This document shows, piece by piece, positions 1 through 64,000 of a stretch of 64,000 bases of DNA. The notes beneath the pieces are model-generated. The model was not told the DNA's origin, searched no databases, and was given only the letters and a program-made list of their open reading frames with translations. Position 1 is the first letter of the stretch. The number at the start of each line of letters is the position of its first letter. A program made the translations under genes and the position numbers. The DNA is from Candidatus Tepidifontimicrobium thermophilum (GTDB lineage: Bacteria; Sysuimicrobiota; Sysuimicrobiia; Sysuimicrobiales; Sysuimicrobiaceae), in assembly GCA_031459915.1 (NCBI GenBank), contig JAVKHO010000015.1:11099-75098 (forward strand). Direction: 5' to 3'.

Positions 1-31
1 GGGTCAAGGTGTTGGTCACATACAGCGCCAC
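1..31 (-). CDS. cysS: 5' end of cysteine--tRNA ligase (runs off the window)
   Basis: GTG start reads MALYVTNTLT (CysS-like N-terminus xYNTLT); GGAGGAG RBS upstream; canonical position after ispF. Confidence 0.65.
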   Translation of the reverse strand, partial: MALYVTNTLT

Positions 32-56
32 CGGGCTCCTCCGCCAACCAGCGACT

Positions 57-548
57 TCACGCCTCCCACGGCTCCACCAGGGCCACCGCCAGGGCCGCCA
101 CGCCCTCCCCGCGGCCAAGCGCGCCCAACCCCTCCGGGGTGGTGGCCTTGAGCCCCACCGCGTCCACCTCCAGGCCCATCCGCGCGGCCAGGTTCTGCCG
201 CATGCGCGGCAACGAGTCCGCCAGGCGCGGCTCCTGCGCCACCACCACGCAGTCTACCTGCACCACCCGGAAGCCCCGGTCCCGGGCCTGCCGCAGCACC
301 TCCTCCAGCAGGTGCAGGCTGTCCGCGCCCTCGTACCGCGGGTCGTGGGAGGGAAACAGGGTCCCGATGTCCGGGAGGCCGCAGGCGCCCAGCACCGCGT
401 CCATTACCGCGTGGGTGAGGACGTCCGCGTCGCTGTGGCCGCCAAGCCCGCGCGGGTAGGGTATGGTGACCCCGCCCAGCACCAAAGGGCGCCCGGCCGT
501 GAAGGGGTGCACGTCGTACCCGATGCCCACCCTCAGCCTTCCCGCCAC
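57..548 (-). CDS. ispF: 2-C-methyl-D-erythritol 2,4-cyclodiphosphate synthase
   Basis: RVGIGYDVH, GHSDADVLTHA, DIGTLFP, KATTPEGLG motifs; overlaps ispD end. Confidence 0.95.
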   Translation of the reverse strand: MAGRLRVGIGYDVHPFTAGRPLVLGGVTIPYPRGLGGHSDADVLTHAVMDAVLGACGLPDIGTLFPSHDPRYEGADSLHLLEEVLRQARDRGFRVVQVDCVVVAQEPRLADSLPRMRQNLAARMGLEVDAVGLKATTPEGLGALGRGEGVAALAVALVEPWEA

Positions 549-1237
549 TGCAGCAGCGCCTCCGCCATCGCCAGGTCCTCCGGCGTGGTGATCTTGAGGT
601 TCTCCGGGCTGCCGGGGACCACCGCCACCGGGTGGCCCATCCGTTCCACGAGGGTCGCGTCGTCGGTGCCGTAGAACCCCTCCGCCCGCGCCCGGTCGTG
701 CGCAGCCACCAGCACCTCGTAACGGAAGCCCTGAGGGGTCTGCACGGCCCGCAGCTCGTCCCGGTTCAGGGTCTCCACCACGCGGTCGCCGTCCACCCGC
801 TTGATGGTGTCCCGCACGGGGACCGCGGGCACCGCGGCCCCGTGCTCTCGGGCCGCTGCCACCACCCGCTCGATGATGTCGCCGGTCACCAGCGGGCGGG
901 CACCGTCGTGGACCAGGACCAGCTCGCACGGGCCCACCGCCTGCAGCCCCAGCGCCACCGACTGCTGGCGCTTCAGCCCGCCCGCCACGACCCCGGAGAC
1001 TTTGCCCAGCCCGTACCGGCCCACCAGTTCCCGCACGCGGTCGATGGACGCCTCCGTGGCCACCACCACCACCTCGTCCACCAGCGGGCTGTGGTGGAAC
1101 GGCAGGATGGAACGCACGATGACGGGCACCTGATGGAGCGACAGCAGGACCTTCGGGGTACCCTGCCCCATGCGGGCGCTGCGCCCCGCCGCGGCGATGA
1201 TGGCCGCCACCCGCCCCCGTCTGGACCGGCCGCTCAC
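533..1237 (-). CDS. ispD: 2-C-methyl-D-erythritol 4-phosphate cytidylyltransferase
   Basis: AAAGRSARMG, VHDGARP, VQTPQGF, TDDA, NLKITTPED motifs. Confidence 0.95.
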   Translation of the reverse strand: MSGRSRRGRVAAIIAAAGRSARMGQGTPKVLLSLHQVPVIVRSILPFHHSPLVDEVVVVATEASIDRVRELVGRYGLGKVSGVVAGGLKRQQSVALGLQAVGPCELVLVHDGARPLVTGDIIERVVAAAREHGAAVPAVPVRDTIKRVDGDRVVETLNRDELRAVQTPQGFRYEVLVAAHDRARAEGFYGTDDATLVERMGHPVAVVPGSPENLKITTPEDLAMAEALLQWREG

Positions 1238-2319
1238 CTGGGGGACACCGCCCCGCCCGGGCCGCCGCGCCGCGCCGTGGATTCCTGCTTGGGCCTGGCG
1301 AACACCATGCGGCCCGCGGAGGTCTGCAGGACGCTGGTCACCACCGCCTCCACCGTGGTCCCCACCAGCGGCCTACCACCTTCCACCACGATCATGGTGC
1401 CGTCCTCCAGGTAGCCGACGCCCTGGCCCGGCTCCTTGCCCTCCCGCAGGAGCTGCACGGTCACCTCCTCCCCTGGCAGGACCACCGGCCGCAGGGCCGC
1501 GGCGAGGTCATTCAGGTTCAGTACCCGCACCCCCTGCAGCTGCGCGACGCGGTTCAGGTTGAAGTCCGTGGTGACCACGCTGGCCCGCGCGGCCCGGGCC
1601 ACCCGCACCACCCGCTCGTCCACCTCGCCCCCCACGTCGTCCTCCACGATCTGGACCGCCTGGGAGTCCTCCTGGAGCCGGTGCAGCACGTCCAACCCGC
1701 GCCGGCCCCGGGCCCGGCGTAGGGGGTCGGGCGAGTCCGCGATGGCCTGCAGCTCCCGCAGCACCGACCGCGGCACCAAGAACGGCCCTTCCAGGAACCC
1801 CGAACGTACCACGTCTGCGATCCGGCCATCGATGATGGCGCTGGTGTCCAGCACCTTGGCGGGACCCCGCGGCCTGCGGCGCTCCAGCAGGCCCGCCACC
1901 TCCTCCCGCCGCTGTAGGGCGAACTGAAGGCCCAGGTACCCGAACACCACCAGGGCCACGACCCTCAGGTAACCTCCGATCACCGGGATCCCGGACAGAA
2001 GGTAGCCCACCGCGGTGGCGACCAGCAGGCCCACCAGGGAGCCCGCGAGGGCGATCTCCACATCCCTCCACGGTACGCGTCCCAGCCGGACCAGCACCCG
2101 GCCCATCACCCGTACGAAGGCCTGCCAGGCAGGCGGCGCGAGGGTGGCTCCCAGGACCCCGCCCGCCACCGCGCCCGCCACTTCCGCGCCGACCCGCGGC
2201 CAGCCCCCGATGGGCACGAAGGGTGCCAGCGCCACCACCACCTGGACGCCCAGCGCCCCGCCCAGTACCGCCCCGGCCCAGGCCGCGGCTCGCCGCGCCG
2301 TCCGTCCCTCGGAACTCAT
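1234..2319 (-). CDS. PIN/TRAM domain membrane protein (YacL-like)
   Basis: N-terminal TM helices; KVLDTSAIIDGRI PIN motif; GKEPGQGVGYLEDGTMIVVE TRAM motif; lies between radA and ispD. Confidence 0.9.
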   Translation of the reverse strand: MSSEGRTARRAAAWAGAVLGGALGVQVVVALAPFVPIGGWPRVGAEVAGAVAGGVLGATLAPPAWQAFVRVMGRVLVRLGRVPWRDVEIALAGSLVGLLVATAVGYLLSGIPVIGGYLRVVALVVFGYLGLQFALQRREEVAGLLERRRPRGPAKVLDTSAIIDGRIADVVRSGFLEGPFLVPRSVLRELQAIADSPDPLRRARGRRGLDVLHRLQEDSQAVQIVEDDVGGEVDERVVRVARAARASVVTTDFNLNRVAQLQGVRVLNLNDLAAALRPVVLPGEEVTVQLLREGKEPGQGVGYLEDGTMIVVEGGRPLVGTTVEAVVTSVLQTSAGRMVFARPKQESTARRGGPGGAVSPR

Positions 2320-2375
2320 TTCGAGCCCAGTATAAGCTGGCCCCCGGACCGTGTCCGCGGCACAGGACCGGCAGC

Positions 2376-3710
2376 TTACCGCCAGGGCGCCAGCTCCAGG
2401 GCTTCCACCACCGTGCCGACCGGTACCACGTCCAGCCCTGAACTCTCCACGGCTCCGCCGCGCGGCACGAAGGCGCGCTCGAACCCGAGCTTGCGCGCCT
2501 CCGCCAGCCGGCGGGCCAGTTGCGGGACCGGACGCACCTCCCCAGCCAGCCCCAGCTCCCCGCAGAACACGGTGCGGCCGTCCAGGGCCAGGGTGCGGTA
2601 CGAGGAGGCGAGGGCCAGGGCAATCCCGAGGTCGGCGGCAGGTTCCTCCACCCTCACCCCGCCTGCGGCGTTCGCGTACACGTCCGCCTGTGAGAAGGCG
2701 AAGCCCGCGTGCTTTTCCAGCACCGCCACCAGCAGCAGCAGCCGGTTGTAGTCCACCCCTGAAGTGGCGCGGCGGGGTGTGCCGAAGGCCGAAGGAGCCA
2801 CCAGCGCCTGCACCTCCACCAGCAGGGGTCGGCTGCCCTCCAGGGTGCACACCACCGCCGCACCCGCCGCACCCGGAGGACGGTCGCCGAGAAACGCCGC
2901 AGACGGGTTCGGCACTTCCATCAGGCCGCCCGGTCCCATCTCGAACACGCCGATCTCGTTGGTGGAGCCGAACCGGTTCTTGGTGGCCCGGAGGATCCGG
3001 TACGCCTGGTGGCGGTCGCCTTCGAAGTACAGCACCGTGTCCACCAGGTGCTCCAGTACCTTCGGGCCCGCCAGCATCCCCTCCTTGGTCACGTGGCCGA
3101 CCAGGAGCACCGCAGTCCCCTCGGACTTCGCCAGCTGCAGCAGCGCCGCCGCGCACTCCCGGACCTGGCCCACGCTGCCGGGGGCGCTGGGCACGTCGGG
3201 CCGGTACACCGTCTGGATGCTGTCCACCACCACGAGGGCCGGATGCAGCTTCCGGACGGAACCCAGCACCGCGTCCAGGTCGGTCTCCGCCACCACCCAC
3301 ACGCCTCGCGACACGGCCCCCAGACGTTCGGCGCGCATCCGGGTCTGCTGCGCGGACTCCTCGCCGGCCACGTAAAGCACCGCGCGGCCGGCCTCGGCCA
3401 GCCGGAACGCGGCCTGCAGGGCTAGGGTGCTCTTCCCGATCCCGGGATCGCCGCCCACCAGGACGAGGGAGCCCGGGACGAACCCTCCTCCCAGCACGCG
3501 GTCCAGTTCTCCGATCCCCGTAGGCCAGCGCTCCTCGGGCAGCGGGGATACCTCCGGGAGCGGGGTGGGCTTCGCGGTGCGGGACGCAGCAGGCCTGCGG
3601 GGGACGTCCAACTCCTCCACTAAGCTGTTCCACGCGTCGCAGTTCGGGCACCGGCCCAGCCACCGCGGCGAGCGGTACCCGCACGACTGGCAGACGTAGG
3701 CCACCCTCAC
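2376..3710 (-). CDS. radA: DNA repair protein RadA/Sms
   Basis: CQSC..CPNC zinc finger, GDPGIGKS Walker A, KNRFG motif, Lon-like C-terminus. Confidence 0.96.
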   Translation of the reverse strand: MRVAYVCQSCGYRSPRWLGRCPNCDAWNSLVEELDVPRRPAASRTAKPTPLPEVSPLPEERWPTGIGELDRVLGGGFVPGSLVLVGGDPGIGKSTLALQAAFRLAEAGRAVLYVAGEESAQQTRMRAERLGAVSRGVWVVAETDLDAVLGSVRKLHPALVVVDSIQTVYRPDVPSAPGSVGQVRECAAALLQLAKSEGTAVLLVGHVTKEGMLAGPKVLEHLVDTVLYFEGDRHQAYRILRATKNRFGSTNEIGVFEMGPGGLMEVPNPSAAFLGDRPPGAAGAAVVCTLEGSRPLLVEVQALVAPSAFGTPRRATSGVDYNRLLLLVAVLEKHAGFAFSQADVYANAAGGVRVEEPAADLGIALALASSYRTLALDGRTVFCGELGLAGEVRPVPQLARRLAEARKLGFERAFVPRGGAVESSGLDVVPVGTVVEALELAPWR

Positions 3711-6391
3711 GCCTCCCTCCGCCGCCTCCCACACAGCTCCGCCGCTTCCACCACCACGGCTGCCACGAGCCCGGGCACCAGGCAGACCAACAGATCCACA
3801 GCCCCCAGGGGGTACGTGCGGAAGTAGGGCCGGAGGCCCGGGACGTACACCACCGCGGCCATCAGGACCGCCCCTAGGGCCACGGAGGCTGCCAGGGCCG
3901 GGTTGCCGGGGCCCGGCCGCCACATGGGCGTGGACGTGCGGATCGCGTACACGTTGAAGAACTGCGCCGCCCCCAGCGCCGCGAACACCACCGTCTGCCA
4001 GCCTGGGTGGCCCCGCTTCAGGAAATAGGCGCCGAGCGCCAGGGTCGCGGCGCCCATCAGCAGCCCCACCGCCACCACCTGCTGTAGGTGGCCCACGGCC
4101 AGCAGGGGCTCGTCGCGGCGACGCGGGGGCCGACGCATGACGTCCTCCTCCGGGGGCTCCACGCCCAGGGCCAGGGCGGGCGGCCCGTCGGTGACCAGGT
4201 TGATCCAGAGGACCTGCAGGGGGTAGAGGGGGAACGGGAGCCCAGCTACCAGAGCCCCCAGGACCGTCCACAGCTCCGCCACGTTGGTGGTGAACAGGTA
4301 GCGGACGAACTTCCGCACGTTGTCGAACACCACACGCCCCTCTTCCACCGCGGCCACCACGGTGGCGAAGTGGTCGTCCAGGAGCACCACCGCGGAGGCC
4401 TCCTTAGCCACCTCCGTGCCGCTCCCCATGGCCACCCCCACCTCCGCCCGACGCAGGGCGGGACCGTCGTTCACCCCGTCTCCGGTAACCGCCACCACCT
4501 CCCCCTGCGCCTGCAACGCCTCCACGAGAATCACCTTGTGCTCGGGCAGGACCCGGGCGAACACCGACACCTCCCGTACCACCCGCCGCAGCTGGTCCCC
4601 GGACAGGGCCTCAAGCTCGGGACCTGTGGCGACCCGCGCCCCGGAGGGGTCCACGATGCCGGCCTGCTGGGCCACCGCCAGGGCCGTGGTGGGGTGGTCG
4701 CCGGTGACCAGTACTACCCGGATGCCCGCCCGCCTGCAACGTGCCACGGCCTGCGGCACTTGCGGCCGCAGCGGGTCCTCCAGGGCCGCCAGCCCCAGCA
4801 GGACCAGCTCCCGCTCGGCCTGCTCCTCACCGGGCGGCAGCGTCGGGCAAAACCCGCACGCCAGGGCCAAAACGCGGAAGCCGCTTCGGGCCATCTCCTC
4901 CACCTGTTCGTCCACCTGCCGCAGCCACACCTCGCCCAACGGCTCCGCCCCGGCCCCCACCCAGACCTGCGTGCACCGGGGCAGCACCGCTTCCGGGGCG
5001 CCCTTCACCAGTACGAGGTATCGAGCGCCGCCCACTTCCCACAGCTTGTCCGGATGTTCCACCCCGTGCACGGTGGTCACGCGCTTTCGGGCGCTGTCGA
5101 AGGGCCACTCCCCCCGCCGCGGCAGCACGGCGTTCCACTCCCGCCTTCGAAAGCCCCACCCGAAGGCCGCGAGGGCCAGCGCCGCGTCCACGGGGTCCCC
5201 GGTCGTCCGTCCGTCCCCGTTTACTTCCGCGTCGCCGCACAGGCACGCCACCAGGGCCGCCAGGCGCGCGCTTTGCGGCAGCGGCTCTCCCGGCGCCACC
5301 GTCCCTACGGGGGTCCACAGGTGCACCAAGCGCAGACGGTTCTCCGTGAGGGTCCCGGTCTTGTCGGTGCAGATGACGGTTACGCTGCCGAGGGTCTCCA
5401 CCGCGGACAGCTTCCGGATCAGGACCCGCCGGCGGAGCATTCGCTGCGCCCCCAGGCTCAGGGCCACGGTCAGCACCGCGGGCAGCCCTTCCGGGACCGC
5501 GGCCACCGCCAGGCTCACCGCCATCAGCCACACCTGCCCGGCCTCCTCGCCCCGTGCGAATCCCAAAGCCGCCACCGCCAGCACCACGGCTCCCCCGGCC
5601 CCCGCGAGGATGCGGGCGAGGTGCTCCAGCCTGCGCTGCAGCGGCGTCGTCTCGGGTCGGGTGACGGCCACCAGGCGGGCGATGCGGCCCAGCTCCGTGG
5701 CCGGTCCCGTGGCGGTCACCACCGCCACGGCCCGGCCCGCGGTGACCACGGTCCCCGTGTACACCATGGTGCACCGCTCCGGCAGCGGTACGCCCGCTGC
5801 CAGCCGGGCGCCGGCGTCTTTGTCCACCGGGACAGATTCGCCCGTCAGCGCGGACTCGTCCACCCGTAACCCCACAGCCTCCACCAGCCGGCCGTCCGCC
5901 GGCACCCGGTCTCCCGCCTCCAGCAGAACCACGTCCCCCGGGACGAGCTCCCTGCTGCTCACTTCCCTGACCTGGCCCGCCCGCCTGACCCGGGCCCGGG
6001 GGACCACCAGACGCCGCAGCGCGGACATCGCCCGCTCCGCCCGGTACTCCTGCAGGAAACCCAGACCGGCGTTCAGCGCGACCACCGCGCCCACTGCCAC
6101 TGCCTCCTTGGCGTTGCCGAGCAGAAGGGAAACCGCCGCGGCACCAAGAAGAACCAGGACGAGCGCGCTTTGGAACTGCGCCCACAGGACCCGAAGCGGA
6201 CTCGGGCCGCCAGCCTCGGGCAGCGCGTTGGGCCCCAGGGAGCGGGCGCGCCGGCTGGCTTCGGCGGGGCTCAGTCCCTGCTGCAGGTCGGTGCCCAGCC
6301 GCAAGGCCACTTCCTCCGGCGGAAGCCCGTGCCAGGGTACCTCCCCGGCCGGGGTGCGGGTGTCTGGGGCGGGCCTTCGCACGTCCACCAT
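3707..6391 (-). CDS. cation-translocating P-type ATPase (PII, Ca2+-type)
   Basis: [34 protein letters not shown] motifs. Confidence 0.93.
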
Positions 6392-6440
6392 GGTACCGTG
6401 GGCGCGCGGTCCGTAGGTCCGGCACTGAAAGGAGGTACAG

Positions 6441-7325
6441 GTGGAGCGCAAGGTGCAACGCATCCTGGCGCCGACGGACTTCTCGCCTGCCTCTGAGTCC
6501 TCGGCCCGGTGGGCTGCGTGGCTGGCACAGCGCTTCGGCGCCACGGTGACCTTCCTGCACGCCCTGGAGGCGGAGTGGTGGGCACTCCCGGAAGAGCTGG
6601 TCACGCGGGCGCCCGGCGCCCGGGAGCTCCGGCAAGCTGCCGGCCGCTGGGCGGCAGAGGAGCTGGACCGATGGGCCCAGCGGTTCGAGGGCGGTGAGGC
6701 CGTGGTGCTGGAGGGCTCGCCCCGCGACGTGATCCTGCGGGCCTGCCACGAGCTGAAACCCGACCTGGTGTGTATGGGGACCCACGGTCGCACCGGCGTG
6801 GTGCGCGCGTTTTTCGGGAGCGTGGCCGAACACGTGGCCCGCACCAGCCCCGTTCCGGTCCTCACCGTGCGGCCCGGGCGCGACCCGCGCGTGCAGCGGG
6901 TGCTGGCCGCCACGGACTTCTCCGCGCCGGCACTCGCGGCGGTAGAGTGGGCGCGGACTGTGGCGGCCGCATGCGGTGCCGAACTGGTCCTCCTGCACGT
7001 GGTGGAGCTGGACCCGGAAACCTTCGCCGGGGTCCCCAGAGAGATCATGGCCCCCGCGGTGGGCGAGCGGATCCGTGCCTACCTGGAGGATCGGGCCACG
7101 CAGAGGCTTCGGGCCCTGGCCCGGGAGGGTGAACGGACGGAGGTGCGCCTGGGAGCCGCAGGCAACACGGTGGTGCGGGCAGCGGAAGAGTTGGAGGTCG
7201 ACCTGGTCTGCACGGGCACCCGCGGGCAGACAGGGCTCGCCCACCTCTTGCTCGGCAGCGTGGCGGAGTGCGTGCTGCGGCGCAGCCCGATCCCCGTGCT
7301 CACCTGCCACGCCCCACCCCGGTAG
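6441..7325 (+). CDS. tandem-domain universal stress protein
   Basis: two USP domains (ILAPTDFS...GTHGRTG..FGSVAE; VLAATDFS...LLGSVAE); GGAGG RBS. Confidence 0.92.
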   Translation: MERKVQRILAPTDFSPASESSARWAAWLAQRFGATVTFLHALEAEWWALPEELVTRAPGARELRQAAGRWAAEELDRWAQRFEGGEAVVLEGSPRDVILRACHELKPDLVCMGTHGRTGVVRAFFGSVAEHVARTSPVPVLTVRPGRDPRVQRVLAATDFSAPALAAVEWARTVAAACGAELVLLHVVELDPETFAGVPREIMAPAVGERIRAYLEDRATQRLRALAREGERTEVRLGAAGNTVVRAAEELEVDLVCTGTRGQTGLAHLLLGSVAECVLRRSPIPVLTCHAPPR

Positions 7326-7374
7326 GACGCGGGCCGACCTGAAGCCGGTCCTGCGGACACGCGGCCCGAACGCT

Positions 7375-7695
7375 TCAGCCCCTACGGACCTCCCACAGGC
7401 CCGGGAGGTGGGCGACGCGGGTCCAGCCCTCCCCCCGGCGTACGGGCTCCACCTTCAGGCCGTCGAAGTAGTGATCCAGCACCGCCTCCCGCTCCATGGC
7501 CAGCGGCGGGCTGCAGTAGTCCTCCTCTTCCCAGACCGCCTCCCCCGTGGCGGGGTCCAGCTTCGCGCCCTCCAGAGCTTTCGTGAGCGCCCGGCCGAAC
7601 GGCCGCATCCGCAGGAACTCCCCGGCGGAAAGCCTGCGCGCCAGCTCCGCCATGCGTCCTTCCCGCGGCCTTGCCCGAACCAGGTAATAGGCCAC
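7375..7695 (-). CDS. hypothetical small protein (106 aa)
   Basis: GTG start with GGGGGTG upstream; protein-like sequence with WEEEDYCSPPL motif; fills the gap between neighbours. Confidence 0.7.
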   Translation of the reverse strand: MAYYLVRARPREGRMAELARRLSAGEFLRMRPFGRALTKALEGAKLDPATGEAVWEEEDYCSPPLAMEREAVLDHYFDGLKVEPVRRGEGWTRVAHLPGLWEVRRG

Positions 7696-7806
7696 GCTCT
7701 CACCCCCGCTTGAGGAGGTTCGACGCCCGCGGGCCTCCGCCTGCGCGGAGACGGGAGGGAGCAGCCGAGACGTCCCTGAACTGAACTGGGGGAGGAGGGC
7801 TCGGCG

Positions 7807-8718
7807 GTGCAGGAACTGGTTCAGCTGGCGGAAGGCTGCGGATACCTGCCCGGCGGCGTCAACGCGGGCGTGGTGTGGGCCCCGGACGGCCGTGCGGTGG
7901 CGGTGGACACGGGAGGGGACCGGGAAGCGGGCCGCAACCTGCTCCGGGCGGTGCAGGCACGGGGGCTCCGGCTGGTGGCGGTGGTGAACACCCACTCCCA
8001 CGCGGACCACTACGGTGGCAACGACTACCTGCTGCGGCAGGTGCCGCACCTGGAGGTCTGGGCGCCGGTCTTCGAGGAAGCGGTGCTGCGTAACCCCTAC
8101 CTGGAGCCCTTCTACCTGTACGGCGCGCGTCCGCCCGAGGCGCTCCAGAACAAGTGGCTCATGGCCAAGCCCTCTGCGGTCCACCACGTGTACCCAACCG
8201 GGGACGGCGAACTCCAGGTGGCCGGTCTCATGCTGCGGGTGCACCGGGCAGACGGGCATGCTACCCGCCAGGCGGCGGTGGGGTTCGGGCCCGTGTGCTA
8301 CGCCGCGGACAGCTTCTTCGGCCCAGAGGTGCTGGAGAAGTACGAGGTCCCCTTCACCCACGACGTGGCGGGCCAGCTGGACACCCTGGAACGCCTGCGC
8401 GGCTGGCCGTACGAGTGGTTCGTACCGGGCCACGGGGCGCCTGTGGGACGTCCAGACCTTGCCCGGGTGCTGGACGCCAACGTCCGCGCGGTTCGGCAGG
8501 CCACGGAACGAGTGCGCCGGGCGGTGGGCTCCGGCGCGACCGCGGACGAGGTGGTCCACCGGGTAGCCGAACAACTCCGCCTTCCTCCCACCAACCCTTC
8601 CACCTACTTCCTGCTGCGCGCCACGGTGATGGCCCACCTCACCTACCTGCTGGAGGCAGGACAGCTGAGCTGGGTCCTGGACAGGGGCGCCCTCCGCTGG
8701 CTTCCCGCGGCGGACTAG
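7807..8718 (+). CDS. MBL-fold metallo-hydrolase
   Basis: [15 protein letters not shown] motifs; GGAGGAGG RBS. Confidence 0.88.
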
Positions 8719-8729
8719 CCCGACGCCCT

Positions 8730-8758
8730 TTGACAGCGCGCTCGTGGCGTGATACGCT
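8730..8758 (+). promoter_or_regulatory. sigma70-type promoter of csp
   Basis: TTGACA-17 nt-TACGCT with extended -10 TG. Confidence 0.7.
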
Positions 8759-8822
8759 CGGCCGGAGCCCTCGCCCGGGCGGGAAGCTCAAAATCTACGG
8801 CAAGGCCGAAAGGAGCAAGGGA

Positions 8823-9023
8823 ATGGCAGTCGGCACGGTCAAGTGGTTCAACGCGGAGAAGGGCTACGGCTTCATCTCCGTGGACGGCGGCAAGGACGTG
8901 TTCGTCCACTACACCGCCATCAGCATGGACGGCTACCGCACCCTCCAGGAGGGTCAGCGGGTGCAGTTCGACATCGTGGACGGCCGGAAGGGTCCGCAGG
9001 CGGCGAACGTCAAGCCTCTGTAG
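8823..9023 (+). CDS. cspA: cold-shock protein
   Basis: [24 protein letters not shown] motifs; 66 aa. Confidence 0.96.
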
Positions 9024-9045
9024 GCCCGACGGATTCGGACGTGTG

Positions 9046-9069
9046 CAGGGGCCCCGGTCGGGGCCCCTG
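9046..9069 (+). terminator. hairpin after csp (probable terminator)
   Basis: CAGGGGCCCC-GGTC-GGGGCCCCTG stem; weak U-tract. Confidence 0.5.
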
Positions 9070-9113
9070 TCCTTCCCCGGCAAGCACGGAACGCAGTTCT
9101 GCTGCGGACCCCC

Positions 9114-9377
9114 ATGATCCCGCTGGCTGAGCTCGTCAACGACGCCTTCTACCTCTACAGCCTGGTCCTCCTCGCGCGGGTGCTCTCCAGCTGGATCCCC
9201 GGACTCGACCCGCGGACCCCCGCGGTGCAGCTGCTCGTCACCCTCACGGAACCCGTGCTGGCGCCCCTCCGGCGGGCACTCCCACCAGTCGGCGGGCTGG
9301 ACCTCTCCCCCGTGGTGGCGTTCGTCCTGCTGGAGGTAGTCCGGCGGTTGGTGGTGGCCTTCCTGGCCGGCCTGTAG
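9114..9377 (+). CDS. YggT family membrane protein
   Basis: RVLSSW, LTEPVLAPLRR, GGLDLSP motifs. Confidence 0.9.
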   Translation: MIPLAELVNDAFYLYSLVLLARVLSSWIPGLDPRTPAVQLLVTLTEPVLAPLRRALPPVGGLDLSPVVAFVLLEVVRRLVVAFLAGL

Positions 9378-9414
9378 CTTCCGCGCAGGAACTCGCCCGG
9401 CTGGCTTCCCCCGC

Positions 9415-10308
9415 TTACAGCAACAGCGACAGGATGACGCTCACCGTGGCGAAGCTGGCCAGGGTGGTGGTGAACACCGCGCTGGCCACGAACCGGGGGT
9501 CGCAGTCGAACTCGGACGCGAACAGGAAGGTGTTCACCGCGGCCGGCATGGCCGCCACCAGCACGAACACCTGCCGCCCCACGCCCTCCAGGCCCAGCAG
9601 GGAAGCGAACCCTGCCGCCAGAAGCGGCGAAGCCACCAGCCGCAGCGCGGCCGCAGCCACCAGCTCCCCGGAAGCGTGTACGCCTCCGCCCTGGGCCAGC
9701 TGGATCCCCAGGGTCACCACCAGCAGGGGGATGGCTCCCGAGGCCAGAATGGCCACCGTACGGTCCAGCCACTCGGGGACGTTCCAGCCGGTAGCCACCA
9801 CCCCCAGGGCCAGCACCACCGCGTAGACCAGGGGCAGGCGCAGCATGTCCGCCACCGCACGCCTCAGACCGCCCCGGCTCCCCCAGGCGGCGGTGACCCC
9901 GGCGGTGAAGTTCCCCAGGGTGGCGTTCACCACGAACACCAGGGTGGCAGCCTGGAAGCCCGGCTGCCCGAAGGCGAACAGGGACACCGGCAGCCCGTAG
10001 TTGCCCGCGTTGTAGTGGAAGGTCGGCAGCACGAAGGCGGCCCGCCGGGCACCCCGCAGGCCCAGCACCGCCGAGACCGCCAGGCCGAGCAGCACCATGG
10101 CCACGAGGTGGACCACGCACGCGGCCAGCAGACGGGGTGCTGTGCCTGAGGTGAGCGGCGAGCGGGTGAGGGACTGGAAGATCAGGGCCGGCGCGAACAG
10201 GTACATGGAGACGGGCGCCAGGGAGGAGACCTCCACCGGCCGGTAGCGCCCCAGCAGGTAGCCGGTGAGCACCAGGAGGAGCACGGGGCCGACGACGTTC
10301 AGCAACAC
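9415..10308 (-). CDS. AEC family (auxin efflux carrier) transporter
   Basis: about 10 TM helices; NAGNYGLP and MPAAVN motifs. Confidence 0.88.
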   Translation of the reverse strand: MLLNVVGPVLLLVLTGYLLGRYRPVEVSSLAPVSMYLFAPALIFQSLTRSPLTSGTAPRLLAACVVHLVAMVLLGLAVSAVLGLRGARRAAFVLPTFHYNAGNYGLPVSLFAFGQPGFQAATLVFVVNATLGNFTAGVTAAWGSRGGLRRAVADMLRLPLVYAVVLALGVVATGWNVPEWLDRTVAILASGAIPLLVVTLGIQLAQGGGVHASGELVAAAALRLVASPLLAAGFASLLGLEGVGRQVFVLVAAMPAAVNTFLFASEFDCDPRFVASAVFTTTLASFATVSVILSLLL

Positions 10309-10445
10309 GGCCGCCGCACCCTAAGCCCCGCGTCCCGGACATCCCCCGGGCGCCGTGCCGTGAGTCCCGCCACGCCACCCAGGCGGTACCGGGCACGGCT
10401 TGCGGGTGTCCCGTTGGGTCGGCCGGCCACGCTCCGTGGGGCGGG

Positions 10446-10916
10446 CTACCGGCGGGGCCGTCCTGCGGCGGCCTTGCGCTTGGGGCGCGGCCGGGCCACG
10501 GGCGCCGCCGCTTTCGGGAGCCGCTCCTCCTCCCACGTCACGATGCTGTGGAAGTACATCCGGTCTCCCTCGTCCAGGCCCCGGGTCACTTCCGTGATGT
10601 GGACGTTCTTGGCCCCGAACTCCCCGAGGGCGTACTCCACCGCCGCCTCGGGCTTCGCCTCCTCGCCGCAGGTGTAGATGTCCAGGGCCACGTACCCCGT
10701 CTCCGGCCAGGTGTGCACGGACAGGTGGGATTCCGAGATGACCACCACGCCGCTCACGCCCACGGGGGAGAAGCGGTGGAAGGAGATGGCCCAGATCTGC
10801 ACGCCCGCCACCTCCGCCGCGCGGGTGAGGATCTGCTCCACCCGTTCCACCTTGCTGATGACCTCCGGGTCGCACCCCGAGGCTTCCACGATGTAGTGGT
10901 GTCCCACCGTGTCCAT
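10446..10916 (-). CDS. speD: pyruvoyl-dependent S-adenosylmethionine decarboxylase proenzyme
   Basis: FSPVGVSGVVVISESHLSVHTWPE with ES cleavage site; DIYTCG. Confidence 0.88.
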   Translation of the reverse strand: MDTVGHHYIVEASGCDPEVISKVERVEQILTRAAEVAGVQIWAISFHRFSPVGVSGVVVISESHLSVHTWPETGYVALDIYTCGEEAKPEAAVEYALGEFGAKNVHITEVTRGLDEGDRMYFHSIVTWEEERLPKAAAPVARPRPKRKAAAGRPRR

Positions 10917-11124
10917 CGGCGCCCTCCGTGTCGCGGTCTCGACCCCCAAACGCACACGTCCCCGGGCGCCGCGGCCGCCGCGCCCAGGGACGCTTCGTTT
11001 TGATCAGCACCCATGCTAGGGACTGTGCGGCCCGGGGTCAAGAGAGGCCGGGAGCTCGGCGCGGCGACCGGATCCCCAAGCCCGGCGCCTGCGTTCCCGC
11101 GCGCCGACGGGATGTCAACGGGCC

Positions 11125-12099
11125 GTGACGCGGGCCGCTTACCCTGGAACCGTGGCAGCAAGGCGACTTTTCCCTGCCGCGGTGGTGGCATTTCTCGCCG
11201 GCTGCGCGGTGGTCCTGCGCACGGGGCCGGTGGTCGTGTCGGGGATCTACGTGGCCAACGCGGCAGGGAACTCCGTCAGCGTTTACCCGATGGACGCCTC
11301 CGGGGACGTATCCCCTGTGCGCGTCATCGTCGGCCCGTTCACCCGGCTGGAAACACCCGTCAGCCTGGCGCTGGACCCCTCCGACCGCCTGTACGTGGCC
11401 AGCGTGTCCGGGAACCGCATCACCGTGTACGGTCCGGGTGCGGTGGGGAACACGGGGCCCGTGCGCGTGGTGGAGGGGCCCGACACCCTCCTCTCAGGCC
11501 CCTCCGGCGTTGCCCTGGACGCGTTCGGCCTCCTGTACGTCGCCAACGCGGCACCGTCCCGAGTTACCGTCTACCCCGCAGGCGCCCACGGCAACGTGCC
11601 TCCCGTGCGGGTCGTGGAGGGAGGGCGGACCCTGCTGGCGACGCCCCGCGGGATCGCCCTGGCCGGTGGGGAGCTGTTCATCGCCAACTCCTCCGCCAAC
11701 TCGGTCCTGGTGTTCGACGCGTCGGCCTGCGGGAACGTTCCGCCCCTACGGCAGCTGTCGGGGAGCCTGACGGGACTTCTCGAGCCGGCGGCGGTGGCGG
11801 TGGACGCCTTCGGCCGCCTGTACGTGGCCAACGCCGCGGGCAACTCGGTTACCGTGTACCCGTCGAGCGCCTCCGGCAACGTCCCGCCGGAAAAGCGCCT
11901 GGCGGGATCGGCCACCGGACTCTCCACGCCGCGGGGCCTGGTGGTAGACCCCGCGGGACGGCTGGTGGTGGCCAACGCGGCGGGCAACTCCGTGACCGTC
12001 TACGCTCCCGGTGCCTCCGGCGATACCCCTCCGCTCCGTACCCTTTCGGGGCCCCGCACGCAGCTGGACCTGCCGTGGGGCGTGGCGGTGCGGCCTTGA
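11125..12099 (+). CDS. NHL-repeat beta-propeller lipoprotein
   Basis: lipobox-like FLAGC; six ~47-aa repeats (LYVAN..NSVTVY...GN.PP.R.L.G..T.L..P). Confidence 0.8.
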   Translation: MTRAAYPGTVAARRLFPAAVVAFLAGCAVVLRTGPVVVSGIYVANAAGNSVSVYPMDASGDVSPVRVIVGPFTRLETPVSLALDPSDRLYVASVSGNRITVYGPGAVGNTGPVRVVEGPDTLLSGPSGVALDAFGLLYVANAAPSRVTVYPAGAHGNVPPVRVVEGGRTLLATPRGIALAGGELFIANSSANSVLVFDASACGNVPPLRQLSGSLTGLLEPAAVAVDAFGRLYVANAAGNSVTVYPSSASGNVPPEKRLAGSATGLSTPRGLVVDPAGRLVVANAAGNSVTVYAPGASGDTPPLRTLSGPRTQLDLPWGVAVRP

Positions 12100-12103
12100 A
12101 GGG

Positions 12104-12562
12104 TCAGCGGACCAGCCACCGGAAACCGGCCACCACGCCCGTGCTCACCGCCGTCACCAGGACTCCCGCCCCCACCACGCCCAGCGCGACCGCGCCCCAG
12201 GCCCGCAGCTTCGGCATGCCCAGCAGCCAGCCCAGCAGGGTGCCTGCGTAGGCTCCCGTGCCGGGCAGGGGCACCGCCACGAACAGCGCCAGCCCCACCA
12301 GCCCGTAACCGCGGACGTAGCCCTCTCCGCGGCGCCGGACCCGCTCCACCTGCCGGCGCACCCAGGGCCACCGGGAAAGCCACCGCGCGTAGCACCAGTC
12401 CAGAAAGGTCCACCCCACGGGCACCACCAGCAGGTTGGCCGCGGTGCACACCGCAAAGCTCACCACCGGCGGGGAGCCGAATGCCAGGGCCACGGGGATG
12501 GAGCCCCGCAGCTCCACCCACGGGACCAGGCTCAGGGCGGCCGCCCACCACAGGCCGCTCAC
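12104..12562 (-). CDS. small multidrug export-related membrane protein (COG2426-like)
   Basis: PWVELRGSIP and FVAVPLPGTGAY motifs. Confidence 0.82.
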   Translation of the reverse strand: MSGLWWAAALSLVPWVELRGSIPVALAFGSPPVVSFAVCTAANLLVVPVGWTFLDWCYARWLSRWPWVRRQVERVRRRGEGYVRGYGLVGLALFVAVPLPGTGAYAGTLLGWLLGMPKLRAWGAVALGVVGAGVLVTAVSTGVVAGFRWLVR

Positions 12563-13515
12563 CGCACGCTCCGGATCCGGGCCCGCCGCAGCTGCCGGCG
12601 CTGGTCTGCCTGTTCCCACCGCCGCCGTTCCGCCTCGGTCTGCGGCTCGTACGGAGGGAGGGGCCGCGGCCGGCCGGCGAGGTCCGTGTGCACCAGGGTG
12701 ACGAAGGTGCTGCAGGTGTGACGGATCTCACCGGACAGCGGGTCCTCGCTCAGCACCCGCACGCCCACCTCCATGGAACTGGACCCTACGTGGTTGAGAG
12801 CGGCGCGGTAGTGGACGATCTGCCCCACCCGGATGGGGTTCACGAAGTCCAGGGCGTCCACGGAGGCGGTGACCACCGGGCCCCGGGCGTAGCGCATGGC
12901 CACGATGGACGCCACCTCGTCCAGGTCCATCACCAGGCGGCCCGCGAACATCAGGTTGCCCACGATGGCGTCCTCCGGGAAAACGACGCGGCAGGTCTCC
13001 AGGTGGTGGCGGGGCGGGGGTTCGTCGGCCTCCGGCCGGCGTCGCTGCGCGAGCCGGCTCAGGCGCCGCTGTCGGCGCGCCCCGGCTTCTGCCTGCAGCC
13101 GGTCCTCCTCCGGGTTTGCGGGGACCACCCGCGCGCCCACGGGACGCGGCCGGCCCTCGGGGTCCACGGCCACGAAGCCCAGAAACGCCCGGGTGGCCAG
13201 GCGCCGGGCTCCCGTGGTGGGATCCTCCGCGTGGACCTCCACGTCCACCTCCATGGAGGACCGGCCTACCAGGGGGACCGTAGCCGCAAGGTGTACCACT
13301 TCGCCCGCCAGCACGGGCTGGAGGAAGTCCAGCTCGTCCATGGAGCCCAGGACCACCAACCCTCGGGCGAGCCGGGAGGCGGCGAGGGTGCCTACCGTGA
13401 CGATCCAGCTCATCATGCGGCCCCCGTAGAGCGAGCCGCGGGCGTTCGTGTGCTCGGGGAACACCATCTCCACGGTCTCCGCGCGGGTCTCCGCCACGCT
13501 CAGGGAGCGGATCAT
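12559..13515 (-). CDS. double-hotdog acyl-CoA thioesterase
   Basis: two hotdog domains (VFPEHTN..GSLYGG; VFPEDA..NLMFAG; VGxSSMEV). Confidence 0.88.
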   Translation of the reverse strand: MIRSLSVAETRAETVEMVFPEHTNARGSLYGGRMMSWIVTVGTLAASRLARGLVVLGSMDELDFLQPVLAGEVVHLAATVPLVGRSSMEVDVEVHAEDPTTGARRLATRAFLGFVAVDPEGRPRPVGARVVPANPEEDRLQAEAGARRQRRLSRLAQRRRPEADEPPPRHHLETCRVVFPEDAIVGNLMFAGRLVMDLDEVASIVAMRYARGPVVTASVDALDFVNPIRVGQIVHYRAALNHVGSSSMEVGVRVLSEDPLSGEIRHTCSTFVTLVHTDLAGRPRPLPPYEPQTEAERRRWEQADQRRQLRRARIRSVR

Positions 13516-13522
13516 GGAGCCG

Positions 13523-15292
13523 TCAGGAGACCTCGCCGCTCGGCACGGAGCCCGCCTCCACCCGAGCCCACGCCCGGTACCACGAGGTGATGGGAAGCCT
13601 GCGGTCCCGTCCGAACGCCTTCGGGGTGATCTTCACGCCGGGCGGCGCCTGACGGCGCTTGTACTCGCTGCGGTCCACCATCCGCACCACCCGGGCCACC
13701 ACCTCTGGGTCGAACCCGGCGCGGACGATGTCCTCCGGTGGGGTGTCCTGCTCCACGTACAGCTCCAGAATGGGGTCCAGCACCTCGTAGGGCGGAAGGG
13801 TCTCCTGGTCGGTCTGCCCGGGCCGCAGCTCCGCCGTGGGCGGCCGGGTGAGTACCCCCTCCGGAATCACGGGCCTCTTCTCGTTGCGCCACCGGGCCAG
13901 GGCGTACACCAGCGTCTTCGGCACGTCCTTCAGCACCGCGAACCCGCCCGCCATGTCCCCGTAAAGGGTGGCGTATCCCACGCTGAGCTCGCTCTTGTTC
14001 CCCGTGGTGAGCACGATCCCGCCCAGCTTGTTGGTCAGGGCCATGAGGTAGTTGCCCCGGATCCTCGCCTGCAGGTTCTCCTCGGTGACGTCGGCAGGGC
14101 GCCCCTGGAACGCGGGGCGTAGGGCCTCCAGGTACGCCTCGAAGGGCTCCCGGATGGCCAGGGTCAGAAGGCGGATCCCCAGGTTGCGGGCCAGCTCCTC
14201 CGCGTAGCGCACGCTCTCCAAAGAGGTGTAGCGCGAGGGCATGGACACCCCCACCACCGCCTCAGGACCCAGGGCGTCCGTGGCCACCGTGGCCACCAGG
14301 GAGGAGTCGACCCCACCCGACAGCCCCACGAACACCTGACGGAAGCCGTTCTTCCGCACGTAGTCCCGCGTGCCCACCACCAGGGCCCGGTACACCTCTT
14401 CCAGGTCCGGAAGGGGTTCCGCCACCACCGGGGTTACCGTCGAGGAGGGTTCCCGCAGCGCCACCTCCACCGCCACCGTAGGACACAGGGACACGTCGCC
14501 TACGGGGAACCGCTCGGCTTCGTCCACGCCGGTCCGCCGCGCCCGGTGACGCCGCGCCGCGGCCACATCCAGGTCGCACACCACCAGGGCCTCTTCGAAC
14601 TGCGGCGCCCGCGCCAGGACCCGACCGGTCTGGTCCAGCACCACGCTGTCCCCGTCAAACACGAGCTCGTCCTGGCCGCCCACGAGGTTCACGTAGCACA
14701 GCAGGACCCCGCAGTCGCGGGCCCGGGTGCGCAGCATCTCCTCCCGCTCCCGCCACTTGCCCCGGTGGTAGGGGGAGCCGTTGATGTTGAACACCACCAA
14801 AGCCCCCGCCCGCGCCTGCACCGCGCAGGGCCCGTCGGGGAACCAGATGTCCTCGCAGATGTTCACCGCCACGGGCACGTCCCCCAGGAGGAACAGGGGG
14901 GCGTGCTGGCCGGGCGCGAAGTACCGCTTCTCGTCGAACACCCCGTAGTTCGGTAGCAGCCGTTTGTGGTAGACCCCCTGCACCCGCCCGCCCGCACACA
15001 CCGCCGCCGCGTTGTACAGGTAGTTCGCCCGATCCGCGAACCCCACCACCGCCACCACGTCGGTGGCGTGACGGGCCACCTCCTGGACTGCCGCCAGGTT
15101 GGCCTCCACGAAGTCCGGCTTGAGGAGTAGGTCCTCAGGCGGGTAACCGGTGATCGCCAGCTCCGGGAACAGCACCACGTGCGCCTCCCGCTGGCGCGCC
15201 TGGTGGATCTGCTCCGCGATGCGGCGGACATTCCCCTCCAGGTCCCCCACCACAGGGTTGATCTGCGCCAGAGCGACCCGCAGCCGCCGCAT
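13523..15292 (-). CDS. nadE: glutamine-dependent NAD+ synthetase
   Basis: nitrilase domain (FPEL, ICEDIW) plus GLSGGVDS, NLQARIRG, TGNKSE, YKRRQ. Confidence 0.95.
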   Translation of the reverse strand: MRRLRVALAQINPVVGDLEGNVRRIAEQIHQARQREAHVVLFPELAITGYPPEDLLLKPDFVEANLAAVQEVARHATDVVAVVGFADRANYLYNAAAVCAGGRVQGVYHKRLLPNYGVFDEKRYFAPGQHAPLFLLGDVPVAVNICEDIWFPDGPCAVQARAGALVVFNINGSPYHRGKWREREEMLRTRARDCGVLLCYVNLVGGQDELVFDGDSVVLDQTGRVLARAPQFEEALVVCDLDVAAARRHRARRTGVDEAERFPVGDVSLCPTVAVEVALREPSSTVTPVVAEPLPDLEEVYRALVVGTRDYVRKNGFRQVFVGLSGGVDSSLVATVATDALGPEAVVGVSMPSRYTSLESVRYAEELARNLGIRLLTLAIREPFEAYLEALRPAFQGRPADVTEENLQARIRGNYLMALTNKLGGIVLTTGNKSELSVGYATLYGDMAGGFAVLKDVPKTLVYALARWRNEKRPVIPEGVLTRPPTAELRPGQTDQETLPPYEVLDPILELYVEQDTPPEDIVRAGFDPEVVARVVRMVDRSEYKRRQAPPGVKITPKAFGRDRRLPITSWYRAWARVEAGSVPSGEVS

Positions 15293-15335
15293 CCCGATAG
15301 CAGTATCCCGCACCGTGCCGCCTGGGGAAAGCGGT

Positions 15336-16706
15336 TCAGTGCAGGGCGCGGACTTCGTGCAGGAAGCGGATGACCGCCTCCACCCCGCCCCACAGCAGCG
15401 GCAGGCTGACCTTCTCGTTGGGCGCGTGGAGGTTGTCGTCCGGCAAGCCGAACCCCGTGACCACCACCGGCTGCCCGAGGACCCGGCTGAACAGGTCCAC
15501 CACGGGGACAGAACCTCCCGCCCGCACGAACCGGGCGGGTGCCCCGTAGGCGGCGGACCACGCGCGGGCCGCTGCCTGCACCGCGGGTTCCTCCGGCGAG
15601 ACGACCCAGGGCCGCCCCGTGTGCAGCTTGCGGACCGTCACCTCGTAAGCCGGGTGGGCGTTGCGCAGCAGGTACCGCTCGAAGGCCCGGTACACCCGGT
15701 CGGGGTTCTGGTCCGGCACCAACCGCATGCTCACCTTCGCCACGCAGCGGGCGGGCAGCACCGTCTTGGCTCCCGGGCCGCTGAACCCGCCGCCCATCCC
15801 GTGCACCTCCAGGGTGGGCCGCGCCCACAGCCGCTCCAGCAGGGAGAAATCCTCCTCGCCCACGGTGCCGCGGGCGCCGATGCTGCGGGCGAACTCTTCC
15901 TCTCGGATAGCTAGCTCCCTCCACGCGGCCCGCTCCGCCTCCGAGGGCTCCCGCACGGGCCGGTAGAACCCCGGGATGCGGATCCTCCCGCGCCGGTCCC
16001 GCAGGGAGGCCAGCAGCCGCACCATCTCGTGGAAGGGGTTGGGTGCGGCTCCCCCGAACGTCCCGGAGTGAAGGTCGCTAGCTGGCCCGCGGACTTCGAC
16101 CTCGGTGTACAGGATGCCCCGCAGCCCTACCGTGATGGACGGAACACCGGGCAGCACGAAACCGGAGTCCATGACGAGAGCGCAGTCCGCCCGAAGACGA
16201 CGCCGGTGCCGGGGCACGTAGCGGGCGATCTCCAGCCCGCTGCTCTCCTCCTCTCCCTCCACCAGGACCTTGACGTTCACCGGCAGGCCGTCCGTGGCCA
16301 GCAGGCTCTCCACCGCCTTGAGGGTCGCGAACACGTGCCCCTTGTCGTCGGAAGCCCCCCGCGCGTACAGGTTGTCCCCGCGTACGGTGGGCTCGAAAGG
16401 CGGGCTTTCCCACAGCTCCAGCGGGTCCGCGGGCTGCACGTCGTAGTGGCCATAGACCAGCACCGTGGGGGCTCCGGCCAATCCCACCCACTCTCCGTAC
16501 ACCAGGGGGTGCTGGCGCTGTGAGGGCACCACCTCCACCCGGCGCAGGCCCGCCCGGCGCATGCGGTCCGCCAGCCAGCGCGCGGCGCGCTCGCAGTCCG
16601 GCCCGTGCTCCGGCAGGGTGCTCACGCTGGGGATGGCCAGCCACTCCTTGAGCTCCTCCAAAAACTCCGTACGGCGCTGTCTGGCGTAGGCGATGGCGCG
16701 TTCCAT
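15336..16706 (-). CDS. M20 family dipeptidase
   Basis: YGHYDVQP, RGASDDKG, EGEEES, DLHSG, HAPNE motifs. Confidence 0.92.
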   Translation of the reverse strand: MERAIAYARQRRTEFLEELKEWLAIPSVSTLPEHGPDCERAARWLADRMRRAGLRRVEVVPSQRQHPLVYGEWVGLAGAPTVLVYGHYDVQPADPLELWESPPFEPTVRGDNLYARGASDDKGHVFATLKAVESLLATDGLPVNVKVLVEGEEESSGLEIARYVPRHRRRLRADCALVMDSGFVLPGVPSITVGLRGILYTEVEVRGPASDLHSGTFGGAAPNPFHEMVRLLASLRDRRGRIRIPGFYRPVREPSEAERAAWRELAIREEEFARSIGARGTVGEEDFSLLERLWARPTLEVHGMGGGFSGPGAKTVLPARCVAKVSMRLVPDQNPDRVYRAFERYLLRNAHPAYEVTVRKLHTGRPWVVSPEEPAVQAAARAWSAAYGAPARFVRAGGSVPVVDLFSRVLGQPVVVTGFGLPDDNLHAPNEKVSLPLLWGGVEAVIRFLHEVRALH

Positions 16707-16993
16707 GGGGATCCTCCGCAAAGACCGCCTGGGTCCCGGTGGTGTTCCCGCGGCCCTGTGGCGGGCCGCCACAGAGCCAGTACGACTCCAGAGCACGCAA
16801 ACCCTTCCGCCGGGCCCGCTGCGCGCACTCCGCCTCGGGAGCGTGATGCCCTCAGGCGATAAACTGGACGGAGAAGCAGGTCCGGAATGGGACCCGGCCC
16901 GGCCTCGGGGGAGAGGTTCGGGCCGACGGCGAAGACCCCACGGGACTGCGGGGCCGGGGCGGTCCAACCGCTACCGTCCTGAGGAGGAGGGCC

Positions 16994-18067
16994 ATGACCG
17001 ACCGCATGCTGGAGATGTTCCGGGAGCTCACGGAGACCCCGGGGGTGCCGGGATTCGAAGAGCCCGTCCGCGGGGTCCTGCGCAGGCACCTGAGCCCCCT
17101 GGGCGAGATCCTGCAGGACCGCCTGGGAAGCCTCGTGGCCCGCAAGGAGGGGACGAGGCCCCAGCCCAAGGTGATGCTGGCCGGCCACATGGACGAGATC
17201 GGGTTCCTCGTCACCCGCATCACCGACGAGGGCTACCTCAAGTTCCAGACCCTCGGCGGGTGGTGGTCGCAGGTCATGCTGGCCCAGCGGGTTCGCGTGT
17301 GGACGCGCCGGGGGCCGGTGCTGGGGGTCATCGGCAGCAAGCCGCCCCACCTGCTGGACGAAGAGGAGCGCAAGAAGCCCGTGGACGTGAAGGACATGTA
17401 CATCGACGTGGGCGCCTCGAGCCGCGAGGAGGCGGAGCGGTTCGGCATCCGCCCGGGCGACCCCGCGGTCCCCGAATCGCCCTTTACGGTCCTACACAAC
17501 CCGAAGCTGATGGTGGCCAAGGCCTGGGACAACCGGTTCGGCTGCGCCGTGGTGGTGGAGGTCCTCCGCGCCCTGCAGGAGGAAGCGCACCCCAACACCG
17601 TGTACGGGGTGTGCAGCGTGCAGGAGGAGGTGGGCCTGCGGGGGGCCCAGACCGCTTCCCACCTGGTGCAGCCCGACGTGGGGATCGCCCTGGACACGGG
17701 GATCGCGGGGGACACGCCCGGCGTGAAGCCGGACGAGGCGCAGGGCAAGCTCGGCAAGGGCCCTGTGATCCTGCTGTACGACGCCACCCTGATCCCCCAC
17801 GTGCGGCTGCGGGATCTCGTGGTGGAGACCGCGGAGGCGGAAGGGATCCCCTACCAGTTCGACCGGGTGGCGCGGGGCGGTACGGACGCAGGCCGCATCC
17901 ACACCTTCGGCGTGGGCGTGCCGTCCATCGTGATCGGAGCGCCGGTCCGCTACATCCACAGCCACAACGCGATCCTCCACCGGGACGACTTCGAGGCCAC
18001 CGTGCGGCTGGTCACCGCGGTGATCCGCCGGCTGGACGCCGCCACCCTGGAGCGGCTGGTCAGCTGA
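16994..18067 (+). CDS. M42 family aminopeptidase
   Basis: GHMDEIG, KAWDNR, QEEVGLRG, GGTDAG, RYIHS motifs. Confidence 0.93.
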   Translation: MTDRMLEMFRELTETPGVPGFEEPVRGVLRRHLSPLGEILQDRLGSLVARKEGTRPQPKVMLAGHMDEIGFLVTRITDEGYLKFQTLGGWWSQVMLAQRVRVWTRRGPVLGVIGSKPPHLLDEEERKKPVDVKDMYIDVGASSREEAERFGIRPGDPAVPESPFTVLHNPKLMVAKAWDNRFGCAVVVEVLRALQEEAHPNTVYGVCSVQEEVGLRGAQTASHLVQPDVGIALDTGIAGDTPGVKPDEAQGKLGKGPVILLYDATLIPHVRLRDLVVETAEAEGIPYQFDRVARGGTDAGRIHTFGVGVPSIVIGAPVRYIHSHNAILHRDDFEATVRLVTAVIRRLDAATLERLVS

Positions 18068-18909
18068 TGCCGTCCCGATCCTCCGGCGCGGGGCTGTGGC
18101 TCGCGCGGCTGGCCACCGCAAACAGCCGCCGGCGCTTCGGCCGCTACCTCCTCGCGGGTTGCGCGGCCGGTTTCCTCACCACGGGGGCCGCGCTGGGCTG
18201 GGAGCGGTGGTTCTTCTGGGCCATGCTGTGGGGGGCCGGCGTTTTCGTGCCGCTCCGCCTGGGCGTGGAACTCGTCGGTGCCCGCGGCCAGCGGGTGCGC
18301 GCCGCGTACCGGGAACACTTTCCGGAACGCATCACCCCCGCGAACCTACCGCTGGTGGCCCAGGGGGTGTACGAGCGGGAGGTCCTGATGCCGCGCATCG
18401 TCACCCCACCGTACGCGGGCAAGGTCGGCGAGGCGGTGGTGGCCGTGGGCCGGGCGGCCCTGGCGCGGCCCGATCCCGGAGAAGTCCTGCGGCGCGCCGC
18501 CTGGCGTCTGGTGGGCGTGGCGGACGGGTGGATGGCGGAGATGCGCGCTGCGCGGGAAGCGGACCCCACCTCCACCAACATCCAGGCGCGCTGGCAGGCG
18601 GTGCGATCCCTGGCGGTCCTGGCGGCGGTGGCCCGGATCCTGATCTCCCTGTCCGAGGAGCTGTCCGGGCTGCCCTTCTCCGCGCCGGGCCTGGACGCGC
18701 AAAACGTGCGCACGTTCCTGGACGACGTCCTGGCCTACCTGGACCGGGCCGCCCTGGACCCTGAGGTGCCACCGTGGACCGGCGCGCTGCTGGGGGTGTG
18801 GACACCGGAGACGGTGGAGCTGCGCAGGTGCTGGGACAACTATCTGGAGGTCACCGGTCCGGCGCCTTCGCGGCTGGCCGCGGTGGTGGAGCAGCTGGTG
18901 GAAAGATGA
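18067..18909 (+). CDS. hypothetical membrane protein
   Basis: TGATG/ATGA coupling to both neighbours; two N-terminal hydrophobic helices; no recognisable motif. Confidence 0.7.
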   Translation: MPSRSSGAGLWLARLATANSRRRFGRYLLAGCAAGFLTTGAALGWERWFFWAMLWGAGVFVPLRLGVELVGARGQRVRAAYREHFPERITPANLPLVAQGVYEREVLMPRIVTPPYAGKVGEAVVAVGRAALARPDPGEVLRRAAWRLVGVADGWMAEMRAAREADPTSTNIQARWQAVRSLAVLAAVARILISLSEELSGLPFSAPGLDAQNVRTFLDDVLAYLDRAALDPEVPPWTGALLGVWTPETVELRRCWDNYLEVTGPAPSRLAAVVEQLVER

Positions 18910-19874
18910 CCCTCTTCCTGACCGAGTCGGAAGTGGCCTCCCTGGTGTCGGTCCCGGAGCTGGTGGACGCCCTGGAGCAGGCTTTCCGGGACAAGGCCGC
19001 GGGGCTGGCCGGCAACGTACCCAGGGGCCGTGCCGCCCTGGCCGGAGGCACGGTGCTGCACGTGATGTCCGCAGCCTGGGGGCCTGGGGGTGTCGCCGGC
19101 CTTAAGGCGTACACCACTTCCCGAGAAGGCGGGCGGTTCGTGGTGTTGCTGTACGACGAGCGGGGACGCCTGGTGGCCCTGCTCCAAGCAGACACTCTGG
19201 GCCAGAGGCGCACCGGCGCGGCCACCGGTCTCGCCACCCGCTACTTGGCGCGGGAGGACGCGCGTACCGTGGCCGTCATCGGCGCTGGCTGGCAGGCCCG
19301 CACGCAGCTGGAGGCGGTGTGCGCGGTGCGGCCTGTCGAGCGCGCGTGGGTGTTCAGCCGGACAGCGGAGCGCCGCGAACGGTTCGCCCAGGAGATGAGC
19401 CAGCACCTGGGACTGCCCGTCCTCCCCGCCTCCTCCGCGGAGGAGGCGGTACGGGCGGCGGACGTGGTGTGCACCATCACCACCGCGCGCGACCCGGTCG
19501 TGCTGGGCCGCTGGCTACCGCCCGGGGTGCACGTGAACGCCGCGGGCTCCAACTGGGCCCACCGCCGGGAGCTGGACGCGGAGGCGGTGGCTCGGGCGCA
19601 CCGCGTGGTGGTGGACGACCTTCCCCAGGCCAGGGGGGAGTGCGGGGACCTGATCCAGGCGGCCGCGGAGGGAGCCTTCGAGTGGGACCGGGCCGCGGAG
19701 CTGGGGGACGTGGTGGCAGGAAAGGTGCAGGGTCGCGCCTCCCCGCAGGAGGTGACCCTGTTCTGCTCCCAAGGCATTGCTCTGGAGGACGTGGTGGCCG
19801 CGCGGCTGGTCTACGAGCGCGCCCGCGCCCGGGGGGTCGGACGCCAGCTGGACCTGGGACTGGACAGGCCGTGA
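18906..19874 (+). CDS. ornithine cyclodeaminase/mu-crystallin family imine reductase
   Basis: RTGAA, IGAGWQA, HVNAAGS, SQGIALED motifs. Confidence 0.9.
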   Translation: MTLFLTESEVASLVSVPELVDALEQAFRDKAAGLAGNVPRGRAALAGGTVLHVMSAAWGPGGVAGLKAYTTSREGGRFVVLLYDERGRLVALLQADTLGQRRTGAATGLATRYLAREDARTVAVIGAGWQARTQLEAVCAVRPVERAWVFSRTAERRERFAQEMSQHLGLPVLPASSAEEAVRAADVVCTITTARDPVVLGRWLPPGVHVNAAGSNWAHRRELDAEAVARAHRVVVDDLPQARGECGDLIQAAAEGAFEWDRAAELGDVVAGKVQGRASPQEVTLFCSQGIALEDVVAARLVYERARARGVGRQLDLGLDRP

Positions 19875-20575
19875 CGGACGCCCCGGCGGAGGTGGTGCAG
19901 GCCTCCGAGGTGGTGGTCCTCGGCGGCGGGTGCTACGGCTGCTTTCACGCCCGCCAGCTGCTAAGAGCTTCCGAGCGCGGCCGGCTGCGGTACCAACGGC
20001 TGGTAGTGGTGGACCGCAACCCGCAGGCCCGCGCCCGCGCCGAGTTGACCGGCAAGGCAGAGGTGGTCACCGCGGACTGGACCGCCTACCTAGTAGACTA
20101 CGTGCCCGCGGCACCCGCGGACGCACAGCTCGTACCTGCCCCTTTTGCTCCCCACGTGCTGGCGGACTGGCTGGTGGCCTCCCTCCGACGCCTGCGTCCG
20201 CAGCTCCGGGTGTCCCGACATCCCCTGCCCGGGTCTTACCCGGTGGCTTACGACGTCACCCTGGAAGACCGGCGGTACCTGAGCGAGGCGGCCTGGCGGT
20301 GCCCGGCGACGTGCCCGGAGCCGCAGGTGTGTCCGGCCACTCGGGGACCGCGCACCTGGGACCTGGCCAGCACCGTGGAGCGCTACGCGGACCTGCCGGT
20401 GCTGCGGTTTTCGTGCCTGCACTTCGCCTATGGCGTCGGGACGATCGCCGTCCGGTCCCTGCAGGAGGCGCTGCGCTGGGTGGCGGACCGAGCAACACCG
20501 GGTCAGCGGGTCGGGGTCCTGACGGCGTCCCACTGCCACGGTGTCGGGACGTGCCTAGTCGTGGAGGAAGCGTGA
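19871..20575 (+). CDS. hypothetical protein with Rossmann-like N-terminus and Cys cluster
   Basis: VVLGGGCYG..VVVD; CPATCPEPQVC; SHCHG; GTGA overlap with upstream gene. Confidence 0.75.
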   Translation: MTDAPAEVVQASEVVVLGGGCYGCFHARQLLRASERGRLRYQRLVVVDRNPQARARAELTGKAEVVTADWTAYLVDYVPAAPADAQLVPAPFAPHVLADWLVASLRRLRPQLRVSRHPLPGSYPVAYDVTLEDRRYLSEAAWRCPATCPEPQVCPATRGPRTWDLASTVERYADLPVLRFSCLHFAYGVGTIAVRSLQEALRWVADRATPGQRVGVLTASHCHGVGTCLVVEEA

Positions 20576-20611
20576 AACCTGCCCCGGCAGGGGCACGGAG
20601 GAGGGAACCCG

Positions 20612-22069
20612 ATGAAGGTGGTGGCCTCAGACCGACCGTGGGACCGGCTGGCCTGCGACGTGCTGGCGGTCCCTGTGAAATCCCGAAAGCCCCTGGAGGG
20701 TCTAGAGCCCCTGGACCACGCCCTGGGCGGCTGGCTGCGGGAGGCGGTGGCGCTGGACCACTTCGAGGGCAAGCGGGACACCCTGCTGCAGGTTCTCACC
20801 CACGGCCGCCTTCCCGCCGCGCGGCTTCTCCTGGTGGGAACAGGGGCCGCCGAGGACCTCACCGACGCCAGTCGCCGCGCCGCGGCCGCCGCGGCCCGGC
20901 ACGCCCTGGCCGTACGGGCCAGGCGGCTGGGGCTGTGGCCGGGAGCCTTTCCACCCACTCCTGAAGTGGCCGCGGCCCTGGTGGAGGGAGCCCTGCTGGG
21001 CGCCTACCGCTACACGCGCTACAAACCTGACCCGTCTCCGGGGCTGGAGTCCGTGGAGGTGGTAGGCGTGCGCGGTGCCGCCCCCGCGGCGCGCCGCGCC
21101 CGCGTCCTGGCGGAGGCCACGTACTTCGCCCGGGACCTCGTGAACGGACCGCCCAACGAGGTGAGCCCCACGTTCCTGGCCCGCACCGCCCGGGAGCTGG
21201 GCCGCCAGCTCGGTCTGCGCGTGCAGGTCTTCGGCCCCCTCCAGCTCCGCCGCATGGGCGCAGGCGCCATCCTGGCGGTGGGGGCTGGCAGCCGCCAGCC
21301 ACCGCAGATGATCGTGCTGGACTACCGCCCGCCCCGCGCCCGGAGAACCTACGTGCTGGTGGGCAAGGGCGTCACCTTCGACGCGGGCGGGCTGGACATC
21401 AAGACCCACGAGGGCATGGAGACGATGAAGGCAGACATGGCGGGCGCCGCGGCGGTCCTGGCCTGCCTGCGGGCCCTGCCGGCCCTTGGGGTCCCGCACC
21501 GCGTGGTGGGTGTCGTGGGTGCGGTGGAAAACCTGCTGGGAGAGGCTGCCTTCAAGCCCGGGGACGTGGTCCGGGCCATGGACGGCCAGACCATCGAGAT
21601 CACCAACACGGACGCGGAAGGGCGGGTGGTGCTGGCAGACTGCCTGGCGTACGCCCGCCGCTTCCGTCCGGACGCGGTGGTGGACCTAGCCACCCTCACG
21701 GGTGCCGCCATGGTGGCCCTCGGATACCACGCGGCGGCCATCCTGGGCAACGACCGGGACCTGGTCCGCGGCCTCGTGGAGGCAGGGCAGCGGGCGGGAG
21801 AGCGCCTGTGGGAGCTGCCCCTGTACGAGGAGTTCGTGGAGGCCATGCGGGGCGAAGTGGCGCAGTGGAAGAACTCGGGAGGCCGTTACGGAGGAGCGCA
21901 GAAGGGAGCGGCGTTCCTGCGCGCCTTCGTGGGGCCGCACCCCTGGGCCCACCTGGATATCGCGGGCGTGGCTTTTCTGGACAAGCAGGAGGGCCAGGCC
22001 CCCCACCTGCCCAAGGGGGCCACGGGCTTCGGCGTCCGGACCCTGCTGCGGTGGCTGGTGGAGGGGTAG
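20612..22069 (+). CDS. pepA: M17 leucyl aminopeptidase
   Basis: GKGVTFDAGG..K, MKADMAG, NTDAEGR, DLATLTG, HLDIAG motifs. Confidence 0.94.
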   Translation: MKVVASDRPWDRLACDVLAVPVKSRKPLEGLEPLDHALGGWLREAVALDHFEGKRDTLLQVLTHGRLPAARLLLVGTGAAEDLTDASRRAAAAAARHALAVRARRLGLWPGAFPPTPEVAAALVEGALLGAYRYTRYKPDPSPGLESVEVVGVRGAAPAARRARVLAEATYFARDLVNGPPNEVSPTFLARTARELGRQLGLRVQVFGPLQLRRMGAGAILAVGAGSRQPPQMIVLDYRPPRARRTYVLVGKGVTFDAGGLDIKTHEGMETMKADMAGAAAVLACLRALPALGVPHRVVGVVGAVENLLGEAAFKPGDVVRAMDGQTIEITNTDAEGRVVLADCLAYARRFRPDAVVDLATLTGAAMVALGYHAAAILGNDRDLVRGLVEAGQRAGERLWELPLYEEFVEAMRGEVAQWKNSGGRYGGAQKGAAFLRAFVGPHPWAHLDIAGVAFLDKQEGQAPHLPKGATGFGVRTLLRWLVEG

Positions 22070-22071
22070 CG

Positions 22072-22329
22072 GTGCCCCGGAACCTCGTGGTGGACGCGGT
22101 GGGCTGGCTCGGCGCTGCCCTTTTGCTGCTCGCGTACTTTTTGGTCTCCAGCCGGCGAGCGCACGGCGGAAGCCTCGCCTACCAGGGGCTCAACGCCGTC
22201 GGCAGCGTCCTGCTGGGCATCAACAGCGTGTACTACGGCGCGGTCCCCTCGGCCTTCGTCAACGCGGTGTGGCTCGCGATCGCCGTCTACGGCGCTGTGC
22301 GGGGCGCCCGGGTGCACGCGGCGGACTGA
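22072..22329 (+). CDS. small 3-TM membrane protein (CBU_0592-like)
   Basis: GWLGA.LLL.AY, YQGLN..GS, VNAVW pattern. Confidence 0.75.
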   Translation: MPRNLVVDAVGWLGAALLLLAYFLVSSRRAHGGSLAYQGLNAVGSVLLGINSVYYGAVPSAFVNAVWLAIAVYGAVRGARVHAAD

Positions 22330-22338
22330 GGACCAGGC

Positions 22339-22833
22339 CTACGTACCTTCCCGACGGCGCGCCCGTTCCTGGGCCTCCTCCACCAGATGCCATGCGGCCT
22401 GCGCGCCGGCCCACCCGTAGATCTCCACCGGCTTGCGCTCCAGCTCCTTGTACACCGCGAAGAAGTGCTCCACCTCCCGCAAAAAGTGGGCCGGCACACC
22501 CTGCAGGTCCGTCACCCCGTCGAAGCGCGGGTCCGCCACGGGGACCGCCAGGATCTTCTGGTCCCGGCCCTTCTCGTCCCGCATGTCCAGCACGCCGATG
22601 GGCCGGACCTCCACCAGGCAGCCCGGGAAGGTAGGCTCAAAGGTGAACACCAGGACGTCCAGGTGGTCGCCGTCCTCCGCCAGGGTGTCCTCGAGGAACC
22701 CGTAGTCCGCGGGGTAGTGCAGGGGAGAATAGAGGACCCGGTCCAGCCGCACGCCCCGGACCGGGTCCCACTCGTACTTGTTCCGGCTGCCCCGCGGGAT
22801 CTCCACTCGGGCCAGCACGCTACGGCCGCTCAC
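22339..22833 (-). CDS. ppa: inorganic pyrophosphatase (family I)
   Basis: EIPRGSRNKYE, LDRVL, YPADYG, DGDHLD, DQK motifs. Confidence 0.95.
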   Translation of the reverse strand: MSGRSVLARVEIPRGSRNKYEWDPVRGVRLDRVLYSPLHYPADYGFLEDTLAEDGDHLDVLVFTFEPTFPGCLVEVRPIGVLDMRDEKGRDQKILAVPVADPRFDGVTDLQGVPAHFLREVEHFFAVYKELERKPVEIYGWAGAQAAWHLVEEAQERARRREGT

Positions 22834-23516
22834 GCATTTTTCTCCTTCCAGTCCATCACCCACACCTCGCGGTAGCTGGGCAGCGGCGTGGCCTCCACCC
22901 GGTGGCCCACTCGGGTCACGTTGCGCTTGCCCGCCAGGAACTCTTCCACGGGCGCGAGGGGCCACGCGGGGTTGGCCTCCGTGCGGTAGTGCATGGGGAT
23001 CACCACCCGCGCCTGCAGGCGGTTGACGACCATCTCCGCGGTGCGCGCGTCGATGGTGTAGTGGCCCCCCACCGGAACCATGAGGATGTCGGGCTTGAGG
23101 GCGCCTTTGTACGCCCCCTCGTGGAAGTTGGCACCCTCCAGGTCATGCCCCAGGTCCCCGCAGTGCAGGATCTTCAGGCCGTCCACCTCGATGCGGAACA
23201 TGGCGTTCTTGCCCCGCTGGGCGCCGTGGACGTTGTCGTGGTAGGTGGGGATGGCCACCACCCGGACTCCCTCCACGGTTTCCCGCACGTCCGCGTGCTC
23301 CCTGCCGCCCTCCCGTAACCCGCGGATGACCCGGGGCGAGCCCGTGGCCGCCTCCACGTAGTTGTGGTCGAAGTGCTCGTGGCTTACAAGCACCAGGTCC
23401 GCGGCCACCCGCGGCACGGGGTAGCCTACCTGGTCGTTGAAGGGGTCGATCAGGATCCGCTTGCCTTCCCGGCTCTCCAGGAGGAAGCAGGCGTGCCCGA
23501 AGTAGGTGATCTTCAT
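22830..23516 (-). CDS. MBL-fold metal-dependent hydrolase
   Basis: GHACF, SHEHFDH, HCGDLG, IPMHY motifs. Confidence 0.88.
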   Translation of the reverse strand: MKITYFGHACFLLESREGKRILIDPFNDQVGYPVPRVAADLVLVSHEHFDHNYVEAATGSPRVIRGLREGGREHADVRETVEGVRVVAIPTYHDNVHGAQRGKNAMFRIEVDGLKILHCGDLGHDLEGANFHEGAYKGALKPDILMVPVGGHYTIDARTAEMVVNRLQARVVIPMHYRTEANPAWPLAPVEEFLAGKRNVTRVGHRVEATPLPSYREVWVMDWKEKNA

Positions 23517-23600
23517 GGGCCGCACCTCCCCGCAGCACCCTCACGGTTCGGTTACGCGATCCCTCCTCTCCCTCCCTTCCCTCGGAGCCGACCTGCCGCC

Positions 23601-24434
23601 TCACCACAGGGCGAAGACCCTGCACGGGCCGCCGGACCCCCCCGCCACCTTGGGGGCTCCCACGAACACCCAGGCGCCCGCGGGCGGGATGCGCGCCAGG
23701 TTGGCCAGGTTCTCCAGTCCCCAGCGGTTGGCGGGCAGCCACGTACGGTGGGTCTTGAAGTCCTTGGAGGGGCCGAAGTCCAGGCTCAGGGTGTCCACCC
23801 CGATGCCCACCACGTCGCGCTCCCGGAGCAGGAACTCCACGGTGTCCGGGTGGAAGCCCGGGAAGTGCATCACCCCCGAGCTGTCGGGGTTGCGGAAGGC
23901 CTGGGAGCTTCCGACCCGCGACTCCCACCCGCTGTGCATGAACACCGCGGCGCCGCGGGGAAGGCGTCCGTACCGGCGCTCCCAGGCCCGGACGTCGTCC
24001 GGCCTTAGCTGCGCGTCGGGATCCTTGGCGGCGCGCTCGTGGATGTGCACCACCGCCACGGGTGCCACCAGCACCGCAGGGGCCAGTCGTTCCACCGTGC
24101 GGGCCCCCTCCCCGAAGTGGGCGGGCGCGTCCATGTGGGTGCCGACGTGCTCGAAGTAGCTGATGTTGAGCCCGTAGTACCCGTCCTTCTGGACCGTGAC
24201 GGCTACCTCGGTCTTGAACACCGGCTGGCCGGAGAAGGAGGGGAACGTCGGCTTGAGGGTGTGGGTGAGGTCCTGGATCCTGGAGAACCCGGGCACCCGG
24301 GGTGCTGCCAGAACCTCCCGGGGCCCCAGCAGCCGGGCGCCTACGGCGCCCGCGGCGAGCACCGCTGCCGACTTCAGGAACTGCCTCCGGCTCACCTCCT
24401 CCGCCACCGCCTCCATCACCACGGGACCGCACAC
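23601..24434 (-). CDS. Tat-exported cyclase family protein (kynurenine formamidase/isatin hydrolase-like)
   Basis: SRRQFLK twin-arginine signal; EHVGTHMDAPAH; GVDTLSLD; ENL. Confidence 0.88.
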   Translation of the reverse strand: MCGPVVMEAVAEEVSRRQFLKSAAVLAAGAVGARLLGPREVLAAPRVPGFSRIQDLTHTLKPTFPSFSGQPVFKTEVAVTVQKDGYYGLNISYFEHVGTHMDAPAHFGEGARTVERLAPAVLVAPVAVVHIHERAAKDPDAQLRPDDVRAWERRYGRLPRGAAVFMHSGWESRVGSSQAFRNPDSSGVMHFPGFHPDTVEFLLRERDVVGIGVDTLSLDFGPSKDFKTHRTWLPANRWGLENLANLARIPPAGAWVFVGAPKVAGGSGGPCRVFALW

Positions 24435-24572
24435 GGCCACCACCCCCTTCTTTGAAAGTCGTTTCTGACGGTGGTACGGGACGGCCACGCCGGATTCCTG
24501 CTCGCACGGGCACCGCCGCCGGCGTGGTACGATCCCGCAGGGGCCGGTGCGGACTCAGGAGGGCAGGCGAGG

Positions 24573-25712
24573 TTGGGCTTTTCGGAAGAGCTGGAGTACC
24601 TGCGGCAACAGACCCCGCTCACCGAACGCGTGGCGCAGTCCGTCCGCGCCCGGGGCCTGCGCGGGACGCGGGTGGCGTTTTCGGTGCACCTGGACATCAA
24701 GACGGTGCCCGTTCTCGAGGCGGTGCAGGACGCGGGCGCACAGATCCTGGTAGTCACCTGCAATCCCGCCACCGTGCGCGACGAGGTGTGCAGTTACCTG
24801 CGGGACCGCGGGGCAGGCGTGCGCGCGCGGGCGGGGATGTCCGACCGCGACTGGGAGGACAGCTTCCGGTGGGCTCTGGAGCAACGCCCCCAGTATCTGT
24901 GCGAGATGGGCGCGGAGCTGGCGACCCGCGCCGCCCGCGAGCCGTCCCTGGCCGGGCCCGTGCGGGCCGCCATGGAGGCCACGGGGACCGGCATCCAGCG
25001 CCTCCGGGACCTGAGCCTGCCCTTCCCCGTGCTGGACTGGAACGCGCTCTCCCTGAAAGAGGGCCTGCACAACCGACACCTGGTGGGTCTGGTGACGTGG
25101 ACCACGTTCCTGGAGGTGGCCCGCGTGACCCTGTACGGCAAGCGGGTACTGGTGGTGGGCTACGGCCCGGTGGGTCAGGGGGTGGCCGAGTACGCGCGGT
25201 TGCTCGGGGCCGTTCCCGTCGTCGCGGAGCTCAGCCCCGACCGCCAGCTCCTGGCGCGCCACGGGGGGTGCGAGGTCAGAAGCCTGGAAGAAGCCCTTCC
25301 GACCGCGCACGTGGTCGTCACCGCTACGGGGCGGGAACGCGTCCTCAGGGAAGAGCACTTCCGCCTCCTCCGGGACGGCGCGTTCCTCCTCAACGTGGGC
25401 CACTCCAACCGCGAGCTGGACACCGACGCCCTCCGCCGCCACCCGACCCGCCGGCTGCGCGCGCACGTGGAGGAGGTCCGCCTCCCGGACCGGCGTGTGT
25501 ACCTCCTCGCGGGAGGGGCGATGTTCAACCTGGCCGCAGGCCAGGGTGACCCCTACGACGCCTTCGACCTCACGTCGGCGCTGCTCCTGGCGGGCCTGGA
25601 TCACCTCTTCCAGCACGGGCACCGGTACCCGCCGGGCCTGCACCCCATGCCTCGGGAAGTCGAGCTCGAAGTGGCGTCCCTGGCCGTCCGGCTAGACAAC
25701 TCCGGCCGCTAA
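24573..25712 (+). CDS. divergent adenosylhomocysteinase-family protein
   Basis: SAHH architecture (HLDIKT, CNP, GYGPVGQG, TATG, NVGH..ELD, NLA) with altered catalytic residues; TTG start after GGAGG. Confidence 0.75.
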   Translation: MGFSEELEYLRQQTPLTERVAQSVRARGLRGTRVAFSVHLDIKTVPVLEAVQDAGAQILVVTCNPATVRDEVCSYLRDRGAGVRARAGMSDRDWEDSFRWALEQRPQYLCEMGAELATRAAREPSLAGPVRAAMEATGTGIQRLRDLSLPFPVLDWNALSLKEGLHNRHLVGLVTWTTFLEVARVTLYGKRVLVVGYGPVGQGVAEYARLLGAVPVVAELSPDRQLLARHGGCEVRSLEEALPTAHVVVTATGRERVLREEHFRLLRDGAFLLNVGHSNRELDTDALRRHPTRRLRAHVEEVRLPDRRVYLLAGGAMFNLAAGQGDPYDAFDLTSALLLAGLDHLFQHGHRYPPGLHPMPREVELEVASLAVRLDNSGR

Positions 25713-26974
25713 CCGGGCCGCGGCGCGAAACGGTCAGGCCGCAGCAGCTCCAGCTCTGCGGGCTGGTCCCCGCCCACCACGCGCGCCACGAGTTCCCCGG
25801 TGACGGGCGCCAGCGAGATCCCTAGGGTCCCGTGGCCGGTAGCGACCACGAGATTCTCCACCCCGGGCGGCCTGCCCACAGCCGGCAGCCCGTCAGGAGT
25901 GCACGGCCGGAGGCCCGCCCAGGCCTCACCGCCCTCAGGGTCCAGTCGTAGGTAGCGCGCCGCCGCCCTGCGGATGGCTGCCAGGCGTGTTTGGTTCAGC
26001 TCGTCGCTCCACACGCCCAGCTCCAGGGTGCCGGCCAGGCGTACCCGTGGAAGCCCCTCCGGGTCCGGAAGCGGGGTCACCGCCACTCGCGCCTCGCTCA
26101 GCATCAGGGGGCTCCGCGGCAGGGGCCGGCCGAGTAGGGTGACACTGTACCCCTTGGCAGGCAGCAGCGGAAGGCGCACCCCCACCGACCGCAAAAGCGG
26201 CGCGCTCCACGCGCCTGCCGCCACCACCACCGCCCCGGGCCGGACCTCCCGGCCGTCCACCTCCACCCCCACGGCGCTTCCGTGGCGGTGCAGCCGCGCC
26301 TGGCAGGGGGACCGCACCTCCACACCCAGCTGCCTGGCCCGCTCCGCCAGGCTCGTCACCAGCCTCGCAGGGTCCAGGTGGGCGTCCTCCGGAAAGTACA
26401 CCGCCCCGGCCAGTTCGGGCCGGAGCAGCGGCTCCCGCGCCCGAGCGCCTTGGCCTTCCAGCACCTCCGCGGCGACTCCCTCGCGGCGGAGCAAATCCAG
26501 CTCCTGCAAAAACGCCCGGTACTCCACGGGGTCGAGGAACACGGAGAGCGAACCCGTCCGCCGCCACCCGAACTCAGGTGCCCGCGCGGCCAGCCGCTCG
26601 TACAGTTCGGCGCTGCGCCGCTGCAGGCGCACCAGCAGGGGGAGGGCGCGGCGGACGTGGGGCTCGGTGCTGGAGCTCCGAAACTGCCACAGCCACCTCC
26701 AAAGGGTGGCGTCCGGCCGCAGGGGCACGTACAGGGGACTCTCCGGGTCCAGGACCCACCGCAGGCCGCGGCGCAGGACGCCGGGTTCCGCCAGGGGCAC
26801 GCTGTGGGACGGCACCACCCAGCCCGCGTTTGCCCACGACGCTCCCGCGCCGGGCCGGTCCCGCTCCAGGACCACCACGCGCAGGCCCGCCTCCGCCAGC
26901 GTGCAGGCGCACCACAACCCTACGGCGCCGGCCCCGACCACGACGGCGTCCGCTTCCGGCAACGACACGGCCAC
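25709..26974 (-). CDS. FAD-dependent D-amino acid dehydrogenase/oxidase family
   Basis: GAGAVG, GASWANAG, KGYS, WAGLRPCTPDGLP, GHGTLG motifs. Confidence 0.9.
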   Translation of the reverse strand: MAVSLPEADAVVVGAGAVGLWCACTLAEAGLRVVVLERDRPGAGASWANAGWVVPSHSVPLAEPGVLRRGLRWVLDPESPLYVPLRPDATLWRWLWQFRSSSTEPHVRRALPLLVRLQRRSAELYERLAARAPEFGWRRTGSLSVFLDPVEYRAFLQELDLLRREGVAAEVLEGQGARAREPLLRPELAGAVYFPEDAHLDPARLVTSLAERARQLGVEVRSPCQARLHRHGSAVGVEVDGREVRPGAVVVAAGAWSAPLLRSVGVRLPLLPAKGYSVTLLGRPLPRSPLMLSEARVAVTPLPDPEGLPRVRLAGTLELGVWSDELNQTRLAAIRRAAARYLRLDPEGGEAWAGLRPCTPDGLPAVGRPPGVENLVVATGHGTLGISLAPVTGELVARVVGGDQPAELELLRPDRFAPRPG

Positions 26975-26981
26975 GCCCCCC

Positions 26982-27009
26982 TTGACAGTCTAGACGGTGG
27001 CGCTACGCT
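26982..27009 (+). promoter_or_regulatory. putative sigma70 promoter of the amt operon
   Basis: TTGACA-16 nt-TACGCT (same hexamers as the csp promoter). Confidence 0.55.
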
Positions 27010-27021
27010 GTAGGCAGGGCC

Positions 27022-27059
27022 GCGACGCCCGCCGGACTGGCGGGCGTCGCTTGCTTTTT
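27022..27059 (+). terminator. intrinsic terminator/attenuator in the amt leader
   Basis: 12-bp perfect stem GCGACGCCCGCC/GGCGGGCGTCGC followed by TTGCTTTTT. Confidence 0.7.
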
Positions 27060-27069
27060 GGGGGCGGGG

Positions 27070-28455
27070 ATGCGTTCCGTCGGTGGTCTCGCGGTAGCCC
27101 TGGCCGTGCTGGCAGCGGCGGGTCCCGTGTGGGCCGCGGACCCCACGGGCACTGCCACCCTTAAGGCCGACCCCGCGGCCCCCGTCAACTTCACGTGGAC
27201 CCTGGTGGCTGCATTCCTGGTGTTCTTCATGCAGGCGGGGTTCGCGCTCCTGGGCGCGGGGCTCATCCGGTCGAAGAACACCGTCAACTACCTCACGAAG
27301 AGCTTCCTGGACTTCTGCATGGCCTCCCTGTCCTTCTGGGCGTTCGGCTTCCCCCTGATGTTCGGAGGCTCCGGCGTGGCGCCGGGGCTCGAGCGGGGCA
27401 ACCCGTGGGTGGGCTGGTCGGGCTTCTTCCTGGCGGGCGACGCCTACGACGTGCGCACCATGATGGTCTGGTTCTTCCAGATGGTGTTCGCCGCCACCGC
27501 GGCCACCATCGTGGCAGGGGCGGTGGCGGAGCGGATGCGGATCACCGCTTACCTGGCTTACAGCTTCCTGGTGGGGGCGCTGATCTACCCCGTCTACGGC
27601 CACTGGATGTGGGGCGGGGGGTGGCTCGCGAACCTGCCCCTGGGGGCAGGCGCCCGCGACTTCGCGGGATCCAGCGTGGTGCACGCCGTGGGCGGGCTCG
27701 TGGGACTGGCGGGAGCTGCCATGGTGGGCCCGCGGATCGGCAAGTTCAACCCGGACGGCTCACCCAACCCCATCCCGGGCCACAACATGGCGTACGTGGT
27801 CACCGGCACCTTCATCCTCTTCTTCGGGTGGTTCGGGTTCAACCCCGGCAGCACCCTCGCCGCCACCGACCTGCGCATCGCCGCCATCGCCACCAACACC
27901 CTGCTGGCGGGGGCCGCGGGCGCGGTGGTGGCCGTGTACTACAGCCTCGCCCGGACCGGCAAGGCGGACTTGGCCCTGAGCTGCAACGGCGCCCTGGCAG
28001 GCCTCGTGGGCATCACCGCGCCGTGCGCGTACGTGGCCCCGTGGGCCGCGGTGGTGATCGGGGCCCTGGCCACGGTGGTGATGATGCTGACCGCCGCCTT
28101 CGTGGAACGGGTCCTCAAGGTGGACGACCCGGTGGGAGCGGTGGCGGTGCACGCCGGCGGCGGCCTGTGGGGGACCTTGAGCGTGGGGATCTTCGCGGAC
28201 GGCACCTACGGGAACGTGGCGGGGCTCGTCACCGGCCAGTGGGGCCAGCTGGCGGCCCAGGCGGTGGCGGTGGTGGCGGTCACCGCCTGGTCCCTGGGCA
28301 CGGGCTTCTTGATGTTCTGGGCCCTGAAGAAGACCACGGGCCTGCGGGCGCCGCGGGAGGAGGAACTGAGCGGGCTCGACCTGCCGGAGCACGGCACCCT
28401 CTGCTACCCGGAGGAGCTCGTGCCCGTGGCGGCGGGTCCGGTGGGCCGCGCGTGA
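27070..28455 (+). CDS. amt: ammonium transporter
   Basis: FFMQAGF, FQMVFA, GAVAER, DFAGSSVVH, GWFGFN, DDPVGAVAVH motifs. Confidence 0.96.
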   Translation: MRSVGGLAVALAVLAAAGPVWAADPTGTATLKADPAAPVNFTWTLVAAFLVFFMQAGFALLGAGLIRSKNTVNYLTKSFLDFCMASLSFWAFGFPLMFGGSGVAPGLERGNPWVGWSGFFLAGDAYDVRTMMVWFFQMVFAATAATIVAGAVAERMRITAYLAYSFLVGALIYPVYGHWMWGGGWLANLPLGAGARDFAGSSVVHAVGGLVGLAGAAMVGPRIGKFNPDGSPNPIPGHNMAYVVTGTFILFFGWFGFNPGSTLAATDLRIAAIATNTLLAGAAGAVVAVYYSLARTGKADLALSCNGALAGLVGITAPCAYVAPWAAVVIGALATVVMMLTAAFVERVLKVDDPVGAVAVHAGGGLWGTLSVGIFADGTYGNVAGLVTGQWGQLAAQAVAVVAVTAWSLGTGFLMFWALKKTTGLRAPREEELSGLDLPEHGTLCYPEELVPVAAGPVGRA

Positions 28456-28469
28456 GGTGAGAGAAGGAG

Positions 28470-29675
28470 GTGGGTACGGTGACGTGGGAAGCGTGGCTGG
28501 GTGTTGCAGCCTTCGTGATCCTGTTCAGCCTGTGGTCCCTGTTGCCCAGCCGGTTCCTGAGACGCTCGAGGGCTGGCGAGGAGGCGGCGAGGCCGGCCCC
28601 TGCGCCGCCTTCTGAGTCCGCCGCACCCCCGGTGCGGGCCCGGCCGAGCCGGGCCGCGGCGGTGCAGCTCCGGCTTGTGCGCAACCCCGCGTTCGGACAC
28701 GGTCCGGACCGCACCCTGCCCCGGTACTTCTACGTGCTGCGGAACGGCGACGGCGAGGCACGCCTGCCCGTCTACTGGGAGCCGCGGCCCACTTCCCGCG
28801 ACCCCCTGGTGCGGGAAGCCTACCGGGTGCGGGTGGCCGGGCGTACCCTGGAGGCGGGCAACCTGCACGTCCTGGGCGAGCAGCTCCGGGACGCGCTGGG
28901 CAGCCTGCTGGCGACCGGTCAGCCGCCGCGGTTCTGGCTGGTGAACGGGACTTCTGCCTGCCCCGTGTACCGCGAGGGGGAAGCCTACGTGGCCCTCACG
29001 GACGGCCCCAGGCTGTGGGGAAAGGACCTGCCAGAACTCGTAGGCCGGTACGCCCACTACCTGGCGTCCTGCAACGGCGGGCGCCGTGCACCGGTCAGCG
29101 TGGCCCTGTTCTCGGCTGCGGACCTGGACGTGCACTGGCCGGAGCTGGTGTGGACAGGTCCCGGTGTCTGGGTCCCGGTCTTCGGAGTGGACGGCCGGTT
29201 GACTGCCTTCGGCCCGCGCGACCGGACTTGGTCGGTGCCCGCCGGCCCCGGGGCAGTGCTGGAGCTGTGGGAACGCGTGGGGAACGACCTGGTCGCCTGC
29301 GGCCTGCTGCAGCACCCCGCCGCCCTGTGGGGCAGTGAGGTCAGTGACTCCACCCGAGGGGCCCTGCTGGCATCCAGCGAGCCCACAGGGCTTGCCCTGC
29401 GCTTCGTCCACTTCCACCCGTCGGGTGCCGGCCGCGTCACGTTGCCGATCCGCCGCCTGGAAGGTCGGGTGTTCGCCAGCTGCCGGGAGCTGTCCTGCCT
29501 GCACGTGGCGCCGGACCCCGGCACCCTGCGGGAGTACCTGTCCGCGCACCTGGCCCAGGCGGGGGTGGTAGCGGGGCTCCAGGACGTGGTGCTGGAGGAG
29601 GACGGCGGAGCTTCCTTCCACCGGCTCGTCCGCGCGGAGGGGCTACCGGTAGGCGTGGCTTCGTCCCACGCGTGA
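28470..29675 (+). CDS. hypothetical membrane-anchored protein
   Basis: single N-terminal TM helix, Pro/Ala linker, globular C-terminal part; AAGGAG RBS; tightly packed between amt and flotillin. Confidence 0.72.
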   Translation: MGTVTWEAWLGVAAFVILFSLWSLLPSRFLRRSRAGEEAARPAPAPPSESAAPPVRARPSRAAAVQLRLVRNPAFGHGPDRTLPRYFYVLRNGDGEARLPVYWEPRPTSRDPLVREAYRVRVAGRTLEAGNLHVLGEQLRDALGSLLATGQPPRFWLVNGTSACPVYREGEAYVALTDGPRLWGKDLPELVGRYAHYLASCNGGRRAPVSVALFSAADLDVHWPELVWTGPGVWVPVFGVDGRLTAFGPRDRTWSVPAGPGAVLELWERVGNDLVACGLLQHPAALWGSEVSDSTRGALLASSEPTGLALRFVHFHPSGAGRVTLPIRRLEGRVFASCRELSCLHVAPDPGTLREYLSAHLAQAGVVAGLQDVVLEEDGGASFHRLVRAEGLPVGVASSHA

Positions 29676-29679
29676 GGAG

Positions 29680-31080
29680 GTGGTCGACGTGACCTGGGTG
29701 TGGTGGGTTGTCCTGATCCTGCTGGCCACCGCCGCCGGGGTGGTGTGGGCGGTCCGGTACACGAAGGTGGGCCCCAACGAGGTGCTCATCATCTCCGGGC
29801 GGCGGAGGACGGTGACAGGGCCGGACGGCCGGCGGCGGACCGTGGGCTACCGGCTGGTGCACGGCGGCGGCACCTTCGTGTGGCCCATCAAGGAGAAGGT
29901 GCAGCGCATGTCGTTGGAACTCATGACCCTGGAGGTCCGCACCCCGGAGGTGTACACGGTGAACGCCATCCCCGTCACCGTGGACGGGGTGGCCCAGGTG
30001 AAGATCCGGGGCGACGAGGACAGCATCGCGGTCGCCGCGGAGCAGTTCCTCTCCCGCTCCCGGGACGACGTGATGCGGACGGTGTTGCAGACCCTGGAGG
30101 GCCACATGCGGGCGGTCCTGGGAACCCTCACGGTGGAGGAGATCTACCGGGGCCGTTCGGAGCTGGCGCGCCGCGTCCGGGAGGCCGCGAGCGAGGACCT
30201 GCACAAGATGGGCATGGAGATCGTCTCCCTCACCATCCGCAACGTGACCGACAGCCAGGGGTACCTAGAGGCCCTGGCACGGCCCCGCATCGCCCAGGTG
30301 AAGCGGGACGCGGTGAAGGGGGAGGCGGAGGCGGAGAAGGAGGCGCAGCAGGCGCGTTTCCAGGCGGAGACCGCCATCGCCCAGGCGCAGCGGGACATGG
30401 AGCTGAAGAAGGCAGAGTACGAGGCGGAGGTCAAGGCCAAGCGGGCGGAGGCGGATCTGAGCTACGACCTCCACCGCTACCGCATCGCCCAGCGGGTGAA
30501 GGCGGAGGAGATCCAGGTGGGCATCGTGGAGCGGGAGAAGCTCGTGGAGCTGGAGGAACGGGAGGTGGCCCGCAAGGAGAAGGAGCTGCTGGCCACCGTC
30601 CTCAAGCCGGCCGAGGTGGAGCGCCAGCGGACGGAGGTGCTGGCGGAGGCAGAACGTTACCGTCTGGAAGCCGAGGGGATCGGGCGGGCGGAGGAGATCA
30701 AGGCCCAGGGCGCCGCGGAGGCGGAGGTCATCCGGCTGAAGGGGTTGGCGGAAGCGGAGGCCATGCGGAAGAAGGCGGAGTCGTGGAGCCAATACAACGA
30801 GGCGGCGATCACCGAGCTCATCGTGCGGGTCCTGCCCGAGCTGGCCCGGGCGGTGTCCGAGCCTCTCGCGAGGACCGAGCGCATCGTGGTGGTGAACGCG
30901 GACGCCTCCGGCGCCGGGGTGTCCCGGATCCCCGCGGACGTGGCCCGGGTGGTGGCCCAGCTGCCGACCCTCGTGGAGTCCCTCACCGGCGTGAAGCTGG
31001 AGCAGCTGCTGGAGCGAGTCCCCGACCTACGCCGGGCGGAGCCCGCAGCCCAAGCGGCATCCCCCGGGCCGCAGTCCTGA
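29680..31080 (+). CDS. flotillin (SPFH domain protein)
   Basis: N-terminal TM, SPFH ([31 protein letters not shown]), AEA-rich coiled coil. Confidence 0.93.
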
Positions 31081-31090
31081 GGAGGGCGCC

Positions 31091-32545
31091 ATGGCGGTGG
31101 TCCGTCAACGAGCCCGCGAGCAGCCGGTCGCCACCCCCGAGGACGTGCTGGAGCTGTGCGAGCGCCGCGGGATCCAGATGGTGGACCTGCGGTTCACGGA
31201 CCTGGTGGGCGGCTGGCAGCACTTCTCGGTACCCGTGGAGGAGCTGTCGGAGGACCTGTTCGGGGACGGGGTGGGCTTCGACGGCAGCAGCATCCGCGGG
31301 TTCCAGGACATCCACGAGAGCGACATGATCCTCGTCCCTGACCCGCGGACCGCCCGGGTGGACCCCATGGCCAAGACCCCCACCCTGATCCTGGTCTGCG
31401 ACGTGTACGACCCCATCACCCGGGAGCGGTACAGCCGGGACCCGCGGGGAGTGGCGCAGCGGGCGGAGGACTACCTGGTCCGCACGGGCGTCGCCACCAC
31501 CAGCTACTGGGGCCCCGAGGCGGAGTTCTTCGTGTTCGACGACGTGCGGTTCGAACAGAACGTCCACTGCGGGTACTACTTCGTGGACTCCGCGGAGGGC
31601 GCGTGGAACACCGGACGGGAGGAGCGTCCCAACCTGGGCTACAAGCCCCGGTACAAGGAGGGCTACTTCCCCGTCCCGCCCACGGACAGCCTGCAGGAGT
31701 TCCGGTCCCAGCTGGTGCGGAAGATGCGGGAGGCCGGCGTGGAGGTGGAGGTGCACCACCACGAGGTGGCCACCGCAGGGCAGTGTGAGATCGACATGCG
31801 TTTTTCCACCCTCACGGAGATGGCGGACCGGGTCCAGATGTACAAGTACCTGGTCAAGACCTTCGCCCGCGAGCACCTGAAGACCGCCACCTTTATGCCC
31901 AAGCCCCTGTTCGGCGACAACGGGAGCGGCATGCACACGCACCAGAGCCTGTGGTACGAGGGCCGCAACCTGTTCTACGACCCGCGCGGCTACGCGCAGC
32001 TGAGCGAGCTGGCCCTGTACTACATCGGGGGCCTGCTGAAGCACTCGCCGGCGCTGCTGGCCTTCTGCGCGCCCACCACCAACTCCTACCGCAGGCTGGT
32101 GCCGGGCTACGAGGCGCCCGTGAACCTCGTGTACTCGCAGCGGAACCGCAGTGCGGCCATCCGGATCCCCGTGTACTCCGCCAGCCCCAAGTCCAAGCGG
32201 ATCGAGTACCGGCCCCCGGACCCCAGCTGCAACCCGTACCTCGCGTTCGCGGCCATGCTGATGGCGGGGCTCGATGGCATCCTGAACCGCATCGACCCCG
32301 GACCCCCCATGGACGTGGACCTGTACGAGCTACCTCCTGAAGAGGCCAAGCACGTGCGGCAGGTGCCCGGGTCCCTGGAAGAGTCGTTGCGGGCCCTGGA
32401 GGAGGACCACGAGTTCCTCCTGCGGGGAGGGGTGTTCACGGAGGACCTCATCGAGACGTGGATCACCTACAAGCGCAAGCGGGAGGTGGACTACATCCGC
32501 CTGCGGCCGCACCCGTCGGAGTTCTACCTGTACTACGACGTGTAG
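31091..32545 (+). CDS. glnA: glutamine synthetase type I
   Basis: [51 protein letters not shown]; DLY adenylylation-site Tyr present. Confidence 0.97.
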
Positions 32546-33240
32546 CCGGAGGGGTCCAGGAGCACCCGCGCGTCCACCGCCCAGCAGCCCTCAGGCCCTG
32601 CCACCACGGGGTTGAGGTCCAGCTCTCGCACGTGGGGTTCGGACAGAAGGAGCTGTCCGGCCCGAACCAGGACGTCCGCTACCGCCTCGAGGTCCGCGGG
32701 CGGCCGGCCCCGTGCCCCCTGCAGCAGCCGGTAGCACGCGGTCTGCTGGATCTGACGCAACGCCTCCGCCCGGTCCAGGGGAGCCAGGCGGAACGCCACG
32801 TCCCGCAGGACCTCCACCAGCACGCCGCCCGAGCCCACCACCACCACGGGGCCGAACTGGGGATCCCGAAGCCCTCCCACCACCACCTCCGCGGTGCCGG
32901 CGACCAAGGGCTGGACCAGCACGCCCTCCCACCGCGCGTGCGCAGCCCGCCGCGCCACCTCCTCCCGCAGCCGGCGGAAGCCGTCCCGGACCTCCTGCTC
33001 GCCCCGCAGGCCCACCAGCACCCCCCCGACGTCCGACTTGTGCAGCACGTCCAGGCTGGACACCTTCAGCACCACGGGGTTACCCAACCTCAGGGACGCC
33101 GCTACGGCCTCCTCCTCGGTGTTGGCCAGCTCCCAGCGGGGGTGCGGGATCCCGTACGCATCGCACAGCTCGTACGCCTCCCACTCCCGCAGGGCGTCTC
33201 GCCCCTCCCGCAGCGCCCGATCCACCACCGGGTGGCTCAC
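32533..33240 (-). CDS. ADP-forming acyl-CoA synthetase, ATP-grasp (beta) subunit
   Basis: [22 protein letters not shown] motifs. Confidence 0.88.
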
Positions 33241-34676
33241 GACCGCAGCCGCTCCCGGGCGCGCGCGTACTCCACCATCCGGGCCAGCACCCGCACCGCC
33301 TCCTCAGGGAACTCGAAGGTGCACAGACCTCCCTTCTCCAAAATCCGGCGCGCCGCCAGGGCCGCGTCCCCGAAGGTGATCACCGCGAGGACGGGCTTCC
33401 GCCGGCCCTCGGGCTGGTCCCGGTACGCCTGGAAGACGGACCGAGCCACCTCTTCCTCGTCCAAAAACGCCGGGGGAGGCGTCAGGAGGACCACTGCGTC
33501 CACGCCCTCGTCCTCCAGGAGGATCCGCAGCGCGTCCCCGTGCGTGTGCGCCACCACCGCGCCGGTCATGTCCACGTATCCTTCCGGCTGTCCCACCGCG
33601 GCCAGATTCGACAGCACCGCTCCCAGTCTCTCCCGCGTCCGCGGCGAGAAGTGGGCGAGCTGCAGGCCGGGCTGAGCGGCCACCTCGTCCACGCAGATGG
33701 TGCCCGGCCCGCCCACCGCACTCAGGACCGCCACCCGGTTGCCAGGGGGCAGGGGCAGCCGCTCGAAGGCCCGCACGGCGCCGTAGAACTCCGACACCGT
33801 CCGCGCCCGCACCACCCCCGCCTGCCGGAACGCCCCGTCGTAGATGGCGTCCGCGCTGGCCACGGAGGCCGTGTGGCTGTGGGCTGCGCGCGCCCCCTGC
33901 TCGGTGCGCCCCGGCTTGAGCACCACCACGGGCTTGTCCCGGCCGACCCGGGCAGCGGTCTGCACGAAGGCGCGCGCGTCCGCCACCCCCTCCAGGTAGA
34001 CGCCCACCACCCGCGTGCACCGGTCGTCGGCGAGGTACGCCAGCAGCTCGGTGAGGGTGACGTCCGCCATGTTGCCCACGGAGGCCAGCTTGCACAGGCC
34101 CACCATCTCCAACGGCCGCGCCCACTGGAGGAAGGACATGGCGAAGGCCCCGCTCTGGCTGAGCAGGGAAGCCCCTCCTGCAGGGTACGGACCCAGGTCG
34201 AAGCTGGTGGTGAGCCCCACGTGAGCGTCCGCGACCCCCACGCAGTTGGGCCCCACCAGCCGGATGCCCGCGGTGCGGAGCGTGCGGACCAGCTGGTCCT
34301 GTAGCTGCCGCCCCGCATCCCCGACCTCCGCGAAGCCCCCCGAGACCACCACCGCCGCGGCGGCGTCGCCCCGTTGGTGCCTGCGGGCGGCCAGCTGGGC
34401 GGCCACCACGAGGCACGCGGCTGCGGGGACCACCACCACCGCCAGGTCTACCGGGCCGGGTACTTGAAGCACGCTGGGGTAACAAGGCAGCCCCAGCACC
34501 TCGGTGGCGCGCGGGTTCACGGGGTAAATCCCGCCCGGGTAGTGGGTCCGCTGCAGCTGCGCCACGATCTGGTGGCCGGGTCCCCCGGGCTCCGCGGAGG
34601 CTCCCACCACCGCCACGCCCCGCGGCGCGAAGAAAGCATCCAGCCCCTGGGGTGCTGGGCCGTGCGCGTGCGCCAT
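33237..34676 (-). CDS. ADP-forming acyl-CoA synthetase, CoA-binding (alpha) subunit
   Basis: VAVVGAS, YPVNP, GGFAE, GPNCVG, SQSGA, GNMADV, SHTAS phospho-His. Confidence 0.88.
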   Translation of the reverse strand: MAHAHGPAPQGLDAFFAPRGVAVVGASAEPGGPGHQIVAQLQRTHYPGGIYPVNPRATEVLGLPCYPSVLQVPGPVDLAVVVVPAAACLVVAAQLAARRHQRGDAAAAVVVSGGFAEVGDAGRQLQDQLVRTLRTAGIRLVGPNCVGVADAHVGLTTSFDLGPYPAGGASLLSQSGAFAMSFLQWARPLEMVGLCKLASVGNMADVTLTELLAYLADDRCTRVVGVYLEGVADARAFVQTAARVGRDKPVVVLKPGRTEQGARAAHSHTASVASADAIYDGAFRQAGVVRARTVSEFYGAVRAFERLPLPPGNRVAVLSAVGGPGTICVDEVAAQPGLQLAHFSPRTRERLGAVLSNLAAVGQPEGYVDMTGAVVAHTHGDALRILLEDEGVDAVVLLTPPPAFLDEEEVARSVFQAYRDQPEGRRKPVLAVITFGDAALAARRILEKGGLCTFEFPEEAVRVLARMVEYARARERLRS

Positions 34677-34683
34677 CAGGCGG

Positions 34684-35838
34684 TCAGCTCACCCGCTCCA
34701 GCACGGTGGCCGTGGCCATCCCGTGGCCGATGCACATCACCTGCAGCCCGAACTGCCCTTCGCGGCGGTCCAGCTCGTCCACCAGCTTGGCCATGAGCAC
34801 CGCCCCCGTGGCCCCCAGGGGGTGGCCGTGCGCGATGGCTCCGCCGTTAGGGTTCACCCGCTCCAGGTCCGGTTCCAGCTCCCGGGCCCAGCCCAACACC
34901 ACGCTGGCGAACGCCTCGTTGATCTCCACCACGTCCACGTCCTTCAGGCTCAGGCCGGCGCGCTGCAGCGCCGCCCGGGTGGCGGGCACCACCTCCATCA
35001 GCTGCAGGGTCGGGTCACCGGCCACCACCACCCGCGCCCGGAACCGCGCCCGTACCCGGAGGCCATGGGCCCGCGCGAACTCCCGGTCCGCCACCAGGAC
35101 CGCGGCCGCGCCGTCCGAGATCTGGGAGCTGTTCCCCGCGGTCACCCGCCCGTCCGGCCGGAACACCGGGGGGAGCTGCAGCATGCGCTCCAGGGACGGC
35201 TCGAACCGGATCCCTTCGTCGTGCTCCACCCGCACAGGCCGCCCCTCGGAATCCTGCCCTTCCACGGGGACCAGATGCTGGCGGAACCGCCCCTCCTGGG
35301 TGGCCCGCGCGGCCCGCACGTGGCTGGTGTAGCTGAACTCGTCCAGCTCCCGACGGGAAAGCCCGTACCGGTCCGCGATGCGCTCCGCGGACTCGCCCTG
35401 GTGCACCAGCTCGTACCTCTCCTGGGCCGCGGGGCTGAGATTCCTCAGGTCCCCGATGTCCAGGAACATGGGGACCCGCGTCATGGACTCCACCCCACCC
35501 GCGATCACCAACCGGGCGTCGCCCGCGGCGATCGCCTGCGCGGCGAAGTGCACCGCCTGCTGGCTGCTCCCGCACATGCGGCTCAGGGTGACCGCAGGGA
35601 CCCGGTGGCCCAGGGAGGAACACAGGACCGCCAGCCGCCCCACGTTCATGCCCTGCTCCCCGGCCTGGGTCACGCAGCCCGTGATCACGTCGTCCACCCA
35701 CTCCGGCGGGATCCCGTTGCGCTGCACCAGGGCGTCCAGCACCGTGGCGTAGAGCACCTCTGGCCGTACGCCCCGCAGAAGCCCGCCCCGCTTGCCGATG
35801 GGCGTGCGGACTGCGTCCACGATCACCGGCTCGCCCAC
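34684..35838 (-). CDS. thiolase (acetyl-CoA C-acyltransferase)
   Basis: RMCGSS, NEAFA, GHPLGATG, MCIG motifs. Confidence 0.94.
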   Translation of the reverse strand: MGEPVIVDAVRTPIGKRGGLLRGVRPEVLYATVLDALVQRNGIPPEWVDDVITGCVTQAGEQGMNVGRLAVLCSSLGHRVPAVTLSRMCGSSQQAVHFAAQAIAAGDARLVIAGGVESMTRVPMFLDIGDLRNLSPAAQERYELVHQGESAERIADRYGLSRRELDEFSYTSHVRAARATQEGRFRQHLVPVEGQDSEGRPVRVEHDEGIRFEPSLERMLQLPPVFRPDGRVTAGNSSQISDGAAAVLVADREFARAHGLRVRARFRARVVVAGDPTLQLMEVVPATRAALQRAGLSLKDVDVVEINEAFASVVLGWARELEPDLERVNPNGGAIAHGHPLGATGAVLMAKLVDELDRREGQFGLQVMCIGHGMATATVLERVS

Positions 35839-35933
35839 ACCGCACCTCCCGAGCCCGCGCTCCCCCTCAGGATACGGGACCCGCCCGTCCGCAGGCCAGT
35901 CCCGTCCCGTGACGGCATTGTGGTAGGCGGCTC

Positions 35934-36157
35934 ACGAGCCTGCAGTTTCCGTCCCTGGTCTGCTGGCGTGGCTCCTGGCGGCTTTGGAGTTCTTGGGGGG
36001 CCTGGCGCTGATCCTGAGCCTTCTCACGCAGCTTCCAGCGACCCTGTTCACCGGGGAGACGCTCCCTGCTGCTGGGTTCCGCGCTCGCCCTAGCCCTCCT
36101 GGGCGGAGGTGCCCGGTCGTTGGACGCCCTGTGGCGCAAGCCCCGGGACCGGCGACC
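35934..36157 (+). pseudogene. DoxX family membrane protein remnant
   Basis: VPGLLAWLLAALEFLGGLALILSLLT..GE in one frame, LLLGSALALALLGGGARSLD in another; no start, internal deletion. Confidence 0.55.
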
Positions 36158-36487
36158 TCAGGCCCCGGTGTCGCCCTCCGCGGCGGAGTCCAGGATCAAC
36201 TCGTAACGCTCCAGTTTCGAGGGCCCGCGGAAGGCCTCGCGGGGGAGGGTGCCGGACCGCGCGTGCCCCCGCTGGAACGCCTCCGAGCGGGTCCACGCCT
36301 CGAAAGCCTCCCGGGTCTGCCACACCGTGACGACCACGTAAGGATCCTCCGGGTCCACGGGGCGTAACACCCAGTTCCGGACGAAGCCCGGCATGCGGTC
36401 CACTTCCCGGGCCCGCGAGCGGAAGCGTTCCTCGAACGCTTCCTGGAACTCCGGGCTCACCGGGATCCGGTTCATCACCACGAACAC
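36158..36487 (-). CDS. antibiotic biosynthesis monooxygenase domain protein (IsdG/HmoA-like)
   Basis: VVMNRI, FEERF, MPGF, W.T.EAFEAW..S.AF..GH; GAGGAGG RBS. Confidence 0.85.
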   Translation of the reverse strand: MFVVMNRIPVSPEFQEAFEERFRSRAREVDRMPGFVRNWVLRPVDPEDPYVVVTVWQTREAFEAWTRSEAFQRGHARSGTLPREAFRGPSKLERYELILDSAAEGDTGA

Positions 36488-36498
36488 GCCGCACCTCC

Positions 36499-38247
<1,749 letters not shown>

Positions 38248-38281
38248 GGTTCCCTCCGACCGTGTGTGGGAGAGCCCGGGC

Positions 38282-40234
38282 CTACAGACGGAGCCGCCCC
38301 TCGGGCAGGTGCACACCCAGCAGGGACGCCAGCAGGTCCAGGCCCACCACCATCAGCGCCGCGTAGGCGACCGCTGTCGGCCAGCGGACCCGGGCCACGC
38401 CCACCAGAACCCACAGGCTCCACAGCACGGACGCCCACCGCAAGCCCAGAAACCACGTGGCGGCCACGTAGAGCGCCAGGCTCACGAGGTACGCGACCGC
38501 CCGGCGCACGCGCTCACGCACTGCACCCGGCTCTGCCTCCACCTCGTCCTCGTCCGTCACGGGACTGCCTTGGCCCCGCAGCTCCCGCGCTAGCTGCACC
38601 GCCGTCAGGACCGTACCCGCGGCAGCCACGGACACCGGCATGAGGGCGGCATCCGGCAAGAAGCCCCGCGCGGTCCACCAGGCGTACCCGAAGACGCCCA
38701 GCACCACCGCGGTCGCCACCGCCGACGCCCCGGCCGGCTGGCGGGGTGTCTCCCGCCGGGTGGGGGTCCCCTCGCGCAGCCACCGGAAGGCGCTCCACAC
38801 GAACGGGGCCACCACCAGCAGGCCGATCACCACGACCCCGGGCCGCAACAGCCAGTCCTCCGGCCGCGGGTAGAGGTTCACGGTGAGGAAGTAGTAGCGT
38901 TCCAGGGGGTTGCTGAGGACGAACCCGATGAGCAGGGGGCCCCGGGGCCAGCCCGTGACCTTCAGGGCGTAGCCCGCCACCCCGAGGGCCACCAGGGACA
39001 CCAAATCCCCGAAGTGTTGCGTCTCCTGGAAGGCCGCGAGCACCATGGCCAGGACGATGGGCGGGGCGATCCGGTTGAAGGGCACGTACGTGAGGCGCGC
39101 CAGCAGCGGGCTTGTGGCGAACATCACGCCGGCCCCCAGCACGTTGGCCAGCGCGAACGACCATACCACGGTGTAGATGAGGTCCAGGTGCTGGGTGACG
39201 ATCCGGGGTCCTGGCAGAATCCCGTACGCCAGCAGGGCGCCCAGGATCATGGCTGAGGGTGCCCCACCCGGCACGCCGAACAGGAGGGTTGGCACCAGGT
39301 CCCCGGCCTCCACCGCGTTGTTGGCGGCCTCCGGCGCGATGATGCCCCGCACGTCGCCCTTGCCGAACCGCGACCGGTCGCGGCTGGTGGCCACCGCGTG
39401 GCCGTAGGCCATCAGGGTACCTGCGGTGGCCCCGATGGCGGGCAGCACCCCGGCCCACATGCCGATCAGCGCCCCCCGGATCACCAGCCACCTGTGCTGC
39501 CAGACGTCCAGCACGCCCTGCCACCAGCCACGGCCCAGCTCCATCCGCTGCGCCACAGCGCCACCCCGGGCCAGCAGGGACACCACCTCCGCCACCCCGA
39601 ACAGGCCCAGGGCCACCAGGGCCAGGTCGATCCCGTCGGTGAGGTAGACCTGACCGAAGGCGAAGCGGACCTCCGCGGCCGCGGGCGCGGGACCCACGGT
39701 GCCCAGCAGCAGACCCAGCAGGCCCGCGCTGAGTCCCTTCAGCGGCTCCCGGCCCAGCAGACTGCCCGCGAAGGAAACGCCCAGCACGGTCAGCATGAAC
39801 AGCTCCGGGGACCCGAAGGAGAGCACCAGCGGCCGCGCGAGGGGGATGGACACCGTCAGACCCAAGGCCCCGATGATCCCGCCCACCAGACTGGACAGGT
39901 AGGCCGCCGCCAGCGCCCGTGCCGCCTCCCCGCGGCGGGCCATGGGGTGCCCCTCCATCATCGTGGGGACCGCGGCCGCCGAGCCCGGTGCACCGATCAG
40001 CACCGACGTGATGGTGTCGGAGGTGTGGACCACCGCCAGGGCGCCCGTCACCATGGCTAGGGCCGCCGCGGGTTCCAGCTTCAGCATGAAGGGCAGCAAA
40101 ATGGCCGCGGCCACGATGCCGCCCATGCCCGGGAGGATGCCGATCAACAGGCCCACGCCGCTGCCCAGGACCAGCATCCCAAGCCGCGTGGGGCTCAGGA
40201 ACAGCCCCGCTGCCGCGCTCAGCGCCTCCGCCAT
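38282..40234 (-). CDS. tripartite tricarboxylate transporter TctA with fused TctB-like C-terminus
   Basis: GILPGMG, GAPG, GHPMARRG, APEAANNA, FGVPG motifs; extra ~4 TM C-terminal segment (650 aa). Confidence 0.88.
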   Translation of the reverse strand: MAEALSAAAGLFLSPTRLGMLVLGSGVGLLIGILPGMGGIVAAAILLPFMLKLEPAAALAMVTGALAVVHTSDTITSVLIGAPGSAAAVPTMMEGHPMARRGEAARALAAAYLSSLVGGIIGALGLTVSIPLARPLVLSFGSPELFMLTVLGVSFAGSLLGREPLKGLSAGLLGLLLGTVGPAPAAAEVRFAFGQVYLTDGIDLALVALGLFGVAEVVSLLARGGAVAQRMELGRGWWQGVLDVWQHRWLVIRGALIGMWAGVLPAIGATAGTLMAYGHAVATSRDRSRFGKGDVRGIIAPEAANNAVEAGDLVPTLLFGVPGGAPSAMILGALLAYGILPGPRIVTQHLDLIYTVVWSFALANVLGAGVMFATSPLLARLTYVPFNRIAPPIVLAMVLAAFQETQHFGDLVSLVALGVAGYALKVTGWPRGPLLIGFVLSNPLERYYFLTVNLYPRPEDWLLRPGVVVIGLLVVAPFVWSAFRWLREGTPTRRETPRQPAGASAVATAVVLGVFGYAWWTARGFLPDAALMPVSVAAAGTVLTAVQLARELRGQGSPVTDEDEVEAEPGAVRERVRRAVAYLVSLALYVAATWFLGLRWASVLWSLWVLVGVARVRWPTAVAYAALMVVGLDLLASLLGVHLPEGRLRL

Positions 40235-40245
40235 CGCCTCCGCCT

Positions 40246-40300
40246 AAAAAAAGGCAACCCCCCTCGGGCCCGTCACGGGCCCCGTGGGGGAGCCCCTTGA
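40246..40300 (-). terminator. hairpin plus U-tract between tctC and tctA
   Basis: minus strand GGGGCTCCCCCACGGGGCCCG-TGA-CGGGCCCGAGGGGGGTTGCC followed by T7. Confidence 0.6.
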
Positions 40301-40304
40301 AGGT

Positions 40305-41381
40305 TTACAGCCGCACCTGGTACTTGCTCCGCAGTAGGTCCGTGATGTACTTCTTCACGTCCAGGGTCACCCGCGCGGCCCGCAGGACCGCAGACTTGGC
40401 CACGTCGCCGCGCAGCACCTCGTAGCCCTCCAGCACCTGCCTGCCCTGCTGCCGGAACTGCGGGTCCGCCTTCATCCGATCCACCGCGGTCCGCAGGGCC
40501 TGCAGGGCCTCCGGCGGAGTCCCGCCCGGCGCCCACAGGGCCTTCTGGAAAGTGAAGGCCGCGGCCACCATGCTCTGGTACGCCTTCCACCGCAGCAGGC
40601 CGTCCGGCTTGCGCTTGAAGATGGCCTGGTAGGCCTCGTACGCGCTGGGCAGGTCCGGGGCGCTGGGGTCCCGCACCATCACCCCTTTCTCGTTCACGAA
40701 CCCCATGGACAGGATCGGGATGGCCTTCCCCTCCCGGACGAGCGGCACCACCTGGGACAGGTAGGCGGGCGTGGTCTGGTAGTCGATGTTGGTCTCCCCG
40801 CGCTCGAACGCCAGCCGCGCGGGGCCCCGGCCTTCGAACCCCATCACCACCCGCACGTCCAGCCCCAGGACTTCAAACAGCAACAACGTCACCAGGTCCA
40901 ACCCGGTGGCGCTGATGCCGCCGTACACCAGCCGCTCTGCGGGCCGCACCAGATCTTCGGGCTTCCGGACGCCCGTGCGCGGGGACACGTACAGCACCCC
41001 ACCGACCCCGTTTACCTTGATGAGCTCCCACTTCGTGGGGTCGTAGCGGACCTGCGGGACCCCCAGGATGTACGGGATCATGGTGGACCCGGAGGTCGTG
41101 AGCAGCTGCGTCCCGTCCGGGCGCGCGTTCTCCGCGAAGAAGTTGGCGCCGAGGATGCTACCTCCCCCCGGCATGTTGCGGACAACTACCCGCGGGTTGC
41201 CCGGCACGTACTTCTCCAGGAAGGGGGCGAAGAACCGGGCGTCGATATCGCTACCCCCGCCCGGGGCGAACGGCACGATGATCTCGATGGTCTTGCCCGC
41301 GTAGTACGGCTGCTGCCCGGACGCGGGCAGAGCACCGAGCGCCGCCACCAACACCACGACCCACAGGAGCCTGCTCGTCAT
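40305..41381 (-). CDS. tripartite tricarboxylate transporter substrate-binding protein (TctC/Bug)
   Basis: signal peptide; IIVPFAPGGGSD, NMPGGG, PDG motifs. Confidence 0.9.
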   Translation of the reverse strand: MTSRLLWVVVLVAALGALPASGQQPYYAGKTIEIIVPFAPGGGSDIDARFFAPFLEKYVPGNPRVVVRNMPGGGSILGANFFAENARPDGTQLLTTSGSTMIPYILGVPQVRYDPTKWELIKVNGVGGVLYVSPRTGVRKPEDLVRPAERLVYGGISATGLDLVTLLLFEVLGLDVRVVMGFEGRGPARLAFERGETNIDYQTTPAYLSQVVPLVREGKAIPILSMGFVNEKGVMVRDPSAPDLPSAYEAYQAIFKRKPDGLLRWKAYQSMVAAAFTFQKALWAPGGTPPEALQALRTAVDRMKADPQFRQQGRQVLEGYEVLRGDVAKSAVLRAARVTLDVKKYITDLLRSKYQVRL

Positions 41382-41400
41382 GCCAGCACCCCCTTTCGGG

Positions 41401-42564
41401 CTACGCCGGCCACACGGACCAGGGCACGAGGGCGTACCCCTCCATCAGCCGGCGCGCGGTCCGGTACGTGGTGACCTTGTCCACCACCCACTGGCCGCCC
41501 CGGTAGCCCACCGAGGCAGCCGCCTCCAGCACCCCCGCAGGGTGGCCGATCCGCACGCGGCCGTCCTGCAGACCTGCCCGCACGGCCTCGTGCACCACGG
41601 TCCCCTCCACTTGGGCGGCCACCGCGGTGCACGCCGCCCCACTCAACGCGAACGCCCGGTGCAGCCTGCCCATGGACAGGATCCTGCCCACCAGGTCTAC
41701 CTCTCCCGCCTCCACCACCGTCCCGCGGGTGGAGCGGTACGGTGCGGGAGGGCAGACGAAGGCCAGCTTGGGGATCCCCGGGCTGCGCCGGGTGGCCTCC
41801 TCAGGAGTGGCGGCGATGCCCATGTGAACCGCCGCGTGCGCCCGGACCCGTTCCAGCCGCTGCAGCAGGTCCGAGTTGCCGTCCACCTCCTCCGGGCCTT
41901 CCGTACCCCGCAGACCCACGTCCTGCGGCCGGACGAACACCACCGGGTTCACCGCGTCCACCAGGGAGACGGTGACGCTGCCGACCCCGGGCACGTGCAG
42001 GAGCTCTGCGGCCTTCCCGGTGGGCAGCAGCCGCCCCGTAACCGACCCCGCGGGGTCCAGGAAGTCCAGCGCGATGCGGGCTCCGGTTCCCGGCACCCCG
42101 TCGATGGCGTAGTCCCCTTCCACCTCGGGCAGGTGGTTGCGGGTGGGGACGTGGGCGTGGATGCGCTTACGCGTGTTGGTCTGCCAGATCCGCACGGTGG
42201 TGATGGGGTCTGTACCCCGCACCAGCCCCTCCTCCATGGCGAAGGGCCCCACCGCCGCGGTCAGGTTGCCGCACGTCCCGCCGTAGTCCACCAGGGGTTC
42301 GGTGACGCTCACCTGTCCGAAGGTGAACTCCACGTCTGCTTCGGGCACAGAAGGCGGGCCCACGATCACCACCTTGCTGGTGGTGGACACCGCGCCCCCC
42401 AGGCCGTCCACCTGCCGGCCGTAGGGGTCACCTCCGCCGAACACCTTGAGGATCACGCGGTCCCGCAGTTCGGGGTCTTCCGGCAGGTCCGGCCGCAGGA
42501 AGAAAACCCCGCGGCTGGTCCCGCCCCGCATGAGCACCGCCCGGATCCTGCGCTGGTTTCCCAA
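41401..42564 (-). CDS. PrpF/FldA family isomerase
   Basis: MRGGTSRG, QVDGLGG..TTSK, GTCGNL, HPAG, RTARRLMEG motifs; start uncertain (42564 or 42576). Confidence 0.9.
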   Translation of the reverse strand: MGNQRRIRAVLMRGGTSRGVFFLRPDLPEDPELRDRVILKVFGGGDPYGRQVDGLGGAVSTTSKVVIVGPPSVPEADVEFTFGQVSVTEPLVDYGGTCGNLTAAVGPFAMEEGLVRGTDPITTVRIWQTNTRKRIHAHVPTRNHLPEVEGDYAIDGVPGTGARIALDFLDPAGSVTGRLLPTGKAAELLHVPGVGSVTVSLVDAVNPVVFVRPQDVGLRGTEGPEEVDGNSDLLQRLERVRAHAAVHMGIAATPEEATRRSPGIPKLAFVCPPAPYRSTRGTVVEAGEVDLVGRILSMGRLHRAFALSGAACTAVAAQVEGTVVHEAVRAGLQDGRVRIGHPAGVLEAAASVGYRGGQWVVDKVTTYRTARRLMEGYALVPWSVWPA

Positions 42565-42632
42565 GGCTCTGCCCACCTCCGCAGCAGTTCCACGGAGCCT
42601 TCCCGGATCCTGCGCCTGAGGCCTCGCGATCA

Positions 42633-42683
42633 CGCATACCATTGTTCCAGACCCTTGTCAACTTGTGTTCATTTGCATACAAT
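42633..42683. promoter_or_regulatory. overlapping divergent promoters with probable GntR operators
   Basis: + strand TTGTCA-17-TACAAT; - strand TTGACA-17-TATGCG; GCATAC repeated over both -10 elements; TTGCATACAA near-palindrome. Confidence 0.65.
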
Positions 42684-42690
42684 TTGGCCG

Positions 42691-43407
42691 ATGCCCAACA
42701 GGACCTCCGGCCGAAGGCAGGTGGCCGCCTCCCAGGCGGTGTACCAGTGGGTGGTGGCCGCCATCCGCAGCGGCCGCCTGCGGCCGGGAGACCCCCTGCG
42801 GGAGGAGCAGCTGGCGCGCCAGCTCCGGTGCAGCCGCACGCCCGTACGGGAAGCCCTGCAGCGCCTCCGGGCGGAAGGCTACCTGGAGCGCGGCCGTCGC
42901 CGGGGGCTCGCGGTGGCGGAGCCCACCCAGGAGGAACTGCTGGACCTGTGCGTGGTACGGGAGACCCTGGAGGGTCTCGCGGCGCGGCTGGCGGCCCGCG
43001 GGATCACCACCAGCGAGGTGTACTTCCTCGAAGAGCTGTGCGAGGACATGGAGCGCGCCCTTCAACAGGACGACCTGCACGCCCTGGCGCGGCTGAACGC
43101 GGAATTCCACGCGGTGATCTGGCGCGCCGCCCGCAACCGCTGCCTGGCCCGGGAGCTGCAGCGGATCTGGCTGCTCATCGCCCGCCAGCCCGTCACCACC
43201 CTGAGCTACCCGGGCCGCGCCCGCGAGGCCCTGGCCGAACACCGGGCCCTGCTGGACGCCATCCGCGTGGGCGACGCGGACCGCGCGGAACAGCTGGCAC
43301 GCCAGCACATGGCGAGGGCGCAGATGGTCCGGATGCGCATCGCCGCCGGCTGTACCCTCGCGCAGCCCGGCGTCCCGATGCCCGGGGTCGGCCATCCGGA
43401 GCCGTAG
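42691..43407 (+). CDS. GntR family (FCD) transcriptional regulator
   Basis: PGDPLRE..LA..L..SRTPVREAL winged HTH; N..FH and EH..LL.AI FCD motifs. Confidence 0.93.
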   Translation: MPNRTSGRRQVAASQAVYQWVVAAIRSGRLRPGDPLREEQLARQLRCSRTPVREALQRLRAEGYLERGRRRGLAVAEPTQEELLDLCVVRETLEGLAARLAARGITTSEVYFLEELCEDMERALQQDDLHALARLNAEFHAVIWRAARNRCLARELQRIWLLIARQPVTTLSYPGRAREALAEHRALLDAIRVGDADRAEQLARQHMARAQMVRMRIAAGCTLAQPGVPMPGVGHPEP

Positions 43408-43409
43408 CC

Positions 43410-44450
43410 GTGCCCCGGTACCCGGCGGGAGAGCTGCGCGGCTGGGTGGCTCGCTTGTTCGAAGCCGCAGGCCTCGACGCCGAAGACGCGCGGCTGATCT
43501 CCGACGTCCTCGTCAGCGCGGACCGGGCCGGGGTGCACTCCCACGGCGTCGTCCGGGTGGGCGCGTACGCGGAGCTCGTACGCAGCGGTATCTGGCGATC
43601 CGGGGTGCGGCCCCGGCTGGTCCGGGAAGGTGCCGCCTTCCTCCTGCTGGACGCGGAGGGCTGCCCGGGTCCGGTGGCCGCGGTGGACGGGATGACCAGG
43701 TGCGTGGAGAAGGCACGCCGCAGCGGCCTCGCGGGCGTGTGGGTGCGCAGCGGAGGCCACTTCGGACGGGCGGGCTACTACGCGGAGATCGCGGCCCGAG
43801 AAGGTCTGGTGGGTGTGGCCATGGCCAACGCCGCGCCCAGCCTGGCCCCGTGGGGCGGACGGGAGCGGACCCTCGGCAACAACCCCGTGGCGGTGGCCGT
43901 CCCGCGCAGGGACGGGCCCCCCATCGTCCTGGACATGGCCCTCTCGGTGGCGGCCCAAGGCCGTGTCCGCCTGGCCGCGGAGCGCCGCGAGCGGCTGCCT
44001 GCCGGATGGGCCCTGGACCCGCACGGCCACCCCACGGACGACCCGCAACAGGCCCTGGCCGGTACGCTCCTCCCCGTGGGGGGCTACAAGGGGTACGGGA
44101 TGGCCCTGGTGGTGGACGTGCTCACAGGCGTGCTGTGCGGGGGCAGCTTCGGCCGGGACGTCTCGCCCCTTCGGGGGAGCCGGTACGGCGCCAGCCACGC
44201 CTTTTTCGCGGTGGACGTACGGCACCTCCGGGGACCTTCTGAATTCTTCACGGACGTGGAGCGGCTGGTGCACATGGTGAAGGGCACGGCCCTGGCTCCA
44301 GGCTACACGGAGGTCCTGTTGCCGGGCGAGCGGGAGGCGCGCTGTACCGCCGAGCAGACGGACGCGGTGGAGCTGCCGGAGGAGGTCGTAGCACAGGTCC
44401 GGCGGGTCGCGGCCCTTCTGGGCCTTCCGGGGCCGCGGGAGGAGGGATGA
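43410..44450 (+). CDS. Ldh2 family oxidoreductase (type 2 malate/L-lactate/sulfolactate dehydrogenase-like)
   Basis: AD..GV.SHG, HFGRAGYY, GNNP, LDMA, GGYKGYG, LPGE motifs. Confidence 0.9.
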   Translation: MPRYPAGELRGWVARLFEAAGLDAEDARLISDVLVSADRAGVHSHGVVRVGAYAELVRSGIWRSGVRPRLVREGAAFLLLDAEGCPGPVAAVDGMTRCVEKARRSGLAGVWVRSGGHFGRAGYYAEIAAREGLVGVAMANAAPSLAPWGGRERTLGNNPVAVAVPRRDGPPIVLDMALSVAAQGRVRLAAERRERLPAGWALDPHGHPTDDPQQALAGTLLPVGGYKGYGMALVVDVLTGVLCGGSFGRDVSPLRGSRYGASHAFFAVDVRHLRGPSEFFTDVERLVHMVKGTALAPGYTEVLLPGEREARCTAEQTDAVELPEEVVAQVRRVAALLGLPGPREEG

Positions 44451-45565
44451 GCTCCAGCGGGCCACGTCAGGCTGCCTACCGGCTCGGTGTCCTGAAGGGC
44501 GACGGCATCGGGCCCGAGGTGGTCCCCGTGGCGGTGGACCTAGCGGACCTGTCCGCGCGCGCGGCAGGCCTCTCCGTGGAATGGGTGGAGCTGCCCGTGG
44601 GGCTGGAGGCGTACGGGCAGCTGGGCGACACCCTCCCCCAGCAGACCGTGGAGGCCCTCCACGGCTGCCACGGGTGGGTACTGGGGCCTGTCGAGCACCA
44701 CCGTTACGACCCCCGGCTTTCAGGCATGCGCAACCCCAGCGGGACGCTGCGGAGGCTCTTTGACCTTTACGCCAACGAGCGGCCAGCCCGCAACCTCCCG
44801 GCGGTCCCCAGCCGGTACGAGGCTGTGGACCTGGTGGTGGTGCGGGAGAACACCGAGGGCTTCTACGCCGACCGCAACGTGCTGGAGGGCGATGCCGAGG
44901 TCCTGGTGACCCCTGACGTGGTGATCAGCCTCCGCGTGGTCACCCGGCGCGCGTGTGAGCGGATCGCAGAGTACGCTTTCCAGCTAGCCCGCCGCCGCGC
45001 ACGCCTCCGCGCCCGCCCCGGCCGGGTGACCGCGGTCCACAAGGCCAACGTCCTGCGGCGGGGCGACGGGCTGTTCCTGGCTTGCTGCCGGGCCGTGGCG
45101 TCCCGGTACCCCGACGTGGCCCTCGACGATGTGCATGCAGACGCGGCCGCGTACTTCCTCGTGCGGGACCCGCAGCGGTACGACGTGCTGGTCACCACCA
45201 ACCTGTTCGGCGACATCCTGAGCGACCAGGCGGCGGGGCTGGTGGGAAGTCTTGGCGTGGCACCCTCCCTGAACTCCGGCGACGAGCACGCCATGGCCCA
45301 GGCGGTCCACGGATCGGCCCCCGACATCGCGGGGAGCGGGGTCGCCAACCCTACTGCGGAGATCCTGTCCGTGGCGATGCTGTTCGAGTGGCTCGGCCGG
45401 CGGTTCGACGACCCCGCGGCCACCGAGGCCGCCCGCCGCTTGGAGGAAGCCGTGGGCGCGGCGCTTTCCGCAGGTGTCCGGACCCCCGACCTGGGTGGGT
45501 CCGCCACCACCGCGGAGTTCGCCCGCGCGGTGCGGGCGCGCCTGGCCCCTGGTAGCATGCTTTGA
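44447..45565 (+). CDS. isocitrate/isopropylmalate dehydrogenase family protein
   Basis: GDGIGPEV, RENTEG.Y, HKANV, NLFGDILSD, QAVHGSAPDIAG motifs. Confidence 0.92.
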   Translation: MSSSGPRQAAYRLGVLKGDGIGPEVVPVAVDLADLSARAAGLSVEWVELPVGLEAYGQLGDTLPQQTVEALHGCHGWVLGPVEHHRYDPRLSGMRNPSGTLRRLFDLYANERPARNLPAVPSRYEAVDLVVVRENTEGFYADRNVLEGDAEVLVTPDVVISLRVVTRRACERIAEYAFQLARRRARLRARPGRVTAVHKANVLRRGDGLFLACCRAVASRYPDVALDDVHADAAAYFLVRDPQRYDVLVTTNLFGDILSDQAAGLVGSLGVAPSLNSGDEHAMAQAVHGSAPDIAGSGVANPTAEILSVAMLFEWLGRRFDDPAATEAARRLEEAVGAALSAGVRTPDLGGSATTAEFARAVRARLAPGSML

Positions 45566-45581
45566 GGGAGGAGGCAGGTTG

Positions 45582-46148
45582 ATGGAGAGCCGACGGGTCG
45601 AGACCGCCACCCTGGCGGGCGGCTGTTTCTGGTGCACGGAAGCGGTGTTCGACGAGCTGGAGGGCGTGCTGGAGGTCGTCCCGGGCTATGCGGGTGGCCA
45701 CGTCCCCAACCCGACCTACGAACAGGTGTGTACGGGGACCACCGGGCACGCGGAGGCGGTGCAGATCACCTTCGACCCCGACCGGATCAGCTACCGAGAG
45801 CTGCTGGAAGTGTTCTTCGCGGTCCACGACCCCACCACCCTGAACCGCCAGGGACCCGACGTGGGCCACCAGTACCGGTCTGCCATCTTCACCCACAGCC
45901 CGGAGCAGGACCAGGTGGCGCGGCAGGTCATCGCGGAGCTGGAGCGGCAGCGGGTGTGGCCCGACCCCATCGTCACCGAGGTGGTGCCCTTTACGGACTT
46001 CTACCCTGCGGAGGACTACCACCGGGACTACTACCGGCGTCACCCGGACCAGGCTTACTGCGCGGCGGTGATCGCGCCCAAGCTGGAGAAATTCCGCAGA
46101 CGCTATGCGGCCCGCCTGAAGCGGATAGAGCCTGCGAGGGACAGCTGA
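45582..46148 (+). CDS. msrA: peptide methionine sulfoxide reductase A
   Basis: GGCFWC, GYAGG, TGHAE, HDPT..NRQG.D.G.QYRS, AEDYH motifs. Confidence 0.96.
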   Translation: MESRRVETATLAGGCFWCTEAVFDELEGVLEVVPGYAGGHVPNPTYEQVCTGTTGHAEAVQITFDPDRISYRELLEVFFAVHDPTTLNRQGPDVGHQYRSAIFTHSPEQDQVARQVIAELERQRVWPDPIVTEVVPFTDFYPAEDYHRDYYRRHPDQAYCAAVIAPKLEKFRRRYAARLKRIEPARDS

Positions 46149-46160
46149 CAGGGGAGCGCC

Positions 46161-46678
46161 GTGGAGCGTCTGGTCCCTGCGCTGAAAGACCACTTCGACA
46201 GCCTCCAGGATCGCCTCCGGTGCTTTTACGAACTGCAAATGCAGGTGGAGGGGTGGTTCAAGGGAGAACTCCTCTTCGTCCTGAGGACGGTTCACATCGC
46301 ACCGTTTGACCGCGAAGCGCGGCTTGAGCGCGGGAGGGTGGACCTGACCGTCACGCTGGATGGGGCCACCCATTACGTGGAGCTGAAACATTGGCACATC
46401 GGGAGGCAGGGAGACGCCGTCTACTCGCCCCGTTTCTACTTGCTGGCGACGAGTATGTCGGCATCGTCCGGGACCTGGAAAAGCTCGCCCGCGTGCCCCG
46501 GACTTCGCCGAAATGGTTGCTCGTGCTGATGACGAAGAACCCGGGCCCAGAAGCCTGGCAAGAGGGGTTGAGCGCGTTCCACCACAAGTTCGGAGAGTGG
46601 AAGCTCACAGCCCGCACTGCCCCCGAAACCTTTCCGTCTAGCTACTTCCTCGGGCTCCTTTCCTGCAACTTGACGTAG
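46161..46678 (+). pseudogene. frameshifted PD-(D/E)xK-like nuclease
   Basis: EGW..EL, RVDL, VELK in frame 1; continues AGDEYVGIVRDLEKL... in another frame after ~46440; lower GC than flanks. Confidence 0.55.
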
Positions 46679-46766
46679 GATCCTCCCGCTTCCAAGCAGC
46701 GAGCCCCCACTCTGCAGCCCCGGACGATCGGCATAGGTCCCCGCCTTCCCTGGAGGCGGCCGCCCC

Positions 46767-47534
46767 TCAGGCACGGACTGCCCGGAACACCGCCTTGTGC
46801 AGGGCAAACCGTAAGGGCTCCGTGCGGATCGCGAACAGCTCCCGCAGCCGCTCCGGCGCCTGGGTCAGCATGGCCACCAGCACGGACCGCAGTTCCTCAG
46901 GAGTGCCCGCCCGTTCCACCCACGAGGGGAAGTCCAGGTCGAGCCGCATCTCGTGCACCGCCTCCACCACCAGCCCCGCCGCCCGGAGCGCCTGGCACCA
47001 CTCCGCCACAGTCCAGTCCCGAACGTGGGTCGGGTCCCGGAGGACCTCCACCGCGTTGATGAACCGGTCCGCCACCTCGTCCGCGGGGGAGACGGTGTCC
47101 GAGACCACCAACCGGCCGCCGGGCCTCAGCACCCGCGCCATCTCCCGCACCGGCCCCAGGAGGTCGGGGTAGTGATGTGCGGCGGTACGGCAGGTGACGA
47201 TGTGGAAGATCCCCTCAGGGAACGGCAGGGCCCGCACGTCCGCCTCCCGGAAGTCCACGTTCTGGAACCCCCGTTCCCGCGCGAGCCGCCCGGCCACCGC
47301 CAGCATCTCCGGGGTCACGTCCGTGGCCACCACCCGCGCCACGTACGGCGCCAGGGCCATCGCGGTGTGTCCCGCACCCGTAGAGACGTCCAGGGCGACG
47401 TCCCCCTTTTCCGGTTCCGCGAAGCGGACCACCACCTCCAGGTCCGCGCCCCGCGCGTGCACGGAGCTGGTCGCGTACAGCTCCGCGTGGCGGCCGAACT
47501 GCTCCCGCACGTCCCGACCGGACAAGCCGAGCAC
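46767..47534 (-). CDS. class I SAM-dependent methyltransferase
   Basis: LDVSTGAG, D..LPF, RVLRPGG, LRDPTH motifs. Confidence 0.9.
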   Translation of the reverse strand: MLGLSGRDVREQFGRHAELYATSSVHARGADLEVVVRFAEPEKGDVALDVSTGAGHTAMALAPYVARVVATDVTPEMLAVAGRLARERGFQNVDFREADVRALPFPEGIFHIVTCRTAAHHYPDLLGPVREMARVLRPGGRLVVSDTVSPADEVADRFINAVEVLRDPTHVRDWTVAEWCQALRAAGLVVEAVHEMRLDLDFPSWVERAGTPEELRSVLVAMLTQAPERLRELFAIRTEPLRFALHKAVFRAVRA

Positions 47535-47572
47535 CTCCTTCCGGACCTCGCCCCCTGGGATCCACCGCAGAC

Positions 47573-48208
47573 TCAGGGCTCCCGGCCCGACGCCCCACCC
47601 AGCTCCAGCTCCCCCAGCTGAATCAGGCTTTCCAGGTCCTCGAGGGCGTCAGGTAGCCAGCGACGGAACAGCTCCCGGGTGGCCTGGCGGTCTTCCTCCG
47701 AAGCGGCGCCCAGCATCCTCGCCACGTCCGCTAGGTCCTGGGTGCGTCCCGCCTGCACCTTCATCAGCACGAGGTAGGGCAGCGCCAACACCGGCAGGCC
47801 CTGCGGGTCCGTGCGGACCCGCACCAGCGCCTCCCGGATCCACGGTGCCTCGGATGCCATCACGTCCACAGGCACACCTTCGGGGCTGGTGTAGCTGCGG
47901 CCGCCCACGGCCAGGGCCGGCCCCGGACGGAAGCCGGCTTCTACCAAACGCCGGTGGACCTCCCCTGCGTCCTCCCGTGCCACCACCACGTCCAGGTCCG
48001 CGGTCGCCCGCTCGGGCATGTACAACCGGCTGCCCACCGCACCCACCACCGCCCACGGGATCCCCTTGAGGGGCTCGCTCAGGTCAGGCCAGCGTTTCAA
48101 GGCAGTCCGCCTCCCGAGGACCTCCGGGGCGGTGCCGGTCCCCGGCCTCGCCCGCCGGCGGGCCACCTCGAGAAACCTGCGACGGCGTTCGGCCACCGAC
48201 TGGGCCAC
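47573..48208 (-). CDS. Pol-beta superfamily nucleotidyltransferase-like protein
   Basis: AVVGAVG....RATADLD, VDV, LMK..AGR.QD.ADV motifs. Confidence 0.7.
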   Translation of the reverse strand: MAQSVAERRRRFLEVARRRARPGTGTAPEVLGRRTALKRWPDLSEPLKGIPWAVVGAVGSRLYMPERATADLDVVVAREDAGEVHRRLVEAGFRPGPALAVGGRSYTSPEGVPVDVMASEAPWIREALVRVRTDPQGLPVLALPYLVLMKVQAGRTQDLADVARMLGAASEEDRQATRELFRRWLPDALEDLESLIQLGELELGGASGREP

Positions 48209-48262
48209 GGCTGTGTGCGAGTTCTACGGGCGTGGGCGCTTACCTGCCTGCGGCGCACAGCG

Positions 48263-49405
48263 TCACGGCAGCGCGGGCGGCCGCGGCAGGGCCGCGGGCC
48301 GTGCGGGTGGGACGAACGGACCTCCGGAGCTCAGATCCACGCGGGCCTCCACCCGCTCCGGCCCCGTGCCCACGGGAAGCACCAGGGCTGCAGGCCACGC
48401 GGAGGTCCGTCGTTCGAACACCAAAAGCCCCTCCGCCCGACCCCGCGCGGGGACCTCCGCCGGGAAAGTGGACCGCAGGAACCGGACGGGCAGCTCCCCG
48501 TCCGGTCCCGTCAGGGCTGCCTCCATCACCCCCACGCTCACGGGTCGGTCTGCGCTGTTGTCGGCCACCAGCGACAGCACCCAGGCCTCACGGTGCTCCG
48601 AAAGCCGCTGGGGCCGCAGCACCACCGGCCCCGCGGGGTGGAAGGTGCGGAAGTAACGGACCCGCAGGGGCAGGTTGCGGGACGGGAACTCCTCGTACGC
48701 GCGCTGCACGCCGCGGACCCGGTCCGCGAAACCCGGGTGCGTGCCGGCCCAGTGGGTGTTCTCCTGGCGCCTCCCGGTGACCTCGTTGAACCAGCTCAGG
48801 GTCCGGGCCGCCGCCTGGGGGTCGAAGCCTGCCTCCACCAGCATGCGCAGCGCCTCGCGGTCCGCCTCCACCTCCAGTTCCCTGGAGAAGCCCAGGGTCG
48901 AAATCCGCAGCAACAGCTGCACCACGTCCCCCGCGGTGGGGCTGCCCGTGAGGATGGCCACCAGGATGCTGGCGATCTGACCGACCTGCGCCCGGGCCAC
49001 ATGCTGCGCCACGTGCCGCCGGGCGGTGTGCGCCACCTCGTGGGCCACCACGAAGGCCCAGGCCTCCACGTCTGGGTTCAACCGGATCAGGCCGGCGGTG
49101 ACGAAGATCCACCCCGGCGTGCTCACCGCGTTGGGCTCCCGGTCATCCAGGATGGCGATCCGGTAGGGGACGTGGGTCCGGCCGGAGAACGGCACCACCC
49201 GGTCGCGCAACCCGGAGAGGAACGCGAGCCAGTCCGGGTCGGCCACCAGGCCGTGCTGCGCCATCAGGCGGGCCGCCACCGCGCGTCCGACGGCCAGCTC
49301 CTGGTCCTCCGGGATGGTGACCTGCGCGGCCGCGGACGTCGTAGACAGGACGAGCGCAGTGACTACCGCGGCGAGCCTGGTGACGGATCCTGCGCTTCCC
49401 CTCAC
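48263..49405 (-). CDS. secreted M48 family zinc metalloprotease with C-terminal extension
   Basis: signal peptide; PNA...PG, AHEVAH, FSRELE.EAD, THP..R motifs. Confidence 0.88.
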   Translation of the reverse strand: MRGSAGSVTRLAAVVTALVLSTTSAAAQVTIPEDQELAVGRAVAARLMAQHGLVADPDWLAFLSGLRDRVVPFSGRTHVPYRIAILDDREPNAVSTPGWIFVTAGLIRLNPDVEAWAFVVAHEVAHTARRHVAQHVARAQVGQIASILVAILTGSPTAGDVVQLLLRISTLGFSRELEVEADREALRMLVEAGFDPQAAARTLSWFNEVTGRRQENTHWAGTHPGFADRVRGVQRAYEEFPSRNLPLRVRYFRTFHPAGPVVLRPQRLSEHREAWVLSLVADNSADRPVSVGVMEAALTGPDGELPVRFLRSTFPAEVPARGRAEGLLVFERRTSAWPAALVLPVGTGPERVEARVDLSSGGPFVPPARPAALPRPPALP

Positions 49406-49436
49406 CACTGCTCCCGCGCCCGGTGTTCCCACGCCG

Positions 49437-50180
49437 CTACTGCCGACACGGGGGCGGCAGCTCGATCTGGATGGGTGCGCCGAAGTCCCCGTAGTCCTCG
49501 GTCATCATCGGCTTACCGTCCTGCAGCCATTCCAAGCGCCGGGGCAGGCCGTCCGCGCCCACCGACAGGCGCTGCTCGCTGGCGGGCTGTCCCGGCATCC
49601 GCCACACCATCCGGTAAACCCGCACGGGCGCGCCGCCGAGAGAGGCCTGAGGGAGACGTGCCACCTCGACCTCCAACTCCGGGGGCGCCTGTGCGCCGCC
49701 ACCCGCCTCCAGCGTCTCGCACCGCCACCCGGTGAGGCGCTGCGCCACCGCTTGCGTCATCGCGTTCATCGCCGCTTGCACCAGGAAGCCGGTGGCGAAG
49801 CCGATCGGGTCCAGGAAGGCGCCGAGCAGGTCACCGGGACCGACGGAGGGCTGCGGGAAGGCCGGCTGGCCGGTCCTGCTCACCTGGCGGGAGGCCATCT
49901 GGCGCCCGACGATGATGGCCTCCGCGGTGTACTCCGGCAGCTCTACCACGACACGCCGCCGGTCGGGGTTCACCACCTCGGTGAGCATGGTCATCCGTAT
50001 CGGGGCTTCCGGGGCTACGGCCGCGCGGATCCGGTAGCTGCGCACGGCCTCCAGCCGCGCCTGCGCCGCCCCCACTTCCTCCCAGGCCTGCGCGTCGCCC
50101 CTCACGGCAACACCCGCCGGCGCCCCCCACGCTGCGGCGGCGACCCACAACACGAGCACCGCTGCGAGCATCCTGTGCAT
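49437..50180 (-). CDS. hypothetical secreted protein
   Basis: signal peptide; beta-rich; C-terminal Y.DFG.PI.IE.P reminiscent of LolA/LppX-like folds; GGGGAG RBS. Confidence 0.68.
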   Translation of the reverse strand: MHRMLAAVLVLWVAAAAWGAPAGVAVRGDAQAWEEVGAAQARLEAVRSYRIRAAVAPEAPIRMTMLTEVVNPDRRRVVVELPEYTAEAIIVGRQMASRQVSRTGQPAFPQPSVGPGDLLGAFLDPIGFATGFLVQAAMNAMTQAVAQRLTGWRCETLEAGGGAQAPPELEVEVARLPQASLGGAPVRVYRMVWRMPGQPASEQRLSVGADGLPRRLEWLQDGKPMMTEDYGDFGAPIQIELPPPCRQ

Positions 50181-50352
50181 GTCCCGCTCCCCCTGGAGAT
50201 CCCGGTCTTCGGGGCAGGGACTCGTGACGCAGGCGCCACGGGTACCCGTCCGGAGGCCTCCCAGCCGTGTTTACCACCTGTCCGGCAGCTCGGTAAAGGG
50301 CGGCAAGGGCTCCGGCGGGAGTTGCCCGCACCGTGGCGAACTCCACACGCAC

Positions 50353-51303
50353 GTGAAGGCCGCGGTCCTGTACCGTCCGGGCCGGCCCCTGCGCCTGGAG
50401 CGACGCCCGCGGCCCAGGCCGCGCGGCGAGGAGGTCCTCGTGCGTGTCCTGGGGTGCGGGGTGTGCCACAGCGACGTCTCCCTCGCAGACGGCCGGTTCG
50501 AGGCCCGCCTGCCCCTGGTCCTGGGGCACGAGGTGGCCGGTCACACGGACGGGCTGGGAAACGTCCTCGTGTACGCCAGCTGGGGGTGCGGAGCGTGCCG
50601 GTTCTGTCAGCAGGGCGAGGAACAGCTCTGTCCTGAAGCCCAGCAGGCGGGCTGGACCTGCGACGGCGGCTACGCGGAGTGGGTCCGGGTTCCCTCACCC
50701 CGGTACCTCGTACCCCTGGGGGACCTGGACCCCGTGCACGCCGCACCCCTGGCGGACGCGGGACTGACCCCGTACCGCGCGGTCCGCCGCGCCCTCCCGT
50801 GGCTGCGGGAAGGTGCTACCGCCCTCGTGGTGGGCGCGGGTGGGCTGGGCCAGTTCGCCGTGCAGTACGTTCGCCTGCTCTCCCCAGCTCAGGTGGTGGC
50901 GGTGGAACGCGACCGCCGCAAGTTCCCCTGGGTGCTGGACCTGGGCGCGCAGGCGGTGCTGCATCCGCGCGAAAAGGCGCCCCCGGTGCGGGTGGTGTTC
51001 GACTTCGTAGGGTCGTCGGCTACCCTCCGGCTGGCTTTGGAGGCCGTAGAACCCGGCGGCCTGGTGGTCCAGGTGGGTGCGGGAGGCGGTCGGGTGCCCT
51101 TCGGCTTCGACCTCGTGCCGGCGGAAGTCCACCTGACCAACTCCGTGTGGGGATCGCTGCAAGAACTCCGGGAAGTTGTCGCGCTCGCCCGCTCCGGCAG
51201 GTTGCGCTGGCACGTGGAAGCGGTGTCCCTGGACCAGGTCAACGAAGCGCTGGAACGGGTCCGCCGCGGCCGAGTCCTGGGTCGCCTGGTTCTGACCCCT
51301 TAA
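50353..51303 (+). CDS. zinc-dependent alcohol dehydrogenase
   Basis: CHSD, GHE, CGACRFC..C, ADAGLTPY, GAGGLG motifs. Confidence 0.92.
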   Translation: MKAAVLYRPGRPLRLERRPRPRPRGEEVLVRVLGCGVCHSDVSLADGRFEARLPLVLGHEVAGHTDGLGNVLVYASWGCGACRFCQQGEEQLCPEAQQAGWTCDGGYAEWVRVPSPRYLVPLGDLDPVHAAPLADAGLTPYRAVRRALPWLREGATALVVGAGGLGQFAVQYVRLLSPAQVVAVERDRRKFPWVLDLGAQAVLHPREKAPPVRVVFDFVGSSATLRLALEAVEPGGLVVQVGAGGGRVPFGFDLVPAEVHLTNSVWGSLQELREVVALARSGRLRWHVEAVSLDQVNEALERVRRGRVLGRLVLTP

Positions 51304-51362
51304 CTCCCGCCGGCGCATCTTTTCCCGTGCACGCGCTGGCCCTATGCTGCTGGCGGGAGGGG

Positions 51363-52859
51363 ATGCCGATGACGCCGAAACGGACCCGCTCGGTCCTGTT
51401 TGGTCTGGCGCTGGCCGTGGTGCTGGCGCTCCCCGCGCCCAGCCAACCTCCCGTCCTCACGATCCTGCACTTCAACGACGTCTACCAGCTCACCGCGGTG
51501 GACGGAGGGCGGCGGGGAGGGTTCGACCGGCTTGCCACGGTGGTCAAGCGTCACCGAGCGCAGGAGCGCCCGAGCCTGCTGCTGTTCGCGGGAGACCTCA
51601 TCTCGCCTTCCGTGGAGTCCTCCATCTTCAAGGGAGCGCAGCTCATCGACGGGATGAACCACCTGGGGGTGGACGCGGCCACCTTCGGCAACCACGAGTT
51701 CGACTACGGGCCGGAGGAACTGGCCAAGCGTGTCCGGGAGTCACGTTTCCCGTGGGTCGTGAGCAACGTGTTCGCGCCGGGCCTGCGCCCCTTCCCCGGA
51801 GTGAAACCGTGGCTGGTGCTGTCCCCCGGAGGCGTGCCCGTGGGGATCGTGGGCCTGCTGACGGAGGACACCGCGGTGCTGTCGTCCCCCGGGAACACCA
51901 CCTTCGGCAACGTGTTCACCGTGACCCGAGAGGTGGTGCGGATCCTGCGGGCCCGCGGGGCCCGGGTGATCGTGGCCCTGACCCACCTGAGCATGGCGCA
52001 GGACCAGCAGCTCCTGCGGGAGGTGCCGGAGGTAGACCTCGTGATCGGAGGGCACGAGCACGACCCCCTCACCGCGACGGTGGGAGGCCGGCTGGTGGCC
52101 AAGGCCGGCTCCGACGCCAAGTGGCTCGGGGTGACGCTCCTGAGCCTGGACGGGTCGCGCCGCGCCCAGCACCAGCTGGTGGACGTGGACGAGCGGGTCC
52201 CACCTGACCCCGAGATGGCCAAGCTGGTGCAGCACTACTCGGAGCGCCTCAGCAAGGAGCTGGAAGTCCCCATCGGGGAGACCACAGTACCCCTGGACGC
52301 CCGGAACGTCACGGTGCGCCAGCAGGAGTCCAACCTGGGGAACTTCATCGCGGACGTGATGCGGGCCGCGGTAGGGGCGGACGTGGCCATCACCAACGGG
52401 GGCGGGATCCGGACCAACGCCCTGTTCCCCGCGGGCAGGATCACCCGCAAGGACGTCCTGGCGTGGCTCCCGTTCGGGAACGTGGTGGTCAAGGTGGCGG
52501 TGACCGGCGCGGTGATCCGTCAGGCCCTGGAGAACGGGGTGAGCCAGTGGGAACAGGTGGCAGGCCGCTTCCCGCAGGTGTCCGGGCTCCGGTACACCTT
52601 CAACCCTACCCGACCGGTGGGCTCCCGCATCCTGGAAGTCCGGGTGGGTGACCGGCCCCTGGACGAGGCGGCCACGTACACCGTGGCCACCAACGACTTC
52701 ATGCTCCGGGGCGGCGACGGCTACGCCATGCTGGCTACGGGTCAAGTGCTCGTCTCGCCCGTGGACGGCCCGGTCATGGCCAACGCGGTGATGGAGGCCA
52801 TCCAGAGGCTGCGGACCATCAGCCCGCGGGTGGAGGGGCGGATCACGCTGGTCCGCTGA
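51363..52859 (+). CDS. secreted 5'-nucleotidase/UDP-sugar hydrolase
   Basis: signal peptide; HFND, AGD, GNHEFD, LTH, GGHEH, NGGGIR, LPFGN, FPQVSG motifs. Confidence 0.92.
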   Translation: MPMTPKRTRSVLFGLALAVVLALPAPSQPPVLTILHFNDVYQLTAVDGGRRGGFDRLATVVKRHRAQERPSLLLFAGDLISPSVESSIFKGAQLIDGMNHLGVDAATFGNHEFDYGPEELAKRVRESRFPWVVSNVFAPGLRPFPGVKPWLVLSPGGVPVGIVGLLTEDTAVLSSPGNTTFGNVFTVTREVVRILRARGARVIVALTHLSMAQDQQLLREVPEVDLVIGGHEHDPLTATVGGRLVAKAGSDAKWLGVTLLSLDGSRRAQHQLVDVDERVPPDPEMAKLVQHYSERLSKELEVPIGETTVPLDARNVTVRQQESNLGNFIADVMRAAVGADVAITNGGGIRTNALFPAGRITRKDVLAWLPFGNVVVKVAVTGAVIRQALENGVSQWEQVAGRFPQVSGLRYTFNPTRPVGSRILEVRVGDRPLDEAATYTVATNDFMLRGGDGYAMLATGQVLVSPVDGPVMANAVMEAIQRLRTISPRVEGRITLVR

Positions 52860-52995
52860 TCCCGCTCATCCCCCTCGTCCTGCAGGGACGGGTCCAGGTG
52901 GGCGACTATGGCCTCGCGGGTCCGCCCATCGGGGACCCGGCACCGCGGCGGGATTCCCCGGGCGGAGCGAGGCTCCCACGACGCGGAGGACGGCC

Positions 52996-54552
52996 GTGCA
53001 GCTGGCGGTGTTGGACGGAGCCCGGACCATCGGAGGGACGAAGCTCTACCTGCGGGAGGGACGGGCCGGGTTCCTGGTGGACTTCGGTCTGAACTACCAG
53101 CGCTGGGGCCAGTACTTCGACGAGTTCCTGGGACCCCGCACGGCCCGCGGACTATTTGACCTGTGGCAGCTGGGACTGGTTCCGCAGGTGGGTGGGATCT
53201 ACCGCGGGGACCTGTTGGTGCCAGAGTTCTCCGCACCCCGGGAAGCCCCTGCCCTGGAGGTCCAGGCGGTGTTCCTCAGCCACGCGCACCTGGACCACTG
53301 CGGCCTGGTGGGCGTGCTCCGGTGCGACCTCCCCCTCGTGGCCTCGCGGACGACCCTGGCCATCCTCAAGGCGCTCCAGGACACCGGTCCCGCGGAGTTC
53401 TACGGCGAGCTTTCCTACTGCCGACTGCGCAGCCCCAACCGGTCCGGCGAGCTGGAGGCGGACCGCAGCGGCGCATGCGTGGGCCGCCCCGCATGTGCTG
53501 CGGATGGCACGCCATCCCCGCGGCTGCAGCGCCTGTGGACCACCCTGTCCAGGCAGCGGCGGGCCCTGGACCCGCGGTCCGTGGCTCCTCCCGCGGCTGC
53601 TTACGAGGGAGTGCGCGTGCGCGTCTACCCGGTGGACCACTCCGTGCCGGGAGCCGTGGCCTTTGCCTTCGAGTGCTCCGAGGGGCTCGTGGTGTACACG
53701 GGAGACCTGCGGCACCACGGCCGCCACGCCCACCTGGTGGACGCCCTCGTCGCGGACCTCCAGCGTGAGCGGGTACACGTTCTGGTGGTGGAGGGCACCC
53801 GCCTCACCCGGGAGACGCAAGACCAGGTCACGGAAGCCCAGGTGCTGGACAACGCCCGGAAGGTGGTGGCCTCACGGCCCGGCCGCCTCGTGGTGGCGGA
53901 CTTCGGCCCCCGCCAGGTGGAGCGGCTGGAGACCTTCCTCCAGGTGGCGGAGGAGACCGGCCGCTGTCTGGTGGTCCTGCCTAAGGACGGGTACCTGCTG
54001 GAGGCCCTGGCCGCTGCGGACCCGGGCTTTGACGGGATCCTCCAGCACCCCGCGCTGGTGTTCTTCAACCGGCCGCGCCTGAATCGCGACACCTGGTTGC
54101 GGGAGTTCACCAACCGGCACCGCCACCGCCTGGTGGACGCGGAGGCTGTCCGCCGGGACCCCGGAGGGTACCTGCTGGCGTTCAGCTTCTTCGACCTCGT
54201 GGACCTGCTGGACGTGGACCCACAGGACGGTGTGTACGTGTACTCGTCCTCCGAGGCGTACGGGGAGGATAGCCGGGTGGACTTCTGGCGGTTGTGGAAC
54301 TGGCTGCGCCGGCTAAACATGGAGCCGCACGGCTTCCGGTGGGAGGGCACGGACGAACGGGGGCGGCCCGCCTTCGGGGGCGGCTTCCACGCCAGCGGGC
54401 ACATCCACCCGGACGACCTACGGGACCTGATCCGGTCCATCCGCCCCCGCTACGTGGTCCCCGTGCACACGGAGAACCCCGCGTGGTTCGGAGAGAACCT
54501 CCGCGGCGAGCCCACCCAGGTGGTGCCGCTGGAGGACGGGGACGCCCTCTGA
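52996..54552 (+). CDS. MBL/beta-CASP nuclease (RNase J-like)
   Basis: IGG, DFG, SHAHLDH, VDHS.PG, YTGD.R, EGT, HASGH, PVHTE motifs. Confidence 0.85.
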   Translation: MQLAVLDGARTIGGTKLYLREGRAGFLVDFGLNYQRWGQYFDEFLGPRTARGLFDLWQLGLVPQVGGIYRGDLLVPEFSAPREAPALEVQAVFLSHAHLDHCGLVGVLRCDLPLVASRTTLAILKALQDTGPAEFYGELSYCRLRSPNRSGELEADRSGACVGRPACAADGTPSPRLQRLWTTLSRQRRALDPRSVAPPAAAYEGVRVRVYPVDHSVPGAVAFAFECSEGLVVYTGDLRHHGRHAHLVDALVADLQRERVHVLVVEGTRLTRETQDQVTEAQVLDNARKVVASRPGRLVVADFGPRQVERLETFLQVAEETGRCLVVLPKDGYLLEALAAADPGFDGILQHPALVFFNRPRLNRDTWLREFTNRHRHRLVDAEAVRRDPGGYLLAFSFFDLVDLLDVDPQDGVYVYSSSEAYGEDSRVDFWRLWNWLRRLNMEPHGFRWEGTDERGRPAFGGGFHASGHIHPDDLRDLIRSIRPRYVVPVHTENPAWFGENLRGEPTQVVPLEDGDAL

Positions 54553-54564
54553 GGCCCTTCCGCC

Positions 54565-55692
54565 TCACGCCCCCGCCTTCCGGTCCCGCGCCGCCACGCC
54601 CGCGGCGCGGGCCAGCTCCCGGTGGATGCGGCCGGTGCGCTCCACCTGCCCCTTGGCGGGGAACCGCTCGTAGAACCCGTCGGCCCGGAACATCCTTCGC
54701 AGCTCCGCCCACGGCTGCAGCCGTTCCTCCCAGCGGCGAACGCGCCCCTCTTCCGGTTCGGCGTCCGTGGCCGCCAGGTCCGCGCACACCCGGATCATGG
54801 CCTTGAGGGTCACCGGACGCGTCACCATGTAGTTGGGATTGCCCCAGGCGTCCTGCCACACCCGCTCCGCGGCACGGAGGAAGTCCCGCAGGATCCCGTA
54901 GTAGTCCTCGGGCCGTGCCCCCGTCCGCTCGATCTCCGGCCAGGTGGCCCGGGCCCAGCGGTGCAGCTCGTTGAACAGCTCCGCCTGCAGGATCCACTTC
55001 TCCTGGCGGCTCCTTCCGCCGGGCCGGTTGATCTTGTACCGCAGGGGGCTGGAGGGCTCCTCGTACAGCATGCGGGCCACGCGGGCCGCGAACTTCTTGT
55101 CCGGGGTGGCCTGCCACCAGGTCACGCGCTCGTACAGCTCCACCAGGTGGCTCTTGTTGATGCGGGTGGGCGTGGCGTTGATGATCACGAACATCTCCGC
55201 GGCGAAGTCCTCGCTGCGGCCGTCGAAGATCACGCACGGCACCTGGATGGTCCGGGCGTCCTCCGGCCGCTCGCGCCGGTAGAACTCCAGGGCCGCCAGG
55301 CGGTGCTGCCCGTCGATGATGAGGTACTTGCCCTCCGGCTCCCGCAGGTCCCCCACGCTCTCGTAGCGGTCCAAGGCCTCGAAGCGCAGCCGCTCCGGGG
55401 TGAACAGCAACACCGTGCCCGGAATGGGGGGCTGCTCGCCCGCGGTCTCGTAGAAGTTAAGGATGTCCCGGACCTTCCGCCTCGACAGCTGCCGCTGGAA
55501 GGCCCGGTCGCTGCGCTCGATGCGGGCGATGAACTGGGCGATCTCGTCCCCCTCCGGCGCCGGCTCCGGCGCGATGGCTTCCCCCTCCCCGTAGAACCGG
55601 CTCATGAAGCGCACCTTCGCCAGCAGGTCCTCCGCGCGGTACGCGACGAAGTAAAACACCCCGTCCTTCTGCCGGATCTGTGTGGCCAGCAC
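54565..55692 (-). CDS. DGQHR domain protein (DndB-like)
   Basis: FQR, IIDGQHRLAAL, F..IN motifs; GGGAGGTG RBS. Confidence 0.9.
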   Translation of the reverse strand: MLATQIRQKDGVFYFVAYRAEDLLAKVRFMSRFYGEGEAIAPEPAPEGDEIAQFIARIERSDRAFQRQLSRRKVRDILNFYETAGEQPPIPGTVLLFTPERLRFEALDRYESVGDLREPEGKYLIIDGQHRLAALEFYRRERPEDARTIQVPCVIFDGRSEDFAAEMFVIINATPTRINKSHLVELYERVTWWQATPDKKFAARVARMLYEEPSSPLRYKINRPGGRSRQEKWILQAELFNELHRWARATWPEIERTGARPEDYYGILRDFLRAAERVWQDAWGNPNYMVTRPVTLKAMIRVCADLAATDAEPEEGRVRRWEERLQPWAELRRMFRADGFYERFPAKGQVERTGRIHRELARAAGVAARDRKAGA

Positions 55693-55724
55693 AGCGACAC
55701 CTCCCGGGTCTTGCGCCTGGCTCT

Positions 55725-55743
55725 ATTGTAGGAACACGTGTAC
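55725..55743 (-). promoter_or_regulatory. -10 element with adjacent LexA-like box upstream of the DGQHR gene
   Basis: TACAAT on the minus strand (55725-55730); GAAC-ACGT-GTAC (55732-55743), one mismatch from GAAC-N4-GTTC. Confidence 0.55.
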
Positions 55744-55747
55744 GCCT

Positions 55748-55903
55748 CTAGAGCCGGAACAGCCGGCCCATCCACCGGCCCAGCACCTTGTTGCGCAACC
55801 GGCGGGCGATCCGCCGCGGGTTCCCCGAGGAGAACACCTCCAAGTCCCGCAGGAACCTGGCCAGCCGGTACAGGAGGCTCACTGCCCTCCGCAAACCCCG
55901 CAC
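55748..55903 (-). CDS. small basic protein (51 aa, below the ORF-track cutoff)
   Basis: MRGLRRAVSLLYRLARFLRDLEVFSSGNPRRIARRLRNKVLGRWMGRLFRL; typical GC3 usage; starts 15 nt after the smc stop; alternative start 55882. Confidence 0.65.
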   Translation of the reverse strand: MRGLRRAVSLLYRLARFLRDLEVFSSGNPRRIARRLRNKVLGRWMGRLFRL

Positions 55904-55918
55904 GCCCACCCCCGTCTT

Positions 55919-58900
55919 TCAGCTCACCGCCACCGGCTCGGGAGTCTTGCGCGCGATCCGCATGGACACCACCGAGGAGACCCCCGGCTCCTCCGTGGTC
56001 ACGCCGTACAGCACGTCCGCGGCCTCCATGGTGGCCTTGTTGTGGGTGATGATCACCACCTGGCTGCGCTGCGCCAGCTCCCGCAGCAGCTCCACCACCC
56101 GTCTCGTGTTGGCGTCGTCCAGGGCGGCCTCGATCTCGTCGAACACGCAGAAGGGGCTCGGGTGGGTCCGCAGGAGGGCGAATACCAATGCCAGGGCCAC
56201 CAGCACCCGCTCGCCCCCGGACAGCGCTCCCAGGGACCGGACCTTCTTCCCAGGGGGCTGGGCGCTGACTTCCACCCCTTCCTCCCCCTGCTCGGCGGTC
56301 ACCAGCTCCAGAAACGCACGCCCGCCCCCGAAAAGCCGGCGGAAGCAGTCCTGGAAGTGCCGGTTCACCTCCTCGAAGGTCTGGCGGAACCGCCTGCGCA
56401 GGACGGACTCGAGCCGGGACGCCAGCTCAAAGACCAGCCCCCCGGCCTCCTCCACGTCCCGGGCCTGCGCGGACAGGGCTTCGTAGCGCGCCTGCACGTC
56501 CCGGTAGTCTTCCAGCGCCTGCAGGTTCACCGAACCCAGACCGGCCAGTAAGCCCCGCAAGGCCTCCACCTCCCCCAGCAGGGCCTCCCGGTCCAACCGC
56601 TCGGGCGCCTGGGCGTCCAGGACCTCCGGAGAGGCCTGGTAGGTCTCCCAGAGCCGACGCTCCACCGCCCCGAGCTCCGCGGCCACCTGCGCCAGCCGCA
56701 GGTCCAACCGGTGTACCTCGTCCTGCGCTGCCTGGCACGTCTCGCGGGCGGAGGCCAGCTGGGGCTCCAGCTCCGCGGCAGACCGTTCCTCCCTGCCTCG
56801 AGCGGTATCGGCCTCCTCGGCCCGCGCCCGGAGTTCCTCCAGACGCTGGCGGGACCGCGCGGCCCGCTCCGTCGCCAGCTCCGCCAGCTCCCGGAACTGC
56901 CGGAGCTCAGCTTCCCGGGTCTCCAGCTCGGCGTGCAACCGCGCCTGCTGGGCCTCCAGCAGAGCGTCCTCCCGTTCCAGATCCTGTAGCCGCGCCCTCG
57001 CCGCCTGGTTGTGGGCCTGCAGCTCCGCGTGCCTCACACGCAGGGCGGCCACCTCTGCGGCGGCGGCCTGTAACGCTGCCTCCGCCTCCTGCTGCCGCCG
57101 GCGCGCGGCCTCCAGCTTCCTACGGGCCTCGGCCAGCTCCAGGCCCAGTCGGTCCAGGTCCGCGGCCCACCGGGCCTCCTCCTCCCGGGCTTCCTGCAGC
57201 TGCTGGTGGACCTGGCCCAGCTCCGCCCGTACCTGCTCCTCCAGTCCCGGCAGGCCCGCCTGCCTGGCCTCCGCCCGCGCCAGCTCTTCCCGCACCCGGT
57301 GCACGTGAGCCTGAAGCCGCTCCACCCGCTCCTGCTCGCCGGCGAGTCGGCGTTCCGCGGCGTCCCGCTCCGCGTCCAGGGCGCGCGCCTGCTCCTTCAG
57401 GTCCTCCTGCGCCCGGTCCAGGTCGGCCAGGGACTCCCGCAGCGCGGCGATCTCCTGTACCCGCCCCAGCGGGGTCGAAGAACCGTTACGGCGGACCGCC
57501 AGCAGGCCGTCGCCCGTCAGCACCTCCCCCGAGAGGGTAACCAGGCGACCGCGCCACCCGGACGACCAGACCTGCAACGCCGCCTCCAGGTCCCGCACCA
57601 CCAGGGTGCCGTGCAGCCCGGCCCTGACCGAACGCTCCACAAGAGGCGGACAGCGGACCAGGTCCTGAGCCCACCCCACGACCCCCTCTACCCCGGCCGG
57701 CGCCGGCAGCTCAGGACCGGCGTCACGCGCACCCTCCGTCACGAGGAAGGAGGCACTCTCCGCGTCCAGCTCCTCGAGGACCCTGAGGGCGGCCTGCCAC
57801 GAGTCCACCACCAGGGCAAAGAGCCGGTCCGCGAGGGCAGCTTCCACCGCGCGCCGGTGCTCGGGGTCTGCGTCCAGGAGGTCCACGAGGGCCCCCCGTA
57901 CCCCCGCGAACCGCCCCGGCTCGTTCCGCTGGGCCAGCAGCACGCGGCGCGCTCCCCCCTCGTAGCCCACCAGCTGCGCCTGCGCTTCCTCTAGGACCGC
58001 GAGCCGCGCCTGCTCCCTCTCCCGCCGCAGCTGCAGCTCCCGGCGTGCCTGCTCCAGCTCCGCCCGGCGGGCTGCGAGCTCGTCCAGGCGCTTGCGGAGT
58101 TCGGCCAGCTGGGCCGTGAGGGTCCGCAGCCGCACGTGGACGTCCTCTTCCTCGGCCCGCAGGGCCGCCCGGCGGGCTTCCAGCTCGAGGCGCTCCGCCT
58201 CCAGCCGGTCCAGCTGAGCTGCAAGGGCCTGCGCGCGCGACGCGAGGGCTTCCTGACGAGCCCGCGACGCGTTCCGACCACTGTGCGCCTGGGCGCGGGC
58301 GTGTTCCAGTTCCACCACGTCCGCCCGGGCCGCCTCCACGTCTGCCCGGGCCTGCTCGGCTCTTGCCTGGCAACCTTCCAGGTCCTGCTGCATCTGCTGC
58401 AACTGACGGGCGCACGCCTCCGCGGCCTGCGCCCCCTCGGCCACCTCCTCGCGGAGGCGGGCCGCGGACGCACTGCAACCCTCCCGCTCCTGCACCAGCC
58501 GGTCGAGCTCCTGGCGGATGCGGTCCAGCATCTGCGCGGCCCCCGAGGCGCGTTCCTCACACAGCCGGGCGTCCTGTTCGGCGCGGCCCGCTTCCTCCAG
58601 GGCCCTTACCACCTCCGCCTGGAGGCCAGCCAGCACCTGCGCGGCCTGCTGTGCCCGGGCCCGGGCCAGCGAAAGCTCCCGCTCCACCGCCTCCACGGCC
58701 GCCTGCGCCTGGGCGTGCCGCTGCCGGGCCGCCTCCACCTGGGCGGAGATCCGCCGGAGCTGGGCCCGCACCCTCCGGTACTCGCCCAGCTGCAGGTACA
58801 GCTCGGCGCGGCGCAACCGCTCCTGGTAGTCACGGTGTAGGCTCGCCCGCTCCGCCTGCCGCGCCAGCTCCTGGGCGCGTCCGTACAGTTCCGCCAGCCG

Positions 58901-59479
58901 GTCCAGGACCCGCGTCAGGTTCTGGCGCGCGTGCTCGAGCCGCCGCGCTGCCTCGTGGTGGCGGCGCTTGTACCGCGAAAGCCCCGCGGCCTCCTCCAGC
59001 ATGGCCCGCCGTTCCGCGGGGGAAGCGTCCAGGACCGCGTCCACCTCGCCCTGGCCGACCATGGCGTAGGCGCGCCCGCCCAGGCCGGTCCCGAGGAACA
59101 GAGCCTGGACGTCCCGCAGCCGGCACGGCGTCCGGTTCAGGAGGAACTCGCTGTCGCCGGCCCGGGTGGCCCGGCGGGTGAGGGTAACCTCGGTGAACTC
59201 CACCGGCAGGACGCCGTCCTCGTTGTCCACCGTCAGGTGGACCTCCGCCATCCCGTGCGCCCGCCGGGTGCTGGTGCCCGCGAAGATCACGTCCTCGGTA
59301 CGCTGACTGCGCAGGGCCCTCCAGGAGGTCTCCCCCAGCACCCACCGGATGGCGTCTGCCAGGTTGCTCTTGCCGGACCCGTTGGGCCCTACGATGGCGG
59401 TGATCCCGGGTCCGAACAGCAGCTCCGTGCGGTCCGCGAAGGTCTTGAACCCACTGAGCTCCAGCCGCTTCAGGTACAT
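55919..59479 (-). CDS. smc: chromosome segregation protein SMC
   Basis: GFKTF, GPNGSGKSN, Q-loop, long coiled coils, hinge, LSGGE signature, FDEIEAALD; ~1186 aa. Confidence 0.95.
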   Translation of the reverse strand: MYLKRLELSGFKTFADRTELLFGPGITAIVGPNGSGKSNLADAIRWVLGETSWRALRSQRTEDVIFAGTSTRRAHGMAEVHLTVDNEDGVLPVEFTEVTLTRRATRAGDSEFLLNRTPCRLRDVQALFLGTGLGGRAYAMVGQGEVDAVLDASPAERRAMLEEAAGLSRYKRRHHEAARRLEHARQNLTRVLDRLAELYGRAQELARQAERASLHRDYQERLRRAELYLQLGEYRRVRAQLRRISAQVEAARQRHAQAQAAVEAVERELSLARARAQQAAQVLAGLQAEVVRALEEAGRAEQDARLCEERASGAAQMLDRIRQELDRLVQEREGCSASAARLREEVAEGAQAAEACARQLQQMQQDLEGCQARAEQARADVEAARADVVELEHARAQAHSGRNASRARQEALASRAQALAAQLDRLEAERLELEARRAALRAEEEDVHVRLRTLTAQLAELRKRLDELAARRAELEQARRELQLRREREQARLAVLEEAQAQLVGYEGGARRVLLAQRNEPGRFAGVRGALVDLLDADPEHRRAVEAALADRLFALVVDSWQAALRVLEELDAESASFLVTEGARDAGPELPAPAGVEGVVGWAQDLVRCPPLVERSVRAGLHGTLVVRDLEAALQVWSSGWRGRLVTLSGEVLTGDGLLAVRRNGSSTPLGRVQEIAALRESLADLDRAQEDLKEQARALDAERDAAERRLAGEQERVERLQAHVHRVREELARAEARQAGLPGLEEQVRAELGQVHQQLQEAREEEARWAADLDRLGLELAEARRKLEAARRRQQEAEAALQAAAAEVAALRVRHAELQAHNQAARARLQDLEREDALLEAQQARLHAELETREAELRQFRELAELATERAARSRQRLEELRARAEEADTARGREERSAAELEPQLASARETCQAAQDEVHRLDLRLAQVAAELGAVERRLWETYQASPEVLDAQAPERLDREALLGEVEALRGLLAGLGSVNLQALEDYRDVQARYEALSAQARDVEEAGGLVFELASRLESVLRRRFRQTFEEVNRHFQDCFRRLFGGGRAFLELVTAEQGEEGVEVSAQPPGKKVRSLGALSGGERVLVALALVFALLRTHPSPFCVFDEIEAALDDANTRRVVELLRELAQRSQVVIITHNKATMEAADVLYGVTTEEPGVSSVVSMRIARKTPEPVAVS

Positions 59480-59525
59480 GGTCTCCTCCGTCCGCGCCGC
59501 GTCTGTGCAGGGATGCGCTCCGCGC

Positions 59526-60701
59526 TCACGCCGCGTCCAGCAACGACCGGTACAGCTCCACCAGACGGCCGGCCACCCGCCGGGCGGAGAACCGCTCCGA
59601 CTCCTGGCGCGCCTGGCCGGCCATCCACCGCCGCAGGCCTTCGTCCCCCACCAGCCGCGCCATCGCCTGCCCGAGGAGGTCCGGTGAGGGCTCCACCAGT
59701 AGCCCCGTGCGCCCGTGGTCCACCACCTCCGCCACACCGCCTGCCCGCACCGCCACCACGGGCGTCCCGCACGCCAGGGCTTCCGCCGCCACAAGGCCCT
59801 GCGTCTCCGTGCGGGACGCGAACGCGAAGACCCACGCGGCCTTCATCCACGCCACCACGCCCTCCCAGGGCAGGGGGCCCAAAAACCGCACCCGCGCCTC
59901 CACGCCCAGTCGCCCGGCCAGCTGGCGCAAGGCCTCCAGGCTCGGCCCGCCTCCCACGAGCACCAGGTAGGCGTCCTGAAGCCCGCGGGTGCGGGCGAAC
60001 GCCTCCAACACCACGTCCATGCTCTTCTCGGGGGCCATGCGCCCCGCGGACACCACCAGGGGCGCGTCGGGCGGGATGGCGCACACGGTGGGATCCGCGG
60101 CCGGTACCCGGCGCAGCGCCTCCAGGTCCAGGGCCGCGGTTTCCACCACCTCCAGCCTGGACCGCACGCCACGGGCGCGGAGGAACTCACCCACCGCACG
60201 CGTGGGGGCTACCACCAGGTCACACCGGTTGCAGAAGCGCACCACGTGCCACCGGACCCACCGCCTCGCTAGGAACCCGGGGACCAGGGGGGCGTAGTGC
60301 ACGTAGTGCTCGTACAGGGTGTGGTGCGTGAACACCAAGGGGCATCGGCCGCGACTGGCCGCTGCCAGCCGACCTGCGGTGAACGGCGAGTGGGCGTGTA
60401 CCACTTGTAGTCCCAGATCCCGCACGCGGCGGTCCAGGTCGCCCAGCAGGGGGACCAGGAGGGGAAAGTCCGGGTAGCGGGAGGTCACCACGGACGGCAG
60501 ACGGACCACGTCCGGTTCGTCGTCGCGGTAGCCGGGGTGGCGGGGAGCGAACACCACCACCCGGTGGCCCTGCTCCCGCAGGGCTCGGGTCACCGCAGCC
60601 ACGGAGTGGACGACCCCGCTGAGCCGGGGCCGGTAGGAGTCCGTGAACATGCCCACCGCCAACCCCCGGTCCCCCTTGCCGGGCCCTGTTTCTGCGGACA
60701 C
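59526..60701 (-). CDS. glycosyltransferase family 4 (diacylglycerol glycosyltransferase-like)
   Basis: MFTDSY.P..SGV, HAHSPF, T.HTLY..Y.HY, ETQGL..AEA motifs. Confidence 0.88.
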   Translation of the reverse strand: MSAETGPGKGDRGLAVGMFTDSYRPRLSGVVHSVAAVTRALREQGHRVVVFAPRHPGYRDDEPDVVRLPSVVTSRYPDFPLLVPLLGDLDRRVRDLGLQVVHAHSPFTAGRLAAASRGRCPLVFTHHTLYEHYVHYAPLVPGFLARRWVRWHVVRFCNRCDLVVAPTRAVGEFLRARGVRSRLEVVETAALDLEALRRVPAADPTVCAIPPDAPLVVSAGRMAPEKSMDVVLEAFARTRGLQDAYLVLVGGGPSLEALRQLAGRLGVEARVRFLGPLPWEGVVAWMKAAWVFAFASRTETQGLVAAEALACGTPVVAVRAGGVAEVVDHGRTGLLVEPSPDLLGQAMARLVGDEGLRRWMAGQARQESERFSARRVAGRLVELYRSLLDAA

Positions 60702-60761
60702 GTTTCCCCTACGGTCACACGCCGGCCCGCAAGATCCGGCCCTGTGGGCAAGTGGTGCTCC

Positions 60762-61115
60762 TCACTGCCCGCCCTCCACCAGCTCGAGCAGGTCCGACAG
60801 CCGGAACCGACGGTGCCCGCCCGCGGTCCGGGTGCACCGCAGCTTTCCCTGGTCTGTGTAGCGACGGAGGGTGGCTTTGCTGACGTTGAGGATCAACGAC
60901 GCCTCGTGCAGGGTGAGCTCGGGGTCCAGCAGGCGCCGGATGAGCTCCTCCCGGCTCTCCGAAAACGGCCGTCGGCCACCCCGAGGCGGCCGGGGAGGAG
61001 GCACGTCGATGGGCAGCGCCTCCTGTCGTGCCAGCCTGACCAGCTTGGCCCGCACGTCCGTACCTCCCCGCCGCCGGGCCCTGGCCGGTCCGTCGCCTGC
61101 TGACCGTCCGTCCAT
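60762..61115 (-). CDS. MerR/excisionase-type helix-turn-helix protein (BldC-like)
   Basis: LT..EA..IL.VS..TLRRY..QGKL..RTAGGHRRF; GAGGAGG RBS; alternative start 61055. Confidence 0.82.
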   Translation of the reverse strand: MDGRSAGDGPARARRRGGTDVRAKLVRLARQEALPIDVPPPRPPRGGRRPFSESREELIRRLLDPELTLHEASLILNVSKATLRRYTDQGKLRCTRTAGGHRRFRLSDLLELVEGGQ

Positions 61116-61300
61116 GACCTCCTCGAAAAACTTGACGGCTTTACTGCCAAAAGGCTACGAGAATTTTCGTGCCCCCCGCACAGGACTCCTGCGCGCAGGT
61201 CACGGATTCCGCGATTCGGGCCTCTGCGGTTGACTCGTCCACGCTGACTGCGCCTACCATAGGACCGACCTGGAAGTTGCAAGGTCCTGCGGAGGCGGCC

Positions 61301-62920
<1,620 letters not shown>

Positions 62921-62970
62921 GCCGGCTGCGGGTGGCGGGGGCCTGCCGCGCGCGGTACCATCGTCGTGCC

Positions 62971-64000
62971 ATGCGCCGCGTGTACCTAGACCACAGCGCC
63001 ACCAGCCCTGCCCTGCCGGAGGTCGTGGCGGCGGTGAGGGAGGTACTGGAGCGCATCCACGGGAACCCGGCCTCCCTGCACGGCATGGGGCTGGAAGCGG
63101 AGCGGGTCCTGGAGCGCAGCCGGCAGGTGCTGGCGGCCTCCCTCGGCGCCGACCCCTCTGAGGTGGTGTTCACCTCGGGGGGTACGGAGGCCAACAACCT
63201 GGCGGTGTTCGGGACCGCCTGGGCCCGGCAGAGGCCCCACGTGGTCGTCTCCGCCTTCGAGCACTCCTCGGTCCTCGAGCCCGCCCGGCGCCTCAGGGAG
63301 ATGGGGGTGGAAGTGGACTTCGCCCCGGTGGACCCCGAAGGGTTCGTGCGCACCGACGCCCTGGCGGACCTTCTACGGCCCCACACCGCCCTGGTGAGCG
63401 TGGTGCTGGTCAACAACGAGGTGGGGACGCTGCAGCCGGTGGCGGAGGTGGCAAAGCTTCTGGACGACGTCCAGACCCGCTGGGGCCGCCGCCCGCTCCT
63501 GCACACGGACGCGGTGCAGGCGTTCTGCCACGTCCCGTTCCGGGCGCGGGACCTGCGGGCCGACCTCGTGACGGTCTCTGCGCACAAACTGGGTGGCCCC
63601 AAAGGGGTGGGTGCCCTGTACGTCCGCAAGGGCGTCCGCCTGCAGCCCCTGCTTCTGGGTGGGGACCAGGAACGCGGGCTGCGGGGCGGGACGCCCAACC
63701 TGCCGGGCATCGCCGGGTTCGCGGCCGCGATCCGGTTCTGGGAGCGGGAAGGGGAGCGCCTGCGGGCCTGCTTCCGAGAGCTGTCCGCCCGGCTGCGAGC
63801 TGAGCTCGCTGACCTGTCCGGGCTACATTGGAACACCCCGCCCGACGCCCGCCGCACGGCCCCCCACATCCTCAACCTGTCCGTCCCGGGCCTTCGCGGC
63901 GAGGTCCTGGTGCACCGGCTGGAGCAGGAAGGCGTGTACGTGTCCACCGGCTCGGCCTGTCACTCGCGCCGTGCGCACCCCAGCCACGTGCTCCTGGCCA
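62971..64000 (+). CDS. cysteine desulfurase (IscS/NifS-like), runs off the window
   Basis: YLDHSAT, GNPASLH, FTSGGTEANN, HTDAVQ, SAHK..GPKG, STGSAC motifs. Confidence 0.9.
   Translation, partial: MRRVYLDHSATSPALPEVVAAVREVLERIHGNPASLHGMGLEAERVLERSRQVLAASLGADPSEVVFTSGGTEANNLAVFGTAWARQRPHVVVSAFEHSSVLEPARRLREMGVEVDFAPVDPEGFVRTDALADLLRPHTALVSVVLVNNEVGTLQPVAEVAKLLDDVQTRWGRRPLLHTDAVQAFCHVPFRARDLRADLVTVSAHKLGGPKGVGALYVRKGVRLQPLLLGGDQERGLRGGTPNLPGIAGFAAAIRFWEREGERLRACFRELSARLRAELADLSGLHWNTPPDARRTAPHILNLSVPGLRGEVLVHRLEQEGVYVSTGSACHSRRAHPSHVLLA

Follow-up and report, generated by a model that had tools for sequence, protein, structure and literature searches.

In Candidatus Tepidifontimicrobium thermophilum, a stand-alone DGQHR-domain protein is encoded behind a palindrome that resembles the LexA operator of its order, and we propose, giving the idea about equal chances of being right or wrong, that the protein is a LexA-repressed, damage-induced, NTP-gated DNA-binding factor. 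In this genus the gene would have its own promoter, with a variant of the LexA operator filling the spacer and abutting the -10 hexamer; since a LexA operator would then lie over the promoter, the gene should be under LexA repression until DNA damage induces it, while some read-through from smc and the small ORF behind it is possible. In the sister genus the gene is the last member of a double-strand-break-processing cluster behind a canonical LexA box; a role in break repair is putative. The acidic N-terminal domain may bind nucleotide via its FQR, DGQHR and EMFVIIN motifs, the N-domains may dimerise head to head, the basic helical C-terminal domain may contact DNA, and at damaged DNA the protein would serve as a DNA-binding factor gated by NTP.

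Gene locus and genomic context

The window, i.e. the whole 64-kb stretch of DNA that was analyzed, carries the gene on its minus strand (Table 1). A reading made earlier from the sequence alone (hereafter the sequence-only reading) had described a complete DGQHR protein co-directional behind smc and a small basic ORF, with a TACAAT -10 hexamer abutting GAAC-ACGT-GTAC, and both observations are confirmed: all three genes share the minus strand, on which the stop codon TAG of the small ORF (sORF) is followed by AGGC GTAC ACGT GTTC C TACAAT. The N-terminus of the DGQHR protein, MLATQIRQKD..., aligns with those of its orthologues.

Table 1. Features of the DGQHR locus, in coordinates of the window.
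Feature	Position	Strand	Remarks
smc	55919-59479	minus	ATG at 59479, product MYLKRLEL...; TIGR02168 910.7 bits (cutoff 567); upstream neighbour, context
Arginine-rich basic ORF of 53 aa (sORF)	55748-55909	minus	pI 12; between smc and DGQHR gene; context
CDS of stand-alone DGQHR-domain protein, complete, 375 aa	54565-55692	minus	GTG start; from ORF and translation
N-terminal domain, residues 1-190	55123-55692	minus	ParB/Srx fold predicted; putative NTP-binding and dimerising part
DGQHR motif codons, D127-G128-Q129-H130-R131	55300-55314	minus	from alignment of relatives
C-terminal all-helical basic domain, residues 191-375	54568-55122	minus	candidate DNA-binding part
LexA-box-like candidate operator GGAACACGTGTACG (plus strand)	55731-55744		core GAAC-ACGT-GTAC at 55732-55743
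-10 hexamer TACAAT	55725-55730	minus	directly abuts LexA-like box
RBS GGGAGG	55700-55705	minus	7 nt before GTG of DGQHR gene; kept in promoter alignment
MBL/beta-CASP (RNase J-like) protein gene	52996-54552	plus	convergent downstream neighbour; Pfam Lactamase_B, Lactamase_B_2, RMMBL; context

Neighbouring genes were clustered after filtering by third-position GC, antisense shadow ORFs being common in this 72% GC DNA. According to Pfam, the 43 further predicted ORFs of the window and the 7 around the locus represent metabolic and housekeeping families, 13 of the 43 having no family match at all. Families of Dnd, Dpd, restriction and transposase/integrase proteins were not found among these 43 + 7 ORFs, in agreement with the earlier remark that dnd, restriction and mobility genes are missing from the window. 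Rfam yielded no match at the gathering score across the whole window. A genome-wide search for lexA and parB returned one lexA (251.8 bits; cutoff 110.95) and a canonical ParB elsewhere in the genome (G000:C1:122967-123491; TIGR00180, 184.6 bits). The MBL/beta-CASP neighbour, which scores 70.8 bits with TIGR00649 (cutoff 400), is syntenic with the DGQHR gene in five relatives from the genus.

For the sORF, profile searches gave no family match and the ESM Atlas search gave unnamed clusters only. It is kept behind smc, at 75-95% identity, in the five genus relatives with a DGQHR gene, and it also follows smc in G007, a genome of the genus that lacks the gene. As far as gene order tells, the sORF belongs with smc and not with the DGQHR gene.

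Metatranscriptome contigs from two RNA libraries of one study cover parts of the DGQHR gene and smc. Contig X20 (55628-55838) bridges the end of the sORF and the start of the DGQHR gene, and one RNA contig also bridges the convergent junction 54552/54565; these contigs carry neither strand nor condition information, and carry-over of DNA is possible. Of the raw reads of RNA run X21, 0 fell on the locus in the approximately 3% of the run that was searched.

Protein family and predicted fold

The protein is a member of TIGR03187 (128.4 bits; cutoff 58.85), its residues 3-306 covering profile positions 1-275 of 276. Throughout 27 aligned relatives the DGQHR motif (D127-R131) is invariant, as are Q66-R67 and N172, and E166 is nearly so; the C-terminal domain carries the conserved motif GFYERFPAKGQVER. 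The N-domain has a pI of 5.4 (acidic) and the C-domain one of 10.2 (basic). Mean pLDDT of the AF2 model is 83.5, and it reaches 87-98 over most of residues 240-350 in the C-domain.

Structural comparison with VIA-align, in which all fold matches stay below Z 8, ranks the N-domain with PadC (Z 7.4, rmsd 3.5, 100 aligned), sulfiredoxin (Z 6.3), KorB (5.7), pNOB8 ParB-N (5.7), the serine kinase SerK (5x0b; Z 5.4, 25% identity over 79 residues), SspE (5.1) and SbnI (Z 4.8); BrxU is also among the rows. Foldseek searches of the PDB listed ParB, Noc, KorB and Srx weakly, none at E <= 0.001. The modelled N-domain is thus consistent with the ParB/Srx fold class. For the C-domain no clear fold match was obtained, the best rows being unrelated helical proteins at Z < 6, and an ESM Atlas search with this domain returned DndB-family fragments only. 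When the family profile was searched against PDB sequences, nothing matched up to E 1.

The protein is predicted to form a homodimer (score 0.74; best control 0.00), with an interface mostly in the N-domain that includes D127 and H130; between runs, at least 45% of contacts are shared, and the partner pLDDT is at least 72. In the calibration of the tool, the mark was reached by 20 of 30 solved same-chain pairs and by 1 of 23 single chains, and the pass may mirror likeness to solved structures because ParB N-domain dimers are among those.

Two characterized families come closest by sequence. With DndB the protein shares the DGQHR motif and domain (TIGR03187 above cutoff) and, as predicted, a ParB/Srx-type N-domain, and Pfam DndB is the sole family precomputed for the relatives. 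In contrast to DndB, it is a solo protein with a much better conserved sequence, and it remains below the cutoffs of TIGR03233 (18 bits vs. 328) and Pfam DndB (PF14072; 28.3 vs. 29.1). DpdB is the best-scoring characterized family (NF041060, 53.1 bits over residues 50-309; PADLOC, 59.7 bits), but the cutoff of NF041060 is 300 and the window contains no dpd cluster. In the 96%-complete window genome we found no match to DndC (TIGR03183), DndD (TIGR03185) or DpdA (NF041059), and no dnd genes stand beside the relatives' loci that were scanned. Because partner matches are missing from the genome, the protein probably does not regulate a Dnd or Dpd cluster, in line with the sequence-only reading, which had set a Dnd regulator aside.

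The same reading had called the protein ParB-like, which stands for the predicted ParB/Srx-type fold of the N-domain and fails at the level of sequence, where no ParB family matches. The predicted likeness to the CTP clamps ParB, Noc and KorB comprises the fold class of the N-domain and a head-to-head N-domain dimer with motif residues at the interface, to which the adjoining smc in this genus adds a likeness to chromosomal ParB. Unlike these clamps, the protein has a different C-domain that matches no known fold, and Pfam listed DndB and a weak GmrSD_N only. Where ParB proteins have the motif GERRxR, the window protein has DGQHR. A DndB-like protein is reported to have bound both ATP and GTP (bioRxiv 10.1101/2025.10.10.680097).

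The LexA operator of the order

We defined the operator from the upstream regions of lexA and recA. The pattern GAAC-N4-GTTT is present in all 29 lexA upstream regions examined (not counting one more lexA locus, which comes from an unpublished genome), and C[GA]AAC-N4-GTTTG is present with zero mismatch in 29 of 30 recA upstream regions, between TTGACA and the -10. Going by these regions, the LexA operator of the order is C[GA]AAC-N4-GTT[TC]G, located between -35 and -10.

The imuA-imuB-dnaE2 cassette, which is LexA-controlled in other bacteria, provides a variant of this operator. Here it consists of a RecA-like ImuA (38 bits, below cutoff), an IMS-family ImuB-like protein and DnaE2 (NF004225, 1311 bits; cutoff 939), and a box lies between TTGAC and TATAA in all 12 loci. 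Nine of them have the half-site GTACG (CGAAC-N4-GTACG), i.e. all eight genomes of the window's family that were examined and one other; in the remaining three, which come from remote genomes, the canonical GTTCG takes this position. In literature abstracts the cassette is called DNA-damage-inducible. We considered the DGQHR protein as the reader of GTACG boxes and rejected this role, since four GTACG carriers in which no DGQHR gene was found (G005, which is 83% complete, G007, G009 and G031) keep the box at imuA.

The LexA-like box at the DGQHR promoter

The DGQHR box is of the CGAAC-N4-GTACG type seen at imuA, with the same spacing (box-C-TAnAAT), and in two relatives it reads CGAACACGTGTACG, identical to the imuA box of G006. 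The gene and the cassette have the box variant, its position relative to the -10 and the genomes in common; they differ in that their proteins are unrelated and that the DGQHR promoter lacks the clear TTGAC -35 of the cassette. The window box departs at two positions from C[GA]AAC-N4-GTT[TC]G. Scored with a matrix of lexA, recA and imuA sites it reaches 15.1 bits (14th of all 16-mers on both strands genome-wide, 11th intergenic), and with a matrix of lexA and recA only 6.4 bits (166th of 184 sites above 6 bits, 40th intergenic); because of the latter value, the case for LexA rests on accepting the imuA-type variant. With the clade LexA matrix it is the sole site of at least 12 bits in the window. 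Intergenic sites of at least 15 bits number eight, compared with 1.0 +/- 1.0 in 30 dinucleotide shuffles. A high score is no proof of SOS membership, since 5 of the 11 top intergenic sites adjoin genes without a repair link (NADH dehydrogenase subunit, cupin/TctC, periplasmic binding protein, MerR and MoaA/peptidase M16).

The orthologous boxes of the five genus relatives score 16.5, 19.9, 16.4, 15.9 and 8.6 bits; hence, the box is kept (15.1-19.9 bits) in five of the six genus genomes, window included, which are close kin and not independent. The low scorer, G003, has the half-site GTGC. In the promoter alignment of the six genomes, box, -10 and RBS stand out as conserved from an intergenic region that has diverged elsewhere. 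Between the retained half-sites the 4-nt spacer is variable, the mismatch stays at the same half-site position, and the -10 is TACAAT in five genomes and TAGAAT in one. G007, which has smc and the sORF and lacks the DGQHR gene, has no box. A simple sigma-70 scan found no acceptable -35 and, because of this poor -35, reported no promoter, whereas recA and imuA have clear -35 elements. Conservation of the box, which the sequence-only reading had led one to expect in related genomes, extends through most of the genus, but no consistent LexA-type box was found outside the window's family within 300 nt upstream of the best 80 relative loci. There, GAAC-N4-GTWY occurs at 4 of 80 loci, all from the genus, CTGT-N8-ACAG at 3 of 80, scattered, and TGTTC-N4-GAACA at 0 of 80; orthologues from Burkholderiales, at 67% identity, show no such palindrome.

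Geometry relative to the -10, agreement with the imuA-type variant and retention in the genus make the box, as the sequence-only reading had suggested, a credible candidate for a LexA operator. The palindrome might instead bind another regulator or, in autoregulation, the DGQHR protein itself, or it might be promoter sequence kept by close kinship, with the gene being constitutive or co-transcribed with smc. We regard this as a minority view that deserves serious weight: it would account for the weak score with the lexA and recA matrix, the poor -35, the conserved half-site mismatch, the equally scoring sites beside non-repair genes and the bridging contig X20, and DndB is described as a repressor of its own operon (PMC4507180, PMC10853773). 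However, the same variant box precedes imuA-imuB-dnaE2, also in the four genomes in which no DGQHR gene was found, and it replaces there the canonical LexA box of the remote genomes. Retention of half-sites around a variable spacer and the missing palindrome in Burkholderiales further speak against it, and the bridging contig may reflect DNA carry-over.

Gene order in the sister genus and distribution of the family

In all three genomes of the sister genus, co-directional nurA, herA, sbcD and sbcC are followed by the DGQHR gene as the last one. The canonical box TCGAACCCGTGTTCGA (or CCGAAC...) heads this cluster in 3/3 genomes, between TTGCGA and TATGAT and approximately 7 kb upstream of the DGQHR gene. 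The nurA and herA products match NurA (E 9e-21) and HerA (E 9e-157) of PDB entry 7f6d. A gap of 58 nt separates sbcC from the DGQHR gene, so their co-transcription is putative.

Of 94 genomes of the phylum, nine carry the gene, all from one family, and it is absent from the 96%-complete G007 of the same genus, where smc and the sORF are followed by a different gene. This distribution does not support the description of the gene as housekeeping-type. The solo DGQHR family as a whole is large and spread over many phyla, with at least 5,020 clusters at 90% identity that reach E 1e-40 or better. Related loci were searched with an alignment of five divergent representatives, after a search with one representative (P0007) had given none. 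The neighbours in other phyla are heterogeneous and mostly unrelated to DNA, many being metabolic; Cas6 or Cse2 adjoin two loci and an HNH gene one. No close relatives were found in 72,556 plasmids, which gave two distant partial matches only, and no match in 50,697 phage records.

Between the two genera, the DGQHR protein is 86-89% identical, compared with 87-88% for RecA and 42-46% for SMC; judged by these identities, it is about as constrained as RecA. We rejected the cross-phylum identity of 66-75% as proof of a recent transfer, as RecA-like constraint explains it equally well. Because the distribution is patchy, and not because of cross-phylum identity, the best explanation is that the family was acquired by an ancestor of one family of the hot-spring phylum.

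The position behind smc had been taken to suggest a factor acting with or near SMC. Spelled out, the protein would be a ParB-like partner of SMC-family ATPases that loads or regulates SMC here and SbcC/Rad50 in the sister genus, as in the pairs of ParB with SMC and of DndB with the SMC-like DndD. This is unlikely in our view, even though smc is immediately followed by the gene in all six genus carriers, window genome included, as is sbcC, which encodes an SMC-like ABC ATPase, in 3/3 sister-genus genomes; the ParB/Srx fold, the predicted N-domain dimer and the DndB-DndD-DndE triads described in PMC10853773 would fit as well. Yet linkage to smc is limited to 5 of the best 80 relative loci, all from one genus, and orthologues outside this genus are not linked to it. 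An SMC-like neighbour is absent from the 29 further loci scanned, where housekeeping genes were found, and occurs in 1 of 18 non-Burkholderiales loci (L005). Moreover, G007 keeps smc and the sORF without the gene, a promoter and box of its own precede the gene, and the canonical ParB is present elsewhere. The expected order of smc, sORF and DGQHR gene is therefore a feature of the genus, and the position behind smc looks like an incidental, local accident.

A broader form of this idea makes DGQHR proteins general ParB-type partners of SMC-like ABC ATPases, with ParB-SMC, DndB-DndD and the solo family with SbcC/Rad50 or SMC as instances; the solo family would be a damage-induced NTP-gated clamp that marks broken or stalled DNA and recruits or gates SMC-family machines. 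We think this quite unlikely; if true, it would explain the RecA-level conservation, the positions beside sbcC and smc, and the LexA boxes.

It is improbable that the protein is an orphan remnant or remote regulator of a Dnd, Dpd or Ssp system, or a stand-alone anti-phage effector such as a nuclease or a nucleotide-depleting NTPase. DpdB and DndB as best characterized relatives by profile, SspE and BrxU among the fold rows, the patchy distribution, the Cas6, Cse2 and HNH neighbours and the effector roles discussed for ParB-superfamily proteins (PMC10853773) would agree with a function in defence, but all equivalog scores are far below cutoff, DndC, DndD and DpdA have no match in the genome, and conservation at the level of RecA is unusual for defence genes. 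The results for plasmids and phages, the ordinary metabolic chromosome of the window and the housekeeping neighbours of the 29 further loci point in the same direction. Finally, a ParB/Srx-fold phosphotransferase that acts on a small molecule or protein rather than on DNA, like sulfiredoxin, SerK or SbnI, is improbable as well: these proteins are among the fold rows, the constraint is enzyme-like and many neighbours in other phyla are metabolic, but the sequence belongs to the DGQHR/DndB clade and not to Srx or SerK, the C-terminal part is basic and resembles DndB-family fragments, and LexA boxes and the nurA-herA-sbcCD cluster are found linked with the gene.

Significance

Members of the solo family are annotated only as "DGQHR domain-containing protein", and full-text searches on DGQHR and on DndB, LexA and SOS returned no article on a solo DGQHR protein by title or abstract opening. 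A LexA operator is now defined from upstream sequences for an uncultivated hot-spring phylum, together with GTACG as a tolerated half-site variant. For the family, the locus offers the first testable lead, namely the LexA-type operator in this genus and, in the sister genus, membership of a nurA-herA-sbcD-sbcC cluster that has a LexA box; as a first lead to a biochemical role, that of an NTP-gated DNA-binding factor under SOS control, it could prove right or wrong with similar probability. If true, the bacterial DNA-damage response would gain a ParB/Srx-fold NTPase, and NTP-gated ParB-like switches would range beyond chromosome partition and DNA modification.

The DGQHR gene and its protein

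A complete DGQHR protein behind smc and a small ORF, with a LexA-like box against its -10 element, had been noticed in the sequence-only reading. This observation is confirmed by the gene row, the TIGR03187 profile score, the promoter sequence and a window free of Dnd, Dpd, restriction and mobility families: none of these is matched by the 43 further window ORFs scanned, 13 of which have no family match. The window has a GC content of 72%, and its remainder consists of ordinary metabolism genes. On the minus strand, the interval from the stop of the small ORF (sORF) to the start codon has the sequence AGGC-GTAC-ACGT-GTTC-C-TACAAT; GGGAGG comes 19 nt further on, and 7 nt separate it from GTG. 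Transcription would start near 55718. Beyond the DGQHR stop codon, a convergent MBL/beta-CASP gene ends 13 nt away, and DNA run X11 contains a strain variant in the 12-nt gap. The same locus is near-identical across hot-spring metagenomes from 14 studies. Upstream of the glycosyltransferase-smc block lies a small HTH_17/MerR-type DNA-binding protein; HTH_17 is also known in excisionases, and no further mobility gene is found near it.

Features discussed in the text. Plain positions are those of the window; G000 is the window's own genome, C3 and C6 are its contigs.
Feature	Position	Strand	Remarks
smc	55919-59479	minus	ATG at 59479; TIGR02168 910.7 bits
sORF	55748-55909	minus	53 aa, arginine-rich, pI 12; between smc and DGQHR gene
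DGQHR gene	54565-55692	minus	375-aa ORF, GTG start; third in row after smc and sORF
Strain variant (run X11)	54559		4 extra bases in the 12-nt MBL/beta-CASP-DGQHR gap
HTH_17/MerR-type gene	60762-61115	minus	
imuA-like/imuB-like/dnaE2 cassette	G000:C6:65328-70511		outside the window
LexA-type box at dnaB	G000:C3:73903-73916		exact box CAAACGTAGGTTCG, 20 nt upstream of dnaB

The protein scores 128.4 bits with TIGR03187 (DGQHR domain; cutoff 58.85) and fails every specific equivalog, namely DpdB (53.1 bits, cutoff 300), DGQHR_dnd_1 (49.2 bits, cutoff 450) and DndB TIGR03233 (18 bits, cutoff 328); Pfam DndB likewise stays below its cutoff (28.3 bits, cutoff 29.1). Because of these scores, and because the genome yields no matches to the Dnd and Dpd partners DndC, DndD and DpdA and encodes a ParB elsewhere, we assign the protein solely to the DGQHR domain family, and not to DndB, DpdB or ParB.

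An AlphaFold2 model based on an alignment of 27 relatives (mean pLDDT 83.5, pTM 0.62) predicts a mixed alpha/beta N-domain (residues ~10-177; pI 5.4) and a helical, confidently modelled C-domain (residues ~190-366; pI 10.2), for which structure comparison gave no clear fold match. The best matches of the N-domain are all ParB/Srx-fold nucleotide-binding proteins, each with Z below 8: PadC (Z 7.4, rmsd 3.5, 100 residues aligned), sulfiredoxin (Z 6.3), KorB and pNOB8 ParB-N (Z 5.7 each), free serine kinase (Z 5.4) and SspE (Z 5.1). The invariant residues are concentrated in three motifs, FQR (65-67), DGQHR (127-131) and EMFVIIN (166-172), which may correspond to the NTP motifs of DUF262/GmrS proteins. 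A homodimer formed by the N-domains is also predicted, its interface including D127 and H130; the score is 0.74 (best control 0.00), at least 45% of contacts are shared between the runs, and the partner has a pLDDT of at least 72. In the tool's calibration, 20 of the 30 same-chain pairs with solved structures reached the mark, as did 1 of the 23 single chains. The prediction may reflect likeness to ParB N-domain dimers, because these are solved structures.

Taxonomic distribution

The window's genome possesses one DGQHR gene and one lexA gene. DGQHR genes occur in 9 out of 41 related genomes: besides the window's genome, 8 out of 11 members of its family have the gene, and none of the 29 genomes from six other families of the order. 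Phylum-wide, the count is 9 out of 94, all from the window's family; the unpublished genome G023 is one of the negatives in these tallies. The same-genus genome G007 (96% complete) contains no DGQHR gene anywhere, and its smc and sORF are followed by an unrelated 213-aa gene. This makes the sORF a companion of smc and the DGQHR gene an accessory gene; given the sparse occurrence of the DGQHR gene in the phylum and its absence from G007, the earlier description as housekeeping-type is not supported. Identity of the DGQHR protein between the window's genus and the sister genus is 86-89%, that of RecA 87-88% and that of SMC 42-46%; the constraint on the DGQHR protein is unusually strong for an accessory gene.

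Outside the phylum, relatives are widespread. They are encoded in 419 of 600 pattern-matched stretches of a species-level genome collection and form at least 5,020 clusters (90% identity) at E 1e-40 or better, with members in Burkholderiales, Gemmatimonadota, Verrucomicrobiota, Planctomycetota, Bacteroidota, Nitrospirota, Acidobacteriota and others; the nearest sets outside the phylum show 66-75% identity. Without exception, their source names are "DGQHR domain-containing protein" or "hypothetical protein". Going by record names, cultured carriers include Pyrinomonas methylaliphatogenes, Nitrospira sp. Kam-Ns4a and Limisphaera sp. VF-2, whose promoters showed no LexA box. Plasmids do not carry the family (just two distant partial matches in 72,556 records), and 50,697 phage records contain no match.

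Gene neighbourhoods

The order smc-sORF-DGQHR is conserved in all six genomes of the genus that have the DGQHR gene, the window's genome counted, but not outside the genus: it occurs in 5 of the best 80 loci, all from this genus. The sORF is kept directly behind smc across the genus, including the genome without a DGQHR gene; it has no family match, and no counterpart of it was found behind smc in the family's two other genera. The smc link is local and confined to one genus. With this local link and a canonical ParB encoded elsewhere in the genome, the proposal of an SMC partner is not supported.

In Burkholderiales, the DGQHR gene is flanked by a RisS/RisA-type two-component pair on one side and a RidA gene on the other, with an upstream insertion of DUF1800-DUF1501 genes at some loci. 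Upstream of the gene, the Burkholderiales loci L011-L080 share a promoter-like block, (T)CTCGCnTT, ~15-17 nt, then GCTAGAATG, and a conserved 60-90-nt leader, e.g. ...AATGTCGCAGGCATAAAAA...GGGAGACAGGA or ...CAAGTACTTACAACAA...GGGGATCAGG; this conservation suggests that the gene is under separate regulation there. Some neighbours at the 18 other loci scanned are DNA-related: SbcD-SbcC (L005, from the sister genus), a UvrD-exonuclease helicase located 9 nt upstream (L010), DnaB (L014, L016), joined at L016 by a DEAD/DUF3516 helicase, a DnaE-type polymerase (L051), HNH (L017), and Cas6 or Cse2 (L006, L033). Another 29 loci, taken from Planctomycetota, Verrucomicrobiota, Bacteroidota and others, have mixed housekeeping genes as neighbours, and only topoisomerase IV/gyrase A (two loci) and a ParA-like ATPase (one locus) are DNA-related there. 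Since no conserved partner recurs among the loci scanned, the DGQHR gene is a true solo.

The LexA operator of the lineage

We defined the operator from the upstream regions of lexA and recA in the lineage itself. GAAC-N4-GTTT is present upstream of lexA in 29 of 29 regions examined (one locus, from an unpublished genome, is omitted from this count), and C[GA]AAC-N4-GTTTG without mismatch in 29 of 30 recA upstream regions, between the TTGACA -35 and the -10. In most genomes of the order, including those of the sister genus and the family's third genus, lexA has two matches above cutoff, in the window's genus one. In G016 and G039, two related genomes, one open frame of ~725 aa contains the recA match in two parts, suggesting that RecA has an intein in some members of the order.

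The window's genome contains the exact C[GA]AAC-N4-GTT[TC]G five times in 0.47 Mb of intergenic and twice in 2.1 Mb of coding sequence; the intergenic boxes precede recA, recX, an intein-bearing dnaB (domains DnaB_C, DnaB, Intein_splicing) and two other genes. This dnaB is a candidate for an unusual member of the SOS regulon.

A site search allowing one mismatch led to a cassette of a RecA-like ImuA (NF033429 38 bits, below cutoff), an ImuB-like protein of the IMS family and DnaE2 (NF004225 1311 bits, cutoff 939). The imuA-imuB-dnaE2 cassette is under LexA control in other bacteria and has been described as DNA-damage-inducible. Its promoter here, TTGAC-N9-CGAACACATGTACG-C-TATAA, holds the variant CGAAC-N4-GTACG between TTGAC and TATAA. 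A box is present at that position in all 12 orthologous cassettes fetched. GTACG is a tolerated replacement within the operator of this classical damage-inducible cassette, because nine of the 12 (all eight fetched genomes of the window's family and one other) have GTACG where three remote genomes keep the canonical GTTCG.

Predicted control of the DGQHR gene

The DGQHR box of the window is GGAACACGTGTACG, and that of two relatives, CGAACACGTGTACG, is the same as the imuA box of the related genome G006. By its letters, the box is exactly of the imuA variant type, and its spacing to C-TAnAAT equals that at imuA. When both strands of the 2.6-Mb genome are ranked with a matrix from lexA, recA and imuA boxes (54 unique 16-mers), the window's box reaches 15.1 bits, 14th of all 16-mers and 11th among intergenic sites; eight intergenic sites have at least 15 bits, compared with 1.0 +/- 1.0 in thirty dinucleotide shuffles. 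Orthologous boxes score 16.5, 19.9, 16.4 and 15.9 bits, and that of G003 8.6 bits. In an alignment of six promoters from the genus, which are close kin, the half-sites, the -10 and the RBS stand out as invariant islands among variable flanks, and the 4-nt spacer between the half-sites varies too. G007, which has no DGQHR gene, has no box behind its smc and sORF.

Several points speak against a LexA operator. With the lexA and recA matrix only (42 unique 16-mers), the window's box falls to 6.4 bits, 166th of 184 sites above 6 bits and 40th among intergenic ones (the imuA box too falls, to rank 19). Moreover, no acceptable -35 was found, the six genomes compared are close kin, and five of the 11 top intergenic sites adjoin genes without a link to repair. 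The LexA-like box of the sequence-only reading gains from the imuA variant and the orthologous boxes, but is weakened by the poor -35 and the low lexA-recA score; we regard it as a putative LexA operator, supported by comparison but unproven. The DGQHR protein as a reader of GTACG boxes was rejected, since G005 (only 83% complete), G007, G009 and G031 keep the imuA GTACG box and no DGQHR gene was found in them.

In the three genomes of the sister genus, no box immediately precedes the DGQHR gene. Instead, a canonical TCGAACCCGTGTTCGA (CCGAAC... in one genome) is situated ~7 kb upstream, between TTGCGA and TATGAT, and heads five co-directional genes (loci L191-L193, L005): nurA (E 9e-21 to NurA of PDB 7f6d; Pfam NurA 24 bits), herA (E 9e-157 to HerA of 7f6d), sbcD, sbcC and, after a gap of 58 nt, the DGQHR gene. 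The window's genome has no homolog of nurA, herA, sbcD or sbcC at E 1e-8. With the box directly at the gene in one genus and at the head of a cluster in the other, the DGQHR gene stands under LexA-type boxes in both genera, by a different arrangement in each, which is the strongest support for its predicted damage control. Among the gene contexts, a process, double-strand-break end processing, is suggested by this cluster alone.

Proposed role

DpdB is a ParB-like ATPase. In its working, the DGQHR protein would be most like the NTP-gated DNA proteins of the ParB superfamily. Among these, DndB has been reported to repress the dnd operon in an ATP-modulated manner and to be a ParB-superfamily protein with enzymatic roles still open (PMC4507180; PMC10853773), DpdB has been linked, along with DpdA and DpdC, to the Dpd DNA-modification system (PMC10164549), and a survey of ParB-CTPase folds reports binding of ATP as well as GTP by a DndB-like protein (bioRxiv 10.1101/2025.10.10.680097).

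Our preferred explanation, held with about even confidence, is that a solo DGQHR NTPase, conserved at the level of RecA, was acquired and then wired into the SOS response, under LexA control, within the window's family, where it would probably bind DNA as a dimer and in an NTP-dependent manner, and might be connected with the processing of DNA breaks.
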